Made by a program: the position numbers and the translations under genes
The notes under the pieces: model-generated
What the model was told of the DNA's origin: nothing
What the model saw: the letters and a program-made list of their open reading frames with translations, nothing else
Database searches by the model: none
Source of the DNA: Alphaproteobacteria bacterium
Lineage (GTDB): Bacteria > Pseudomonadota > Alphaproteobacteria > MPNO01 > UBA830
Direction: 5' to 3'
Length of the DNA: 64,000 nucleotides
Assembly (NCBI GenBank): GCA_964291215.2
Contig: OZ219791.1
Location: forward strand, 1,088,001 to 1,152,000
Shown here: positions 1 through 64,000 of the stretch, one piece after another
Layout: every line of letters begins with the position of its first letter
How positions within the stretch are numbered: the stretch's first letter is position 1

Positions 1-600
1 GGCCGCTCCTCGCGGCCGTGCCGTGTACATGACAGCCGTCCATGCTGTCGGAACCGAAGCCGGGCTTCCGCCCGGGCCCCTGAGGGCCCTTTCCCCGAAA
101 TTGTTGTCCATGGTCGACGAACACGCGATGGTTGAGCGCAGCGGCCTGCCTTCCGGCGCCGCTTTCGGAAGCCTCGGCGCTTCCGCAAACAGCGACCGCA
201 GTCTCCGGCGCCGCCTGCGCGGCCTCGAACGCCGCCGGAAGCAAGGCAGTCGAGCCGTGTTCAGGCGGCAGATCTCCGCGATCGATCCATTCCCACCCCT
301 CCAGCTGCGGCCGGCGCAGTTCGGAAAGTCGCGCCGACAATGCGCCCGACAACAGCACAGGATGATGAAGGGCCACAGGCGCGCCAGCTTCTTGCAGGCG
401 CCGCAGCGGTCGTAGACATGGGGGCGTCCGCGAACAGCTTCGCCGCGACCTCGGCGCTGCGCGAGGGAGAGGACCGCGTCCCGAACAGGGGCAGCATCTG
501 GCTCGCTGGCCAGCGTTCCCGGCGAAAGCCCCTGGACGCGGCGCAAGGGCCGCATGCACGCGCTCGTGCAGCACATGCGTCCACACGCCGGTCCCGAATG
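1..600 (-). pseudogene. IS66-family transposase (TnpC) C-terminal remnant
   Basis: Minus-strand fragments resemble the IS66 motifs 'AHCRRDF' and 'MDNNFGERALRGP'; broken by frameshifts. Confidence 0.6.
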
Positions 601-601
601 C

Positions 602-1831
602 CAGGTGTTTCCCACGCTGCATTCAATTTTGCTGTCTTCTGCTGTCCGGAGGTTTCACGGCGTGCCGGGTTTTCTGGCTTCGCGGTCGTCGCCGGCGCGT
701 GGGCGGGTCGTTTTCGGAATGCGGGCGGGTTGTGGGCGGCGTCCGGGAATCGGCCGGACACCATTGGCGCTCAGGGCTGCGACGGCTTCCCGGCGGTCGA
801 GCCGCAGCCGTGTTTCGGCGAGGCTCTCGCGTCGGTTGGCGAAGATCACCGCGAGCACGATGTTGTCGAGGCTGGCGCGGTTTGCGGGTCAGGCAGGCGT
901 CCTCGCCGAAGACGCAGTCTCGGTGGTTCATGTTTTTCACGGCCCGCGGCCGCAGCAGTTCCTCTGGCGACGCGTGTTGCGCATCGAGCTGATGTACCGG
1001 TGCAGTCGTTGCCGCTCGCTGCGCCGCTGGCGCTCTTTCCCGGCGGCTTGCGGTAGCATGCGGGCGATCTGCCGGGATAGTTGATCAGGTCCTCGAGCGG
1101 CACGCGCTGCTCGAGGCAGGCCTTGCCTCCTTGAAGCGACCGTTGGCTCCCAGTCGATGCCGTCGAAGGTTTCGGGCGCCCTTGACCGGGAAGACGTGGT
1201 CTGCACCGCAGCGCCGGGTGATCAGCGTCGCCGGCGTCGTGCGGGTGATCACCTCGCCGCGGACATCGGTGCGCTCGAGGAGGTGGCCGCCAGCTCGCCG
1301 TCGTCGAAGTTCAACAGCGCGAAGGGTGCGCCGGAGGCGTGAGGGCCACGGTCTCGTGGTGGCCGTTGCGGTTGGCGCCGCGGATGCGCTTGCCGTCGGC
1401 GGCAAGCGCATCCGCGGCCGAGCACATCCTCGAGCGCCTCGGGGTCGATCGACCGGACGACCCGGTGGAGGGTCGCCCTGGAGGGCGGCTCGCGCAGCCC
1501 CGTCCTCGGGTTCCGCCGATGGCCTCGAGCTCGTTCCGGGACAGCGACCGCGCAAACTGCGCAGCTGCCTTTCATGTTCGCAAGCTCGGCGAGAACGTGA
1601 GCACACCGTGTGCTTCCTGCGCGGCGGAAGTCCTCGATCGCCGCAGCTCGTCGTGCAGCGAACGCATCACCTCGGAACCCCGGGGAACGAGGAGGCAGGC
1701 GGCGCCCGGCAGCGCCTGCGGGCGCGACAGCAGCCGTCGCGCCGCACAACGAAAATCTCCTTGCCATGGGGGTCGGTGCAGCGCCCGTTGGGCGGGCAAA
1801 TCCCTTGGTCCGGCGCACGCCAGCCCGCCGC
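602..1831 (-). mobile_element. Degraded ISAs1-family transposase element (3' part), right end at about 602
   Basis: Fragments 'PSRATLHRVVRSIDPEALEDVL', 'VITADA', 'CVFGEDACLTR', 'LAVIFANRRESLAETR'; end sequence CAGGTGTTTCCCACGCTG at 602. Confidence 0.7.
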
Positions 1832-2002
1832 CTTATATGACTAGGTTTTGTCCCCGTGATGATGCAATCATCCACAGCGGTTGGGGGCGGGAAAATGTGG
1901 ACAACCTCGACTGTGGGGGAGCGCCCGGTCCATGGTTGCAGAGAGATTCCGCTCCCCTGTGCGAGCACGCACAGGGGAGCGGGGTGCGGGGATCAAACGA
2001 TG

Positions 2003-4574
2003 CCCTTGACCATCAGTCCGCGCGACGGGTCTCGACGATCAGCCTCGCGGGTGGTGTGGAGCGCGTCGAGGGTGAGCAGACGGCCGGCGCCGTCGCGGCG
2101 TGGACGGCAGCGGTCTCCCCGTCGTGACAGTTGAGGATCGAATACCGGCCAGCGAGACCGTCTCGTAATGATCCTCGCCGGTGCGGCCGCGCTTGCCGTC
2201 GTTGCCGACCTGCGGCTGCGCGCCGCATCCTCGATCCATCCCGGGTCGGTGTTCTGCAGCACCCGGTGCACGGTGGAGACCGGCTTGTTCCTGTTCTTCC
2301 ACGCTGCTCCAGCTCCTTCTGCGTCGTAGTGCGCCACCGCGCCGGTTCGCAAGCCGCGCCATCACGCACAGCACCGAACCGATGCGGTGCCCCGCGCCGG
2401 AAAGCGCCGTTGATAAATCGAGCGCAACTCCTGCGCCGACCAGCGGCGCCCGCAACTCCCACGACGCAGGAAGCGGCGAACGATCCCGCGTCACGACGCA
2501 GCGGAAACACGTAAAGATCCTTCGCCTCCCCGGTCGGCGCCCGCTGGCGCGCGCATGGCTCCTGCCAACGCACTCCCGGTTCGCCGCCTTGTACATGGTG
2601 CCGCTGAACTTCGTCGGCGAGACAAACTTCTCCGCAACGTAACTGCTCACCCCCTGGTTCCGGCTTGATGTCGGGGTAGAGTAACGAACGGGTTTTCGTG
2701 GAGATTTGACACTGCAGGCCGATTCGTTTAGTGGTGGTAATCGAGAACGACGGGGACCGCCAGTGGGCTACTTTGGATCGAAGGCGACGAGCGGGCTGTG
2801 CCAGCTGCTTCCGGGGCTCCGCATGATCTGTATGTGGAAACGCATCTCGGAAGCGGCGCGCTAATGAAGCGCAAGGCCGGGTGATGGCGACGGGCGGCGC
2901 GCGAGGAGTTCGAAGCGGCCAAGACCGCGGCGCTGCCGGCAAGGTGGCGGAAGAGGCCGTCATCCGCGTCCTCGTCATCCTGCTCGACATCCTCATCGTC
3001 GTCCTTCTGGAGAAGACCACGCACGAGCCGGAACTCCGGTCTGCCGCCGTCACAGACGGACAAGAGCGTGCCGGAAGCAAGGGCCCGAAGCCGAACCGGC
3101 AGATGGGCGACAACCTGCGCAAGATCATCGTCGAGGAGACGGTCGCGGCCTGCGACGCCTGCGGCGCTGACGGCGTCGTCGATCGGGAGCGCCGCACGAC
3201 ATCGTGTTCGAGGTCGTCGAGCGCCGCGCCGAGATCAAGGAATGCCCGAAGTGCAAGGCCCGGTTCCCCGACAACATCCCGTGCAGTACGGCATCGGCAT
3301 CCAGGCCCTCGTCATCAACCTGCTGGTCGCCCAGATGCTGTCCCTGCGCCGTGCCGTCGCGCTCGTGCAGGCGATCTCCGGCATCAAGCTCTTCGAGGCC
3401 TCGGCTATGCTTTCACGATGCGTCATGGGAGGAGGCCGCCGTGGCGCACCTCCTGCAACGCCCGATGTCGACGATTTCGGATCAACGGCAAGTGGCTTCA
3501 TGTCGTGGGACCCTGACGTGCAAGTTCCCGCACCGCAAGCGCGGGCAAGAGATCGGCCCGTGCTACAAGGGCGTCCTGGGCCTCGTACATGGGCCAGTGT
3601 AGCCACCAGCTGTGCGGCAGCCACCTGCTGCGCGAACTGACCTTTGTCGTCGAGGCTACCGCGCGACTGATGAAGAGCCTGCTCCGCGAGGTCTGCCACA
3701 AGGTCAACAAGAGCGCATCCAAGACCCTGAACGACGCCGGGCGCAAGCGCTACCGCACCATCAGGGCGCCAGGGAACTGCCCGATATCCCGCCGAAAGGA
3801 AAACGTGGACGCAAGTCCGACGCGCACAACCTGCACGAACGTCTCGTGAAACACGAAAACCTGCGCTTCACAGACGACCCCGACGTCAGCTTCACCAACA
3901 ATGCCGGAGAACAGAAGATCAGGATGGCAAAGGTCAAGGTGTCCGGATGCTTCCGCTCCACGCAAAAGCATGGTGCCGGGGCTCAAGCTACCTCACCTCC
4001 ATGGCCGCACTCGGCTACAATCATCACGTCGCAACCCAGATCGCCCTCGACGGAAAAGCCGCAGACATCATCAACGAGCACTACGACCAATCAGAACCCA
4101 ACTAGGGGTGAGTAGATACTCCGCAACAAGCAACGGCAGCCTCCCGGTCGCCGCCGCACCATCCGCGACAACGCAAACGAGGCCCGGAAACACCCGGCGA
4201 CCACCAGGAACAACAAACCTCGTGTTGTTCCCGGCAACCGCCTGAACTGTTCCTCGCGGCGCCAGCCAATCCAACGGTCCCGCGGCCGAGGGCGCCCGTC
4301 TGCCAGCCCGCAGCGCCAATCCACCGCCCGCGCCAGGTGAACACGCAGACCTCGACCGGCAAACTGCTTGAAACCAAGATACCGTCAACGACACGATTCC
4401 AGCGACATCAGGCCGCGCAAGGCGCACAACCACATCCCGGAGCGCAAAACCCTCCGGAGTCGTCTCAAAAAAATCCGCTGCCCCCACGACAACGGATACT
4501 ACGCCGCTTCACAAAAAGCCGGCGAAAATGCGAATCATCCTGAGCAAGCCAAACCGACCCTTTCAACAAATCTG
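2003..4574 (-). mobile_element. Degraded DUF4338-ISAs1-type element (5' part), split by IS66 copy 1
   Basis: Near-identical to uninterrupted paralog 53770-54870; motifs 'RDRWIGW', 'NNTRF', 'STVHRVLQNTDP', 'TLDALHT'. Confidence 0.7.
2639..4119 (+). mobile_element. IS66-family non-autonomous element copy 1
   Basis: Terminal IRs GTAACTGCTCACCCC / GGGGTGAGTAGATAC; 8-bp TSD TCCGCAAC (2631-2638, 4120-4127); empty site seen at 54410-54417; 'HQLCGSHLLREL', 'FTNNAGEQKIRMAKV' remnants. Confidence 0.9.
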
Positions 4575-5061
4575 GCGTGAGATCACCGTGGGACATTCGT
4601 GCGGCGGCGCGTCGTTTTGCGAACGACGCCACGAGCTGGCGGGCACGTGGCTTCGCAGCCTCGAGGTGACCCGTGTGGTGATGGAGGCGACAGGCCGCTA
4701 TCACCGCCAGTATCTTCATGACCGGGGCTTCGAGGTTGTTCTGCCCGCTGCGGGCCCGGCGTTTCGCCGAAGCGTTGGGCCATCTGGCCAACCGCGTCGA
4801 CGCTGGCCAGGATCGGCACGATGGTCGGCGATCTTGATCCTGTAGCTCCTCAGGAAGCCTTCCTCAAGAGCCTGGAGGATCTCCTGGTGCCGCGCTTGTC
4901 GACGCCAGGCAAGTGGCAGATGAGGTGGATGGCGAGAGCGTCACAAGGGCCTCGGCGGCCTATCTCGATGATTGCCAGGCTGGATGCGGCAATCAAAGCG
5001 GTGATCGCCGGTGATCCCGAGCAGAGGTACGGCATCCTGACCTTGATCCCCGGTCCGGTGA

Positions 5062-5349
<288 letters not shown>

Positions 5350-5373
5350 TGAGTGAGCGAAGGAGACCCCCTC

Positions 5374-5630
5374 ATGGCCTCACCTCTGCCGAGAAACAGC
5401 GCCGTTATCGGGAACACCGCAAATCTCTGCCCACGGAAAGCCCCGTCGTTCCCGTGCGCAACGCTGGCGCGATGCGGTGGCTCGGTGCAGTGCAGGAGCA
5501 CTATCGGGACTGTCTCGACAGTCTCCCAGCGCGACACGAATTACGGAGAACGTCTGCAGATCATCGTCGAGGCTGACATCGCGGATCTTGAGGACATCGA
5601 ACCGTCGCGCGGCTACGGACGGGACACCTG
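5374..5630 (+). pseudogene. Small cargo ORF of the IS110 element ('LTSAEKQRRYR...EPSRGYGRD'), frameshifted
   Basis: AGGAG RBS at 5361-5365, ATG 5374; homologous remnants in copies B and C. Confidence 0.55.
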
Positions 5631-5853
5631 GAACCCCATTGATCACGGTAACGTTACCATGCCCGGGGACGCTGGACGGCAAGGTGGCCGCGCTCACGTG
5701 ACCAATGGACGGCAACCCGCCGCCGGGACCACAAGCTGCATGTCGCCTCGCTCGCAGGGCAAGGACAAGGCGGAACCCCGGACCGCCTGTGGACAACCAC
5801 GGAAAACACCACCGCGGACACCCGCAAAAGCCTTGCCAGGAAACATGGATGCT

Positions 5854-6201
5854 CGGGATGCCAGGTCGCCATCATCGCCAGGCGCTTGTCCTCGCCGTCG
5901 CCGACCGGCTCCACGGTGACCTCGCCAAGCTCCTTCGGAGAACCTGCGAGTGGCTTGTCGGGACAGTCCCGCTCAAGGGTGCCGGTGTCGAGGCCTTGGT
6001 GCAGGAAGGACGATGCCGAACGCCGAGGCAAGACCAGGCAGGGCCGCACGCAGCAAGGCACAACTCGCCCTTCGCGTTGCGCCAGTCCTCGCGCTCGCAC
6101 AATCCCTGCGCCAAGGACGAGCGCGTGCTGCTCTCGGCAACCGACGCCGCCTTCAGCCAATCAACCGTCGTCGTGGACAGATGTCGAAAGCCAATTCTCA
6201 T
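5854..6201 (-). pseudogene. N-terminal DUF4338-type domain remnant of a transposase (probably continues into 602-1831)
   Basis: 'MRIGFRHLS...STRSSLAQGLCEREDWRNAKGELCLA'; rejoins in frame with the flank at 1831 when IS110 copy A is removed. Confidence 0.55.
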
Positions 6202-6246
6202 GGGCCACTATATAAGGCCTCATGAACGACGAGTTAATCATGGTTC

Positions 6247-7748
6247 GTAACTGCTCACCCCCCCCTGGTTCCGGCTTGATGTCGGGGTAGAGCAACGAAC
6301 GGGTTTTCGTGGAGATTTGACACTGCATGCCGATTCGCTTAGTGGTGGTCATCGAGAACGACGGGGACCGCCAGTGGGCTACTTTGGATCGAAGGCGACG
6401 AGTGGGCTGTGCCAGCTGCTTCCGGGGCTCCGGCCCCCGCATGATCTGTATGTGGAAACGCATCTCGGAGGCGGCGCGCTGATGAAGCGCAAGGCCGGGT
6501 GATGGCGACGGTCAACGCGGCGCGCGAGGAGTTCGAAGCGGCCAAGACCGCGGCGCTGCCGGCAAGGTGGCGGAAGAGGCCGTCATCCGCGTCCTTGTCA
6601 TCCTGCTCGACATCATCATCGTCGTCCTCCTGGAGAAGACCACGCACGAGCCGGAACTCCGGTCTGCCGCCGTCACAGACGGACAAGAGCGTGCCGGAAG
6701 CAACGGCCCGAAGCCGAACCAGCAGATGGGCGACAACCTGCCATCGTCGAGGAGACGGTCGCGGCCTGCGACGCCTGCGGCGCTGACATCGACGGCCCCG
6801 TCGATCGGGAGCGCCGCACGACATCGTGTTCGAGGTCGTCGAGCGCCGCGCCGAGGAATGTCCGAAGTGCAAGGCCCGGGGCCGGTTCCCCGACAACATC
6901 CCGTGCAGTACGGCATCGGCATCCAAGCCCTCGTCATCAACCTGTTGGTCGCCCAAATGCTGTCCCTGCGCCGTGCCGTCGCGCTCGTGCAGGCGATCTC
7001 CGGCATCAAGCTCTCCGAGGCCTCAGCTATGCTTTCACGATGCGTCATGGGAGGAGGCCGCCGTGGCGCACCTCCTGCAACGCTTGATGTCGACGAGACC
7101 GGATTTCGGATCAACAGTAAGTGGCTTCATGTCGTGGGACCCTGACGTGCAAGTTCCCGCACCGCAAGCGCGGGCAAGAGATCGGCCCGTGCTACAAGGG
7201 CGTCCTGGGCCTCGTACATGGGCCAGTGTAGCCACCAGCTGTGCGGCAGCCACCTGCTGCGCGAACTGACCTTTGTCGTCGAGGCTACCGCGCGACTGAT
7301 GAAGAGCCTGCTCCGCGAGGTCTGCCACAAGGTCAACAAGAGCGCATCCAAGACCCTGAACGACGCCGGGCGCAAGCGCTACCGCACCATCAGGGCGCCA
7401 GGGAACTGCCCGACATCCCGACGAAAGGAAAACGTGGACGCAAGTCCGACGCGCACAACCTGCACGAACGTCTCGTGAAACACGAAAACCTGCGCTTCAT
7501 AGACGACCCCGATGTCAGCTTCACCAACAATGCCGGAGAACAGAAGATCAGGATGGCAAAGGTCAAGGTGTCCGGATGCTTCCGCTCCACGCAAAAGCAT
7601 GGTGCCGGGGCTCAAGCTACCTCACCTCCATGGCCGCACTCGGCTACAATCATCACGTCGCAACTCAGATCGCCCTCGACGGAAAAGCCGCAGACATCAT
7701 CAACGAGCACTACGACCAATCAGAACCCAACTAGGGGTGAGTAGATAC
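6247..7748 (+). mobile_element. IS66-family non-autonomous element copy 2
   Basis: Same TIRs as copy 1; 8-bp TSD CATGGTTC (6239-6246, 7749-7756). Confidence 0.9.
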
Positions 7749-8005
7749 CATGGTTCGTTGAAAGACCCCGACCCCATCCAGCTGATCCCGAAACTGCGCT
7801 TGTGAAATCCCTCCTCGGCGCCACCACACCGGAACCATCAATCCACTGCCTGTGAGCGCTCGCTGAAATCAGACTTGGGCAGTTACCATAATTCACTTTT
7901 TTAGGCGGTCTGATTTACCAGATGGAACCGCAACGAGGCTCCAACATACTTGCCTGATCCGAGGTCATGCAGAGGCGCGGTAACGGTCGCGAATGTGCTT
8001 GGCTT

Positions 8006-9142
8006 TCAGCCGAGAATGGTGAGCACCCCGGTATAGCCGTAGAGGCGGTTTCGGGAGATCTCACCGTTGGCGAAGAAGCCGACCAGTGGTACGTCGCTTC
8101 CGACTGCCGCCTGTACCGCCTTGAGTTCCTCGGAATTCTTGCCGAACAGGTTGGGGCCCCGGGCAACGCATGAATAGTAAAGTGCTGCCCGCGGTGACCT
8201 GTCAGCGCGGACAATGACCCCGCTCAGCATGCGATCGAGATCCTGTGCCGCCGCGGCGCCGTCGCGGCGCACGAACATGATCCGGTCTCCCGTTGCCACC
8301 CGCTCGCCTATGGCGACGAGCTTCTCCTGGGGATCTATGCCGACGACATTGCGGACTAGGTAATCGCCGCTGTCGTCCCCCGTTATCGGCAATGCGGCAT
8401 GGATGTAGCCACCGGCCCGCTCGAGATTTCGGGCCAGCACGTCGCCGATGTCTTTCTTGAACACATCGAGGGCTGGCCGGCCGTCGAGCTCGATGAGGAT
8501 ACTGTCCTTGGCACGACTAACCTCGTGTATGTCGCTCAGCGGCGTACAGCCCTGGCTGAGGCCGCAGGTCGCCGGTACGGTGGCCGAGAAAAGCACTCCC
8601 GACACGCCGCCCTCAGTGAGCCGGTCGGCGATCTGCGTGTGCCGTCCGCGCGAGGCCGTAAGGCCGCCGACCAGGAAGGCGTCGGTGTCGTCGGAAATCG
8701 AGTTCAAAATATCGGCCAGGTAGGCATTCCGGGGATCCGCGTGGACAACGCCGAACACGGCCCCTTCCGAGCCGATCCATTCGGTCACGTCGTCGGGAAG
8801 CGCCTCGCCCGGCTTCTCAATGGTGGGAAGGATGCGAAACCCGTTTGCAGGCAGGGCTCCGGCCATCGCGGCGATCGCTGGCCGTCCGAAATACTCTTGG
8901 CCGCCAACCATGACGCCGAGCCCGATCGTCCCGGCCCAGTGTTCGATGCCGGTGCGCTCCCGGAATTGGTCGGCGATCAGCGGCAGGTCGTCGTCGAGGA
9001 GGTCGGTGACATAGATGAACCCGAGATTGGCGTCCGCGGGCATGTTCCCGAACTGCTCCAGACAGGAATCCGTCAGAGTTTCCCAGTCGGCGTCCGCCGC
9101 GTGACCGAGCCTGAAGGCGTCGGTTGCAGTTGCGGTTTGCAT
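8006..9142 (-). CDS. FIST domain signal-transduction protein
   Basis: Motifs 'LVGGLTASR', 'GLSQGCTPL', 'YLVRNVVGID', 'YYSCVARG', 'LVGFFANGEI'; GGAGGAG RBS before ATG 9142. Confidence 0.85.
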   Translation of the reverse strand: MQTATATDAFRLGHAADADWETLTDSCLEQFGNMPADANLGFIYVTDLLDDDLPLIADQFRERTGIEHWAGTIGLGVMVGGQEYFGRPAIAAMAGALPANGFRILPTIEKPGEALPDDVTEWIGSEGAVFGVVHADPRNAYLADILNSISDDTDAFLVGGLTASRGRHTQIADRLTEGGVSGVLFSATVPATCGLSQGCTPLSDIHEVSRAKDSILIELDGRPALDVFKKDIGDVLARNLERAGGYIHAALPITGDDSGDYLVRNVVGIDPQEKLVAIGERVATGDRIMFVRRDGAAAAQDLDRMLSGVIVRADRSPRAALYYSCVARGPNLFGKNSEELKAVQAAVGSDVPLVGFFANGEISRNRLYGYTGVLTILG

Positions 9143-9143
9143 G

Positions 9144-9755
9144 TCAGTCTCCTCCCGCCGCAAGCCAGCGGAGCACATATGGCATCATGCGGTCAACGAT
9201 GACGTCGACGCCGCGGGCATTGGGGTGGATGCCGTCTTTCTGGTTGAGATCCGGCTCCGCGGCGACGCCGTTGAGGAAGAAGGGGTAGAATGCGGAGCCG
9301 TGTTTTTGGGCAAGCTCGCGATATATCCGCCGGAATGCGGTCTCATAGGCCTTGCCCCAGTTTGGCGGCGCATACATACCGGCCAGCAGTATCTTCACGC
9401 CGGCCGCGCCGAGTTGCGACAGCAGCCGGTCGAGATTGGCGCGCGTGGTCGCCGGGTCTATGCCCCGGAGCGCGTCGTTGGCGCCGAGCTCGACGATCAC
9501 ATGGGTCGGCCTGTCGGCGAGCGCCCAGCCGACCCGGGCCAGTCCGCCGGCGGTCGTGTCTCCCGACACGCCGCCGTCGAGTACCACGACCTCGAGGCCA
9601 CGGCTGCGAAGTTCCGCCTGGAGCCGGGCTGGAAAGGCCTCTTTCTGCGCCAGGCCGTAGCCGGCGGTCAGGCTGTCGCCGAGCACGAGGAGCCGCGTGG
9701 CCTGCGACAGCGCTGGCGAGGCCCCGAGCGCCGAGACGAGGCAGGTCGCCGCCAT
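9144..9755 (-). CDS. tesA: Arylesterase / acyl-CoA thioesterase I (SGNH hydrolase); start uncertain
   Basis: GDSL block 'LGDSLTAGYG', 'GVSGDTTAGG', 'ELGANDALRG', 'DGIHPN'; divergent from ybbA. Confidence 0.88.
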   Translation of the reverse strand: MAATCLVSALGASPALSQATRLLVLGDSLTAGYGLAQKEAFPARLQAELRSRGLEVVVLDGGVSGDTTAGGLARVGWALADRPTHVIVELGANDALRGIDPATTRANLDRLLSQLGAAGVKILLAGMYAPPNWGKAYETAFRRIYRELAQKHGSAFYPFFLNGVAAEPDLNQKDGIHPNARGVDVIVDRMMPYVLRWLAAGGD

Positions 9756-9843
9756 TGCCGTTTGGAGAATTCCTCGGAACAACCTATATGAGGGCGGTCG
9801 CCCGATCAGCGGACGGCGCGGGACAGGGAGGGACGAGAGCGGC

Positions 9844-10530
9844 ATGTCCGGAACCATTGTTCGTTTGGAAGATGTCGAACTGAGACTGGAGAGCAAGGCG
9901 GGGCCGGTCAATATCCTGAAAGGAATAAATCTCGGAATACGCACCGGAGAGACGGTGGGCGTGACCGGGCCATCGGGATCCGGCAAGACCTCGATGCTGC
10001 TGCTGGTCGGCGGTCTTGAACGCCAGACCGCCGGCATGGTCGAGGTCGCCGACCAGGACCTGAGCGCGCTCGACGAGGATGGCCTGGCGCGGTTTCGGCG
10101 CGACAATATCGGCATCGTGTTTCAGGACTTTCATCTCGTTCCGACCATGAATGCCTTGGAGAACGTAGCGATTCCGGTCGAACTTGCCGGTCTTGGCGAT
10201 GCGTTCGACCGCGCCAGCGAAGCTCTCAAATCGGTCGGGCTCGGACATCGCCTGTCGCATTTTCCCGGCCAGCTTTCCGGCGGAGAGCAGCAGCGGACAG
10301 CGATTGCGCGCGCAATCGTGTGCGAGCCGGGACTGCTGCTCGCCGACGAGCCCACCGGCAATCTCGACGGCAAGACCGGCGACGCGGTGATCGACATTCT
10401 CTTTGATCTGCGCGCCGAACATGGGGCGACCCTTGTCTTGATCACCCACAACTCCGCACTGGCCGCCAGATGCGCACGGCGCATCGGTCTCGACGACGGC
10501 TGCGTGGGCGCAGACACGGCGCCGGTCTGA
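9844..10530 (+). CDS. ybbA: ABC transporter ATP-binding protein
   Basis: Walker A GPSGSGKT, signature LSGGEQQR, Walker [13 protein letters not shown]; classic tesA-ybbA-ybbP layout. Confidence 0.88.
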
Positions 10531-10551
10531 GGCCGGCCGCGGCGTGAAGTC

Positions 10552-13077
10552 ATGACGGGCGCCGGAACCGCAGCGCGCATTGCCTTTCGCGAATTGCGCG
10601 GGGGAATACGGGGGTTCAGGGTCTTTCTGGCCTGCCTCGCGCTCGGCGTTGCCGCCATCGCGTCGGTTGGCTCGGTGACCTCATCGGTATTGTCGGGACT
10701 CGATCGGGACGGAGCGATTCTGCTGGGCGGCGACGCCGCGCTGCGCATAACCCACCGTGACATCGCACCCGGGCAGCGCGCCTGGCTCGAACGCGCCGCC
10801 GACGTCTCGCGGGTCGTCTACCTGCGGTCGATGGCCCGCGCGGCCGCCGGTGACAGGCGTACCCTCGTCGAGATGAAGATGGTCGACGAAGCCTATCCGC
10901 TCTACGGCCGGCTGGATACGCAGCCCGCCTTCGATCCGGATTTCCTCGCGCACGACGGCGGTGCGTGGGGTGCCGTCGCCGATTCGGCCCTGCTTAGCCG
11001 CCTCGGGATCAAAATCGGAGACACTGTCAGGATCGGGGACGCGATCTACCGGATCCGCGGCGAGATCCTCGGGGAGCCCGACCGTGTGTCGGGCGCGCGG
11101 GCGCTGCAATTGGGGCCGCGTTTCATCGCCTCGGCGAAATCCGTCGGAGACAGCGGACTGGTTCGCCCGGGCAGCCAGGTCTGGTACTTCTACCGGGTCA
11201 GGTTTGCCGAACCGGCGCTGCTCGAATCTTGGAAGGAGGAACTCGACGCCGCCTTCCCCGATGCCCAGTGGACCGTCCGCGACCGCGGCGACGCGTCGCC
11301 GGCAATCAAGCGGCTCGTCGGCCGGGCATCGCTGTTCATGATGCTGGTCGGCCTGGTCGCGCTCCTCGTCGGCGGTGTCGGCGTCAGCAACGCGGTTCGC
11401 GACTTTCTCGCAGGCAGGATGCGTACGATCGCCACCCTGAAATGCGTCGGCGCCTCGTCGGCCATGATCTTCGGGATATATGTAATCCAGATCCTGGCGA
11501 TGGCGGCGCTCGGGGTTGCTCTTGGCCTCGCCGTCGGCGGGCTGGCGCCGGCGCTGGCGGCGGACCTCGTGCGGGATGTCGTTCCGGTTGCCGTGCGGGT
11601 GGACATCAACGCCATGCCGCTCATCCTTGCTGCCGCCTTCGGTTTTCTGACGGCGCTGGCATTCTCGATCTGGCCCCTCGCCCGGGCCTGCGAGTTGCCG
11701 GCTGCGGCCCTGTTTCGCGACACAGTGGCCCGCACGCGGGTGTTCCCGCGATGGCCATTCATGGCCGTCACTGTCGTGCTTCTTGCACTGCTTGCGGTGC
11801 TGGCGGTGACCACCTCGCGGGATCCGGCGATCGCAGCTTGGTTCGTGTGTGGCGCTGCCGGCACCATGCTGCTGTTCGCCGCCGCTGCCCGCGTAGTTGC
11901 CTGGATAGCCCGGAATCTCGACGGGATAGGCGGCATGGCCACCCGACTGGCGCTGGCCAACCTGCACCGGCCGGGGGCTCCGACCGGCAGCGTCATCCTG
12001 TCCCTCGGTCTCGGGCTGACGGTTCTCGTCACCGTGGCCCTGATCGAGGTCAATCTCGGGCGGCATATTATCAGGAGCCTACCCGAGCGGGCGCCGGGCT
12101 ATTTTTTCATTGACGTCCAGACCGACCAGGTCGGGCAGTTCGAGAAGATCGTGAGCAGTGCCGAGGGCTTTCGTGAACTCCGCAGCACCCCGATGCTGCG
12201 CGGTCGCGTGACGCGCCTAAACGGGGCCGCCGCACGCCCGGAAAACGTGCATCCGGAGGGGCGCTGGATCCTCCGCGGCGACCGCGGCGTCACCTGGTCG
12301 CGGGAGCTGCCGCCAGACGAGACCGTGGTCGCTGGCGAGTGGTGGCCCGCGGACTATACCGGCCCGCCGCTGGTTTCCATGTCGGCAAATGCGGCTGCCG
12401 ACCTTGGCCTCGGGATCGGCGACACGATCACGGTCAATATACTCGGGCGCAATATGACCGCAGAGATTGCGAACCTGCGCAACGTACGCTGGCGGACACT
12501 CCGCATGAACTTCCTCTTCATCTTCTCGCCGGGTGTGCTTGAGGGCGCTCCGCAGACGCATCTTGCCACGATCCATGCCGACCCGGTTCACGAACGCGCC
12601 ATCGAGCGCACGGTTGCTGACGCTTTCCCCAACGTCACGGCGATTCGGGTTCGGGACGTGCTCGATACGGTGAACGCGCTTGTTGCGCGGCTCGGAGTTG
12701 CGATCCGCGCGACCGCGACGGTCGCGATTGTCGCCGGGGTGCTGGTGCTTGCCGGCACCGTCGCCGCGGCGCATCGCCGACGGATGTACGATTCGGTGAT
12801 CCTCAAGGTGCTCGGCGCGACTCGCGTGCGGATCATGGGCGTGCTGCTGCTGGAATACGGCCTTCTCGGGCTGTTCACGGCGGCTGTCGCCGCGGTCATC
12901 GGTTCGGTGGCGGCCTGGGCAGTGGTAACCGAGGTCATGCGCTTTCCCTTTCAGCATGATCATGAAGCTGTCGCAGCAACCGTGCTCATCTCCGTGGCGA
13001 TCACGCTCTCGCTGGGGCTTGCAGGAATCTGGCAGGCCTTGCGCCAGAAGGCGGCTCCGTTGCTTCGCAACCAGTGA
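10552..13077 (+). CDS. ybbP: FtsX-like ABC transporter permease
   Basis: 841 aa, two FtsX-type TM blocks, 'RELRGG', 'YPLYG', 'FFIDVQ'. Confidence 0.85.
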
Positions 13078-13176
13078 TTTTCGCCGGGCGCGGCACCCTG
13101 CAGGCTTGATAATTCCTCGGCCCGATATATATTGTGTGACTGTAAACGGAAACTCTACAGACTTGAGAGGGGTCAC

Positions 13177-13935
13177 ATGGTTTTCCCAACGCAGAGGCAG
13201 GCATACGGGAGTGTCCGCGCCGTCGATCGCGCCGAGTTCGATGCCGGTCTGCGCGCGCACATGCTTCGGGTCTACAACTACATGGCGTCCGGATTGGCGC
13301 TCACCGGCATCTTCGCCGTGATTGTCTTCCAGATGTCCGTGGTTATGAACGCTACCGGACAGCCTGTCGCCTTCACCCAGTTCGGCCAGACCCTGTTCGG
13401 GACCGGCCTCAAATGGGTCGTCGTGCTTGCTCCGCTCGCTCTCGTGTTTTTCCTCAGCGCGCGGATCCATGCGATGAAATCGTCCACGGCCCAGGGGGTC
13501 TTCTGGGTCTATGCGGCGCTGATGGGGGTTTCGCTCGCGACCATCCTGTTCACCTTTACCTACGAGAGCATCGCACGGGTCTTCTTCATCTCCGCGGCGG
13601 CCTTCGCCGGCCTCAGCCTGTGGGGCTACACGACCAAGAAGGACCTGTCCGGCTGGGGCTCGTTCCTCATCATGGGGGTGATCGGAATCGTGATTGCCGC
13701 GGTGGTGAACATGTTTGTAGGCAGTTCTGCGCTGCAGTTCGCGATTTCGGTGATCGGCGTTCTCGTCTTCGCCGGGCTCACCGCCTACGACACGCAGAGC
13801 ATCAAGAACGAATACGCGGAGCGCTTCGACGCCGAGTCGAAGAACAAGCTGGCGATCTACGGTGCGCTCAAGCTCTATCTGGACTTCATCAACCTGTTCA
13901 TTATGCTCCTGTACCTGTTCGGCGAACGTCGCTGA
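13177..13935 (+). CDS. Bax inhibitor-1/YccA family membrane protein
   Basis: 'DAGLRAHMLRVYNYM', 'GYTTKKDLS', 'LTAYDTQ', 'GALKLYLDFINLF'. Confidence 0.92.
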   Translation: MVFPTQRQAYGSVRAVDRAEFDAGLRAHMLRVYNYMASGLALTGIFAVIVFQMSVVMNATGQPVAFTQFGQTLFGTGLKWVVVLAPLALVFFLSARIHAMKSSTAQGVFWVYAALMGVSLATILFTFTYESIARVFFISAAAFAGLSLWGYTTKKDLSGWGSFLIMGVIGIVIAAVVNMFVGSSALQFAISVIGVLVFAGLTAYDTQSIKNEYAERFDAESKNKLAIYGALKLYLDFINLFIMLLYLFGERR

Positions 13936-13955
13936 GGGGCAGCACCTAGTGTTTT

Positions 13956-13984
13956 CCGGCCGGGCGCTTCGGCGCCCGGTTCGG
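13956..13984 (+). terminator. GC-rich hairpin (TTCG loop) downstream of the Bax inhibitor gene
   Basis: CCGGGCGC-TTCG-GCGCCCGG; weak U tail. Confidence 0.45.
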
Positions 13985-14299
13985 TATGTGCCGGAATGCC
14001 GGCTCGCTGGCGAGCGGCCCGGTTTCTGGTACGGCGTGAACGCCTCCGGCGACGCCGCGCCCGAAACCGTGCGTGGTTCCCTCGTGGCGCCCGCCGAAGC
14101 AACCCGGGCATGACGAAAACACGCGCCGCCGGTCCCAGGCATCCGGCGAGATATGGATTCGTCGCGGAATGCTGCGCCGACCGTTGCTGACCGTCTCGCC
14201 CGCGGGTTGATGTGTCGATCCATCTGGAAGAACTCTCCCACAGGAAGCCGGTTCGCGATCCCGAATGGTGCCGCGCGCGCGCGGCGGGAAAGAGGGCAT

Positions 14300-15275
14300 T
14301 TGTGTGATGCGCGGCACGAAGATGTCCATGCCGTCCGCCAAGGTCGCCGGACCGGCTGCGAAAAGGGCGCGCGGAGAGTTTGTACATTCGACGGTGCGCA
14401 ATAGCGCGGGACATCCGGGAGCTTCGAGGTCAGATCTTGAATTCACGATCGACTGGACCAATGCAGGCGCAACCGCGGAACCGGAACTCGCAGCGGCGAA
14501 AACCGCGCAGCGGTGCTCGAGTTGGGACATGCGCTGGAAGTGCTCGATCCGGAAGCGGCGATAGCGGCCATCGACCCGGAAAACCCGGGTCCAGACTCCC
14601 GCACCATAAGGAATGCCGTCATCCACGCTAGACGCAACGGTCTTCCCCTTGAGCATCTTTCCGATTTGTGTCGCGCGGCCCTCTGTGATGGCGGGGAAGA
14701 GCTTGCTCGTGGGCGCCCAGATTCCGGAGATGGCGGAGACCTCTAGGCGACAGGCGCGCCCTGGCACCCCCTGATCGAAGCGCAATTGCCGGCGCAGAAT
14801 GTGAGGCGGGCCTTGGGGTTCGGCACCGAGCCGCTTCCTGCCCTTGCGCCTATAAAGGAAGCGATCGGAGTAGACTCCCCGGGGAACTGGAGAAGATATC
14901 GTGGCCGATCCGCTTCGGCGCCGCGACAATGGTCGAAGGCGCGGTGGCTTGGGATGGCGGCGGCGCCCGGGTTTCGCGTTTCGCGCCGAGTATACGTGCG
15001 TAAAACGCCTCCTCTTCTGCCGGGCTCTTGCTGACGTGCTGACAGCGTACGCTCGGGCACGCCGATCACGAAAGCCCGTTCACCGTCGACAACGCAATTG
15101 GGCCTGTGACGCGGAGTTCCTAGCGCCGTTTTCAGGCTTGCCGGCAAGGGTGTCCTCGCTGTTCGTGGGAGAGGAGGAAATCCAGGGACTGGCGGAGTTG
15201 TTCGGCGTTTCTCCGTTTGTGATCAAGCGCCAGATCGAAGATCACGATGTCGCCAAGGTCTGGCTGGGCGGCTGA
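14300..15275 (+). pseudogene. Degraded ImmA/IrrE-like metallopeptidase-domain gene
   Basis: C-terminal fragment 'KRLLFCRALADVL...QRNWACDAEFLAP...LAELFGVSPFVIKRQIE'; upstream frames broken, start approximate. Confidence 0.45.
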
Positions 15276-15560
15276 GGACGGCTGGACCGACAGTCCGAAC
15301 CAAACTGACGGCTGTGTGCCTGCATGTCCGGGTCGCCAATCGTGTCGAAACATTTGCAGGCCAGAAATCGCGTCGACACCGGTCGACCTTCGCAGACCCG
15401 GTTGTGGGCAACTGTCTCATGCTTGCTGAAGAAATTCTGTCATCAGCGTTGTCGCGCCGTATGCTTTGGCCATGCGTTGAGCATAGTGTGGGCCAGCAGG
15501 CTTCGTGCTGCTGGATATGTTGGAATCTGAGCGCGAGGCATTGCAAATATTAGTAATAGG

Positions 15561-16525
15561 GTAACTGCTCACCCCCTGGTTCCGGCTTGATGTCGGGGTA
15601 GAGCAACGAACGGGTTTTCGCGGAGATTTGACATTGCAGTCCGATTCGTTCAGTGACGGTCATCGAGAACGACGGGGACCGTCAGCGGACTACTTTGGAT
15701 CGAAGGCGACGATCGGGCTGTGCCAGCTGCTTCCGGGGCTCCAGCCCCCGCATGATCTGTATGTGGAAACGCATCCGGGAGGCGGTGCGCTGATGAAGCG
15801 CAAGGCGCCGGCGCTGTGCTCTATCGGGATCGACCGGCGAGCGCTGGACGGGTTCGGGTGCGACTATCCGGTGGAACTGATCCACGGCTGCGCCCACGCG
15901 TTCCTGGCCGGCCTTGCGTTCCGGGGCACGGAACTGGTCTGCAGTGATCCCTGCAGGCGACCCGCCGGTCGAAGCGGCGGTACCGCCACGACTACACCGA
16001 AGCCGACCATCCTGCTGGAGAAGACGACCCGCAAGACCGGCGCCAACTCCGGCCTTGCGCCGTCGCGGACGGACAAGGACGAGCGGCGCAAGGGCGCCAG
16101 CGGCAAGGGCCCGAAGCCGAACCTGCAGACGGGCGACAACCTCCGGAAGACCGTCATCGAGGAGACGGTCGCCGTCGAGGCCTGCGGCGCCGACGGCGTC
16201 GAGGCTGTCGACCGGGAGCGTCGCACGACATCGTCTTCGAGGTCATCGAGCGCCGCGTCGACGCCGAGGTCAAGGAGTGCCGGACCCGGGGGCGGTTTCC
16301 CGAGACCATGCCCGGACCGCTGCAGTACGGCGTCGATCTGCAGGCCTTCGTCATCAACCTGCCGGTCGCCCAAATGCTGTCCCTGCGCCGGGCCGTCGCG
16401 CTGGTGCAGGCGATCTCCGGGCTCAGGCTCTCCGAGGCCACCTGCCTCGGCTACGTCAGGCGCCTGCATGACGCGCTGCACTCCAGGCCGCCATCGCCGA
16501 GCTGCTGGAACGCCCGGCGGCTTTC
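15561..16525 (+). mobile_element. IS66-family element copy 3 (left part, less eroded) with DNA adenine methyltransferase remnant
   Basis: Left IR GTAACTGCTCACCCC at 15561; 'YFGSKAT...HDLYVETHPGGGA...GIDR...ELVCSDP' followed by TnpC N-terminal remnants; truncated by an IS4 end. Confidence 0.8.
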
Positions 16526-16527
16526 AA

Positions 16528-17047
16528 CCTGACACTATTGAATGCGTTGATTTCTGCATATCGTGTTCCCGCATTTTTCGGTAATTTTCGACGGAGTAGA
16601 GGAGGAATTGGTATCCCTGCAAGAGTTTCTCGGTTCCCGGCAGGGGTTGGCGCTCTCTGGGGATGAAGCCTGCCAGGCGTGCGACCTCGACGACGAAGGC
16701 TTCGATGGTAGGTTCGGGATCGGGAGGTCCACGCGGTTGGCGTCGTCTGACGGGCTTGTGGATGTTCAGGACCGTGATCTCGTCGCGGTGGACGATGCGG
16801 CTGGCTGGCGTGCGAGACGCTCGACGGTCATGACGCGGCATGCGGTGATCGCGTCGAAGGCCGGACACTTCCTCAGGTCGTAGGCCTGGCCGGCCCTCGA
16901 TCCGTGTGCCGACCTTCAGGGCCTTGAAGTATTCTTCAATCAGCCATCGCCTTTCGTGGAAGGAGACGGTGTCGAGGGCAGCGGTGACGTCGCCTTCGGT
17001 GGTGAGCAGCATCCGGCCAAGGGGATCTGCCGGTGGGCCGGGTTCCG
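16528..17047 (-). pseudogene. IS4-family (Tn5/IS50-like) transposase C-terminal remnant
   Basis: 'MLLTTEG...RRWLIEEYFKALKVGTRIE', 'VARLAGFIP...PLPGTEKL'. Confidence 0.75.
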
Positions 17048-20000
17048 GTGTGCCAGGCGAACTGGCAGAAGGTAGGGGGTGAAAGTCCCCTGTAACGAAG
17101 GAGTAACCAAACCGCGTTTGTATCTACTCACCCCTTGTTGGGTTCTGATTGGCCATAGTGCTCGTTGATGATGTCTGCGGCTTTTCCGTCGAGGGTGATC
17201 TGGGTGGCGACGAGTGGGTTGTAGCCGAGTGCGGCCATGGAGGTGAGGTAGCTTGAGCCCCGGCACCATGCTTTTGCGTGGAGCGGAAGCATCCGGACAC
17301 CTTGACCTTTGCCATCCTGATCTTCTGTTCTCCGGCATTGTTGGTGAAGCTGACGTTGGGGTCGTCTGTGAAGCGCAGGTTTTCGTGTTTCACGAGACGT
17401 TCGTGCAGGTTGTGCGCGTCGGACTTGCGTCCACGTTTTCCTTTCGTCGGCGGCGGGATGTCGGGCAGTTCCCTGGCGCCCTGATGGTGCGGTAGCGCTT
17501 GCGCCCGGCGTCGTTCAGGGTTTTGGATGCGCTCTTGTTGACCTTGTGGCAGATCTCGCGGAGCAGGCTCTTCATCAGTCGCGCCCAGCGGTAGCCTCGA
17601 CGACGAAGGTCAGTTCGCGCAGCAGGTGGCTGCCGCATAGCTGGTGGCTACACTGCCATGTACGAGGCCCAGGACGCCCTTGTAGCACGGGCCGATCTCT
17701 TGCCCGCGCTTGCGGTGCGGGAACTTGCACGTCCCGACGACATGGAGCCACTTGCTGTTGATCCGAAATCGTCGACATCGGGCGTTGCAGGAGGTGCGCC
17801 ACGGCGGCCTCCTCCCATGACGCATCGTGAAAGCATGGCCGAGGCCTCGGAGAGCTTGATGCCGGAGACCGCCTGCACGAGCGCGACGGCGCAGGGACAG
17901 CATTTGGGCGACCAGCAGGGACGAGGGCCTGGATGCCGTACTGCACGGGATGTTGTCGGGGAACCGGGCCTTGCACTTCGGGCATTCCTTGATCTCGGCG
18001 CGGCGCGACCTCGAACACGATGTCGTGCGGCGCTCGACGGGGTCGACGCCGTCGGCGCCGCAGGCATCGACGGCGACCGTCTCCTCGACGATGGTCTTGC
18101 GCAGGTTGTCGCCCATCTGCTGGTTCGGCTTCGGGCCCTTGCTCCCGGCACGCTCTTGTCCGTCTGTGACGGCGGCAGACCGGAGTTCCGGCTCGTGCCG
18201 GCTCGTGCGTGGTCTTCTCCAGAAGGACGACGATGAGGATGTCGAGCAGGATGACGAAGACGCGGATCACGGCCTCTTCCGACACCTTGCCGGCAGCGCC
18301 GCGGTCCTGGCCGCTTCGAACTCCTTGCGCGCCGCCCGTCGCCATCACCCGGCCTCGACGGTCGCCGCGAGCATCGCCTGGCGCTCGCCCGGCGGCATCT
18401 TCCGGTACTCCGCCGCTCGGCCTTGCGCTTCATCAGCGCGTTGCTTCCGAGATGCGTTTCCACATACAGATCATGCGGGGGCTGGAGCCCCGGAAGCAGC
18501 TGGCACAGCCCGCTCGTCGCCTTCGATCCAAAGTAGCCCACTGGCGGTCCCCGTCGTTCTCGATGACCACCACTAAACGAATCGGCCTGCAGTGTCAAAT
18601 CTCCACGAAAACCCGTTCGTTACTCTACCCCGACATCAAGCCGGAACCAGGGGGTGAGCAGTTACCCGCGTTTTTCCGCGAGCGTCGGTTCCCGCGAGGG
18701 GGCAGGCGAAGCGTCGGTAGCGGGGCTGATGAGCACCGAAAAGACCATGATTCGGGGTGCCGAGGCTCGGTCGAAGTCAACATCGCAGGCATTGCTATGG
18801 TGAGATGAACTCCGCGGTGTCAGAGAACCCGTCCGCACGCCTGGAACCCCGGGAGGTCTTCGAACTATCCCGCCTGTCGGGACCGTGCAGGGAAAGGAGA
18901 AAGCCTGTGAGGAACGGTTTGAAGAAGGGGGCCTGTGAAGGCGGCGAACAAGGGAGCTTCTGCGGAGCCGCTGGAGGAAAGGGCCTCAACCAAGGGGAAT
19001 CCGGGACGCCAAAGCACGCACCGAACGCAGTGTCGGGTGCCACAGGCGGCGGACCGGAGCTGCAGAGAGGAACCCGAAGGAGCGTGCACTCTTCCATCAC
19101 GCCGGATGCGCTTCGGGCGGCCGGTCTGAAGAAGGAAGCCTCGGCAGGTGTCGACGGCGAGGGTCTGGACGAGCGCTTGCTCGATCTGCACTCGCGCCTG
19201 CATCGTGGGGGAGCGTACCGAGCGTCGCCGGCGGGTTGAGATACCGGGATACGACCGCTTGCCGCACTGGAGGATAAGATCGTTCAGAAGGCGGTTGTGG
19301 ATGTGATCCTGACACCGATTCATGAGGTAGAGTTTCTTGGCTACGGGTTCCGACGGAGGGGCGCTCTCGACGCCTTGGCGTCGAGCGGCGCAAGGTCAAC
19401 TGGATAGCCGACGCGGACATTCAGGCGTACTTCGACACGGGGATCGGTTGATCGCGTTCCTGGAGCATCGCGACAGGCGGGTGCTGATACGCAAATGGCT
19501 GAACGCTGGCGTCCATGGAGCGACATCGGTGCGGGCACGCCTCAGGGTGCCAGCCCCTGCGAACGTGTTTCTGCACTATGTGCTCGATCTGTGGTTTCAC
19601 AAGGCGTCCGAAGGTTCCGGATGGGCAAGCGATCATTATCCGGGACGATATTGTGGTCGGGTTCCAGCGGGATACGTAGACATACCTTCGCGACGTTCGA
19701 GAGAGGCCGCTTTGGTCTCACCCTTCACCCGGACAATCGTCGAGTTTGGACGGTTTGCCAAGGCGAGCTCGCGGGGCGGGTTCGACTTCCTGGGCTTCAC
19801 GCACTTCTGCAGGGAGACCCGGAGAGGACGCTTCAGGCTCGGTCGCAAAACGGGTCGCCGCATCGAGGAGGTGCTTCGCAATCGACGGCATCACGACATA
19901 TGGGAGGTCGGCGGGTCTGTCAAGGCTGGTTCAACTACTTCGCCGTCCCGGGCCGGTGGCTGCGCACGTTCCGCCACAGGCTGCAACGCCTGTGGATGCG

Positions 20001-20196
20001 AGCGATCCGCCGCCGCTCCCGGCGCCACCGTTTTGACTGGAAGCGATTGGAGCGCATGACCGAGCCTCTTTGGCCGCCCATCTGCCACCCATGGCCGGAC
20101 CAGCGGTTTACCGTCAAGCACCCGAGGCCGGATAGACTGGCGTCCAGGTCCGGATCTGTGCGGGGGGTGCGCAGCAATGCGCATCTCTACCGCAAC
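17048..20196 (+). mobile_element. Group II intron with decayed RT/maturase, interrupted by IS66 copy 4
   Basis: 5' GTGTG at 17048; domain V/VI-like 3' end ...GTCCGGATCTGTGCGGGGGG...CTACCGCAAC at 20196; RT remnants 'KVNWIADADIQAYFD', 'IRKWLNAGV', 'GTPQG', 'ANVFLHYVLDLW', 'FDFLGFTH', 'HPWP'. Confidence 0.88.
17120..18665 (-). mobile_element. IS66-family non-autonomous element copy 4
   Basis: Same TIRs; 8-bp TSD CCGCGTTT (17112-17119, 18666-18673). Confidence 0.9.
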
Positions 20197-22223
20197 TTCG
20201 GGCCAGTTGGGTTAGGGCGGCGATGCGCCAGGCGATCACCGCGTTGATCGCCACCGCCCGTTCGATGCGCCCCCCCGGTTCGATGTGCGATCGTTTCCAC
20301 CTTGCATCCCGACTTCAGGATCCGGTGCCAGTCCTCGATCCGCCACCTCAACCCGTAGAGCCGCACCACGTCGCGAGCCTGGTGCAGGCTCGCGACAGGC
20401 AGCGTCGTGAGCAGGACCCACGAGACCGGTTCCGACCCGTCGTCGGGCATGTCCACCTCCTCGGCGTGGACCGCGGTCAGCACCACCGGCTCCGGCCCGA
20501 AGCGCGCCCTCTCGCCCGCAGGCGGCGGGATCTCGAGTATCAGCCAGCGCAGGCTCACCCCGGCGCCTCGCCCGCCCGGCGAAGGCCTGCTGCGCCCCTG
20601 TGCCGCGCCGACAGCCGCTCCACCGTGGTCGAGAACCGTCCGCCCTCCGGAGCCGCGCGCACACGCTCGAACAGCCAGCCGCGGCCGAAGCTGCGGTCAT
20701 GTCGCGCCCGCACCAGCAGCGCCAGCCGGCGGTAGCCCGCCGCACTGTGCTCGTGGAGTACGTCGAACATATCACCCTCGCGGTCCATCACCGCGACCGC
20801 CTTCACCCCGTCCAGTTCCTTCGTCGCCGCGATGCTGTGGCGAAGGTCGCGCAGCCACCGTTGCGCTCCTCGACCGGACGGTCCTTGTCCGTCCCGCCGT
20901 CCGGGGCGCCGAACTCGAGGTTGACAACACCCGGCGGAACCCCGTCGCCGCTCACGGCGAAGGTCGTGTGCAGGCCCGATGTCCCCGAAGACCCCTTGTT
21001 GCGGCCGATCGTCCCGAGACCCTCGCAGCCCTGGCGGGTCGCGAAGCTCAGGCAATCCTGCACCAGAAGCGACGGCGCCTGGCCCTGCATCTGCCGCAGC
21101 GTCCGCTCGCGATGGCCCCCGATGATGGTGGACGCACAGACCGCGTCGCAGTCCGGATGCTCGATCATCCTGCAGTACCCCTTCACCGCCGCCTCGCAGC
21201 CGGCCGCCGCCGCGAAGAACGTCTTCGTCGGCGACCGGGCCTGAACCTCCGCACAAGCCGTTGCGTCAGGCGGGCGTCTCCCAACGGCGCGGCACCGAAT
21301 TTGTTCTCCGCCGCGCTGTCAAGACCGTCCCCGGGCGCCAGAACGCGCCGCGCCTTCAAGCAGGTGTCCCGGTCCGCCGTCAGCGGCAGGACCAGGATGC
21401 GCTTCGCCGGTTCCGCCACGAAACCGGCGCCCGGAAGTCTCACCGACACAGCGCCAGCCGGCCGCCAGGAAGCAGCTGCCCCGGTACGCAACAAAGGTCT
21501 CGGCCAGAACTGGACGGATGCCACAGGCCGCCGCAAAGTCCCCGACCACGCGCCGGACCGCCATGCCCGGGACCCGCGACGCAAGACAACGCACGGAAAC
21601 CGACGGACGGATCAGGAACCGCGCCAGGCCGATCACCCCGTCGAGATGCGGCTTGCATCATCCCGGCCAGGCCAAGCATCCCGTGCCGCCAGGACCCGCG
21701 TCGCAGGAGCAAACAGGAACCCGCCAGCCGTGCAACGACCCGATCAGATAACGCAACTGACGGCCGACGTGAAGCCGGGCGCTGCGCGGATGCTCCGATG
21801 CCATCAGCTCGTTGAACACCGGACGAAGCTCCGATCCCTCCGACCCGGACAAGCTCAAGGCCCCGCGCTGGCCGGCAGGCCCACAGGCTCGGGAACTGCC
21901 ACCTCCCTGCGGGCAACGGTCCCGCGGCCGCCGCTACGGCGGGGCGAAGGAAGAACGATCTTGTCCGCCCGCTTAAGGCGGCGAAGGGCGGCAAGGCAAC
22001 TCGTGACCTGCGGTCGCCCGCGAAGGCCAACAAAGCCGAACGCATCGCATATCCTGCGGCCGATCTCGGCCCGTGAGACTTCCGGCTGTGCCAGAATCCG
22101 CAACAGCTTCTTCATGCCTTCCGCCGAGGAAAGCGCACTCGGAATCGAAACAGGACCATCCATGCGCACCACGATAGCGCGAACAAATCAGCGAGTTAGG
22201 AGGAAAATGTGTCCTATGGGCAG
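20197..22223 (-). mobile_element. Degraded DUF4338-IS4 (Tn5-like) transposase element
   Basis: 'SRAEIGRRICDAFGF', 'GRQLRYLIGS', 'FGAAPLGDARLTQRLV', 'VMDREGD', 'WVLLTTLPV...YGLRWRIEDWHRILKSGC'; Tn5-like end CTGCCCATAGGACAC at 22223. Confidence 0.75.
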
Positions 22224-22243
22224 GGCGCGCCAGCGCCGCGAAC

Positions 22244-23293
22244 TCACTCCGCGGCTTGGGCCACCGCCGGGTTGTTTTCCTCGGCAATCATCCTGTCGAG
22301 GTTGCGTATCGCCTGCAGCCCGCCGCCGTCGTGGTTGATGTCGACGCGAGAGAGGGTGGTTCCGCTGTCGACGTTCTCCTGCTGCAGCCCGATAATCCAG
22401 AGGTCCTCGAGGAAGGCCTCGTGGATGTTCTGCACCAAAAGGTCCGTGATCCACGGCTCGTCGATCCGGAAATCGTGTGCCTGGGCCCAGAAATAGTGCG
22501 TCGTCTTCTCGGTCTCGGGCGTGATCGCGTTGAGGTTGCGCATCGTGAAGCCCTGCGACCTGTCGCCGTCGACCGCGCCGGTATTCGCGCGCGCCGCGCC
22601 GATGTCCAGTCTGACGAATGCCGGCGGCGTCCAGGTGATGTGCTGCCAGCGGTCGACATGCTCTCCGGGCGTGAAGCTGCCGGCCTTCTGGAAGAATGGC
22701 GGGGGCAGCGAGTCCATGATCCAGCGGGTGACGGTGACGTGGCGGTCGCTGCGGTCGAACCGCATCGGCGTCTCGGCGACCGCGTCGGTGCCAAGCGTTG
22801 TCTTGTGGATGAAGCTCAAATGGGAAAGGTCGAGGAGGTTCTCGACCAGCAGCTTGTAGTTCGCCTTGAGGTGCATCAGCTCGCCCTTGGCGCGCCACTC
22901 GGGATGGTCCATCCAGTGGAAATCCTCGATGTCGTCGGGATTGGCGAGCGCAGGATCGCCCATCCACACCCAGATCCACTGGTAGCGCTCGACCACGGGG
23001 TAGGAATGCACGCGGCAGTTTGGTGGGACCGCTGACTGCCCGGGCACCCGGATGCACTCCCCGTTGGCATTGTAGGTGAGGCCGTGATAGGGGCATTCGA
23101 CCGCGTCCCCGACTAGTTGCCCCGCGGACAGCGGCGCATGGCGGTGCGCGCACTTGTCGGCAAGGGCGACTGGGGTTCCGTCCTCCTGCCGCCAGAACAT
23201 GACAGGTTCGTTCAGAAGCGTGCGCCGAAGAAGGTTCTGGCGGCCGACTTCCGTGCCCCAGGCACCGACATACCACGCATTCCGCAAGAACAT
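22244..23293 (-). CDS. Rieske non-heme iron oxygenase alpha subunit (VanA-like demethylase)
   Basis: Rieske 'CAHRHAPLS...CPYHG', mononuclear Fe motif 'ENLLDLSHLSFIH', 'FLED'. Confidence 0.9.
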   Translation of the reverse strand: MFLRNAWYVGAWGTEVGRQNLLRRTLLNEPVMFWRQEDGTPVALADKCAHRHAPLSAGQLVGDAVECPYHGLTYNANGECIRVPGQSAVPPNCRVHSYPVVERYQWIWVWMGDPALANPDDIEDFHWMDHPEWRAKGELMHLKANYKLLVENLLDLSHLSFIHKTTLGTDAVAETPMRFDRSDRHVTVTRWIMDSLPPPFFQKAGSFTPGEHVDRWQHITWTPPAFVRLDIGAARANTGAVDGDRSQGFTMRNLNAITPETEKTTHYFWAQAHDFRIDEPWITDLLVQNIHEAFLEDLWIIGLQQENVDSGTTLSRVDINHDGGGLQAIRNLDRMIAEENNPAVAQAAE

Positions 23294-23337
23294 GAGGTTT
23301 CTCCCAAAACCGTTTACCGTGCCGCTAGTCTAGCCGA

Positions 23338-24384
23338 TCAGGCACCGCCTGTCCCGTTCTCCGCCTCAAGCTCGGTCCTCGCGGTGAGCTGCCGCCGCGC
23401 CGCGAGCGACGGTGCGTCGACGGCGAGGTCGATCCAGCCGCGCTCGGGATCCCGGTCGATCGATTGCTGTTGCGCCTCGAGGATCGTGACATCCTCAAGG
23501 AACGTTTGCAGGAAGCCGTCATACATCTCCTGTTTCCAGGCGTCATCGTCGAGCCGGAAGTCCCACACGTGGCCGTAGAAATAGAAGGTCGAGGTCTCGG
23601 TCTCGGGTGTCGGCGCATTGAGCGCACGTATGTGGATGCCCTCGTCATATTCCCGAGAGCCCTCGGGCGTACCGGCGCCCGTCGGCCCACACCCCGCGTA
23701 GACGATCGTATGGCCGGGCGGCCGGCTCTCGACGATCTGCCAGCGGTCGACCATGCCGTCGAACCCGCCGGCCTTCTGGAACAGTGGCGGTGCCGGACGA
23801 TTGACGATCCAGCGGGTCATCTGGACCATGTCGTCGGCCCTCTCCGTCTTCATCGGAAAATCCACGATGGCGTCGTTGCCGAGAGTCTGCTTGTGAACAT
23901 AGCCGAGATGGGACAGGTCCAGGAGGTTGTCGGTCACCAGCTCGTAATTGCAGCGGATGTGGAGAAGCGATCCGGGATTGAACCCCCAGCCCGGATCGCC
24001 GGTCCACCACCAGTCGGGGATCAGAGACTCGTCGGCGCTGCCGGGATCGCCCATCCAGATCCACAGGAAGCCGTGCTTCTCGACCAGCGGCCAACTCCTG
24101 ATCGCGGCGCCGGGCGGTACGCGCGACTGGCCCGGAACGGCGATGCAATGTCCACTCGCGTCGAATTCCAAGCCGTGATACCCGCACTGTACACGGTCGT
24201 CGATGACGGTGCCGAGCGAAAGGGGCAGGTGGCGGTGGCAACACCGATCCTCAAGCGCGACCGCGGTCCCGTTCGAGGTGCGGTACATGACGACGGGTTC
24301 GTTGAGAAGCATCCGGCCGAGCGGACCGCCACCTTCCAGTTCACTGGAATAAGCCGCCGCATACCAGCAGTTCTTCATGAACAT
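23338..24384 (-). CDS. Rieske non-heme iron oxygenase alpha subunit (VanA-like demethylase), paralog
   Basis: 'CCHRHLPLS...CGYHG', 'DNLLDLSHLGYVH', 'FLED'. Confidence 0.9.
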   Translation of the reverse strand: MFMKNCWYAAAYSSELEGGGPLGRMLLNEPVVMYRTSNGTAVALEDRCCHRHLPLSLGTVIDDRVQCGYHGLEFDASGHCIAVPGQSRVPPGAAIRSWPLVEKHGFLWIWMGDPGSADESLIPDWWWTGDPGWGFNPGSLLHIRCNYELVTDNLLDLSHLGYVHKQTLGNDAIVDFPMKTERADDMVQMTRWIVNRPAPPLFQKAGGFDGMVDRWQIVESRPPGHTIVYAGCGPTGAGTPEGSREYDEGIHIRALNAPTPETETSTFYFYGHVWDFRLDDDAWKQEMYDGFLQTFLEDVTILEAQQQSIDRDPERGWIDLAVDAPSLAARRQLTARTELEAENGTGGA

Positions 24385-24521
24385 TGTCGAAGCCTAGACA
24401 ATACGCACGGGAAATCAACCGCGTTGCCGGATTTCGGTGCGCCGCCGGGACCATACCCGCGATGGACAGGCCGCGCGGCACGCGATACCATCCGTCCGTG
24501 CGATAATGGAGAGGTACCGCT

Positions 24522-24959
24522 ATGTCTGGACCGTCCCATGACGGCGGATGCGCCTGCGGCGAAATCCGCTACACCGTCGCCCAGAAGCCGCTGCTGTCCT
24601 ATTGCTGCCACTGCACCGAGTGCCAGCGGCGGACCGGAAGCGCTTTCGGGATCTCCATGCAGGTCCGGACTGAGGCGTTCGAGGTAGTGAAAGGGTCGCC
24701 GAAGACCCGGACGCGGATCGCCGACAGCGGCAACGCGATCACGGTGAACTTTTGCGATATGTGTGGCACGGTGCTTTACTCGGCGTCGGTCGCGCGGCCG
24801 CATCTCAGGGTGGTCTATGCCGGGACGCTCGACGATCCTGGCGTGGTGCCGATCCAGCTCAACATCTGGGCCGACAGGGCGCTTCCCTGGGTCCACATGA
24901 GCTCGGAGATCGAGAGGATCCCGGGTCAGCCCAATATGGCCGACTACATCAAGCTGTAG
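24522..24959 (+). CDS. GFA family (glutathione-dependent formaldehyde-activating-like) protein
   Basis: 'GGCACG', 'CHCTECQRRTGS', 'FCDMCGT'. Confidence 0.88.
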   Translation: MSGPSHDGGCACGEIRYTVAQKPLLSYCCHCTECQRRTGSAFGISMQVRTEAFEVVKGSPKTRTRIADSGNAITVNFCDMCGTVLYSASVARPHLRVVYAGTLDDPGVVPIQLNIWADRALPWVHMSSEIERIPGQPNMADYIKL

Positions 24960-24984
24960 CGCCGGCGCCCCGGGGGAAAGCAGG

Positions 24985-25725
24985 ATGAACTACGGAACCC
25001 GCGCCAGGATCGGCATGCTGCTGCCGTCCGTCAACAGGGCCGCGGAACCGGACATGGCGGCGATGCTGCCGCCGGGCGTCTCGATGCACACGACACGCCT
25101 CCGGCTGCGGTCCAGCGCCTCGGCACATGTCCGCGAGATGGTCTCGAGCCTTGAGCAGGGCGCCGAACTGCTTGCCGACGCGGGTGTCGACCTGATCGTG
25201 TTCCACTGCACCGCGGCGTCGATGTTCGCGCCCGGTTTCGACGACGAGATTATCGGCCGCGTCGAGGACGCCACGGGCCGGGCCGCAACCTCGACATCGA
25301 AGGGATGCCTCGACGCGTTCCACGCTGTCGGCGCGCGGAAGATCACGCTCACGACGCCGTACAAACAGGTCGTCAACGACCGCGAAACCGTCTTCCTGAA
25401 GTCGCACGGCATCGAGGTGCTGTCCGATACCGCGATGGGCATCTCGGGCGATGGCGGGGCGATGCTCGCGGTCGAACCCGCGGAGTGGCAGCGGCGCGTG
25501 CGGATGCAGGATCAACCGGAATCGGACGCGGCGTTCATCAGTTGCACCGCGGTGCGGGCTGCCGTGGCGATCGATGCGATCGAGGACGAGATCGGCAAGC
25601 CGGTCGTCACCAGCAACCAGGCGATGCTGTGGCACGCGCTCCGCAAGATCGGCCTCGACGACATTGTGCCCGGCTACGGACGGCTCATGTCCCTGCCCGG
25701 CGCCTCGGAGCAGGCCGCGGCCTGA
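24985..25725 (+). CDS. Maleate cis-trans isomerase / Asp-Glu racemase family protein
   Basis: 'RIGMLLPSVN', 'HCTAAS', 'TPY', 'ISCTAV', 'KPVVTSNQA'. Confidence 0.85.
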   Translation: MNYGTRARIGMLLPSVNRAAEPDMAAMLPPGVSMHTTRLRLRSSASAHVREMVSSLEQGAELLADAGVDLIVFHCTAASMFAPGFDDEIIGRVEDATGRAATSTSKGCLDAFHAVGARKITLTTPYKQVVNDRETVFLKSHGIEVLSDTAMGISGDGGAMLAVEPAEWQRRVRMQDQPESDAAFISCTAVRAAVAIDAIEDEIGKPVVTSNQAMLWHALRKIGLDDIVPGYGRLMSLPGASEQAAA

Positions 25726-25768
25726 CCCCCGGGTTTCCGGCGCCGCGCGGCCAGACGTGAAACCTCGG

Positions 25769-27406
25769 CTATCCGCGTATCTTTCCGGGCTGAACGAGAT
25801 GCCACGGGTCGGGCACCTCGCCAATCGGATACTCGATGAGCGTCGGCCCGGAGGTATCGAAGGCCCGGGTGATGGCGCGTTCGAGTTCGGGCGGGCTCTT
25901 CGCGCGCAGCCCCTGGATTCCGAAGGCGTCCGCGAGTTTCATGAAGTCGGGATTCTTCAGGTCGACCGCGATTTCCTTGCCGTCGAACAGCTGCTGCTGG
26001 AAGCGCTTGACGTTACCGTAGGCGCCGTCGTTGAACAGCACCAGCACGAGATCGATGCCGTGCTGTGCCGCGGTCGCCAGCTCCTGCACGTTGAACATGA
26101 ACCCGCCGTCACCCGAGATCGCCAGCACCTTGCGGTCCGGCCGTCCGACCTTGGCGCCCATGGCGGTCGGGGCCGCATAGCCGAGCGTCCCCTGATAGCC
26201 GGGATGGATGTAGGTGCGCGGGTGGTAGACCGGAAAGACGAGCCGGGCGACATAGCCGGGCTGCGTCAGCTCCTCGACGAAGATCCCGTCTTCGGGCAGC
26301 GCCCGCCGGATCGCCTTCAGTATCGGCATTTGCGGATCGAGCCGGTCGAACTCTTCCTGGAGGGCCGACCTCAGCGCCGCGATCTTTTCGGTGCGCGATG
26401 CGCGGGCGCGATTGTGGCGCGGCACCGCGTCGAGAAGCGCGTCCAGGCCTGCCGCCGCGTCGGCGCAGACCGACGCGGCCGGCGTATGGTTGCGGCCCAT
26501 TTCTCCGGCGTCGATGTCGACGCGTACCACCTTGAGTTCATCATCTGTCCCCCAGACAGGGACCATGGGCACGAGCCGCGTGCCGACGCCGAGAACCACG
26601 TCCGCGTCCCGCCACAGCTGGTGGCCGTGCGGCGGGGTGAGCGCCAGGGGATGGCGTGAACTGACGGCGCCGAGCGCGCCGCGCGTCATGACCACCGGCG
26701 CCTGCAGCATCTCGGCAAGCGCAGCGAGTCCGGCGCCGGCATCGGCGGCTCCGCCACCGGCGATGATGAGCGGCTTTTGCGCGCTGCCGAGGAGTCGCGC
26801 CGCGGCCTCGACATCGTCGGGGTCGGGGGCGACGGCGGTGCCGTCCGGTGCGGGATCGAGCGGCTGCACGCCGGCTTCAGCGTGCATGACGTCCATCGCC
26901 ATCTCGATCATCACCGGCCGCTTGCGGCCACTCATGAGCTGGTGGAAGGACTCGCCGACGACTTTCGGCGCATCGCCGGGCGTGTCCATGCGTGCCGCCC
27001 ATTTCGTGAGTCCGCGTGCAAGTCCCAGCTGGTCGGGAATCTCGTGGAGTTGTCCGGTCCCCTTGCCGATCAACCGGGAGGGGATCTGGCCGACGATGCA
27101 CAGGAGCGGCGCATTCACGGCGTACGCGGTCGCGATCGCGGACGACGCGTTGAGCAATCCCGGCCCGGGAACGACGATCGCGGTACCCGGCCTGCCCGTC
27201 GCCATGGCGTAGCCCAGCGCCATGTAGCCGGCTCCCTGCTCGTGGCGCGTGTGGATGACCCGGATGCGGTTCCGCGCATCGTGAAGCGCGGCGAACAGCG
27301 GATCGAGCTGGACGCCGGGGATCCCGAACACGGTGTCGACGCCGTGGCGCGCGAGCGCATCGACGATCGCCTCGCCGCCGGTCATCCGTGCCGTCTCGTC
27401 CGTCAT
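25769..27406 (-). CDS. Thiamine pyrophosphate-dependent enzyme (acetolactate synthase-like)
   Basis: 'VFGIPG', 'RHEQGAGYMA', TPP motif 'GDGGFMFN...FNDGAYG'. Confidence 0.88.
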   Translation of the reverse strand: MTDETARMTGGEAIVDALARHGVDTVFGIPGVQLDPLFAALHDARNRIRVIHTRHEQGAGYMALGYAMATGRPGTAIVVPGPGLLNASSAIATAYAVNAPLLCIVGQIPSRLIGKGTGQLHEIPDQLGLARGLTKWAARMDTPGDAPKVVGESFHQLMSGRKRPVMIEMAMDVMHAEAGVQPLDPAPDGTAVAPDPDDVEAAARLLGSAQKPLIIAGGGAADAGAGLAALAEMLQAPVVMTRGALGAVSSRHPLALTPPHGHQLWRDADVVLGVGTRLVPMVPVWGTDDELKVVRVDIDAGEMGRNHTPAASVCADAAAGLDALLDAVPRHNRARASRTEKIAALRSALQEEFDRLDPQMPILKAIRRALPEDGIFVEELTQPGYVARLVFPVYHPRTYIHPGYQGTLGYAAPTAMGAKVGRPDRKVLAISGDGGFMFNVQELATAAQHGIDLVLVLFNDGAYGNVKRFQQQLFDGKEIAVDLKNPDFMKLADAFGIQGLRAKSPPELERAITRAFDTSGPTLIEYPIGEVPDPWHLVQPGKIRG

Positions 27407-27795
27407 GTCGACCCGCCCGCAAGGCGGAAGCTTGCCGTCACCGATCCCTCGTGGTGCCGGAGCCAGATGGTCAGGCGCTCGCCGTTGCGGCGGTAGCTGT
27501 CCCCGGTCTCCGGCTCCCAGCCGAGCGCCGGGAGGACGCGTCGGTAGAAGGCCCGGACGGCGTCGATGTCGGCTTGTCCGCGCGCGACGGCGGTCACCAC
27601 GCGGCCATAGGCGCTGTCGAACACCATGCCCTCGCCGGGAACCTCCTCCAGCCCTTCGGCAATCGGCATGTCGTCGATCCGCGAGAGATAGGCGGGCTCT
27701 GCCGCCAGGGGAGAGAGCAACAGCAGTAGCGCGGCGACGGCTGCGCTCGCCTGGCGGACCAGCCGCGCAGGAAGCCTATCTCTGGCGTGCGGCAC
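27403..27795 (-). CDS. Hypothetical exported protein; start uncertain
   Basis: Signal-peptide-like 'AVAALLLLLSPLAA' then 'DDMPIAEGL...FDSAYGR...FYRRVLPALGW'; operonic between mutM and the TPP enzyme. Confidence 0.65.
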   Translation of the reverse strand: MPHARDRLPARLVRQASAAVAALLLLLSPLAAEPAYLSRIDDMPIAEGLEEVPGEGMVFDSAYGRVVTAVARGQADIDAVRAFYRRVLPALGWEPETGDSYRRNGERLTIWLRHHEGSVTASFRLAGGST

Positions 27796-28630
27796 AATAG
27801 AATGTCGACCGGCCGGCCTGCACGATGCGCCGGATGCCATCATCGCACTCGCAATCGGGGCAGGGTGTTCCGTCACGGCCATAAACCTTGAAGTTATGCT
27901 GAAAGTAGCCCAACTCGCCGCTCGGCGCTACATGGTCGCGCAGCGACGAGCCGCCGGCCTCGATTGCGTCGCGGAGAACCTCGCGGACGGCGTCGGCGAG
28001 ACGGGCGGCGCGGACGCCGCGTATGGTGGCCGCCATCCGGCGCGGCGACAGCCGGGCGACATACAGCGCCTCGCAGGCATAGATGTTGCCGACACCGGCC
28101 ACTACCCGCTGGTTGAGCAGGGCCGCCTTGACGGACATCCTGCGGTCCTCGAGGCGTGCGGTGAGGGCGGGACCGGTGAAGTTGGCGGAGAGCGGCTCCG
28201 GCCCGAGGTTCCGGATCAGCGGGTGATCCGGAAAGCCGTCCTTGTCGGTCAGAGTTATCAGGCCGAAACGCCGCGGGTCGGAAAACCGCACCGTGGTGCC
28301 GTTGCCGACCCGGAACACGATGTGTTCGTGGTCGCGGTGGCGTCCGGGATCCGCGTTTCCGGCGCCCGCCGCGTCGGCGGGGTCGATCACAATCCGGCCC
28401 GACATGCCGAGATGAGCCAGCAGCACCGTGCCGTCGTCGAATTGTCCGACCAGGTATTTTGCGCGGCGCTCGAGGCGCAGCAGGGTGCGCCCGCGCAGCC
28501 GCTCGGCGAAGTCGGCGGGAACCGGGATGCGCAGGTCGCGCCGGCGCACCTCGACGCCTTCGATGCGGCGCCCTTCCATGGCCGCTGCCAGTCCGCGCCG
28601 GACGGTCTCTACCTCGGGGAGTTCGGGCAT
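27776..28630 (-). CDS. mutM: Formamidopyrimidine-DNA glycosylase
   Basis: N-terminal MPELPEVE, 'HLGMSG', 'GVGNIYACE', C-terminal zinc finger. Confidence 0.97.
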   Translation of the reverse strand: MPELPEVETVRRGLAAAMEGRRIEGVEVRRRDLRIPVPADFAERLRGRTLLRLERRAKYLVGQFDDGTVLLAHLGMSGRIVIDPADAAGAGNADPGRHRDHEHIVFRVGNGTTVRFSDPRRFGLITLTDKDGFPDHPLIRNLGPEPLSANFTGPALTARLEDRRMSVKAALLNQRVVAGVGNIYACEALYVARLSPRRMAATIRGVRAARLADAVREVLRDAIEAGGSSLRDHVAPSGELGYFQHNFKVYGRDGTPCPDCECDDGIRRIVQAGRSTFYCAARQR

Positions 28631-28676
28631 GGCGCCAGCCTAGCCGGAACGGCGGCTCTGCGCTATCCTCCGCGCC

Positions 28677-29432
28677 ATGAGCCTTTCGACCGACCGCGAC
28701 GGGGTTGCTTTCGGCTTCCGGCGGGTGGCGGAGTCCGAGCATGGTGGCCTCGTCGGCCAGATCTTCGACAGCGTTGCGGGCCGTTACGATCTGATGAACG
28801 ACCTGATGTCGGGCGGCCTTCACCGGCTGTGGAAGTCGGCCCTGATCGCCCGGATCGCGCCGCGCCCTGGCATGCGTCTTGTCGACGTTGCGGGCGGCAC
28901 CGGCGACATCGCCGCGGCCTTTCTCGCCCGCGGCGGCGGCGAGGCGATCGTCTGCGATGTCAACGAGAGCATGCTGCAGGCCGGCCTCGACCGCCGCCTC
29001 GACCGCGGCATCCTCGAGCCCCTGCCCCAGATCTGCGGGGATGCGCAGGCCCTGCCCGTCCGCGACTCCTGCGTCGATGTCTGCACGATCGCGTTCGGAC
29101 TGCGCAATGTCGCGCGGCGGCCGGCGGCACTGGCGGAGATGCGGCGCATCCTCGTTCCCGGCGGCCATTTCCTGTGCCTCGAGTTCAGCCCCGCCGTGCT
29201 GCCGCTGCTCCGGCCCTTTTATGACGCCTGGTCCTTCCACGTGCTTCCGCGGCTCGGCGGTCTGATCGCCGGCGACAGTGACGCCTACCGCTATCTCGCG
29301 GAAAGCATCCGGATGTTCCCGGGCCCCCACCAACTGGCCGGCGAGATCGGCGAGGCGGGCTTCGGCAATGTCACCCACCTTTCGCTGAGCGGCGGGATCG
29401 TTCGCATCCACTCCGCCTGGCGTGTCGACTAG
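28677..29432 (+). CDS. ubiE: Ubiquinone/menaquinone C-methyltransferase
   Basis: 'YDLMNDLMSGGLHRLWK', 'DVAGGTGD', 'IAFGLRNV', 'YRYLAESI'. Confidence 0.95.
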   Translation: MSLSTDRDGVAFGFRRVAESEHGGLVGQIFDSVAGRYDLMNDLMSGGLHRLWKSALIARIAPRPGMRLVDVAGGTGDIAAAFLARGGGEAIVCDVNESMLQAGLDRRLDRGILEPLPQICGDAQALPVRDSCVDVCTIAFGLRNVARRPAALAEMRRILVPGGHFLCLEFSPAVLPLLRPFYDAWSFHVLPRLGGLIAGDSDAYRYLAESIRMFPGPHQLAGEIGEAGFGNVTHLSLSGGIVRIHSAWRVD

Positions 29433-29469
29433 GCCGGCAGGAGCATGGCGGCGCGGCATATGACGGGGC

Positions 29470-31002
29470 ATGCGACACCTTAGGCGGGCCGTGACGGTGT
29501 TCCGCGTGCTTGCGCGGCACGATGCGGCCTTCGTTCTCGAACGCTTCGGCACAGTCCGCCTTCCTGTCCGCGCTGCCGGCTGGCTGCTGCTGGCGCCGCG
29601 GAGCCGCGAGGTTGCCGGCATGCGCCGCGGCGAGCGGCTGCGGACGGCGCTGATCGCGCTCGGGCCGGCCTTCGTCAAGATCGGCCAGGCCCTCTCGGTG
29701 CGTCCGGACCTGGTCGGCGAGGAGATGGCCGACGACCTCGCGGCGCTCCTGGACGACATGCCGTCGATCGGCGGCGGCGAGGTCAGGACCGCCATCGAGC
29801 GCGAGTTCGGACAACCGCTCGACGAGCTGTTTTCCGAATTCGAGGACGAGGCAGTCGCCGCTGCGTCCATCGCCCAGGTTCATCGCGCGACCACCACGGA
29901 GGGCGTGGAGGTCGCGGTGAAGGTGCTGCGCCCGAAGATCGAGGATGCGTTTGCGCGCGACCTCGGCCTCGCGCGCTGGGCCGCCGGCCTGATCGAGCGG
30001 CGCCTGCCGCGGTTCCGGCGTCTGCGGCCTGCCGACGCCGTGGAGACGATCGCGCGCTCGGTCGAGATGGAGATGGACCTCCGGCTCGAGGGAGCGGCGG
30101 CCGACGAACTCCGTGCCAACTTCGCCGACGAGGCGTATTTTTCCGTGCCGGAGGTCGACTGGCAGCGTACGGGCCGCCGCGTGCTCACGATGCGCTGGGT
30201 GAACGGCGTTCCGATCGACCGCATCGGCGGAGAAAACGGCGGCATCGACCCTGGGGAGGTCGTGGCCAGCCTTGCCCGGATCCTCTTCCTCCAGGTGTTC
30301 CGGGACGGCTTCTTCCACGCCGATCTGCACCCGGGCAACCTGTTCGTCGATCAAGACGGCGTTGTCCATGCCGTGGATTTCGGAATCATGGGCCGGCTCG
30401 ACCTGGCGTCGCGCCGGTATCTTGCCGAGATGCTGCACGGCTTTCTGATCGGCGACTACGACCGGGTGGCGCACGCACACCTGCGCGCCGGCTACGTGCC
30501 GCCGTACCACTCGTCGGCGGAGTTCGCGCAGGCGGCGCGCTCGATCGCGGAGCCCATTCTCGGCCTGCCGCTCGGCGAGATCTCGCTCGCCCGCCTGCTC
30601 GCCCAACTGTTCGCGGTGACCCGGCGCTTCGACATGCAGACCCAGCCGCAACTCCTGCTTCTCCAGAAGACCATGCTGGTCGCTGAAGGTGTCGGGCGCG
30701 GGCTCTGCCCGGGCCTCAACATGTGGGAATTGGCGCGCCCGCTGGTCGAATCGTGGATGCGCTCGGGCGACGGGGCCGAAGCCCGCCTGCGCGAGGTTGC
30801 GGACGGGTTGCTCGATGCTCTCGAACGGTTCCCGCAGGTCCTGAAGGAACTCGAGAGATCGGCCGCGGACGCCGCTGGTCGCCGGCAGGAGGACAGTGCG
30901 CCGGTGGAGCCGGCGGCGGATCGGACTGCGCCCGGGCGCGAATGGCCGGGCTGGGTTGTGGCCGCGGTCCTCGTGCTCGCCGCCGTCGCCGTACTCAGCT
31001 AG
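29470..31002 (+). CDS. ubiB: Ubiquinone biosynthesis kinase-like protein
   Basis: 'LGPAFVKIGQ', 'AAASIAQVH', 'GFFHADLHPGN', 'DFGIMG'; follows ubiE. Confidence 0.93.
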   Translation: MRHLRRAVTVFRVLARHDAAFVLERFGTVRLPVRAAGWLLLAPRSREVAGMRRGERLRTALIALGPAFVKIGQALSVRPDLVGEEMADDLAALLDDMPSIGGGEVRTAIEREFGQPLDELFSEFEDEAVAAASIAQVHRATTTEGVEVAVKVLRPKIEDAFARDLGLARWAAGLIERRLPRFRRLRPADAVETIARSVEMEMDLRLEGAAADELRANFADEAYFSVPEVDWQRTGRRVLTMRWVNGVPIDRIGGENGGIDPGEVVASLARILFLQVFRDGFFHADLHPGNLFVDQDGVVHAVDFGIMGRLDLASRRYLAEMLHGFLIGDYDRVAHAHLRAGYVPPYHSSAEFAQAARSIAEPILGLPLGEISLARLLAQLFAVTRRFDMQTQPQLLLLQKTMLVAEGVGRGLCPGLNMWELARPLVESWMRSGDGAEARLREVADGLLDALERFPQVLKELERSAADAAGRRQEDSAPVEPAADRTAPGREWPGWVVAAVLVLAAVAVLS

Positions 31003-31112
31003 AGGGCGGCGGACGCCGACGCATGTCACCCGTCGGCGGGCTCGCTGCCACCGCCTTTACATCACGCTCCGAAGCGCTAGTCTGCGTCGTCGGTATTGCC
31101 GGGAGGGGCGCA

Positions 31113-32051
31113 ATGAATCACACGGGCGTGGACAGGCTGGTCTATGGTGTGCGCGATCGTGACGCGGCGTCCGGTTTCTGGACCGATTTCGGGCTCGAGC
31201 CTGCCGGCGACGGGGGCGGGCATACCGCCTGGCGCGCCGCCAACGGCGCTACGATAGAGCTGCGGCCGGCCGATGATCCCGATCTTCCTCCGCCCGTCGG
31301 CGCCGATGTCGACGCCACCCTGCGCGAGGTCACGTTCGGGGTGCAGGACGCCGCGGACCTCGATGCGCTGGAGGAGGCCCTGTCTCCGGATCGCGAGGTG
31401 CGGCGTGACGCCGAGGGCGGCATCCGGACTACCGATCCGCTAGGCTTCGGCCTCGCCTTCCGTGTCACTAGGAATCGGCCAGTTGCGGCGGCCGAACAGG
31501 ATGTCAACGTGCCTGGCCGGGCGACGCGCGTAAACCGGCGCGCGCCGAGAGTTGATCGTGCGCGGCCACTCGAGGTCTCGCATGTCGTCTATGTGACCGA
31601 CGAGCTCGAGGCGCACAAGGAGTTCTATGTCGACCGCCTCGGCTTCAGGGTCACCGACATGTATCCCGGGCGCGGCTATTTCACGCGGTGCAGCGCGGCG
31701 CACCACCACCACAACCTGTTTTTGCTCAATCCCGGGGGCGGCAAGCGCGGCTTCCACCATGTCGCCTTCGAGGTCGGAACGATCCACGATCTGTTCGGCG
31801 GCGGCAACAACATGACCCGGCAGGGCTGGAAGACCATGCTCGGCCCGGGCCGCCACCCTATCTCATCGTGCTATTTCTGGTATTTCCACAATCCCTCGGG
31901 GGGTGCGGCGGAATACGATTTCGATTCCGACGTGGTCGACGACGACTGGGAGGCCGCGACCTGGGAATCGAAACCCGAGAACTTCGCCGAGTGGTGCCTT
32001 GCCGAAGGCATGGGCGAAGCGCTTCTCTATGATGGCATCCAGCGCGGCTGA
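31113..32051 (+). CDS. VOC family protein (extradiol dioxygenase-like)
   Basis: 'SHVV', 'HHNLFL', 'HHVAFEV', 'GPGRHPISS...FWYF...EY'; GGAGG RBS. Confidence 0.85.
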   Translation: MNHTGVDRLVYGVRDRDAASGFWTDFGLEPAGDGGGHTAWRAANGATIELRPADDPDLPPPVGADVDATLREVTFGVQDAADLDALEEALSPDREVRRDAEGGIRTTDPLGFGLAFRVTRNRPVAAAEQDVNVPGRATRVNRRAPRVDRARPLEVSHVVYVTDELEAHKEFYVDRLGFRVTDMYPGRGYFTRCSAAHHHHNLFLLNPGGGKRGFHHVAFEVGTIHDLFGGGNNMTRQGWKTMLGPGRHPISSCYFWYFHNPSGGAAEYDFDSDVVDDDWEAATWESKPENFAEWCLAEGMGEALLYDGIQRG

Positions 32052-32078
32052 CACCGAGACCGGTAGATTCCGTTCGGC

Positions 32079-32948
32079 ATGAAACCTGCACCCTTCAACT
32101 ATGTCCGCGCCACCGGGATCGATGACGCGACGGCGGCTCTCGCGAGCGCCGGCGGCAGGGCGAAGATCCTCGCCGGCGGCCAGAGCCTTGTTCCGATGCT
32201 CAATTTCCGGCTGGTCGACGCCGACCTGTTCGTCGACATCAACCAGGTCGGCGGTATCGACGGCATCGAGGAGTCCGGGGACGGCCTCCGCATCGGCGCA
32301 CTCGCACGCCATCACCGGATCGAGACGTCGGACGCGGTTCGCGAGCACTTTCCCGTGCTTGCTGCCGCGATGCAGCATGTCGCCCACCTCGCGATCCGCA
32401 ACCGCGGGACCATTGGCGGCAGCCTGTCGCACGCTGATCCCGCGGCCGAGCTTCCGGCGATGTCGCTTCTCCTCGACGCGACGATCGAGACCGCGGGCCC
32501 GTCGGGCGGACGGGCGCTGGCGGCGCGCGATTTCTTCGTCGCCCCCCTTGTGAACGCCCTTGATGACAGCGAGATGGTCACGTCGGTCGTCCTTCCCTGC
32601 CTGCCGCCGGACGCGGGCTGGGGGTTCGACGAGGTAGCCCGGCGCCGCGGCGACTTCGCGATCGCCGGCGCCGGTTGCGTGGTCGCGCTCGAGAACGGCG
32701 CGGTGTCCGAGGCGCGGATCGCGCTGATGGGGGTTCACGACACGCCGCTTCGCGCGACCGCGGCGGAGGCGCTGCTCGTCGGCAACAGCCCCGACGGCGA
32801 TGCCATCGACGCGGCCGCGGCTGCAGCCCGAGATGCCGTGGAGCCGATGAACGATCTTCACGGTTCTGCAGATTACAGGCGCCATCTGGCCGGGGTCGTG
32901 GTGCGCCGCACCCTGGACGCCGCCGTCGCGCGAGCGGAGGCCCGGTGA
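32079..32948 (+). CDS. Mo-hydroxylase FAD-binding (CoxM-like) subunit
   Basis: 'MKPAPFNY', 'LAGGQSLVPMLN', 'IRNRGTIGGS...ADPAAE'. Confidence 0.9.
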   Translation: MKPAPFNYVRATGIDDATAALASAGGRAKILAGGQSLVPMLNFRLVDADLFVDINQVGGIDGIEESGDGLRIGALARHHRIETSDAVREHFPVLAAAMQHVAHLAIRNRGTIGGSLSHADPAAELPAMSLLLDATIETAGPSGGRALAARDFFVAPLVNALDDSEMVTSVVLPCLPPDAGWGFDEVARRRGDFAIAGAGCVVALENGAVSEARIALMGVHDTPLRATAAEALLVGNSPDGDAIDAAAAAARDAVEPMNDLHGSADYRRHLAGVVVRRTLDAAVARAEAR

Positions 32949-33427
32949 TGGACGACAGGGTTCAGGTCACCATGACCGTCAACGGCGTCCGCCATGTTCG
33001 CGAGATCGAGCCGCGTCTGCTCCTGGTCGATTTCCTCCGCGAGGATATAGATCTCACGGGAACTCATGTTGGCTGCGAGCACGGCGTCTGTGGCGCCTGC
33101 ACGGTGCTGATGGACGGCGACAGCGTGCGATCCTGCCTGACCCTTGCCGTACAGGCCGATGGCGCCGAGGTCGAGACCGTGGAAAGCCTGGGCAGCGTCG
33201 ATTCGCTCAACGATCTCCAGCAGGCGTTCCGCGCCCATCACGCGCTCCAGTGCGGCTACTGCACGCCGGGCATGCTCATGACCGCCACCGATCTTCTCCG
33301 CAAGTATCCGCTGGCTACCGACGACGAGATCCGCGACGGCATCTCGGGCAACATTTGCCGCTGCACCGGCTACCAGAACATCGTCGCTGCGATTCGCGAG
33401 GTCGCCGACCGGAGGAACGGACAATGA
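32948..33427 (+). CDS. Mo-hydroxylase 2Fe-2S (CoxS-like) subunit
   Basis: 'GCEHGVCGACT', 'QCGYCTPG', 'CRCTGY'. Confidence 0.92.
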   Translation: MDDRVQVTMTVNGVRHVREIEPRLLLVDFLREDIDLTGTHVGCEHGVCGACTVLMDGDSVRSCLTLAVQADGAEVETVESLGSVDSLNDLQQAFRAHHALQCGYCTPGMLMTATDLLRKYPLATDDEIRDGISGNICRCTGYQNIVAAIREVADRRNGQ

Positions 33428-35796
33428 CCGATCCCGATGCGCTGTCCCGGCCCCGGTTCGTGGGCGCGCGGGTGGCGCGGAAGGAGGATCCGCGCCTCCT
33501 TGCCGGCGCCGGCAACTACGTTGCCGACATCAAGCGCCACGGCATGCTGCATGTCGCCTTCCGGCGGAGCGATCATGCCCATGCCAGGATCCGCGGCATC
33601 GACGTTTCCGCGGCCACGGCGAGTCCCGGCGTGGTTGCCGTCTATACGGGCGAGGACATCGGCCGGCTTGTCCGGCCCTACCGCGCGACATCGCGGATGA
33701 AGAACTACCAGGCGACGTTCATCCCTCCTGTCGCCGTCGGCAAGGTGCGCTATGTTGGTGAGGCAGTGGTTGCCGTCGTCGCCGAGAGCCGTTACATCGC
33801 GGAGGATGCGGCGGCGCTGATGGAGATCGATTTCGAGCCGCTTCCCGCGCTCGTCGACCCCGAACGGTCGGCCGCGGAAGGGGCGCTGAAAATCCACGAC
33901 GGCCTCGAATCCAACGTCCTTGCCGAACGCGCCTTTGACCGCGGCGACGTCGAGGCGGCATTCGCGTCCGCGCATACCGTGGCCGGGGCGCGGTTCCATT
34001 TCACGCGGACGACGCCGATGACGATCGAGGCCCGGGCCGCGGTTGCCGAGGTCGAGCGCGGAACGCGGGCGCTGACACTTCACTGCACGACCCAAATTCC
34101 GGGCATCGTCCGCGACAAGCTCTGCGAGCTTTTCGATCTTCCGGGGCCGCGCGTCCGCGTCATCGCCCCCGATGTCGGTGGCGGGTTCGGGGCCAAGACG
34201 TCGCTCTATTGCGAGGAAATCGTCGTCTGCGCGGCCGCCCGCGACCTCGGCCGCCCGGTCAAGTGGGTGAGCGACCGCATGGAGGACCTGATGACGACGG
34301 GCCACGCCTTCGACGAGATCGTCAGGGCGGAAATCGCACTCGACGCCGACGCGGGGATCCTCGGCTTGAAAGCGGATGTCGTCGGGGATATCGGCGCCTA
34401 TTCGATCTATCCCTGGACGGCGTCGATGGAGCCGGTGCAGGTCGTCAGTTTCCTGCCCGGGCCATACCGGATAGCCAACTATGCCGCGCGCGTGCGTTCG
34501 GTCGCCACCAACAAGACCCTGGGCGCCGCCTTTCGCGGCGTAGGCCGTCCGATCTCGGCCTTCGTGATGGAGCGGCTGATCGACATGGCCGCGCGCAAGG
34601 CCGGCATGGATGCGGTGGAGATCCGTCGACGCAATCTCGTCAACGACGACGAGTTTCCCTACAAGGCGCCGTCCGGGCTGGTGTGGGACCGGGCGGCGTT
34701 CCAGGCCTGCCTGCAACGGGCGTCCGACGACATCGGTTACGACGCACTGCGCCGGGAATGCGACGACGCGCGTGGCGCCGGCCGATGGATGGGTATCGGC
34801 GTCGCCTGCTACGCCGAGCTTACGGGCGTCGGCTCACGCATCGCTGTCGCGCCCGGGATGCCGATCAACACCGGCACGGAGACTGCGACGGTCGCCGTGG
34901 ATTCGACGGGTGCGGTGACCGCGAGCTTCGGGCTCACGAGCCAGGGCCAGGGCATGGAAACGACTCTTGCACAGGTCATCGCCGAGACGCTGGGCGTCAA
35001 GGTCGAGGAGGTCGATGTCGTGCTCGGCGATACCGCCGCCGTGAGCCACACCACGGGTACCTATGCGAGCCGCGCGGCGGTGTTCGGGGCCGGGGCGGGG
35101 ACGCTGGCGGCCCAGACCGTACGCGAGAAGATCATTCGCGTTGCCGGCCATCTCCTCGAGGCCAGCGAGGAGGACATCGAGACCGGGGACGGCAATGTCT
35201 GGGTCAAGGGTACCGACCGGTCGATGAAGATCAGCGATCTCGCCCGCGCCCTCTATTCGGAGATGGGCCGCGTGCCGAAGGAGATGCGCGACGAGATCGA
35301 CAATCTCGAGGCGACCCGCGTCTATGACCCGTTCTTCGGCACCACGACCTCGGCGACCCACATGTGCCTCGTCGAAATCGATCCCGAAACCTATGCCGTG
35401 ACCGTCCGGCGTTACGTGGTCGTCGAGGATTGCGGCCGCGTCATCAATCCCCTGATCGCGGACGGCCAGGCCCATGGCGGCGTCGCTCAGGGCCTGGGCG
35501 TGGCGCTCATGGAGGAGGTGGTCCATGACGGCGACGGCCAGCTTCTGACCGCCAGCCTCGTCGATTACGTCGTGCCGTCCGCGGTCGAGGTTCCGGACAT
35601 CGATGTCGTGCATGTCGAGGCCGAACTGCCGGGCACGATCGGCGGTTTCCGGGGCCTCGGGGAAGGCGGAACCATTGGCGCGCCTGCCTGCATCGCGAAT
35701 GCTGTGTCGGACGCGCTGGCCCCGCTCGGCATCGAGATCACGACGGTCCCCGCGACGCCGGAGCGCATTTTCAGGCTGGTGGAAGAGGCGCGGTGA
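33424..35796 (+). CDS. Xanthine dehydrogenase-family molybdopterin-binding (CoxL-like) subunit
   Basis: 'RKEDPRLL', 'GGGFGAK', 'QGQG', 'GTYASR', 'GLGEGG'; active-site loop AFRGVGR. Confidence 0.9.
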   Translation: MTDPDALSRPRFVGARVARKEDPRLLAGAGNYVADIKRHGMLHVAFRRSDHAHARIRGIDVSAATASPGVVAVYTGEDIGRLVRPYRATSRMKNYQATFIPPVAVGKVRYVGEAVVAVVAESRYIAEDAAALMEIDFEPLPALVDPERSAAEGALKIHDGLESNVLAERAFDRGDVEAAFASAHTVAGARFHFTRTTPMTIEARAAVAEVERGTRALTLHCTTQIPGIVRDKLCELFDLPGPRVRVIAPDVGGGFGAKTSLYCEEIVVCAAARDLGRPVKWVSDRMEDLMTTGHAFDEIVRAEIALDADAGILGLKADVVGDIGAYSIYPWTASMEPVQVVSFLPGPYRIANYAARVRSVATNKTLGAAFRGVGRPISAFVMERLIDMAARKAGMDAVEIRRRNLVNDDEFPYKAPSGLVWDRAAFQACLQRASDDIGYDALRRECDDARGAGRWMGIGVACYAELTGVGSRIAVAPGMPINTGTETATVAVDSTGAVTASFGLTSQGQGMETTLAQVIAETLGVKVEEVDVVLGDTAAVSHTTGTYASRAAVFGAGAGTLAAQTVREKIIRVAGHLLEASEEDIETGDGNVWVKGTDRSMKISDLARALYSEMGRVPKEMRDEIDNLEATRVYDPFFGTTTSATHMCLVEIDPETYAVTVRRYVVVEDCGRVINPLIADGQAHGGVAQGLGVALMEEVVHDGDGQLLTASLVDYVVPSAVEVPDIDVVHVEAELPGTIGGFRGLGEGGTIGAPACIANAVSDALAPLGIEITTVPATPERIFRLVEEAR

Positions 35797-35807
35797 CGGA
35801 TCCAGCC

Positions 35808-35845
35808 GTGCTGCGCCCACCCGCCGGTGCTGCGCCCACCCGCCG
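35808..35845. repeat. 19-bp direct tandem repeat x2
   Basis: GTGCTGCGCCCACCCGCCG twice, intergenic. Confidence 0.85.
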
Positions 35846-35916
35846 TGATGCCGCTGCCGCGATGAAGCGGCCGGCCGCATGACGCTCCGCAATGCCGCGG
35901 CGGCCATGTCCTGCCG

Positions 35917-37212
35917 ATGACCGGCCTTGCGCCGCGGGAGGCGGCGGCGGCCGTGCTGGGACAGGTGCTTTCCGGCGGCAGCATCCTCGACGACGTGTTG
36001 CGGACGGAATCGCGGCTCGCCCGGCTCGATGCCCGCGACCGCGCCTTCGCGCGCAATCTGGCGGCGACGGTGTTGCGCCGGCTCGGGCAGATCGATTCAA
36101 TCATCGGGTCCTGCCTCGACCGTCCGCTGCCGCGATCCGGGAAGGGCGCCCGCATGGCGCTGCGCCTCGGCCTCTGCCAGATCCTGTTTCTCGACACCCG
36201 GACGCATGCCGCCGTCGATACCTCGGTAGCGTTGGCCCGCCGCCACGGCCCGGAGAAGTTCTCCGGGGTCGTGAATGCCGTCCTGCGGCGTGTAGCGCGC
36301 GGGGATCGCGATCGGTTGCTCACCCGCCATCCATCGTCGCTCAACGTGCCGGACTGGCTGCGTCGATCGTGGACAGCAGCCTACGGGGACGAGGCCACGG
36401 CGGAGATCGCGGCTGTCCACCTGATGCCCCCTCCGCTCGACCTGACGGTCAGGAGCGATCCGGCGGTCTGGGCGGAGCGGCTCGGGGGCGAGCATCTCTG
36501 GGCGGATTCTGTCCGGATCGGGAGCGGCGGAGTGGTTTCTGAACTCGACGGTTATGCGGACGGCGCTTGGTGGGTTCAGGACGTGGCTGCGACGCTGCCT
36601 GCGCGGTTGCTGGCGCGGAACATCGCCCCGGGCGCGCGGGTCCTGGACATGTGCGCGGCACCCGGCGGAAAGACGGCGCAACTGGCTGCCGCCGGCTTCG
36701 ACGTGACGGCGGTCGACATGTCGCTAGAACGGCTGCAGCTTGTCGCGGAGAACCTTCAAAGGCTCGGGTTGTCGGCGCAGTTGGTGGCGGCGGACGCTAC
36801 TGACTGGACGGTGCCGCACCCGTTCGACGCTGTGCTCGTCGACGCGCCCTGCAGCGCGACCGGGACCATTCGGCGCCATCCCGACATACCGCTCCTCCGG
36901 ACGCGTGCGGAGGTCGAACGCCTTGTCCGAATCCAGGCGCGTCTTCTCGGGGCGGCCTCGGCGCTTGCTGCGCTGGACGGTATCGTCGTCTACAGCGTCT
37001 GTTCGCTCGAGGTGGAGGAAGGCCAGGGAATCGTGGAGGCGGCTTGCGGCGAGGGGGGCGGCCTCGGGCGTGATCCGGTCGGCCGTGCCGAGCTTGAAGG
37101 GCTCCCGGTCCGGATTTCGGATGCCGGGGACATCCGTACCCTGCCCAGCGACATGGCGGACCGCGGAGGGATGGACGGTTTCTTCGTCAGCCGACTCAGG
37201 AAGGCAGCGTAG
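35917..37212 (+). CDS. rsmB: RsmB/NOP (Sun) RNA m5C methyltransferase with NusB-like N-terminus
   Basis: 'VNAVLR', 'WWVQD', 'DMCAAPGGKT', 'DAPCSATGTIRRHPD', 'YSVCSL'. Confidence 0.9.
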   Translation: MTGLAPREAAAAVLGQVLSGGSILDDVLRTESRLARLDARDRAFARNLAATVLRRLGQIDSIIGSCLDRPLPRSGKGARMALRLGLCQILFLDTRTHAAVDTSVALARRHGPEKFSGVVNAVLRRVARGDRDRLLTRHPSSLNVPDWLRRSWTAAYGDEATAEIAAVHLMPPPLDLTVRSDPAVWAERLGGEHLWADSVRIGSGGVVSELDGYADGAWWVQDVAATLPARLLARNIAPGARVLDMCAAPGGKTAQLAAAGFDVTAVDMSLERLQLVAENLQRLGLSAQLVAADATDWTVPHPFDAVLVDAPCSATGTIRRHPDIPLLRTRAEVERLVRIQARLLGAASALAALDGIVVYSVCSLEVEEGQGIVEAACGEGGGLGRDPVGRAELEGLPVRISDAGDIRTLPSDMADRGGMDGFFVSRLRKAA

Positions 37213-37450
37213 CACGCCCCCGCAGTACGGTCCCCGGGCATCCGTGGTCGATGCGGAGCGAACTCGCGAAGGGCTTTTCGGCATGGCGTTTCGGTATGTC
37301 CGCGTAGCGGGAGGCGCCTTCAGGCGACGGGCACGGGGGGGGTGTCGAAGATTTGGAAGGACCGTTTCCCCGAGCTTGCCGGCACGGCGGCAAGCTGATA
37401 CCTAAAAACCCTTTGGGCCGCTTCGTTCGGCCTCCTGCCGATGCGAAACG

Positions 37451-38152
37451 GTGACCACCAAGCCATCCGGATCGATCGTGAAGACCGTGAAACAGCCGCC
37501 CCGCATCGCACCGTCCATCCTTGCAGCCGATTTCGCTGCGCTGGGCGGGGAGGTGCGTGCGGTGACAGCCGCTGGGGCCGACTACATCCATATCGACGTC
37601 ATGGACGGGCATTTCGTGCCCAACCTCACGATAGGCCCTGCCGTGATCGGTGCGCTTCGGCCCTGCAGCGACCTCACATTCGACGTCCATCTGATGATTT
37701 CGCCGGTTGAGCCCTATATCGAGGCCTTCGCCGAAGCGGGTGCCGACATCATCACCGTCCACCCCGAGGCCGGGCCCCACCTGCACCGGACTATCCAGAG
37801 CATCAAGGCGCGCGGCAAGAAGGCCGGCGTCTCGATCAACCCGGCAACACCGGTTGCCGCGGCCATCGAGGTGCTCGACGAGGTGGATCTGGTATTGGTG
37901 ATGAGCGTCAACCCGGGCTTCGGCGGCCAAGCGTTCATTTCTGGTGTGCTTGGCAAGATTCGCGCCTTGCGGGAGGCGATCGACGAGTCCGGTCGGCAGA
38001 TCGACCTCGAGGTCGACGGCGGCATCAACGGCCGCACGGCATCCCTTGCGCTGGAGGCCGGCGCCGATGTTCTGGTTGCTGGCACCGCGGTATTCGATGG
38101 CGGCCCGGAGAAGTACGCAGACAACATTCGCGAGCTTCGCGGTCGCGGATGA
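37451..38152 (+). CDS. rpe: Ribulose-phosphate 3-epimerase
   Basis: '[10 protein letters not shown]', '[12 protein letters not shown]', '[10 protein letters not shown]', 'EVDGGI'. Confidence 0.97.
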
Positions 38153-39834
38153 GCGAGGGCGCCAAGGTTCGGAAGATCCGAGTCCCCGCGCGCCGCCGCG
38201 GCCCGCGCGCTTCCGCAACATCAGGCCCGCTGTACAACGCCGCGCAGGGTTTCGCCTACCGGGTCGCCCGGCTCTGGTTCCGCGGACTGTTCTACGGATA
38301 CTCGCTCAGAGGAGCGGTACCCCGCAGGATTCTCTTCATTCCGCATGACGACAGGGTCGGGAACGCGCGAAACGGGCAGGCGATTCTCGGCGGTCGCGCC
38401 CGGTTTCTCGACATCGTTAACGAGAAACCCCGTGCCGATGGGGCAGGGGTGGGCCGCGACCGGGGGGTGTTCGTCGAGTATCACGGCTTCGACTGGCTCC
38501 GGGATCTTCACGTCATCGACACGGGGGCGGCGCGCAACAGCGCCGGGGCGCTCATCGAGACGTGGATACGCTGGAACTCCAGATGGCATCCGCTCTCCTG
38601 GCGTCCAGACATCCTTTCGCGGCGTATCTGCAACTGGCTGATGCACGCCGATTTTATTGCGGCAGACCGGGACGATCGCTTTCCGTCGCTGTTTCTAGAC
38701 AGCCTCGCCCGGCAGGTTCGCCACCTGCGCCGCGCCCGGCCCTTTCTTCTCCATGACCTGGACCGTCTCGTCGCCCTCAAGGCGCTGCTCTACGGGGCAC
38801 TCTGCCTCCCGGGCGGCGTCCGGGAAATTCCGGGACTTCTGCAGCAGATCATCAGGACCTGCGAAAAGCAGTTCCTTCCCGACGGCGGCCATGTCCGCAG
38901 GAATCCCGAAGCCCAGTTCGAGGCGCTTCAGGTGCTGGTCGAGATCCGCGACGCGGTGCGCGATGCCGGGCTTGCGGTTCCCGACGAGTTGCGGGATCTG
39001 ATCCGGCGGGTCGCCGCCATGGCGGCATTCTTTCGCCATGGCGATGGCGGCCTGGCGTTGTTTAACGGCGCGAGCGAGGGCGATCCGCTCGCGCTTGCAC
39101 GGCTTCTCAAGCGCGCTGGCACCCCGGCACCCAAATTCATGTCGGCGCGGAGCACCGGATTCGAGCAGATCCGGGCGGACCGGAACCGGCTTATCGTCGA
39201 TTGCGGGCCGCCGGCCAGCGGTGTTGCCGGTACGTTGGCCTTCGAATTCAGCACTGCCAGACAGCGCATCGTCGTCAATTGCGGTGGTGCCGACCGAGCT
39301 GACTACAGTTGGGAACAGTTTCTGAGAACGACCGCTGCGCATTCCACGCTCGTCGTCGAGAATACCAATTCCTCGGTGATTCGGAACGACGGAACCTTGG
39401 GAGACGGTCCGAGCGCGGTAATCTGCAAGCGCCGTGAAGGGGACGGCGAGACCTTGATCGAGATGAGCCACGACGGCTACGTGCGGACGCACGGGCTCAC
39501 GCATCACCGCCGCCTTTACATGACGGCGCGCGGAACCGAGCTTCGCGGAGAGGACAGGCTTGCCGGCACCGGCGACCACCGGTTCGATATCAGATTTCAT
39601 CTCCATCCGTTGGTCCGCGCATCGATTCTTCGAAACGGAACCTCGGTGCTTCTGCAGCTTCCGAACCGGGTCGGCTGGCGGCTGCTCTGTAACGGCGGAA
39701 CTGCGAGCCTCGAGGAGAGCATCTATCTCGGCAGCTCCGGAAACGCCCGGCGGTCCGAGCAGATCGTCATCAGCGGCGCGACCCGGAACGGCGACGCTGT
39801 CGTGAAGTGGTCCCTCGCCGAGCTGGTGCGGTGA
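38149..39834 (+). CDS. Heparinase II/III family protein
   Basis: 'HGFDWLRDL', 'DGGHVRRNP', '[12 protein letters not shown]', 'RTTAAHST', 'SHDGY', 'RFHLHP'; usual neighbour of purH. Confidence 0.85.
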
Positions 39835-39886
39835 ATGGCTGCACATCGGTTGCGCCCGGAACCGGTGAAACCGGGACGGCATGGCG

Positions 39887-40069
39887 CAGGGCTCTTCTTT
39901 TGTCCGGTTTCGTCCGACGAGGGGCGTTGTAGGCAGATCTGGAGGTCCATTCGGGGGCGGATTTCGTTGTCGATATGCCGGTTCCGACCTTGTGACGGTG
40001 CTACCAACTTCAAGAACGGCCACTCTGACACGGTTGTCCGCCGCCGGTCGCGACAACAGAATGGTCTTG
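39887..40069. mobile_element. MITE family 1, copy 1 (183 bp)
   Basis: Near-identical to 58098-58281; imperfect TIRs CAGGGCTCTTC/GAATGGTCTTG; 9-bp TSD GGCATGGCG (39878-39886, 40070-40078). Confidence 0.85.
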
Positions 40070-40191
40070 GGCATGGCGGGCGATTCTTTCCCGCACACGA
40101 GCTTCCCTGTACGGTAGTCGCGTCCCCGGATGAGGCTCGGCGGTTCCGGCCATCAGGCCTGTTCACGGGACCGGATCCCGGAGAAAGTGCA

Positions 40192-41763
40192 ATGACCGAG
40201 CAGTACCGCGCCGTGCAGCGGGCGCTCATATCGGTGTCCGACAAGACCGGACTTCTGGAGTTCGCAAGGTTTCTCGACCAGTCCGGCGTCGAAATTCTCT
40301 CGACCGGCGGCACCGCGCGGACGCTTCGCGAAGCGGGCGTCGACGTGGTCGAGGTCAGCGACCACACCGGATTCCCCGAAATCATGGATGGCCGCGTCAA
40401 GACTCTGCATCCCGCCATTCATGGCGGCATTCTCGCGCGTCGTGACGACGCCGCCCATGTCGGCGCGATGGAGGATCACGACATCGCGCCGATCGATCTT
40501 GTTGCGGTCAATCTCTACCCGTTCGAGGAAACCGTGAGCGCCGGGAGCGGATTTGCCGACTGCGTCGATAACATCGATATCGGCGGCCCGGCGCTGATCC
40601 GGGCCGCCGCCAAGAACCATGACAGTGTCGCCGTGGTGACCGATGCCGACGACTATGCGGCCGTGATGGATGATCTCCGCGCCCACGGCGGTACCGGCGA
40701 CGAACTCCGCCGCCGCCTCGCCGCCATCGCCTATGCCCGCACGGCGGCCTATGACGCCGCCATCGCACAGTGGCTGGCGCGGCAGGGCGGTACGGCGTTC
40801 CCCCGCCACCATGTCGTTGCCGGTACCCGCCGCCAGACGTTGCGCTACGGCGAAAATCCGCACCAGAAAGCCGCATTCTATGCGGTGGGAGAGGCCTCTC
40901 CCGGGCTTGCCACCGCGCGCCAGCTCCAGGGCCGGGAATTGTCCTACAACAACCTCAACGACATCGACGCCGCGCTTGCGCTGGCGGCCGAATTCGACCT
41001 GCCCGCCGTCGCCATAATCAAGCATGCCAATCCCTGTGGCGTGGCGGTCGGCGACACGCTTGCCGACGCCTGGGACGCGGCGCTCAGATGCGATCCGGTC
41101 AGCGCCTTCGGCGGCATCGTCGCCGTCAACCGCCCTCTCGATGCGGCGATCGCCGCGGCACTGGCCGGCCTGTTTCTCGAAGTCATCATCGCGCCTTCGG
41201 TCGAACCTGACGCCGTGTCGGCCCTGGCGGCGAAGAAGAATCTGCGTCTTCTGGAGACCGGTGGCATGCCTGATCCGTGCGCTCCCGGGCGCAGGGTCAA
41301 GGCACTGTCGGGCGGTTTCCTGCTGCAGGACCGAGACATCGGGCGCATTCGCGCCGAGGATCTAGAGGTGGTGACGCGGCGGGCACCGAAGGATCGCGAG
41401 ATCGCCGACCTGTTGTTCGCCTTCACGGTAGCCAAGCACGTGCAGTCGAACGCGATCGTCTATGCGCGGGACGGTGCGACCGTAGGCATAGGCGCCGGCC
41501 AGATGAGCCGGGTCGATTCGGCCCGCATCGCGGCGTGGAAATACGAACAGGCCGGCCTTGCCGAGACCGGCGTCGACGCGCCTCCGGTGGTTGCGTCAGA
41601 CGCCTTCTTTCCGTTTGCCGACGGGCTGGTTTCGGCGGCCGCGGCGGGCGTCAGCGCGGTCATCCAGCCCGGAGGGTCGATACGCGACGACGAGATCATC
41701 GCCGCCGCCGACGCGCGCGATCTGGCAATGGTGTTCACCGGCCAGCGGCATTTCCGGCACTGA
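40192..41763 (+). CDS. purH: Bifunctional AICAR transformylase/IMP cyclohydrolase
   Basis: '[11 protein letters not shown]', 'GRVKTLHP', 'LRYGENPHQ', 'SDAFFPF', C-terminal 'RHFRH'. Confidence 0.97.
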
Positions 41764-41784
41764 GCGGAGACGCCGGATGGTGGC

Positions 41785-43116
41785 TCAGCCGGACGGCCGG
41801 ACCTTCAAGATCAGGATCACGAGGCCGATCGTGAGGAACACGAAGATCGTCGACATGCCGATGCTTTGCGACTGCGTGAGCGCGGTGACGGTCGCAAGCA
41901 CGAACGGTCCCACATAGGCGGTGGCCCGGCCGGAGAACGCGAACAGGCCGAACATCTCGGTGCCGTACTCCCTCGGCGCCAGGTGAGCCATCAGCGACCT
42001 GCTTGCTGCCTGCGCCGGTCCGACGAACAGGCCGAGCGGTATGGCGAAGATCAGGAACCAGAGCAGCGAACCGGCTATCAGCGCCGGGATCCCGAGTGCC
42101 ATAAGCCCGGCCAGCGCGATCGCGATCGTGGTTTTCGAGCCAAGGTAATCGTCTATCCACGAGAAGCCGGCGGCGCCGAGGCCGGCTGTGACGTTGATCG
42201 CGATCCCGAACAGCAGAATGTCGAGCGCCGACATGCCGAAAGCCTGGCCGGCATAGACCCCGCCGAAAGCGAAGAGCGTGTTCATGCCGTCCACATAGAA
42301 CAGGCGCGAGAGGAGGAACCAGGCCACGTTGCGATATTCGCGGACCCGCCGGATCGTGGATACGAGCGTTGAAATGCCGTCGCGCACCGTCAGCCACCAG
42401 CTGCACGCGCTTGCCTGCCCGTCAGGGACGAACAGGAACAGCGGCAGGCAGAAGACGGCGAACCAGACCGCGACGAACGGTCCCATCACCCGTTGCGTTT
42501 CAAGGAACTCCGTGGTGAGACCGAACAGCGGGGCGTCGGGCAGGATGAAGGACAGCGGGGTCTTCGAGATGAACTCGGCGGCACCCGTGCCCGGGAGGAC
42601 GAATCCGAACAGCAGGACTAGCAGGGAACTGAGTCCCCCCGCATAGCCGAGCCCCCAGCCCCATCCCGAGACGCGCCCGATCCGGTTCTTGGGCGTGATG
42701 TCCGGCAGGATCGCGTTGTAGAAGGCCTGTCCCAGCTCGAAGGCGACATTGCCGATGACGAACAGGATCAGTGCGGTCAGCGCGAAAGAGGGGTCCGGAA
42801 AGGCGAACCAGAGGAGGGCGGCAGAGATCACGGTCACGACCGTGAATGCCGCAAGCCACGGCTTGCGGCGCCCCGAACTGTCGGCGATCGATCCCAGGAT
42901 CGGTGCGAGAAGCGCGATCAGGACCCCCGAGATCGAAACCGCGTAGCCCCACTGCGCCGTCCCGGAGATCTTGTCTCCGACGATGCTCTGCACGAAATAA
43001 TGGGGGAACACGAAGCTGATGATGACGGTGGGGAAAGCCGAGTTGGCCCAGTCATAAAGACACCAGGCAACACGTGCCGCACGCGACCCCTCGGGAGATG
43101 AAGCTTCCCCGATCAT
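41785..43116 (-). CDS. MFS transporter (UMF1/ATG22-like)
   Basis: '[11 protein letters not shown]', '[15 protein letters not shown]', 'QAASRSLM', '[10 protein letters not shown]'. Confidence 0.88.
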
Positions 43117-43287
43117 CGGCCGCTCATAGCACAGGTCGCGAGAGCTGGGCAAATTCACCGGTGGCGCCCGCGTGGCCCGGCTCCTGCCCGCAATCGACGG
43201 AAAGGGCAGACACAGGGGTGGAGTGCCGGACTTGCCACCGGCGGCCGACCGTCATATGGGTGGCCGGAACATCGGCATGGAGGAAAG

Positions 43288-43479
43288 ATGGGCGGGATAT
43301 GGCAGGCCCATGAGGCGGGCGCCCGGTTCGGCGAGTTCCTTGACGCGTGCGTCAGGGACGGGCCGCAGATCGTGACCAGGCACGGCGTGGAGACGGCCCT
43401 GCCGATCGGGCAATGGCGGGAGATGCAGGAAACGGCGGAACCCGGTCTGACCGGCCTGCTGTTTTCCCCCGAGGACTGA
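43288..43479 (+). pseudogene. Phd/YefM antitoxin remnant, no toxin downstream
   Basis: 'WQAHEAGARFGEFLDACVRDGPQIVTRHGVET'; GGAGG RBS; appears internally shortened. Confidence 0.65.
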
Positions 43480-43895
43480 ACGGAGGCGCCCGCGCCGCCC
43501 CGCATGCGGTGCCGGTTCCGTTCGGGATCGGATTTGGGGCTTTTCAGCAACCTGATTTCCGCGAGGAGATTTAGGCAGGTTCGCCGTCGCGCTGCGGCTC
43601 CTGTTTCGCTCCGATCCGACGCCCTTTTCCGGTATCGCTTCGGGGTTTCACCGCCACCCGATCTGCTTGTCCGGCCGGTTCCGCGGCTTGTCGCTCGCCG
43701 ACGGTCCGCCACAGTGATCACGCCTGCCGTCAGGGAGAACGCCAATGGAACGCGAGCACGTCAATCCGGAAGGTGGTTTCGGGTGCTTCGCCCTTGCGTG
43801 GATCGCTACGGGGCGACCGGCATGCTGCCCCGGTCGGCCCTTGCCGGCGGATTCCACCCTTGACCGCTTAGCGGACCTGATCCACTATACAGCTC

Positions 43896-43950
43896 ATAGC
43901 GCCGATTTGAGCGACAGCTTGCGGGCGCTCTACAAGTGCGGCTAAAGCGT
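43896..43950 (+). ncRNA. SAM-II (SAM-alpha) riboswitch
   Basis: AGCGCC-GATTT-GAGCGACAGC-TTGC-GGGCGCT...GCTAAA matches the SAM-II pattern; directly upstream of metH. Confidence 0.8.
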
Positions 43951-43953
43951 TAG

Positions 43954-43988
43954 GCCCGTCCGGCGCAAGCTGCGGCGGGCATTTTCTT
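43954..43988 (+). terminator. Hairpin plus T-rich tail between the riboswitch and metH
   Basis: GCCCGTCCG...CGGCGGGC followed by ATTTTCTT. Confidence 0.45.
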
Positions 43989-44011
43989 GGGGCGGGTAAC
44001 GGAGGCAAGGC

Positions 44012-47000
44012 GTGGCGGCAGCACGGCGGCTACGAACCGGGAGGCGCGAGAAAGACCGGCGCGGTCCCCGGATTGCCGCGCTCGAGTCGGCTGCAGCCGT
44101 GCACGTGCTGGTGCTGGACGGGGCCATGGGCACCATGATCCAGCGCCATGAGTTGGGTGAAGCCGACTTTCGTGGCACGCTCCATGCCGATCACGAGCAC
44201 GAACTCGTCGGCAACAACGATGTGCTCTCTCTCACTCGGCCGGAGATCATCCGCGACATCCACGCCGACTTCCTCGAAGCCGGCGCCGACATCGTCACCA
44301 CCAATACCTTCAATGCGAACCGCGTGTCGCAGGAGGATTACGGCCTTTCCAGCGCGGTGCGCGACCTCAATCTCGCCAGCGCCCGGATCGCGCGCGAGGC
44401 TGCTGACGCCGCGGCCAGCGCCGAGCGGCCCCGCTTCGTCGCTGGCGTGCTGGGGCCAACCAACAAGACCCTTTCGGTCTCGCCGGACGTGAACGACCCG
44501 GGAAAGCGCGCGATCGACTTCGCCACGCTCGGCGCTGCCTACCGCGAGGCGGCGGAAGCCCTGATAGAGGGCGGCGTCGACCTCATCCTCTTGGAGACGA
44601 TCTTCGACTCGCTGAATGCCAAGGCGGCGCTGGTTGCGCTGGACGAGATGTTCGAGGCCACCGGGACGCGGCTGCCGATCCTCATCTCTGGCACGGTCAC
44701 CGACCGCGCCGGCCGCATGCTCAACGGTCAGACGGTCGAGGGATTCTGGCTGACGATGGCCCATGCAGCGCCGTTCAGCATTGGGCTCAACTGCTCCTTC
44801 GGGGCGGCCGACATGCGCCCGCACCTCGCCGACTTGGCGCGGGTCGCCGAGACGCGAATCAGCGCCTATCCCAATGCGGGGCTTCCCAACGAGTTTGGCG
44901 GCTATGACGAAACCCCTGAGGAAACCGCTGCGCAGTTGGGCGACTGGGCCGAGGCCGGCCTCGTCAACCTGGTTGGCGGCTGTTGTGGCACTACGCCTGC
45001 GCATGTCGCCGCCATTGCTGACGCCGTCGCAGGCTATCCGCCGCGCGCCGTTTGCGCGAGCAGGCCCAGGCTCCGTCTCGCCGGTCTCGAGCCCTTCGAG
45101 AGCGGTGACGACGGCAGCAGCTTCATCAATATCGGCGAGCGCACCAACGTCACGGGTTCAGCACGATTCCGCAAGCTGATCACCGCCGGCGACTATCCGG
45201 CCGCACTGGAGGTTGCGCGCCAGCAGGTGGAAAACGGCGCCCAGATCATCGACGTCAATATGGATGAGGGCATGCTGGATTCCGAGGCCGCGATGTCCCG
45301 CTTTCTCAACCTGGTCGCGGCCGAGCCGGACATCGCGCGCGTGCCCGTGATGATCGATTCCTCGCACTGGGCCGTCATCGAGGCCGGCCTGCGAGCGGTG
45401 GTGGGAAAGCCGGTGGTCAATTCCATCAGCCTCAAGGAGGGAGAAGCGCCGTTCTTCGAACAGGCGCGGCTGGTGAAGCGTTACGGTGCGGCCGTGGTGG
45501 TCATGGCCTTCGACGAGCAGGGGCAGGCGGAGACCGCTGAACGGAAGCTCGCGATCTGCGAGCGTGCCTACCGGCTCCTTACCGAGCGGGCCGGTTTTGC
45601 CCCCGCTGATATCATTTTCGATCCCAACATTTTCGCTGTCGCCACCGGAATTGCCGACCACGACGACTACGCCCGCGCGTTCGTCGAGGCCGCGCGCCGG
45701 ATCAAGGCCAGATGGCCGCATGTCCATGTCTCGGGCGGGGTTTCGAACGTTTCCTTCGCATTCCGCGGGAACAACATTGTCCGCGAGGCGATGCACGCGG
45801 CTTTCCTCTATCACGCGATCGGCGCCGGCATGGGCATGGGTATCGTCAACGCCGGTCAGCTCGCGGTCTACGAGGATATTCCGGACCCACTCAGGGACGC
45901 AGTCGAGGATGTGCTGCTCAACCGCCGCTCCGACGCGACCGAGCGCCTGCTCGCGGTCGCTGAGCGCTACCGCGACGCGGGCGCAAATGCCGATGCCGCG
46001 AGCGGCGAGAGCGCCTGGCGCGAGCAGGATGTGGACGGCAGGCTCCGCTACGCCCTCGTGCATGGCATCGCCGATCACATCGTCGGAGACACCGAGGAGG
46101 CCCGGCAGGCAGCCAGCCGTGCGCTCGCGGTAATCGAGGGACCGCTGATGGACGGCATGAACATCGTCGGCGATCTCTTCGGCGCCGGCAAGATGTTCTT
46201 GCCGCAAGTCGTCAAGAGCGCCCGCGTCATGAAGCAGGCGGTCGCCCATCTGGTGCCCTTCATCGAGGCGGAGAAGCGCGAAGGCGGTGCGGCGCCGAAA
46301 TCCTCGGGCAAGATCGTCACTGCCACGGTCAAGGGCGACGTACACGACATCGGCAAGAACATCGTGGGAGTGGTGCTCCGCTGCAACAACTTCGAGGTCG
46401 TCGACCTCGGAGTCATGGTGCCGGCGGCGCAGATTCTCGATACCGCCAGGGAGGAGAAGGCGGACCTGATCGGGGTCTCGGGGCTGATCACGCCGAGTCT
46501 GGACCAGATGTGCCGGCTTGCCGCCGAGATGGAACGCCAGGGTTTCGACATCCCGCTCCTGATCGGCGGCGCGACCACCAGCCGCATGCACACCGCCGTA
46601 AAGATCGCGCCTGGCTACGGGGGGCCCGTGGTGCATGTGGCGGACGCGTCGAAGGCCGTGGGCGTCGCCGGAGCGCTTATCAGTGCCGAGCGGCGCCAGG
46701 CTTTCGTCGCCGATGTGCGCGAGCGCTACGACGCGATGCGCAAGGCGTACGGGCGCGGCCAGTCGGGCAAGCGGTTGCTCTCCCTGGCCGAGGCGCGCGC
46801 CAACCGGGTGCGGCCCGACTGGCGGCGTTACCGCGCGCCGGCTCCGCGCTTCACGGGGGTTCAAATCATCGCCGATGTGACGGTCGCCGATCTCATCCCC
46901 TATATCGACTGGACGCCCTTCTTCCGAAGCTGGGAACTGGTGGGTACCTACCCCGTGATCCTCGATGACGAGACGGTGGGCGATGCAGCGCGGTCGCTCT

Positions 47001-47767
47001 TCGACGACGCGCGTGTCATGCTCGACCGCATCGTGACCGAGGGCGCGTTTGCACCGCGGGCCGCCGTCGGCTTCTGGCGCGCTTGCAGCGTGGATGACGA
47101 TATCGCGCTGTTTGCGGACGACAGCCGCGAGAGTCCCATCGCCACGCTGCACACGCTGCGCCAGCAGATGGCGCGCGATCGCGAGCGTCCGAACCACGCG
47201 CTCGCGGACTTCGTCGCGCCGCAGGGATCAGGCGTGGACGACCATGTCGGCGGGTTCGCGGTTACCGTCGGTGATGGCGTGGAGCGGTTGGCGGAAAGCC
47301 ATGAGCGGGCGCACGACGATTACGGCGCCATCATGATCAAGGCCCTTGGCGACCGGCTGGCGGAGGCCTTCGCGGAGTACCTGCATAAGCGCACACGCAA
47401 GGAGTTCTGGGGCTACGCGCCCAGCGAGGCCTTGGCCAACGACGAGTTGATCGGGGAGCGTTACCGCGGCATCAGGCCGGCTCCCGGCTATCCCGCCTGT
47501 CCCGACCACAGCGAGAAGCGCACCATCTTCGCGCTGCTGGGGGCCGAGGCGCACGCTGGCCTGCAACTTACCGAAAGCTGCGCCATGTCGCCGGCGTCGT
47601 CGGTGTGCGGCCTCTATTTCAGCCACCCGGAGAGCACATATTTCGGGGTCGGCAAGCTCGGTCGCGATCAAGTTGCCGACTACGCGCGACGCAAGGGCGC
47701 CTCCCTTGAGGAAACCGAGACATGGCTCTCGCCGAATCTTGCCTACGACCCGGACTCCTCGCTCTGA
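44012..47767 (+). CDS. metH: Cobalamin-dependent methionine synthase
   Basis: '[10 protein letters not shown]', 'GGCCGTTP', '[10 protein letters not shown]', B12 motif '[10 protein letters not shown]', '[12 protein letters not shown]'. Confidence 0.97.
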
Positions 47768-47845
47768 TCCGGGAGGGGCCGACAGCCCGGGGTTGCGGGA
47801 TGGTTTCGGCGCGGTTTCCGACACCGTCCATAGATTGACGATCCT

Positions 47846-48080
47846 CTATCCCGCTGCATCGACACTTTTGTTTACCAACAGCCGCCAGTCCTTCGACTGC
47901 AGCGCGCCCACGGTATCCGCGCCGGGCAGGAGCTTGGTATAGTAGCGCGCAGGCTGTCGCACATGTTCCTTGAGCAGCACCGCCCTGTTTTTGGCTCCGA
48001 CATGCTCCAGGAGATAGCCGAGACGTTGCGCCCAGAGTACTGGTGCGGACTGCGAAGACTCGACGGCTGTTCTCTTCATG
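47846..48080 (-). pseudogene. AbiEi-like (type IV TA) antitoxin C-terminal fragment
   Basis: 'APVLWAQRLGYLLEHVG...WRLLVN'; 5' part missing. Confidence 0.5.
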
Positions 48081-48123
48081 GGGCTTGCACCTTCATCGAG
48101 AGTTTCGAGACGACTCTCCCGCC

Positions 48124-49903
48124 CTAGAGTTTTTTTGAGACACCGCCTAAGTTGATCCAAATGAGGCTATGCATCGGACCGACGAGAGGCATCGCGTGAA
48201 AAAGAGGACTCCGCCCGCTGTTCCGCTCTGCGGTGTGACCCGCCTGATACAGCCCGAGGGCTGGGTTGATTTATGATAACCATGTGAGGAACCCATTGTT
48301 CGGAGTTCGGAAGATGACGATAGCACGGTCTGCTGGCGAGGTCCTTGAGAATCGCGTGACGCTTAAGTGTCTGGACCGGCTGTACCTCAACGCCTATGTG
48401 CCGATGCTGCAGACGGGCGGTGGCGTGGCCTGGTTCTTTCGGGAAGTCAGGGGCAATCCTGTTCCGTCATCGGCCCTGATGGCGCCGATAACACGGCGGT
48501 TTGTGATGCACCTGGAGCGGTTTGCCCGGGACCAAGGTGTCGACCTTGTCAGCTTCAGGAAGGGGGAGCGCAAGGACGATGTGACACAGAAGTATTTTTG
48601 CCTGTGGTCTGGTGGTGAAGGTTTCCTTTACAGTCGGCAAGGCCCAGGAGAAGGCCCGTGTCCTGCGCACGCAGAAGCGCGTTGATTCGGCGACGGGCAG
48701 GGCGTCTTGCGAACTGGTCCACAGCACGGCGATGGTCAATGCCTGGTACATCTACATCGTGGACGACGATTTCGGTCCCTGCTTCATCAAGTTCTGTTCC
48801 TACTTCCCGTACAACGCCAAGCTGTTCCTCAATGGTCACGAATACCTGAAGCTGGGCAAGTGCGGGGTGGCCTTCGAGGCTCTCGACAACGGCATCCTGA
48901 GCTGTGCCGACCCTCGGATCATGCAGGCCGGGGAGATCGATGCCTCACGGTGCGTTGTCCGCAAGTGGACGGCATGGCTTCCCCATCCTTTCACCGACGA
49001 GGACGCGATGAGGGGCATCCGCCTGTCGATTCTCCAAGCGGAGTGTGCGCTCACACAGGTGTTTGACTTGTCCTCTTCACGGCCGGATCGAGAAGATCAT
49101 GCGCGAGAACCTCGACATCGGCCGTCTCGACCATGTGCAGTTGATCTTCAACCGCCGTAGGCGGACCACCTCGCGGTTCAGAATCCGCATTATCACCGAC
49201 GGCGTACAGCCGTCGCTGCATGTGGAGCATTCGCGTATCAAGCAGTACTTCAAGGAAGGCCGTGCCGCCCTGCGAACGGAGATGGTGATCAAAACACCTA
49301 CGACTTCGGTATCAAGCGCAGACTGATCAACCTCGATGACCTCAAGGAGGTCGGCTTCCACACCACCCGACGCCTTCTCGACATCCAGCGTATTAGTCAC
49401 GATTGTCCGATCGGAGCAACCATCCTCGATGCCCTGCATCAATCTGTCGTCGTTAACGACCACCGGGTGTCTGCCCTGCGCTTCGGGGGTCCACGCATCC
49501 AGGCGGTCCTCGCAGCCATCCTGCTGCATGTCTTCCTCCCCATGAGCTTCAACAACCGCTAGATGAGAGAGTTCGTTGCCGATCTCCTGTCGACCGACAC
49601 TTATGGCTCACCACCTATTACCTGCGGCGCCTGCGGGGCATCATTAAGAGGATACCGTCATCGCTATCGTCTGACGCAAACCGGGCAGAGGATCGCTCTT
49701 GCGTATTGCCGCATCCACCGGCAGACACTCAGCCCTGACGGCGGCCTTCGATGACAAGGTGCCGCCCAGGCTCGGACGTATCCTCCACTCGCTCGATCAC
49801 GAGGTCAGCAAACTCTGGGAGGGACAGGCCCTTGCCGCCTGAATATGTCCATGATGAAGACTTGGCTTATCTGTGCACTATTAGCTTCATTCAAGGATTC
49901 TAG
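48124..49903 (+). mobile_element. Degraded unclassified mobile element encoding a Rep-like putative transposase
   Basis: Frameshifted ORF from ATG 48314: 'CLDRLYLNAYVP', 'GERKDD', 'KAQEKA', 'DDDFGPCFIKFCSYFPY', 'IKQYFKEGR..LRTE'; bounded by CTAG-containing inverted repeats at 48120-48137 and 49891-49907. Confidence 0.6.
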
Positions 49904-51794
49904 GGCGCTACAGGATCCAGAAAGCGCAGCCCTCCTGCCATCGTGGTGAAAGGAGAGACCGGGGCGGTCAGAGCCTTAACCTGTACGGTCACGATGTCCA
50001 GATCGTGGTACTTCTGGTGCAGGCGGAGCGAGACTTCCCGCCTAGCTGCCCGGTCTCGTCGGCCTGCGCGACCACCTCGATTATCTGCTCATTTGCTTCT
50101 GCTACAGCTCCCTTGCCGAGCGAAGGCAGGTCACAGCCACCAACGCCACCGAACGAAAGTTATGGAAGGCTCGAAGACAAACTTGGCCCATGGGCACCTC
50201 CCAGGACAAGGCCTCAACAGACCGCTTTCCCTGCGCGGTCGCCATCTTCGAAGCCAAAGCTTAGGAAAGCATTCCCCCGTCTCCCCGACGCATCAGTCCT
50301 GACGTTCCGACCAAGGTGATCCCATGCTTGTTGATGTGATGTGATCGGAGTCCTGATCGCGGCGCGGGTCGACGCGTTCGAGGCTGCGATTTTGAGATTG
50401 CTGACGCGCTGTTGCGGCGCGGGGCGCGATTGGTCGGCGTATCCGGGGCGAGCAAGAGGCCTTGGTTGCCGGGCTTGAAAGCTTGCGGTTTCTGTCGGGG
50501 AGAGAGGCGCGGTCAGCCTGGTCTTGTGATTGCGTGCAGGACCTGCTTGCGCTTGTCGGCATGGTGGGAAGCTGTTGAAGGGTTTGGGCAGCTTGCGCTT
50601 GTTGTGGATGATGATTGCGAGGGTGATCGCGTTGTTTGCGGGCGCGTTCGGAGCATGGAGTCGTCTTCGCGGAAGGTGGCGTCGCGGACATGATGATGGC
50701 TCTCGACTACCCGGTGTCCACGATTCCATGCGAGCAACTGTTGCGGCGAGGCGCGCTCGACCGAGCATCCATGTTTCTTGGCAAGGTTTTTGCGGGTGTC
50801 TGTGGTGATGTTTTCTGTGGTTGTCCACAAGCGGTGTGGGATTTGCTCTGCGAGCGAGGCGACATGAAGCTTGTGGTCCCGGCGGCGGGTTGCCGTCCAT
50901 TGGTCACGTGAACGCGGCTACCTTGCCGTCCCCGGGCACGTGACCGTCCGGGTTCCAGGTGTCCCAAGGCGGTTCGATCTCCTCGATGTCGACCTCGACG
51001 ATGATCTGCAGACATTCTCCCCAAGTCGTGTCGTAGAGGGAGACTGTCGAGACAGTCCCGATCGCGCTCTCGGCAGGGCCGTGTCTCCTTCGCTCACTCA
51101 CCGGTGCTTCGGTCGACAAGCAACGCTGCTGTCGCAGCAAGGTGTTCGCCAGAGCTTGCGCATCACGGCGACAATCGCGACCTTGCTTGCCGGCGGTCTT
51201 GAGGCGCACCAGGTCCGCGTTGAAGCTTGCGGCCAGGAGATCACGTGGCCTGCCCGCCACGGATGTGCCGAGCACCGTGGTCGTTGGCGCCACCCCGATC
51301 AAGGCTGCCGACGCTGCCGAGTTCGGGCATCCAGCAAAGAAAAGCCGTGGCGGTCACCGGATCGAGGTCAGGATGGCGTAGCTCTGCTCGGGATCACCGG
51401 CGATCACCGCTTTGATCGCCGCGCCGGCGGTCATCGAGATCGGCCGCCGAGGCCCTTGTGACGGTCTCGCCATCCACCTCATCTGCCACGCGTCGACAAG
51501 CGCGGCACCAGGAGATCCTCCAGGCTCTTGAGGAAGGCGGAGCCACAGGCTCACCGTGCCGATCCTGGCGTCGACGCGGTTGGCCCATCGCCTCGGCGAA
51601 GCGCCCGCAACGGGTTGACGAGAATAACCTCGAAGCCCCGGTCATGAAGACACTGGTGAACCTTGCGGTGATAGCGGCCTGTCGCCCACCACCCGGCTCA
51701 CCCCGAGGCCGCGAAGCCACCTGCCCGTGGCGTTGTTCGCAAAACAATGCGCCAGATGTCCAGACTGGCTGACCCCTGCTACTACCTTGACCAT

Positions 51795-52059
51795 CGTCCC
51801 TTGCTCCTCGCCTTACGATGGGTTCAAACCCAGGCGTCCAGCGAGGGACGTCAAGGGAGGTTGCCAAACTCGGTCGCGGCTCTGTCAAGGCCAAGGTCAA
51901 AACGGCAACCTCCGCGGAGATCGTTTGATCCCCGCTCCCCTGTGCATGTTCGCTCAGGGGAGTGGAATCTCTCTGCAACCATAGCTCTCCCACAGATCCA
52001 CATTTTCCCGCCCCCAACTGCTGTGGATGATTTCATCATCAAGGGGACAAAACCTAGTC
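51795..52059 (-). ncRNA. Candidate IS110 bridge RNA (copy B)
   Basis: Stem GGAGGTTGCC/GGCAACCTCC encloses guides TGACCT and CGACCGAG matching this copy's target; donor loop partly degraded. Confidence 0.7.
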
Positions 52060-53583
52060 GTATCTACTCACCCCTTGTTGGGTTCTGATTGGCCATAGTG
52101 CTCGTTGATGATGTCTGCGGCTTTTCCGTCGAGGGCGATCTGGGTGGCGACGAGTGGGTTGTAGCCGAGTGCGGCCATGGAGGTGAGGTAGCTTGAGCCC
52201 CGGCACCATGCTTTCGCGTGGAGCGGAAGCATCCGGACACCTTGAGCTTTGCCATCCTGATCTTCTGTTCTCCGGCATTGTTGGTGAAGCTGATGTCGGG
52301 GTCGTCTGTGAAGCGCAGGTTTTCGTGTTTCACGAGACGTTCGTGCAGGTTGTGCGCGTCGGACTTGCGTCCACGTTTTCCTTTCGGCGGGATGTCGGGC
52401 AGTTCCCTGGCACCCTGATGGTGCGGTAGCGCTTGCGCACGGCCCGGCGTCGTTCAGGGTTCTGGATGCGCTCTTGTTGACCTTGTGGCAGACCTCGCGG
52501 AGCAGGCCCTTCATCAGTCGCGCGGTAGCCTCGACGACAAAGGTCAGTTCGCGCAGCAGGTGGCTGCCGCACAGCTGGTGGCTACACTGGCCCATGTACG
52601 AGGCCCAGGACGCCCTTGTAGCACGGGCCGATCTCTTGCCCGCGCTTGCGGTGCGGGAACTTGCACGTCAGGGTCCCACGACATGGAGCCACTTACTGTT
52701 GATCCGAAATCGTCGACATCGGGCGTTGCAGGAGGTGCGCCACGGCGGCCTCCTCCCATGACGCATCGTGAAAGCATAGCCGAGGCAGGTTGCCTCGGAG
52801 AGCTTGATGCCGGAGATCGCCTGCACGAACGCGACGGTACGGCGCAGGGGCAGCATTTGGGCGACCAGCAGGTTGATGACGAGGACCTGAATGCCGATGC
52901 CGTACTGCACGGGATGTTGTCGGGGAACTGGCCCCGGGCCTTGCACTTCGGGCATTCCTTGATCTCGGCGCGGCGCTCGACGACCTCGAACACGATGTCG
53001 TGCGGCGCTCCCGATCGACGGGGCCGTCGATGTCAGCGCCGCAGGCGTCGCAGGCCGCGACCGTTTCCTCGACGATGGTCTTGCGCAGGTTGTCGCCCAT
53101 CTGCCGGTTCGGCTTCGGGCCCTTGCCGTTGCTTCCGGCACGCTCTCGTCCTTGTCCGTCTGTGACGGCGGCAGACCGGAGTTCCGGCTCGTGCGTAGTC
53201 TTCTCCAGAAGGACGACGATGAGGATGTCGAGCAGGATGACGAAGACGCGGATCACGGCCTCTTCCGCCACCTTGCCGGCAGCGCCGCGATCCTGGCCGC
53301 TTCGAACTCCTCGCGCGCCGCCCGTCGCTATCACCCGGCCTTGCGCTTCATCAGCGCGCCGCCTCCGAGATGCGTTTCCACATACAGATCATGCGGAGGC
53401 TGGAGCCCCGGAAGCAGCTGGCACAGCCCGCTCGTCGCCTTCGATCCAAAGTAGCCCACTGGCGGTCCCCGTCGTTCTCGATGACCACCACTAAGCGAAT
53501 CGGCATGCAGTGTCAAATCTCCACGAAAACCCGTTCGTTGCTCTACCCCGACATCAAGCCGGAACCAGGGGGTGAGCAGTTAC
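52060..53583 (-). mobile_element. IS66-family non-autonomous element copy 5
   Basis: Same TIRs; 8-bp TSD ACCTAGTC (52052-52059, 53584-53591). Confidence 0.9.
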
Positions 53584-54867
53584 ACCTAGTCATATAAGGT
53601 CATGGCGTGTTCGGTTTTCCTGAATTCGACGTGCCGGGTGACGCGGAAGATCTGCTTGACTAGTTGATCATCTTCGCCAGCGGGGTGAAAATGGTGCGCT
53701 GGCGGCCATGCGCGGGCTTTTCGTTGTAGCGCTGGCGGTCTTCCAGTTGATGCTCTCTCGAAGGTGCGTTGCCCTTGACCATCAGTCCGCGCGATGGGTC
53801 TCGATGATCAGCCGCGCGGGTGGTGTGGAGCGCGTCGAGGGTGAGCAGACGGCCGTCGCGGCGTGGACGGCAGCGATCTCCCCGCCGTGACAGTTGAGGA
53901 TCGAATACCGGCCAGCGAGACCGTCTCGTAATGATCCTCGCCGGTGCGCTTGCCGTCGACCGCGTTGCCGACCTGCGGCTGCGCGCCGCGTCCTCAATCC
54001 ATCCCGGGTCGGTGTTCTGCAGCACCCGGTGCACGGTGGAGACCGGCTTGTCCCTGTTCTTCCACGCTGCTCCAGCTCCTTCTGCGTCGTAGTGCGCCGC
54101 CGCAACCGCGCCGGTTCGCAAGCCGCGCCATCACGCACAGTACCGAGGCGATGCCCCTGCGCGCGCCGGAAAGCGCCGCTGATAAATCGAGCGCAACTCC
54201 TGCGCCGACCAGCGGCGCCCGCAACTCCCACGCCACAGGAAGCGGCGAACGATCCCGCGTCACGACGCAGCGGAAACACGTAAAGATCCTTCGCCTTCCC
54301 GTGCCGATCGGTATAGCGCCCGCTGGCGCGCGCATGGCTCCTGCCAACGCACTCCCGGTTCGCCGCCTTGTCCATGGTGCCGCTGAACTTCGTCGGCGAG
54401 ACAAACTTCTCCGCAACAAGCAACGGCAGCCTCCCGGTCGCCGCCGCAACATCCGCGACAACGCAAACGAGGCCCGGAAACACTCGGCGACCACCAGGAA
54501 CAACAAACCTCGTGTTGTTCCCGGCAACCACCTGAACTGTTCCTCGCGGCACCAGCCAATCCAGCGGTCCCGCAGCCGAAGGCGCCCGTCTGCCAGCCCG
54601 CAGCGCCAATCCACCGCCCGCACCAAGTGAACACGTAGCGCAGACTTCGACCGGCAAACTGCTTGAAACCAAGATACGGTCAACGACATGATTCCAGCGA
54701 CATCAGGCCGCGCAAGGCGCACAACCACATCCCGGAGCGCAAAACCCTCCGGAGTCGTTTCAAAAAAATCCGCTGCCTCCACGACAACGGATACTACGCC
54801 GCTTCACAAAAAGCCAGCGAAAATGCGAATCATCCTGAACAAGCGAAACCGACCCTTCCAACAAACC

Positions 54868-56080
54868 TAGTAGTCTGGCATTATTAAATTGATGTATATA
54901 GAGACTTTAGTTTTGTCCGGGCATCCTTCGTCGTGAAACGCCAGTCGACGGTGACATCGGCCGCATTGCGCCGTTCCACCTACGCCGCCGTCTCCCGCCG
55001 CATGGTGTCTCTGTCGGGAATGCGTCGCCGAAGGCATTGCCGCGACAGCGCACCGATCTCGGCCATGTTGAGCCAGCTTCCGTGCTTCGGCGTGTAGCGA
55101 AACTCGAACCGCTTTCGTACCCGCCTCCTCGGGCTCGAAGGCTTCATACAGCGACTGTGCGTGTTCAGATTGTCCAGCACGATCTTCCTGTCGGGGAAAT
55201 GGTCGTCGGCAAGCTCCCGGATGAAGTGCGCCCAGTCCCGCGGCGGTCGGTGACTTTCACCGTGCGCCAGTTCTCGTTGGGCGCAAAGGCCATGAAGAGG
55301 TTGGCCGTGCCGTTGCGCTCATATTCATAGTCGACCACCTTCGGCTGACCGGGGGATGCGGGTTTCCTTCGTCTGCTGCCGGCTGGTCTCGCACACCAGC
55401 ACCTCGCCCCCGACAAAGTCCCGCTGATAAATGTCAAGCACGTCCGCCGCCACGAACTGTGCGCTCCGGTGCGGTGGAATGCACCAGTACTGCTTCAGCC
55501 ACGGCCTGATCTCTTTATTTTGAGCGTCTTCCTGACCGTCTCTTCCGAAATGCGCTCGACGATCTCCACCAGACGGCCGGCGAGCAGCGTCCACAGCCCT
55601 CGGGCGGGGACGAGACCAGCTTCGCCTCCATCGCCCCGTCCAGCCGTTTTGGCCGGCGGTTCACCTGCTCCTTGCGGCTGAGGGCGGCGTCCAGCCCCCG
55701 CAGCGCTTGCGCAAGCGCTCGACCGTCGCCGTGCCGATGCCCAGCGCAATGTCGGCATCGACAAGCGCCCCCTCAGCATCAGGATTTGTGCCCGGCGCCA
55801 GGCAGCCCCGGTGTCGTCGACAATCGCCTTCAGATCCCGGCGCTCCTGCGCCGAAAGGGTCACCCGGTAGAGTTTCCTGCCCTGAGAGTTGGCCATATGC
55901 GCCGCTCCTGTCATTGCCCCGAAGACCTGCGGGCATGCCCGTTGTCCGGACCTGCGCATGGCGCTGCGGCTGCCTGCCTGTTCGGCATCTTGCCCGTATC
56001 GGCACTGTCCGGATTCCAACGAACGCCGACACGAAAATACTACCCACCAAAACCATCAATACAATGCCGGTGTACTACTA
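54868..56080 (-). mobile_element. Degraded IS630-family element
   Basis: 'YRVTLSAQERRDL', 'DYEYERNGTANLFM', 'LDNLNTH', 'YTPKHGSWLNMAEI'; TAGTAGT...GGCATT inverted ends. Confidence 0.85.
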
Positions 56081-56303
56081 GCGTGGGATCGCCGTGCGTT
56101 CCCACATGACGGGGTTGCACTCGGCTGCTGTGCGAGCTATAAGTACATGCGATATGGCAGGATTGTGGTCGGCGCATGTGGCCGCAAACCTGTTGTACGG
56201 GAGGTTGAAGGCATGACCGAGACATCAGGGGATGTTGTGATGCGCGGACTGCCGTGGTCGTTCGGCTACAACGTGAGTGCCTCACGCGCGCGCGACCTTC
56301 GTA

Positions 56304-56320
56304 CCCCCCCCCCCCCCCCC
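56304..56320. repeat. Poly-C tract (17 nt)
   Basis: Uninterrupted C17 in an intergenic region. Confidence 0.85.
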
Positions 56321-56804
56321 GATTTCGGACGCTGGACTGTATCGGCGGATGACCTTGGGAAAATATCCCGTCGCCTGAGCGCAAACCTCTCGGTCAGGGA
56401 GCCGGCCACGCAGGCGCACCACTTCCCTGACCTGCTTCGACGGGAACACGGCGGCTCACGCCACGCCGTCGGGTGCCGTTGCTTCAGGACCGAAGCTCTT
56501 TCACCTCAGACAACCGGGGTCGCACGGCCCTCGGCGAGCATTCGTTCCCTGGCATTCAAGCCTATGGAGCGGGATGGTTCACGCCCGCGCTGCGTCGGAA
56601 GCCACTCCATGGCAAGCCCCCCGGCGGGTTCTGACACCCCCCTCATCCATCGTCTAAAAACACATGGTCACAGCCCATCATGTGTTGCATTTCACTATGG
56701 AACGGGGGCTGGAAAATGGCATGGCGGTGACCAGTTTCGCGTATCGTCGTCATTTAGTTATCTGCAACCACGGACGACTTGTCCGTCAAAGAAAGGTGAT
56801 TTCC

Positions 56805-57440
56805 ATGACATCCTCGTTGTTTTCAGTTGCACGAAATCTGCTCGCAGTCTCAATCGCTTTGATCATGGGCTTGATGGTCGGGGGTTGCGGCGGTGGCGGT
56901 GGCAGCAGTCCTAGGACTGGCGGTGGATTGGGCGACCTCGGAGACTGGAGTAGGGTGACTGCGGGCAGTAGCATGGTGGGATTTCAACATTCGGAATACG
57001 GATTGATGGCTCGGTTTGACGCAGATGGCTCCAATCCGATGATCACTGCTTCTTCACCAGCCCATCAGCCCACAGTCTCGGGAACCTGGTCGGGGCAATG
57101 GTCTGCTGCGTATTCGGACAACGGTATCTTGGACGGAAGAGATAGCGGCGACGCAAGAATAAACGTGACTATAAGAGGGACCGATGTTTCTGCGATGCTT
57201 ACCTATTCCGGTATAGAGATTGAAGGCATACCCTCCACTTTGTCTTCTGCTCGTACTTCCGTTGCAGACGGCAAATTTGAACCTAGCGTAACCGTGTCCG
57301 TTCCGACCGGATCCGGGGGGCGGGTGTCGAGAACCTTCAGCGGTGTCGGGCAGTTTGGCGGCGCCGAACAGCAGGGCGTCGTGGGGTATGTGTCAGGCCA
57401 GGATTTCCGGTCAGTATTCTACGGTGACCGGACGCCGTGA
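56805..57440 (+). CDS. Putative surface lipoprotein with TbpB-like beta-barrel C-terminus
   Basis: AAAGGTGA RBS; signal peptide with lipobox 'VGGC' and Gly linker; C-terminal 'GQFGG...GVVG...FYG'; lower GC than core genes. Confidence 0.7.
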   Translation: MTSSLFSVARNLLAVSIALIMGLMVGGCGGGGGSSPRTGGGLGDLGDWSRVTAGSSMVGFQHSEYGLMARFDADGSNPMITASSPAHQPTVSGTWSGQWSAAYSDNGILDGRDSGDARINVTIRGTDVSAMLTYSGIEIEGIPSTLSSARTSVADGKFEPSVTVSVPTGSGGRVSRTFSGVGQFGGAEQQGVVGYVSGQDFRSVFYGDRTP

Positions 57441-57565
57441 TACGGGCATAGCTGGTTCCTGTGGGCTTCTCACTATCTGTCAACGGGGTATGAAGCATCC
57501 TTCGTATTCCTCGAACCCACCGGAAGTGTCTTGGTGGGCGCGTTGCAACGGCCTCTACCGGGCAG

Positions 57566-57758
57566 CAGGACTTTCCCACGCTGCATCCGATCTTGCGACT
57601 GCTGATGGAGGGAGGTTGCACAGGTTCAACCTTGTTGGGTTTTCTGGCCGCGGTTCCGTCCACGGGTCGCCGCAGCCGGAAAACCCGGCAAGAATACGGA
57701 GATTTGTGCCTTGTTCAGCGGTCATTCAAAACATCAACCACAGCGTGGGAAAGTCCTG
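57566..57758. mobile_element. MITE family 2 (193 bp), ISAs1-end related
   Basis: Perfect 18-bp TIR CAGGACTTTCCCACGCTG; 8-bp TSD CCGGGCAG; similar to the ISAs1 end at 602-690. Confidence 0.85.
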
Positions 57759-57848
57759 CCGGGCAGACATCGTAAGGCCAACACGCGAACAATCCTCTTC
57801 CGAGCATATCCAGTGTTATGTCAGCAATGATATGCCGTACATTTGGTG

Positions 57849-57912
57849 CTAGACTGTCCGTCCATTCGGGACGGAGACCGGAGTATGAAACGCTACATGG
57901 TAACCTTGGACG
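57849..57912 (+). pseudogene. IS630-like left end and first codons (MKRYMVTLDE), target of IS110 copy C
   Basis: GGAG RBS plus 'MKRYMVTLDE' resembles the IS630 N-terminus 'YxVTLxxxER'. Confidence 0.5.
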
Positions 57913-58097
57913 AGCATCCATGTTTCCAGGCAAGGTTTTTGCGGGTGTCTGCGGTGGTGTTTTCTGTGGTTGTCCACAGGCGGTCTGGGGTACCGCTTCG
58001 CCGATGTCCTCACCCTGCGAGCGAGGCGACATGCAACTTGTAGTCCCGGCGACGGGTTGCCGTCCATTGCTCATGGTAACGTTACCGGTGAGCGTGG

Positions 58098-58938
<841 letters not shown>

Positions 58939-59298
58939 CTAGCGTCGACAAGCGCGACACCAAGAGATCCTCCAGGTTGTTGAGGAAGGCATCCTGAGGA
59001 GCCACAGGCTCAAGATCGCCGACCATCGTGCCGATTCTGGCCAGAGTCGACGTGGTTGGCCCAACGCTTCGGCGAAGCGCCGGGCCCGCCGCCAGCGGGT
59101 TGACCAGGACAACCTCGAAGCCCCGGTCACGAAGACACTGGTAAACCCTGCGATGATAGCGGCCTGTCGCCTCCATCACCACACGGGTCACCTCGAGGCT
59201 GCGAAGCCACGTGCCCGCCAGCTCGTGGCGTCGTTCGCTAAACGACGCGCCAGATGTCCAGACTGGCCTTGCTGACATCAAGCTACTACCTTGACCAT

Positions 59299-59461
59299 CG
59301 TCCCTTGCTCCTCGCCTTATGATGATACGGTTTAAACCCAAGCATCCATTCAAGACGCAAGGGACGCCAAGGGAGGTTGGCCGACCAAGCTCGTCCGCGG
59401 CTCTGTAAGGCGGAAACGGCAACCTCCGCGGGGATCGTTTGATCCCCGCACCCCGCTCCCC
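59299..59461 (-). ncRNA. Candidate IS110 bridge RNA (copy C)
   Basis: Target loop (CCGCCT, GGACGAG) and donor loop (ATGGATGCTT, hairpin GGTTTAAACC, ATAAG), each closed by a stem. Confidence 0.75.
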
Positions 59462-59670
59462 CAGGGTGATTTTACATTAAATTCTGTTTTATTTTTCAAG
59501 GTATTAACTTGGTTTTCGGGAGCACGGGTTGGTGCGGGAGATTTTTTGCAGTTTTCGCTGACTTTCCTGCACTGGAGTTGTCATGGTGCGGGGATGTCGG
59601 TTCACAAGCACATCCCCATCCGGTACTGTAACTTGATGTCTGGAAATTTGTCTGAGGTTTGCGCTTTGAG

Positions 59671-59706
59671 GCGTTTCACCGGGGGGCTAGCCCCCCGGTG
59701 AAACGC
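59671..59706. repeat. Perfect 36-bp palindrome centred on CTAG
   Basis: GCGTTTCACCGGGGGG-CTAG-CCCCCCGGTGAAACGC. Confidence 0.9.
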
Positions 59707-59891
59707 GGCGCCATCGTGCCATCCCATGGAGCTGTAAAAATTCATGGAGGAAGCGAATGGACCTGCGACACACTACGGCGATTGCAAACCTGACAGTGCT
59801 CGGAGTAGGATCTTGCGATGTTGAGTGCCCTTCCTCTTCCGACCCCCGTTGTTCGTCGAGAATCTCCGAGAAACGCCGGAGAACCTGCCCG

Positions 59892-60902
59892 ATGAGCTTT
59901 CCGGCGATGCCGCACGATGCGCTGTTCCGGGCGCTGGTCTCCAAACCTGCCCGCGCTGCCGCGCTGCTCACAGAATACCTGCCGCAAGAAGTGGCCGCCC
60001 TCCTCGACCTCAAGGCCCTGCCTGAGGCAGTCGAAGGCAGCTTCATCGACGAGGACGCCACGCGAACCCAGTGTGATGCGCTGTTCCGGGTCAAGCTGAA
60101 GAGCGGGCACGAGGCGCGCCTCTATGTGCTGCTCGAACATAAGAGCCGGGTCGATGCCGACACACCGTTACAACTCCTGAAATACATGGTCAACATCTGG
60201 CGCCAAGAGATCGAGAATGGCGCTGCCGGGGACAGGTTGCCGACGATCATTCCGCTGGTCTTCTACCACGGCCAGGGTCGCTGGACGGCGGCGCGCTCGG
60301 TGCCGGAGATGATCGACGCGCCTGAGGCGCTGGCACCTTTCGTCAGGGAGTTTGCCTATGTGGTGCACGACCTTGGGGAGATCGCACCACGCCGGCTGTC
60401 GATCTCGCCCGAGGTGCGGGCCGGGCTTCTGGCGCTCAGGGTCGTTCATGCCGAGGAGATACCGCCCGATCTTCTGGACGAGATGACGGGCGGGCCGGTT
60501 GCGGGAAGCGCGTTCGAGCGTCATATTGTGCGTTACATTGCCGAGTGCATGAACCTGACGCCGCCTTTGCTGGAGGCGTCGCTGCGCCGGACGAAACCGG
60601 ATCGCTGGGAGGCACTGATGGGAACGGTCGCGCAAGCCTGGATCGAACAGGGAATCGAACGGGGAATCGAACAGGGGATTGAACGAGGCCGGAGCGAGGG
60701 CCGGGAGGAGGGCCGAGAGGAGGGCCGGCAGACCTTGACGGAACTTCTTCTTCGTCAACTGGCGTTGCGCTTCGGTGATGTGCCGGATACGGTTCGCGAG
60801 CAGGTCCGTGGTGCGTCGGCGGCGGAACTGGAGGTCTGGGCGGAGGCGGTGTTGGTGGCAACCAGCCTTGATGAAGTGCTGGCTGTCAGGCCCGGGCGCT
60901 GA
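59892..60902 (+). CDS. Rpn family (YhgA-like) PD-(D/E)XK nuclease with DUF4351-like C-terminus, copy 1 (336 aa)
   Basis: 'HDALFR', 'SFID', 'DALF', 'YVLLEHKS', 'QLLKYM', 'IPLVFYHG', EQG/EEG repeats, 'RQLALRFG'. Confidence 0.9.
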   Translation: MSFPAMPHDALFRALVSKPARAAALLTEYLPQEVAALLDLKALPEAVEGSFIDEDATRTQCDALFRVKLKSGHEARLYVLLEHKSRVDADTPLQLLKYMVNIWRQEIENGAAGDRLPTIIPLVFYHGQGRWTAARSVPEMIDAPEALAPFVREFAYVVHDLGEIAPRRLSISPEVRAGLLALRVVHAEEIPPDLLDEMTGGPVAGSAFERHIVRYIAECMNLTPPLLEASLRRTKPDRWEALMGTVAQAWIEQGIERGIEQGIERGRSEGREEGREEGRQTLTELLLRQLALRFGDVPDTVREQVRGASAAELEVWAEAVLVATSLDEVLAVRPGR

Positions 60903-61166
60903 ATCGGCGCCGTGTACTTGTGTGACACGCGCGACATGACCATTGACTTTGGCGTCCTGAAGAACGCGGACACCGCAGGCTCCGATCTTGAGGCATGTTG
61001 CTCCGGTTGCGGATCGGCTTCGAATATCGGCCTCGAGTCCCTGACATATGTCATGAATCAGGCGCATTTTACATGGGTGCAATATGAAGCTAGAGAAATC
61101 ATATAAACAAGCTATATCAGTGGATTAACGTGTATATCAGCTCGAATTTTTTGGAACTAAGGATTG

Positions 61167-61256
61167 AGCGAATCGGTCTGTAGTGTCAAGTCTCCACGAA
61201 AACCCGTTCGCTGCTCTGCCCCGACATCAAGCGGGAATCAGGGGGTGAGCAGTTAC
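61167..61256 (-). mobile_element. Solo IS66 left end in the Rpn spacer (repeated at 62724-62813)
   Basis: About 90 bp matching the left terminus of IS66 copies 1-5, ending GGGGTGAGCAGTTAC. Confidence 0.85.
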
Positions 61257-61436
61257 CCCGAACGCTTACTCAGAACTACCGCCCGTCATGACGATTCCGG
61301 CCTGTCCCCGCGACAGGCGTCGGCGATTGCAAACCTGACAGTGCTCGGAGTAGGATCTTGCGATGTTGAGTGCCCTTCCTCTTCCGACCCCCGTTGTTCG
61401 TCGAGAATCTCCGAGAAACGCCGGAGAACCTGCCCG

Positions 61437-62459
61437 ATGAGCTTTCCGGCGATGCCGCACGATGCGCTGTTCCGGGCGCTGGTCTCCAAACCTGCCCGCG
61501 CTGCCGCGCTGCTCACAGAATACCTGCCGCAAGAAGTAGCCGCCCTCCTCGACCTCAAGGCCCTGCCTGAGGCAGTCGAGGGCAGCTTCATCGACGAGGA
61601 CGCCACGCGAACCCAGTGCGATGCGCTGTTCCGGGTCAAGCTGAAGAGCGGGCACGAGGCGCGCCTCTATGTGCTGCTCGAACATAAGAGCCGGGTCGAT
61701 GCCGACACACCGTTACAACTCCTGAAATACATGGTCAACATCTGGCGCCAAGAGATCGAGAATGGCGCTGCCGGGGACAGGTTGCCGACGATCATTCCGC
61801 TGGTCTTCTACCACGGCCAGGGGCGCTGGACGGCGGCGCGCTCGGTGCCGGAGATGATCGACGCGCCTGAGGCGCTGGCACCTTTCGTCAGGGAGTTTGC
61901 CTATGTGGTGCACGACCTTGGGGAGATCGCACCACGCCGGCTGTCGATCTCGCCCGAGGTGCGGGCCGGGCTTCTGGCGCTCAGGGCTGTTCATGCCGAG
62001 GAGATACCGCCCGATCTTCTGGACGAGATGACGGGCGGGCCGGTTGCGGGGAGCGCGTTCGAGCGTCATATTGTGCGTTACATTGCCGAGTGCATGAACC
62101 TGACGCCGCCTTTGCTGGAGGCGTCGCTGCGCCGGACGAAACCGGATCGCTGGGAGGCATTGATGGGAACGGTCGCGCAAGCCTGGATCGAACAGGGAAT
62201 CGAACGGGGAATCGAACAGGGGATTGAACGAGGCCGGAGCGAGGGCCGGGAGGAGGGCCGGGAGGAGGGCCGAGAGGAGGGCCGGCGGACCTTGACGGAA
62301 CTTCTTCTTCGTCAACTGGCGTTGCGCTTCGGTGATGTGCCGGATGCGGTTCGCGAGCAGGTCCGTGGTGCGTCGGCGGCGGAACTGGAGGTCTGGGTGG
62401 AGGCGGTGTTGGTGGCGGCCAGCCTTGATGAAGTGCTGGCTGTCAGGCCCGGACGCTGA
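61437..62459 (+). CDS. Rpn family nuclease, copy 2 (340 aa)
   Basis: As copy 1, with one extra REEG repeat. Confidence 0.9.
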   Translation: MSFPAMPHDALFRALVSKPARAAALLTEYLPQEVAALLDLKALPEAVEGSFIDEDATRTQCDALFRVKLKSGHEARLYVLLEHKSRVDADTPLQLLKYMVNIWRQEIENGAAGDRLPTIIPLVFYHGQGRWTAARSVPEMIDAPEALAPFVREFAYVVHDLGEIAPRRLSISPEVRAGLLALRAVHAEEIPPDLLDEMTGGPVAGSAFERHIVRYIAECMNLTPPLLEASLRRTKPDRWEALMGTVAQAWIEQGIERGIEQGIERGRSEGREEGREEGREEGRRTLTELLLRQLALRFGDVPDAVREQVRGASAAELEVWVEAVLVAASLDEVLAVRPGR

Positions 62460-62993
62460 ATCGGCGCCATGTACTTGTGTGACACGCACGACATGACCAT
62501 TGACTTTGGCGTCCTGAAGAACGCGGACACCGCAGGCTCCGATCTTGAGGCATGTTGCTCCGGTTGCGGGTCGGCTTCGAATATCGGCCTCGAGTCCCTG
62601 ACATATGCCATGAATCAGGCGCATTTTACATGGGTGCAATATGAATCTAGAGAAATCATATAAACAAGCTATATCAGTGGATTAACGTGTATATCAGCTC
62701 GAATTTTTTGGAACTAAGGATTGAGCGAATCGGTCTGTAGTGTCAAGTCTCCACGAAAACCCGTTCGCTGCTCTGCCCCGACATCAAGCGGGAATCAGGG
62801 GGTGAGCAGTTACCCCGAACGCTTACTCAGAACTACCGCCCGTCATGACGATTCCGGCCCGTCCCCGCGACAGGCGTCGGCGATTGCAAACCTGACAGTG
62901 CTCGGAGTAGGATCTTGCGATGTTGAGTGCCCTTCCTCTTCCGATCCCTGCTGTTCGTCGAGAATCTCCGAGAAACGCCGGAGAACCTGCCCG

Positions 62994-63968
62994 ATGAGCT
63001 TTCCGGCGATGCCGCACGATGCGCTGTTCCGGGCGCTGGTCTCCAAACCTGCCCGCGCTGCCGCGCTGCTCACAGAATACCTGCCGCAAGAAGTGGCCGC
63101 CCTCCTCGACCTCAAGGCCCTGCCTGAGGCAGTCGAAGGCAGCTTCATCGACGAGGACGCCACGCGAACCCAGTGTGATGCGCTGTTCCGGGTCAAGCTG
63201 AAGAGCGGGCACGAGGCGCGCCTCTATGTGCTGCTCGAACATAAGAGCCGGGTCGATGCCGACACACCGTTACAACTCCTGAAATACATGGTCAACATCT
63301 GGCGCCAAGAGATCGAGAATGGCGCTGCCGGGGACAGGTTGCCGACGATCATTCCGCTGGTCTTCTACCACGGCCAGGGTCGCTGGACGGCGGCGCGCTC
63401 GGTGCCGGAGATGATCGACGCGCCCGAGGCGCTGGCACCTTTCGTCAGGGAGTTTGCCTATGTGGTGCACGACCTTGGGGAGATCGCACCACGCCGGCTG
63501 TCGGTCTCGCCCGAGGTGCGGGCCGGGCTTCTGGCGCTCAGGGCTGTTTATGCCGAGGAGATACCGCCCGATCTTCTGGACGAGATGACGGGCGGGCCGG
63601 TTGCGGGAAGCGCGTTCGAGCGTCATATTGTGCGTTACATTGCCGAGTGCATGAACCTGACGCCGCCTTTGCTGGAGGCGTCGCTGCGCCGGACGAAACC
63701 GGATTGCTGGGAGGCACTGATGGGAACGGTCGCGCAAGCCTGGATCGAACAGGGAATCGAACGGGGCCGGAGCGAGGGCCGGGAGGAGGGCCGGCGGACC
63801 TTGACGGAACTTCTTCTTCGTCAACTGGCGTTGCGCTTCGGTGATGTGCCGGATGCGGTTCGCGAGCAGGTCCGTGGCGCGTCGGCGGCGGAACTGGAGG
63901 TCTGGGCGGAGGCGGTGCTGATGGCAACCAGCCTTGATGAAGTGCTGGCTGTCAGGCCCGGGCGCTGA
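62994..63968 (+). CDS. Rpn family nuclease, copy 3 (324 aa)
   Basis: As copy 1, with three fewer 4-aa repeats. Confidence 0.9.
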   Translation: MSFPAMPHDALFRALVSKPARAAALLTEYLPQEVAALLDLKALPEAVEGSFIDEDATRTQCDALFRVKLKSGHEARLYVLLEHKSRVDADTPLQLLKYMVNIWRQEIENGAAGDRLPTIIPLVFYHGQGRWTAARSVPEMIDAPEALAPFVREFAYVVHDLGEIAPRRLSVSPEVRAGLLALRAVYAEEIPPDLLDEMTGGPVAGSAFERHIVRYIAECMNLTPPLLEASLRRTKPDCWEALMGTVAQAWIEQGIERGRSEGREEGRRTLTELLLRQLALRFGDVPDAVREQVRGASAAELEVWAEAVLMATSLDEVLAVRPGR

Positions 63969-64000
63969 ATCGGCGCCATGTACTTGCGTGACACGCGCGA

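Follow-up and report, generated by a model that had tools for sequence, protein, structure and literature searches.

The closest described systems are IS621 and ISCro4 (Durrant 2024, PMC11208160; Hiraizumi 2026, PMC13626964; PDB 8WT6-9, 9T56). As set out in the parts of these publications consulted, they have a long left end in which a target-binding loop precedes a donor-binding loop, a CT core in all four guides, left guides of 9 nt, a sigma70-like promoter split across the two ends, a 315-aa recombinase with DEDD and serine domains, handshake positions that fit pairing after strand exchange, and targets that often lie in repeats. All of these features are shared with the elements described here (the 315-aa recombinase with their relatives). 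Different here are the donor and target words, a right target guide that is naturally 7 nt long (as reported for some orthologues), two hairpins in a left end of ~320 nt, a passenger gene of 96 aa, a longer 3' non-coding part, the breakage of each scored copy, and the coexistence of many target guides in one genome. Under the IS621 model (PMC11208160, PMC13626964, as far as consulted), excision or copy-out would join the element ends at the CT, and the joined ends would form a promoter from -35 and -10 halves that would drive the bridge RNA. The donor loop would pair with the joined ends and the target loop with the insertion site, with exchange at the CT. Whether IS110 elements exit by cut-out or copy-out is disputed in the portions consulted of two preprints (10.64898/2026.08.31.748434; 10.1101/2025.10.25.684509).

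Two further comparisons are relevant, again to the extent that the sources were available. ISEc11 and ISXne4 (seekRNA; Siddiquee 2024, PMC11187229), members of the IS1111 group with 72% identical proteins, have replaced guide regions in a conserved RNA stem, with the target changed accordingly. The guide changes reported here resemble this, but the elements concerned have 90-99% DNA identity and are found within single genomes, where single-step intermediates also occur. IS110 elements that carry cargo, and half-match insertion (10.64898/2026.08.14.744561; 10.64898/2026.08.31.748434), resemble the present case in having extra genes inside the ends and partial-guide insertions. In the present elements the cargo is a single small gene without a name, and the first of these reports filtered elements with a broken recombinase from its lineage analysis.

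The window (the whole stretch of DNA that was analysed, 64 kb) contains one IS110 family as three pieces, A, B and C (Table 1). The genome comprises 6.15 Mb in two contigs, with 64% G+C and a tmRNA in two pieces, which like the named relatives indicates Alphaproteobacteria; repeats make up 35% of it, and those with at least 20 other copies 19%. We conclude, with a probability of roughly 0.87, that the stretch under study is the donor-binding loop of a bridge-RNA gene in an IS621-type IS110 element, and that the ancestral circle junction would likely unite a -35 and a -10 hexamer. The donor loop and the junction promoter motif had been correctly read in the initial annotation and are real in the sequence; the target-binding loop is the part that it missed. 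The bridge-RNA architecture itself is already published for IS621, so this is one more alphaproteobacterial member, and the guide and target tables of PMC11208160 could already include this subfamily. The two-loop layout, four guides, CT-only duplication, conservation and compensation in relatives, guide-flank matching and decay were all found in the family. We infer the circle, the promoter activity, the RNA and its pairing by analogy with IS621. The complete architecture holds for the family and for no single copy in the window, because copy C is without its own left end and copy A is without the RNA region.

Table 1. Coordinates of the IS110-family pieces and their parts in the window.
Feature	Position	Strand	Remarks
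Copy A, two pieces	1832-2001, 4606-5853	+	same IS110 family
Left end of truncated copy	1832-1841	+	CT core 1832-1833, right donor, -10-like hexamer 1836-1841
15-bp hairpin	1949-1982	+	4-nt loop
Copy A body and right end	4606-5853	+	-35 hexamer 5833-5838, CT core 5852-5853; bridge-RNA region missing; insertion distinct from the left end at 1832
Passenger-gene remnant	5376-5625	+	
Copy B	50764-53598	-	IS110-family piece
Copy B body	50764-52063	-	right CT core 50764-50765
Copy B damaged donor loop	51833-51841	-	in copy B body
Copy B target guides	51894-51902, 51869-51875	-	agree with own flanks at core-proximal positions
Copy B outer left end	53584-53598	-	CT 53597-53598; separated from body by another multicopy element (52060-53583)
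Copy C	57913-59461	-	IS110-family piece
Copy C right end	57913-57933	-	-35 hexamer 57928-57933, left donor, CT core 57913-57914
Copy C passenger-gene remnant	58354-58599	-	96-aa gene, 3' of recombinase in intact close relatives
Copy C recombinase pseudogene	58579-59298	-	PF01548 and PF02371 remnants; start codon 59296-59298
Copy C donor-binding loop	59300-59365	-	closing stem, left donor guide, central hairpin, right donor guide, handshake dinucleotide; helix covaries in relatives
Donor-loop closing stem arms	59302-59308, 59357-59363	-	checked letter by letter
Likely donor-loop handshake dinucleotide	59314-59315	-	first base would pair with target position 7; position by analogy with PMC13626964 (consulted in part)
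Right donor guide	59316-59320	-	complementary to CT and first 3 nt of left end
Palindrome (central hairpin) of donor loop	59329-59338	-	checked letter by letter
Left donor guide	59341-59349	-	equals last 7 nt of right end plus CT core
Copy C target-binding loop	59372-59427	-	absent from the initial annotation
Copy C right target guide	59390-59396	-	7/7 complement of own right junction 57908-57914
Copy C left target guide	59408-59416	-	own left flank lost, so no flank to compare
9-bp hairpin adjoining target loop on its 5' side	59428-59449	-	copy C

Membership in IS110 was judged by a recombinase of 300-460 aa with PF01548 (DEDD) and PF02371 (serine), and remnants of both domains are present in copy C. 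An assignment to the IS1111 group, for which the criteria are a long non-coding region with RNA downstream of the gene and subterminal inverted repeats of 7-17 bp, was rejected: the guides lie upstream of the gene, and only a 3-nt inverted match, judged by eye, flanks the donor. Rfam gave no match at E values up to 1 for the four loci searched.

In copy C, the second stem and the donor-junction match, hairpin and right guide that it encloses are all at, or within a few bases of, the places where the initial annotation had put them. The left guide is identical to the donor junction, as claimed, but over 9 nt; intact relatives have C where the donor would match a tenth base, so that the further T is probably a coincidence. 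The exact pattern of left guide followed by right guide occurs 19 times genome-wide, and 19/19 occurrences are inside the stem of this IS110 family. Folding of the RNA, suggested earlier as a check, gave a two-loop structure (z = -3.0) in the left end, which precedes the recombinase, with helices that covary in 19 sequences. Four helices drawn by hand in these have 92.6% of cells paired and eight pairs with a two-sided change; shuffled helices scored as high in 0-1 of 500 cases on four of five measures and in 88 of 500 on the fifth, kinship not being removed. Beyond ~59461, the left end of copy C is replaced by other sequence. The hairpin proposed as the 5' accessory hairpin does have a perfect 15-bp stem and also occurs, with paired changes, in the intact relatives L103 and L104. 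The 9-bp hairpin of copy C, which directly abuts the target loop, is the closer positional match to a 5' stem-loop, and either hairpin may begin the mature RNA.

Copy B illustrates the mode of insertion. Its host is an ISAs1-like transposase remnant, and excision between its outer CT cores restores the in-frame ISAs1 peptide that had been quoted, with duplication of CT only. The restored peptide aligns with a Pfam DDE_Tnp_1 transposase of another genome (E 4e-22), and the empty site is present in 21 copies in the genome. The left donor guide of copy B, described as having two mismatches, is indeed damaged, and an 8-nt deletion has also removed its first base and part of the stem, but 42 of 60 parsed relative guides likewise have C at position 9, so that one of the two mismatches is in fact the usual state. 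The multicopy element that separates the two parts of copy B may be IS66-like, judging from its ends.

A metagenome search identified an intact close relative, L103, that is ~87% identical in DNA (1841 bp) and encodes an intact 315-aa recombinase; its best PDB matches are IS621 (E 5e-29) and ISCro4, and its acidic residues and serine line up with theirs. L104 is alike (1.84 kb, 315-aa recombinase), and both have the same ends and loops. L104 (527-2367) lies inside another transposase gene, and 250 bp downstream this gene also contains the left end of a second insertion (2615-2739), in the site occupied in L103. Scanning genomes with the intact G001 protein gave 79 loci (L022-L100), from the best 80 of 98; the target loop was parsed in 62 of these and both ends in 48.

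The IS621-type element is dead in this genome: the recombinase is broken in each scored copy. The RNA region is retained in 64 copies genome-wide. Relative to L103, the 58 scored copies (right end present, less than 1.8 kb) have 26-56 deletions each, including at least eight frameshifting ones in the recombinase. Whole-genome searches identified no intact recombinase of this subfamily, and the idea of an autonomous active bridge element in this genome was rejected on the same grounds. Two intact IS110 recombinases of another subfamily (~425-430 aa; L001 and L002, at C1:479356-482793 and C1:882803-886240) are nearly without such deletions and are probably recent arrivals; the one of the two that was compared is 25% identical.

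Guide variants, mostly one or two changes apart, would have taken the element to at least 16 different sites, and most sites are inside other multicopy repeats, which would have multiplied the copies further; deletions of 5-7 nt and short-patch gene conversion would then have eroded and shuffled them. We lean towards the view that breakage of its recombinase did not stop the youngest lineage from moving, with its own RNA and with a helper recombinase missing from the assembly. Movement in trans is favoured because near-identical broken copies are found at matched sites, because one site is empty at strain level, and because deletions in a stem offset each other. Copies of one lineage are 99.6-99.7% identical over four unrelated guide-matched sites, one of them single-copy; copies at unrelated sites differ by 4-6 substitutions per 1.4 kb and have 8-12 frameshifts in common. 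At the single-copy site (C1:1167694-1169093), a contig of run X3 skips exactly the element and run X2 is filled; the flanks of the X3 empty allele differ by only ~1%, and another empty allele was seen in contigs of other runs. One arm of the target stem has lost 6 nt in 58/58 copies, and in 30 of the 58 this is offset by loss of 5 nt from the other arm, leaving a 10-bp stem. Deletions inside guides occur in 0-4 of 58 copies, against many coding deletions that reach 40-56.

There is nonetheless a substantial chance, if somewhat short of even, that nothing moved after breakage: intact elements may have inserted, multiplied as passengers of host repeats, and been kept alike by gene conversion that spread deletions among them. 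Gene conversion would also fit the near-identical broken copies at guide-matched sites. Mosaicism is strong, with 545 of 1830 deletion pairs incompatible with a single tree and SNPs shuffled over ~10 nt among copies, and because of this the copy history is not cleanly readable. Of the 37 copies with both junctions, 29 have a counterpart elsewhere in the genome in the form of an empty site with a single CT, and these copies sit in repeated hosts. The helper recombinase was not found in the genome searches. The suggestion that the RNA loops were spared was not borne out at the level of events: per kb, deletion events are at least as frequent in the loops as in the recombinase gene. A cell-free assay, one that does not cover help in trans, found no activity for elements whose recombinase was truncated (10.64898/2026.08.14.744561, consulted in part). 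The identity of one lineage at four unrelated guide-matched sites, one of them empty in another sample, the low number of copies with deletions in guides, and the offset stem losses speak for movement after breakage. In the literature on non-autonomous elements, we found no answer on IS110 derivatives of this kind.

For the copies at C2:2864309, 3387052, 1487155 and 847495, and for the pair 1832/5853 in the window, the left and right flanks are never joined anywhere, which suggests rearrangements by recombination between copies.

The size of the deletions is itself distinctive. Among clean gaps between repeat copies, 752 of 1164 are 5-7 nt long (65%, mode 6; 171 of 266 in a smaller set), and these are enriched for microhomology of at least 2 nt (339 of 752, with 145 expected). 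On one strand, among 413, starts at GTC (66 versus 24) and ATC (43 versus 16) are also enriched. Such deletions are dense in all repeat families sampled, including those at 2638-4119, 52060-53583 and 53590-54870 of the window. Repeats of the congener G002 show 26 of 32 gaps of 5-6 nt; elsewhere the short-gap pattern accounts for 2 of 58 gaps in six related-element sets of other genomes and 5 of 29 in G334. A comparison with G002 (87 alignments of selected genes, median identity 72%) showed no excess of 5-7 nt, and one 7-nt indel was identified in a single-copy flank. An assembly artefact was rejected, as the same indel sizes are present in contigs of other runs. NucS, Ku and Piwi were not found in the genome; the MutS frame is intact. 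Deletions in bacterial pseudogenes follow power-law sizes with an excess of 3n (Danneels 2018, PMC6054270, in the parts consulted). Deletion-biased decay, partly at microhomologies and without Ku, is common to those pseudogenes and to these repeats, but the dominance of 5-7 nt sets the latter apart. We found no paper on this deletion pattern.

In the window, TTGCCA is followed by 13 nt and the CT core at one end, and at the other the CT is followed by 2 nt and TATGAC, giving a 17-nt spacer across a junction. Both hexamers and the spacing are as the initial annotation described, but the two ends that it joined come from different insertions, because their flanks pair with different partners in empty sites. 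No empty site in the genome unites the flank at 1817-1831 with the flank at 5854-5868, and each has another partner elsewhere. The claim that the promoter halves meet only across joined ends does hold, as integrated flanks supply at most 4/6 positions for the -35 (in one case) and at most 3/6 for the -10.

A census of the motifs gave 69 right ends, 68 of them followed by CT, and 63 left-end bodies, of which 42 keep the CT and the donor word and the rest are truncated. TTG--- occupies the -35 position in 69/69 right ends of this genome. Among the 48 relative loci with both ends, the unconstrained hexamer at that position is TTGA-- in all 48, with a spacing of 17, and the -10 position reads TATG-T in 28, TATGTC in 8 and CATGTT in 12, although the left-end pattern used on relatives partly required the -10, so that these -10 counts are partly built in. 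The -10 of this genome lacks the final T that is present in 40 of the 48.

It is improbable, in our judgement, that the loops are real and the junction hexamers do not act as a promoter here, the RNA arising instead by read-through or from an internal promoter. The hexamers match the consensus at only 5/6 and 4/6 positions. Because 122 genome sites score as well as the joined promoter, the promoter alone is weak evidence, and it is its conservation that counts. The junction lies ~300 nt from the start codon, a distance longer than the 177-nt IS621 RNA, and read-through RNA supports IS621 excision (PMC13626964, in the parts consulted). The constancy of the -35 in both sets, each with 17-nt spacing, and the failure of integrated flanks to supply the missing half argue for the junction promoter. 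A circle junction was identified neither in the assembly nor among the matches listed in contigs of four and three runs, which are uninformative for rare circles and cannot show absence.

The target loop carries the variation. The 64 copies have 11 left and 10 right target guide variants, and the right variant of copy C is private to it (0 others among the 64). Right guides match their own flank at all five variable positions in 38 of 59 copies, at four in 16 and at three or fewer in 5. The right flank is thus not perfectly matched in 21 of 59, and the mismatched guide outnumbers the matching one (9 versus 8) at the largest site. For 19 distinct guide/flank pairs, right guides match at 75 of 95 positions, compared with 56.3 +/- 3.9 when permuted; left guides match at 64 of 85 positions over 17 sites, compared with 45.9 +/- 3.4 (positions 3-7, positions 1-2 having been left out for this genome after they were seen to be invariant). 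Two ties in the per-site test went to the matching guide. The corresponding values in relatives are 94 of 120 over 24 pairs against 47.1 +/- 5.5 for the right guide and 127 of 224 against 78.8 for the left, and the match in relatives is still significant when the worst flank per guide is used. Permutation p values are ~1e-5 for both guides, here and in relatives, by permutations that ignore relatedness. This covariation confirms membership and adds no mechanism, because such covariation across orthologues underlies the work of Durrant 2024 (PMC11208160, as far as consulted).

Guides also change rapidly, a tempo that published work covers less well. In this genome, five guide combinations that are 1-4 changes apart each fit one of five sites at nine core-proximal variable positions. 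In 17 close pairs, hand-picked mostly for differing guides, as many as 10 of 12 guide positions differ, against 8% of four-fold sites (L025/L027, 10/12 versus 14/178; L069/L100, 9/12 versus 12/132). L032 and L066, from one relative genome, are 99% identical and have the same target sequence, but their right guides differ at three of five positions; one of these guides fits the flank, and the other is the guide of another lineage. Three siblings in the present genome (C2:261248-262720, 1045622-1047013 and 3343628-3344977) have a private SNP in common, 8 nt from a variable guide base, and show 0, 1 and 2 guide changes towards the flank.

Guides may have been rewritten after insertion to match the flank of the resident copy, by templated copying or by selection on resident copies, rather than having changed first, but we regard this as unlikely. 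The rapid divergence of guides relative to four-fold sites and the siblings at one site that differ only towards the flank speak for rewriting, as do the 5-76 perfect empty 11-mers that remain for each guide tested: because these remain, present-day target exhaustion does not force guide change. The non-matching sibling, though, always has an allele of another lineage in the same genome, which short gene conversion explains, and lineages within one genome exchange left and right guides as separate modules. The fast-guide pairs were hand-picked, and four close pairs have identical guides. The direction of guide change is not fixable, given the SNP shuffling and the incompatible deletion pairs. 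No templating chemistry is known from the parts of the literature consulted, and we found no answer there to how IS110 elements acquire new target guides.

Conservation of the donor match in homologous elements, on which the initial annotation had staked its reading, was found. The right donor guide pairs 5/5 with its own left end in 34/34 parsed relative loci, which span three donor words, and in 36 of 40 copies of this genome (wobble allowed in both counts); copies with the left end CTTGT have the matching guide variant in 4/4 cases. Donor guides are nearly invariant (0.07 and 0.25 bits per column), and target guides are near random (1.45 and 1.67). In IS621, handshake pairing is favoured after strand exchange (PMC13626964, consulted in part), and the handshake positions here appear to fit that pairing. 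The first base of the target-loop handshake is C in 60/60 relatives, complementary to donor position 7; the donor-loop base is G in 38 of 39 cases with C at target position 7 in this genome, and A in 5/5 parsed cases in which that position is T, with A also facing C in five cases. A reading of the guide matches as coincidence, or as leftovers of a local duplication of an element end, could cite the shortness of the matching words (9 and 5 nt), but it is already largely refuted and almost certainly wrong: one match is sense and the other antisense, both guides vary in step with the donor across genomes, the target loop tracks the flanks, and the layout is the published one.

The 96-aa gene is found 3' of the recombinase in the intact close relatives L101-L105 and is itself intact at L103:2532-2822. 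It has 847 homologues, none with a Pfam domain among 120 matches listed; a helical model (pLDDT 84) gave no PDB fold match. No Pfam family and no plasmid match were identified, and the Atlas contained unnamed clusters only. In G334, a PF02371 hit of a different IS110 subfamily precedes 12 of 16 matches by a few hundred bases, and in G057 the gene comes after an IstB-like ATPase gene (labelled by eye). A role as IS110-specific cofactor was rejected on the basis of this position and of the lack of a tblastn match in the 79 loci L022-L100. We conclude that the gene is a passenger of several elements, outside the bridge mechanism.

Elsewhere in the window, Pfam gave nothing in six broken frames of neighbouring elements. 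Three tandem YhgA-like genes (PF04754 and DUF4351, first copy scanned) that are ~95% identical are present at 59757-64000; their long open frames are unbroken although repeated. A perfect palindrome of 36 nt is located upstream of a YhgA-like gene (59671-59706).

The interest of the family lies in the diversity of guides among close copies and in a possible non-autonomous spread, both unproven as mechanisms. It is conceivable, though doubtful as a whole, that the genome is a stepwise record of retargeting, in which guides outpaced silent sites, matched their own flanks (possibly through rewriting after insertion), and allowed recombinase-dead copies to move on their own RNA. The intact relatives (L103, L104 and L022-L100) could be tested as tools with a different donor word. 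Of greater use is the set of tens of close copies whose flanks are known and whose target guides differ, which makes it testable whether new target guides are acquired by point changes, by swapping of left and right guides between copies, or by rewriting from the flank. If the broken copies did move in trans, bridge systems would have guide-carrying non-autonomous derivatives.

Follow-up and report, generated by a model that had tools for sequence, protein, structure and literature searches.

The closest described counterparts of the genes treated here, RpnA-E and RpnP2 of Escherichia coli (PMC10400941; PMC5350276), combine a PF04754 nuclease domain having conserved catalytic acids with a DUF4351-type C-terminus, and carry an internal Shine–Dalgarno (SD) sequence and start codon as well as four-residue repeats of variable number which begin 8–20 residues after the small-protein Met, within helix 1. 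In RpnA the internal start is M244, which was experimentally tested in E. coli as the start of RpnA-S, and in RpnC one extra repeat abolishes neutralisation (Zhong 2023, PMC10400941). Arrays of rpn genes in tandem, variation of their repeats and a specificity that depends on repeat number have already been published (Zhong 2023, PMC10400941; Koonin 2023), and repeat variation was proposed to prevent inhibition in trans (Koonin 2023). Phage protection has been shown for E. coli RpnP2 only, and Zhong et al. concluded that the family is not an autonomous transposase (PMC10400941).

The array that we describe here is a further example of this anti-phage Rpn toxin–antitoxin family, in which three copies with differing repeat number lie in one genome at ~98% DNA identity. 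In our judgment it is probably a triplicated Rpn (YhgA-like) gene, each copy of which likely encodes a toxic nuclease together with a neutralising internal-start protein, brought about by ordinary local duplication and held under purifying selection.

Organization of the array and its support in short reads

In the window, by which we mean the whole stretch of 64,000 nucleotides analysed, three uninterrupted rpn ORFs are arranged head-to-tail on the forward strand with stops at 60902, 62459 and 63968, and their DNA identity is 97.8–98.7%. The likely starts of the full-length proteins (RpnL) are the ATGs at 59892, 61437 and 62994 (MSFPAM...), giving 336, 340 and 324 aa; the SD value is −6.6 for the MSFPAM ATG against −1.9 for the next ATG. 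A three-way alignment delimits the first repeat block A (59776..61046, forward strand), which consists of a promoter-like region, rpn copy 1 (59892..60902) and ~140 bp 3′ of it, and adjoins on its left side an IS-end repeat, the flank matching a multi-copy repeat. It is followed by spacer B1 (61047..61320), made of the AT-rich end of a ~18-copy repeat, an 88-bp end of an IS66-derived element (61169–61256) and the final codons of an upstream ORF, which are common to the paralogues. Copy 2 (61437..62459, forward) is separated from copy 3 (62994..63968, forward) by spacer B2 (62604..62877), which in the alignment and in short-read contigs differs from B1 at 3 positions and has its IS66-like end at 62726–62813. 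The repeat unit continues to position 64112, just outside the window, where the third block A and the array end. A promoter-like motif TTGCAA-N18-TAGGAT may lie upstream of each copy (59782..59811, 61327–61356 and 62884–62913, forward strand); this pattern, picked post hoc, occurs in 12 of the 27 upstream regions examined, among them all three copies of the array and seven of nine paralogues. A stock sigma-70 scan returned 0 promoter sites and the terminator predictions were no better than chance level.

Direct head-to-tail duplication is shared with the tandem array of Parabacteroides sp. Marseille and, as far as the legend of Fig. S1B in Zhong 2023 describes the latter, both lack terminal inverted repeats and target-site duplications, whereas the unit here carries IS-end debris as spacer. 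Between metH, which ends at 47767, and ahcY (64755) a codon-model gene caller retained only the three rpn ORFs and one IS110 remnant, and most of this interval matches repeats with 40–220 genome copies. The initial annotation, which had read three intact, near-identical Rpn genes amid otherwise decayed DNA, was thus borne out.

It might be argued that one or two genes were expanded to three during assembly or polishing. No listed short-read contig covers the whole array, the runs belong to a single study, possibly with the source sample among them, and consensus errors can also give mosaic alleles; a contig at the gene-to-spacer junction reaches 30 nt on one side, one short of the bridging rule applied. 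On the other hand, the copies differ at 27 sites and by in-frame repeat changes with no frameshift, X1 and X2 contigs divide exactly where block A ends, one branch entering the spacer and the other the right flank, and one X2 contig leads out of the spacer to the start of the following rpn. The depth of the spacer contig, although it is no copy number, was 72 and 103 as compared to 35–57 for single-copy pieces. An artefact is thus highly improbable, and the forks, the spacer-to-rpn contig and the differing sites argue for a real array.

Family membership and catalytic residues

All three copies matched PF04754 (Transposase_31) at 157 bits, the Pfam gathering cut-off being 21, with E about 5e-46 (4.9e-46 for copy 1), and DUF4351 (PF14261) exceeded its cut-off in all three RpnL and in the RpnS of copy 1, which upholds the original assignment to the Rpn family. 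The scores to the NCBIfam model TIGR01784 (43.7, 45.6 and 39.5 bits; E 3e-11 to 6e-10) fell below its curated cut-off of 52.1, which lowers the case for membership of that model and leaves membership of PF04754 untouched. Over the first 123 aligned residues, i.e., the nuclease core, identity to RpnA is only 33%, and it is from such E. coli homologues that translation, toxicity and phage protection are predicted here. D11, D63 and E82 of RpnA align with D9, D62 and E82 of the array RpnL, and among 123 homologues (those of 150 cluster representatives having 290–370 aa) D62 is conserved in 123, E82 in 119 and D9 in 115. The PD-(D/E)XK core of the array proteins is completed by K84 and Q94, in place of Q84 and R94 in RpnA. 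As the RpnA Q84K mutant lost all activity, Lys at position 84 could mean that the array protein is non-toxic; K84/Q94 is a covarying pair and the majority pairing (95/123 homologues), Q84/R94 being found in 21. By analogy with E. coli Rpn, the three full-length proteins likely act as toxic DNA nucleases of the PD-(D/E)XK type. In PDB sequence searches RpnL had no match at E≤1 and RpnS chance matches only, Foldseek gave no match at E≤0.001, its weak RpnL matches including several PD-(D/E)XK nucleases, and PADLOC had no model matching Rpn itself.

The internal start and the predicted RpnS

Each copy has GGGAGG and, after a gap of 5 nt, an in-frame ATG (60618, 62163 and 63720), which would give small C-terminal proteins of 94, 98 and 82 aa, as against 49 aa for RpnA-S; in copy 1 the GGAGG is at 60608 and the SD-to-stop stretch occupies 60608..60902 (forward), with the repeats at 60642–60725. 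The SD, internal ATGs and protein lengths first annotated, together with 7, 8 and 4 four-residue repeats, were confirmed in the sequence. Pairing of the internal SD with the 16S tail of the same genome amounts to −10.2 kcal/mol, a value beyond chance level that is equalled by 1.3% of 16,832 internal in-frame ATGs. M243 of the array protein shares an alignment column with RpnA M244, and within 2 columns of this position 101 of the 123 homologues have M, 19 have V and 3 have neither; the comparison Met columns M99, M140 and M198 have M in 58, 35 and 6 of the same homologues. In two homologues of 38% identity GTG replaces ATG and the GGAGG is kept, though Trp is changed to Leu or Met. Stand-alone small copies, which occur in L008, L039 and L043, begin at the same Met.

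The internal SD-ATG could instead be an incidental by-product of the W-E-A-L-M codons, since TGG-GAG-G makes GGAGG automatically, or the full-length protein could be non-toxic, and either way there would be no toxin–antitoxin pair. A codon test did not discriminate, because the SD Glu codon was GAG in 33/33 sequences but GAG was equally fixed in four of the 11 further columns with conserved Glu. An incidental origin is, however, at odds with the ATG to GTG swaps with SD kept, with the stand-alone small genes which begin there and with the alignment to the tested RpnA-S start, and we regard this alternative as very improbable. The intragenic RpnS-type start initially put forward is supported, and because the ATG aligns with the RpnA-S start, is GTG in distant homologues and accompanies retained catalytic acids, each copy likely encodes an RpnL/RpnS toxin–antitoxin pair.

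The AlphaFold2 model of RpnS (pLDDT 88) places the repeats, which begin at RpnS residue 9 and hence 8 residues after its Met, within one helix (residues 4–52), followed by three short helices; as in the E. coli proteins, the repeats are predicted to lengthen helix 1. The predicted RpnL–RpnS binding score was 0.57 (best control 0.00), a weak score for binding: the mark is reached by 116 of 157 solved pairs and 2 of 215 mismatched pairs, and among the pairs reaching it 18 solved pairs and both mismatches score ≤0.60. At least 98% of contacts agreed between the prediction runs and partner pLDDT was at least 86. With VIA-align the highest Z for RpnS, 7.0, was to helical bundles of unrelated proteins, and PDB 7TH0 (RpnA-S) did not appear among the listed matches, whether of the sequence, the Foldseek or the VIA-align search. 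By analogy with E. coli Rpn, translation from the conserved internal start likely gives a short C-terminal polypeptide which would bind RpnL and neutralise it. RpnS may dimerise via its long first helix and cap RpnL; the repeat number may set the helix length and therefore partner specificity, and release of RpnL on phage infection could result in an abortive-type defence.

Divergence, recombination and repeat number among the copies

None of the nine amino-acid substitutions among the copies precedes residue 171 of the 336, and residues 1–170 show 5 synonymous and 0 non-synonymous differences. The initial annotation had held that all differences fall in the C-terminal half and that the nuclease region is invariant; the first part stood, but since four of the nine substitutions precede RpnS, three of these inside the PF04754 match, only the PD-(D/E)XK core is invariant. 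The contrast between the two halves is weak (Fisher p=0.038, with the boundary picked after seeing the data) and was absent among wider homologues. dN/dS was 0.2–0.56 in the array and flat at 0.22–0.25 across 16 wider homologues; neither the C-terminal module nor RpnS showed positive selection, dN/dS remaining <1 in each of the four regions and at each of the four depths examined, with low power from three copies. Derived alleles are common to each of the three copy pairs (7, 6 and 3 sites), so that no single tree explains the copies, which carry mosaic alleles.

The repeat counts are composed of (IEQG-IERG) ×2, 2 and 1, RSEG, and REEG ×2, 3 and 1, and change in slippage-like 12/24-bp steps. 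They were not over-dispersed: three distinct counts of three come up in random draws with p=0.65, the seven intact copies of the genome have only 4 distinct counts (p=0.94), and over-dispersion was likewise unsupported in 8 Binatia copies (p=0.09).

We argue that the array most likely arose when a gene was duplicated locally in the ordinary way, at a hotspot crowded with IS debris, that recombination among the copies and slippage of the 12/24-bp unit would have come afterwards, and that purifying selection probably maintains the proteins, with no array-specific sign of diversifying selection. Purely neutral amplification would not require selection on all three copies, but the 0 amino-acid changes versus 5 synonymous ones in residues 1–170 fit such selection.

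Alternatively, phage selection may keep and reshape the array, the repeat number giving each copy a distinct specificity or trigger. In favour of this, the three copies are intact where other genes of the interval have decayed, the mosaic alleles imply recombination under way, and the proposal that repeat variation prevents inhibition in trans would apply; the AbiEi relic upstream of the array, the intact AbiE pair of a congener and the defence genes near one paralogue, described below, would also agree with it. But dN/dS is <1 throughout, the repeat counts are random-like, the genome has another tandem pair, which is doubly dead, and copy-number variation does not emerge from the short-read contigs, whose depth is no copy number, which makes this alternative unlikely. 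Poxvirus-style gene accordions and bacterial tandem amplification involve tandem copies with recombination among them; the array is like them in its tandem copies with signs of recombination, and unlike them in that copy-number change and positive selection are absent from our findings. Of the accordion-like defence array diversifying its antitoxin/sensor module by slippage, as initially annotated, the array and the slippage-like steps were retained, whereas the diversification was not, given dN/dS <1, counts that are not over-dispersed and dead copies which also multiply. The sensor role is at most conjectural. A bolder version, which we hold to be doubtful, would be an actively recombining defence accordion in which 12/24-bp slippage re-tunes each toxin–antitoxin lock, leaving three insulated nucleases with different phage triggers or in mutual addiction, within an Rpn lineage that jumps between phyla, in Binatia as cargo of a non-autonomous composite transposon formed by two inverted IS630 ends.

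Differing repeat numbers could also block cross-neutralisation and let the array persist without host benefit; as neighbours could not neutralise each other, recombination that removed a copy would free the corresponding toxin of its antidote. Such selfish addiction accords with the effect of one extra repeat in E. coli RpnC, with three array counts which are all different, and with an RpnS frame that remains open in four out of six broken paralogues with a preserved 3′ part, the usual order of toxin–antitoxin decay. We consider it improbable, as a frameshift in the nuclease would be a cost-free escape and has already happened in other copies, and the counts are not over-dispersed. Identical nuclease cores with 7, 8 and 4 repeats in one genome are a natural experiment for cross-neutralisation, suited to testing the repeat-number specificity rule outside E. 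coli as well as the insulation between co-resident copies suggested by Koonin.

Genomic context, paralogues and homologues elsewhere

Outside the array, ~11.6 kb upstream, a C-terminal relic of an AbiEi antitoxin gene is present where the metH–ahcY interval has its left edge, at 47846..48160 on the reverse strand (PADLOC AbiEi E=2.4e-10), 69% identical over 85 aa to the intact AbiEi of the congener G001, which has an intact AbiEi/AbiEii pair in the same interval; here, we found no defence gene in this interval that is intact. One rpn paralogue sits between tra genes and DndB/SspD. The genome holds 14 rpn copies, seven of them broken, including the second tandem pair. One 8-bp frameshift is common to 5 dead copies, two of which are tandem; in a tree of 11 paralogues, drawn without C2:3154k and short fragments, the four included copies with the 8-bp deletion were not a supported clade.

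The number of copies in the genome, and homologues of 70–85% identity in MAGs of Alphaproteobacteria, Gammaproteobacteria and Binatia when four congeners have rpn homologues of only 28–39%, could point to Rpn being an autonomous transposase (ISNCY/‘Transposase_31’), with the copies as its transposition products. But the ends of homology differ between paralogues, no inverted repeats bounding rpn were among those listed for the 4 regions scanned, and the defined ends seen in Binatia belong to IS630; together with the conclusion of Zhong et al. for the family, this makes a transposase highly improbable.

In a Binatia MAG an rpn homologue lies between inverted IS630 ends at 9 sites. Among titles and the beginnings of abstracts, with few subscription papers covered, we found no paper on rpn carried by IS630 ends. 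An rpn gene between inverted IS630 ends is a concrete vehicle for the ‘hitchhiking’ inferred by Zhong et al.

The rpn array in its interval

At the right end of the window three uninterrupted rpn open reading frames, all on the forward strand and ending at 60902, 62459 and 63968, are arranged as A-B-A-B-A, where A is an rpn-bearing block of ~1.27 kb (59776-61046, 61321-62603 and 62878-64112 by three-way alignment, the third ending outside the window; pairwise identity 97.8-98.7%) and B a spacer of 274 bp made up of IS-end debris. For copy 1 the full-length protein, RpnL, likely starts at ATG 59892, 15 nt 5' of MPHD, as this start has the better Shine-Dalgarno pairing (-6.6 kcal/mol vs -1.9 for the alternative) and agrees with the VSLPATPHD starts of paralogues. 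Between metH (end 47767) and ahcY (64755) a codon-model gene caller yielded nothing but the three rpn genes and a remnant of IS110, the greater part of this sequence matching repeats with 40-220 genome copies. This bears out the initial annotation of three intact genes in decayed surroundings. The tail of the ORF upstream of rpn is presumably that of an integrase. A perfect 18-bp inverted repeat (hairpin, 59671-59706) was also seen inside the multi-copy repeat end adjoining copy 1, as was a single-copy 258-aa ORF (56664-57440, + strand) surrounded by IS debris, which matched nothing in Pfam or PADLOC and whose GGC-GGGGG stretch is presumably a lipoprotein-like motif.

Such an array could be an assembly artefact. 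Three runs of one study, the source sample possibly among them, include short-read contigs that cover part of the stretch, and no contig among these crosses the whole array. However, contigs of runs X1 and X2 fork where block A ends, with an overlap of 30 letters (one below the bridging rule). One branch leads into the spacer (X1, 240 bp, 0 differences, depth 72; X2, 467 bp, depth 103, extending to the start of the next rpn gene), and another into the unique right flank (depth 49 and 36, against 35-57 for the remaining single-copy pieces, depth not being copy number). Because of these forks, the 27 point differences among the copies and length changes that are all in-frame, an artefact is unlikely; the tandem array is real, as initially annotated.

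Rpn family membership and the internal start

All three proteins matched Pfam PF04754 (E ~5e-46) and DUF4351 above cut-offs, while a TIGR01784 match scored under its cut-off. Escherichia coli RpnA is 33% identical to the array protein over 123 residues; its D11, D63 and E82 correspond in the alignment to D9, D62 and E82, and its M244, the experimentally tested RpnA-S start in the available text of Zhong et al. 2023 (PMC10400941), shares a column with M243, the Met at 60618. The two differ at residues 84 and 94, Q84/R94 in RpnA vs K84/Q94 here (copy 1 codons within 60141-60173), and RpnA Q84K is inactive in the available text of Kingston et al. 2017 (PMC5350276), from which the catalytic mutants come. 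These residues covary across the family: of 150 cluster representatives the 123 with a length of 290-370 aa were compared (the other 27 being dropped), and 95 of these have K84/Q94 and 21 Q84/R94. Lys is therefore the normal partner of Gln94, and this covariation may be the reason for the inactivity of RpnA Q84K.

Inside each ORF GGGAGG is followed, after five bases, by an in-frame ATG (60618, 62163 and 63720) from which a small C-terminal product, RpnS, of 94, 98 and 82 aa is predicted. The four-residue units after MGTVAQAW number 7, 8 and 4, comprising a 24-bp IEQG-IERG pair (two, two and one), one RSEG and a 12-bp REEG unit (two, three and one); these starts, lengths and repeat numbers are as the initial annotation had read them. 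Pairing of the internal Shine-Dalgarno with the genome's own 16S tail (-10.2 kcal/mol) is reached by 1.3% of 16,832 internal in-frame ATGs. In the 55 homologue alignments covering the site, five of them loci fetched twice, the codon is ATG in 49, GTG in two (38% identical proteins, which keep GGAGG despite a Trp replacement), ATG one to three codons on in three and ATC in one, a broken copy. For 120 of the 123 representatives an M or V is found no more than two columns from the RpnS Met, and stand-alone small copies begin at this Met in three fetched loci (L008, L039 and L043). A codon-level test did not discriminate: the Glu codon within the Shine-Dalgarno is GAG in 33 of 33 sequences, but 4 of 11 other conserved Glu columns are likewise invariably GAG.

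AlphaFold2 models (pLDDT 83 for RpnL, 88 for RpnS) place the repeats in a single long helix, after which come three short helices, an arrangement like that in the available text of Zhong et al. Fold searches gave no clear relative: Foldseek had no match at E<=0.001, although several PD-(D/E)XK nucleases were among its weak RpnL matches, and the best VIA-align Z for RpnS was 7.0, to helical proteins that are unrelated. The RpnL-RpnS complex prediction scored 0.57 (best control 0.00; contacts agreeing at least 98%; partner pLDDT at least 86), which hints at binding, passes this low being given by 18 of 157 solved pairs and by both passing mismatches of 215 mismatched pairs. Zhong et al. further describe internal starts, RpnL toxicity, cognate-specific neutralisation that is lost on adding one repeat, varying four-residue repeat number, direct duplication as the origin of tandem arrays, rpn genes that hitchhike on mobile elements, and a protective RpnP2. 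The array is very likely an RpnL/RpnS triplication of this already published toxin-antitoxin kind; as in E. coli, RpnS would be translated, RpnL toxic and phage defence conferred.

Diversification and spread of rpn

In a commentary (Koonin, PMC10400984) repeat variation was proposed to block in-trans inhibition between co-resident copies, and the initial annotation had supposed an accordion-like defence array that diversifies its antitoxin/sensor module by slippage. All three copies are intact, and the contrast it drew between protein halves was recovered, residues 1-170 having five synonymous and no replacement differences and later residues six and nine (p=0.038, with a post hoc boundary). 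Each pairing of copies has derived alleles in common (7, 6 and 3 sites), evidence of recombination or conversion among them. The metH-ahcY interval moreover looks like a toxin-antitoxin hotspot, since in a congener (G001, AhcY 97% identical) it spans only 3.5 kb with intact AbiEi/AbiEii and an NTP_transf_8 gene, without rpn, and the window retains an AbiEi C-terminal relic (47846-48160, - strand; paired entry L074:2544-4171). Against adaptation, dN/dS is 0-0.56 within the array, 0.25-0.47 among five intact genome copies, 0-0.47 among eight Binatia copies and flat at 0.22-0.25 across 16 wider homologues, repeat counts are not over-dispersed, and dead copies multiply too. An adaptive accordion or sensor role is unproven and partly contradicted, tests with three copies having low power.

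The source genome holds 14 rpn copies, a split one counted once, seven intact and seven broken. Five dispersed paralogues (at C1:2347k, C1:2494k, C2:2740k, C2:2741k and C2:3154k), two of them a tandem pair, have in common an 8-bp frameshifting deletion 5' of the RpnS start. Given the broken copies, the shared frameshift and the dead pair, rpn multiplies in this genome whether functional or not; as the four deletion copies included in the paralogue tree formed no supported clade, ectopic conversion or copying is suggested to have spread the dead allele. One intact paralogue (L060, C1:864000-877000) lies between tra genes and DndB/SspD homologues; ahead of the latter there are also an S24 regulator and an ORF of 809 aa for which neither Pfam nor PADLOC gave a match.

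MAGs with the titles Alphaproteobacteria, Defluviicoccus, Rhodospirillales, Gammaproteobacteria and Candidatus Binatia contain homologues of 70-85% identity, whereas four congeners have relatives of 28-39% only, which suggests horizontal transfer. Around the source-genome copies homology ends differ from copy to copy, and no inverted repeats bounding the gene were among those listed for four scanned regions. In Candidatus Binatia OZ219754.1, at nine of 11 loci examined (L022-L047, e.g. L023:5836-7496), an rpn homologue ~80% identical, with about 3 to 12 repeats, lies in a 1.6-1.7 kb element bordered on both sides by the 3' end of an IS630 (~150 bp each; Pfam DDE_3) in inverted orientation. Eight of these elements have TA at their left end and six at their right; this is apparently a non-autonomous composite transposon spreading the Rpn module.

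Separately, an IS66-derived element of ~1.5 kb occurs at about 52050-53520, as 88-bp ends at 61169-61256 and 62726-62813, and genome-wide, with 226 left ends, a second end within 2.6 kb in 121 and 8-bp target duplications in 81. A short YFGSK...ETHLGGG stub, which we take to resemble an adenine methyltransferase N-terminus, is encoded by 189 of these elements. The crude coding fraction of the genome is only ~62%; several IS families of 40-220 copies are full of small deletions, and housekeeping genes are intact.
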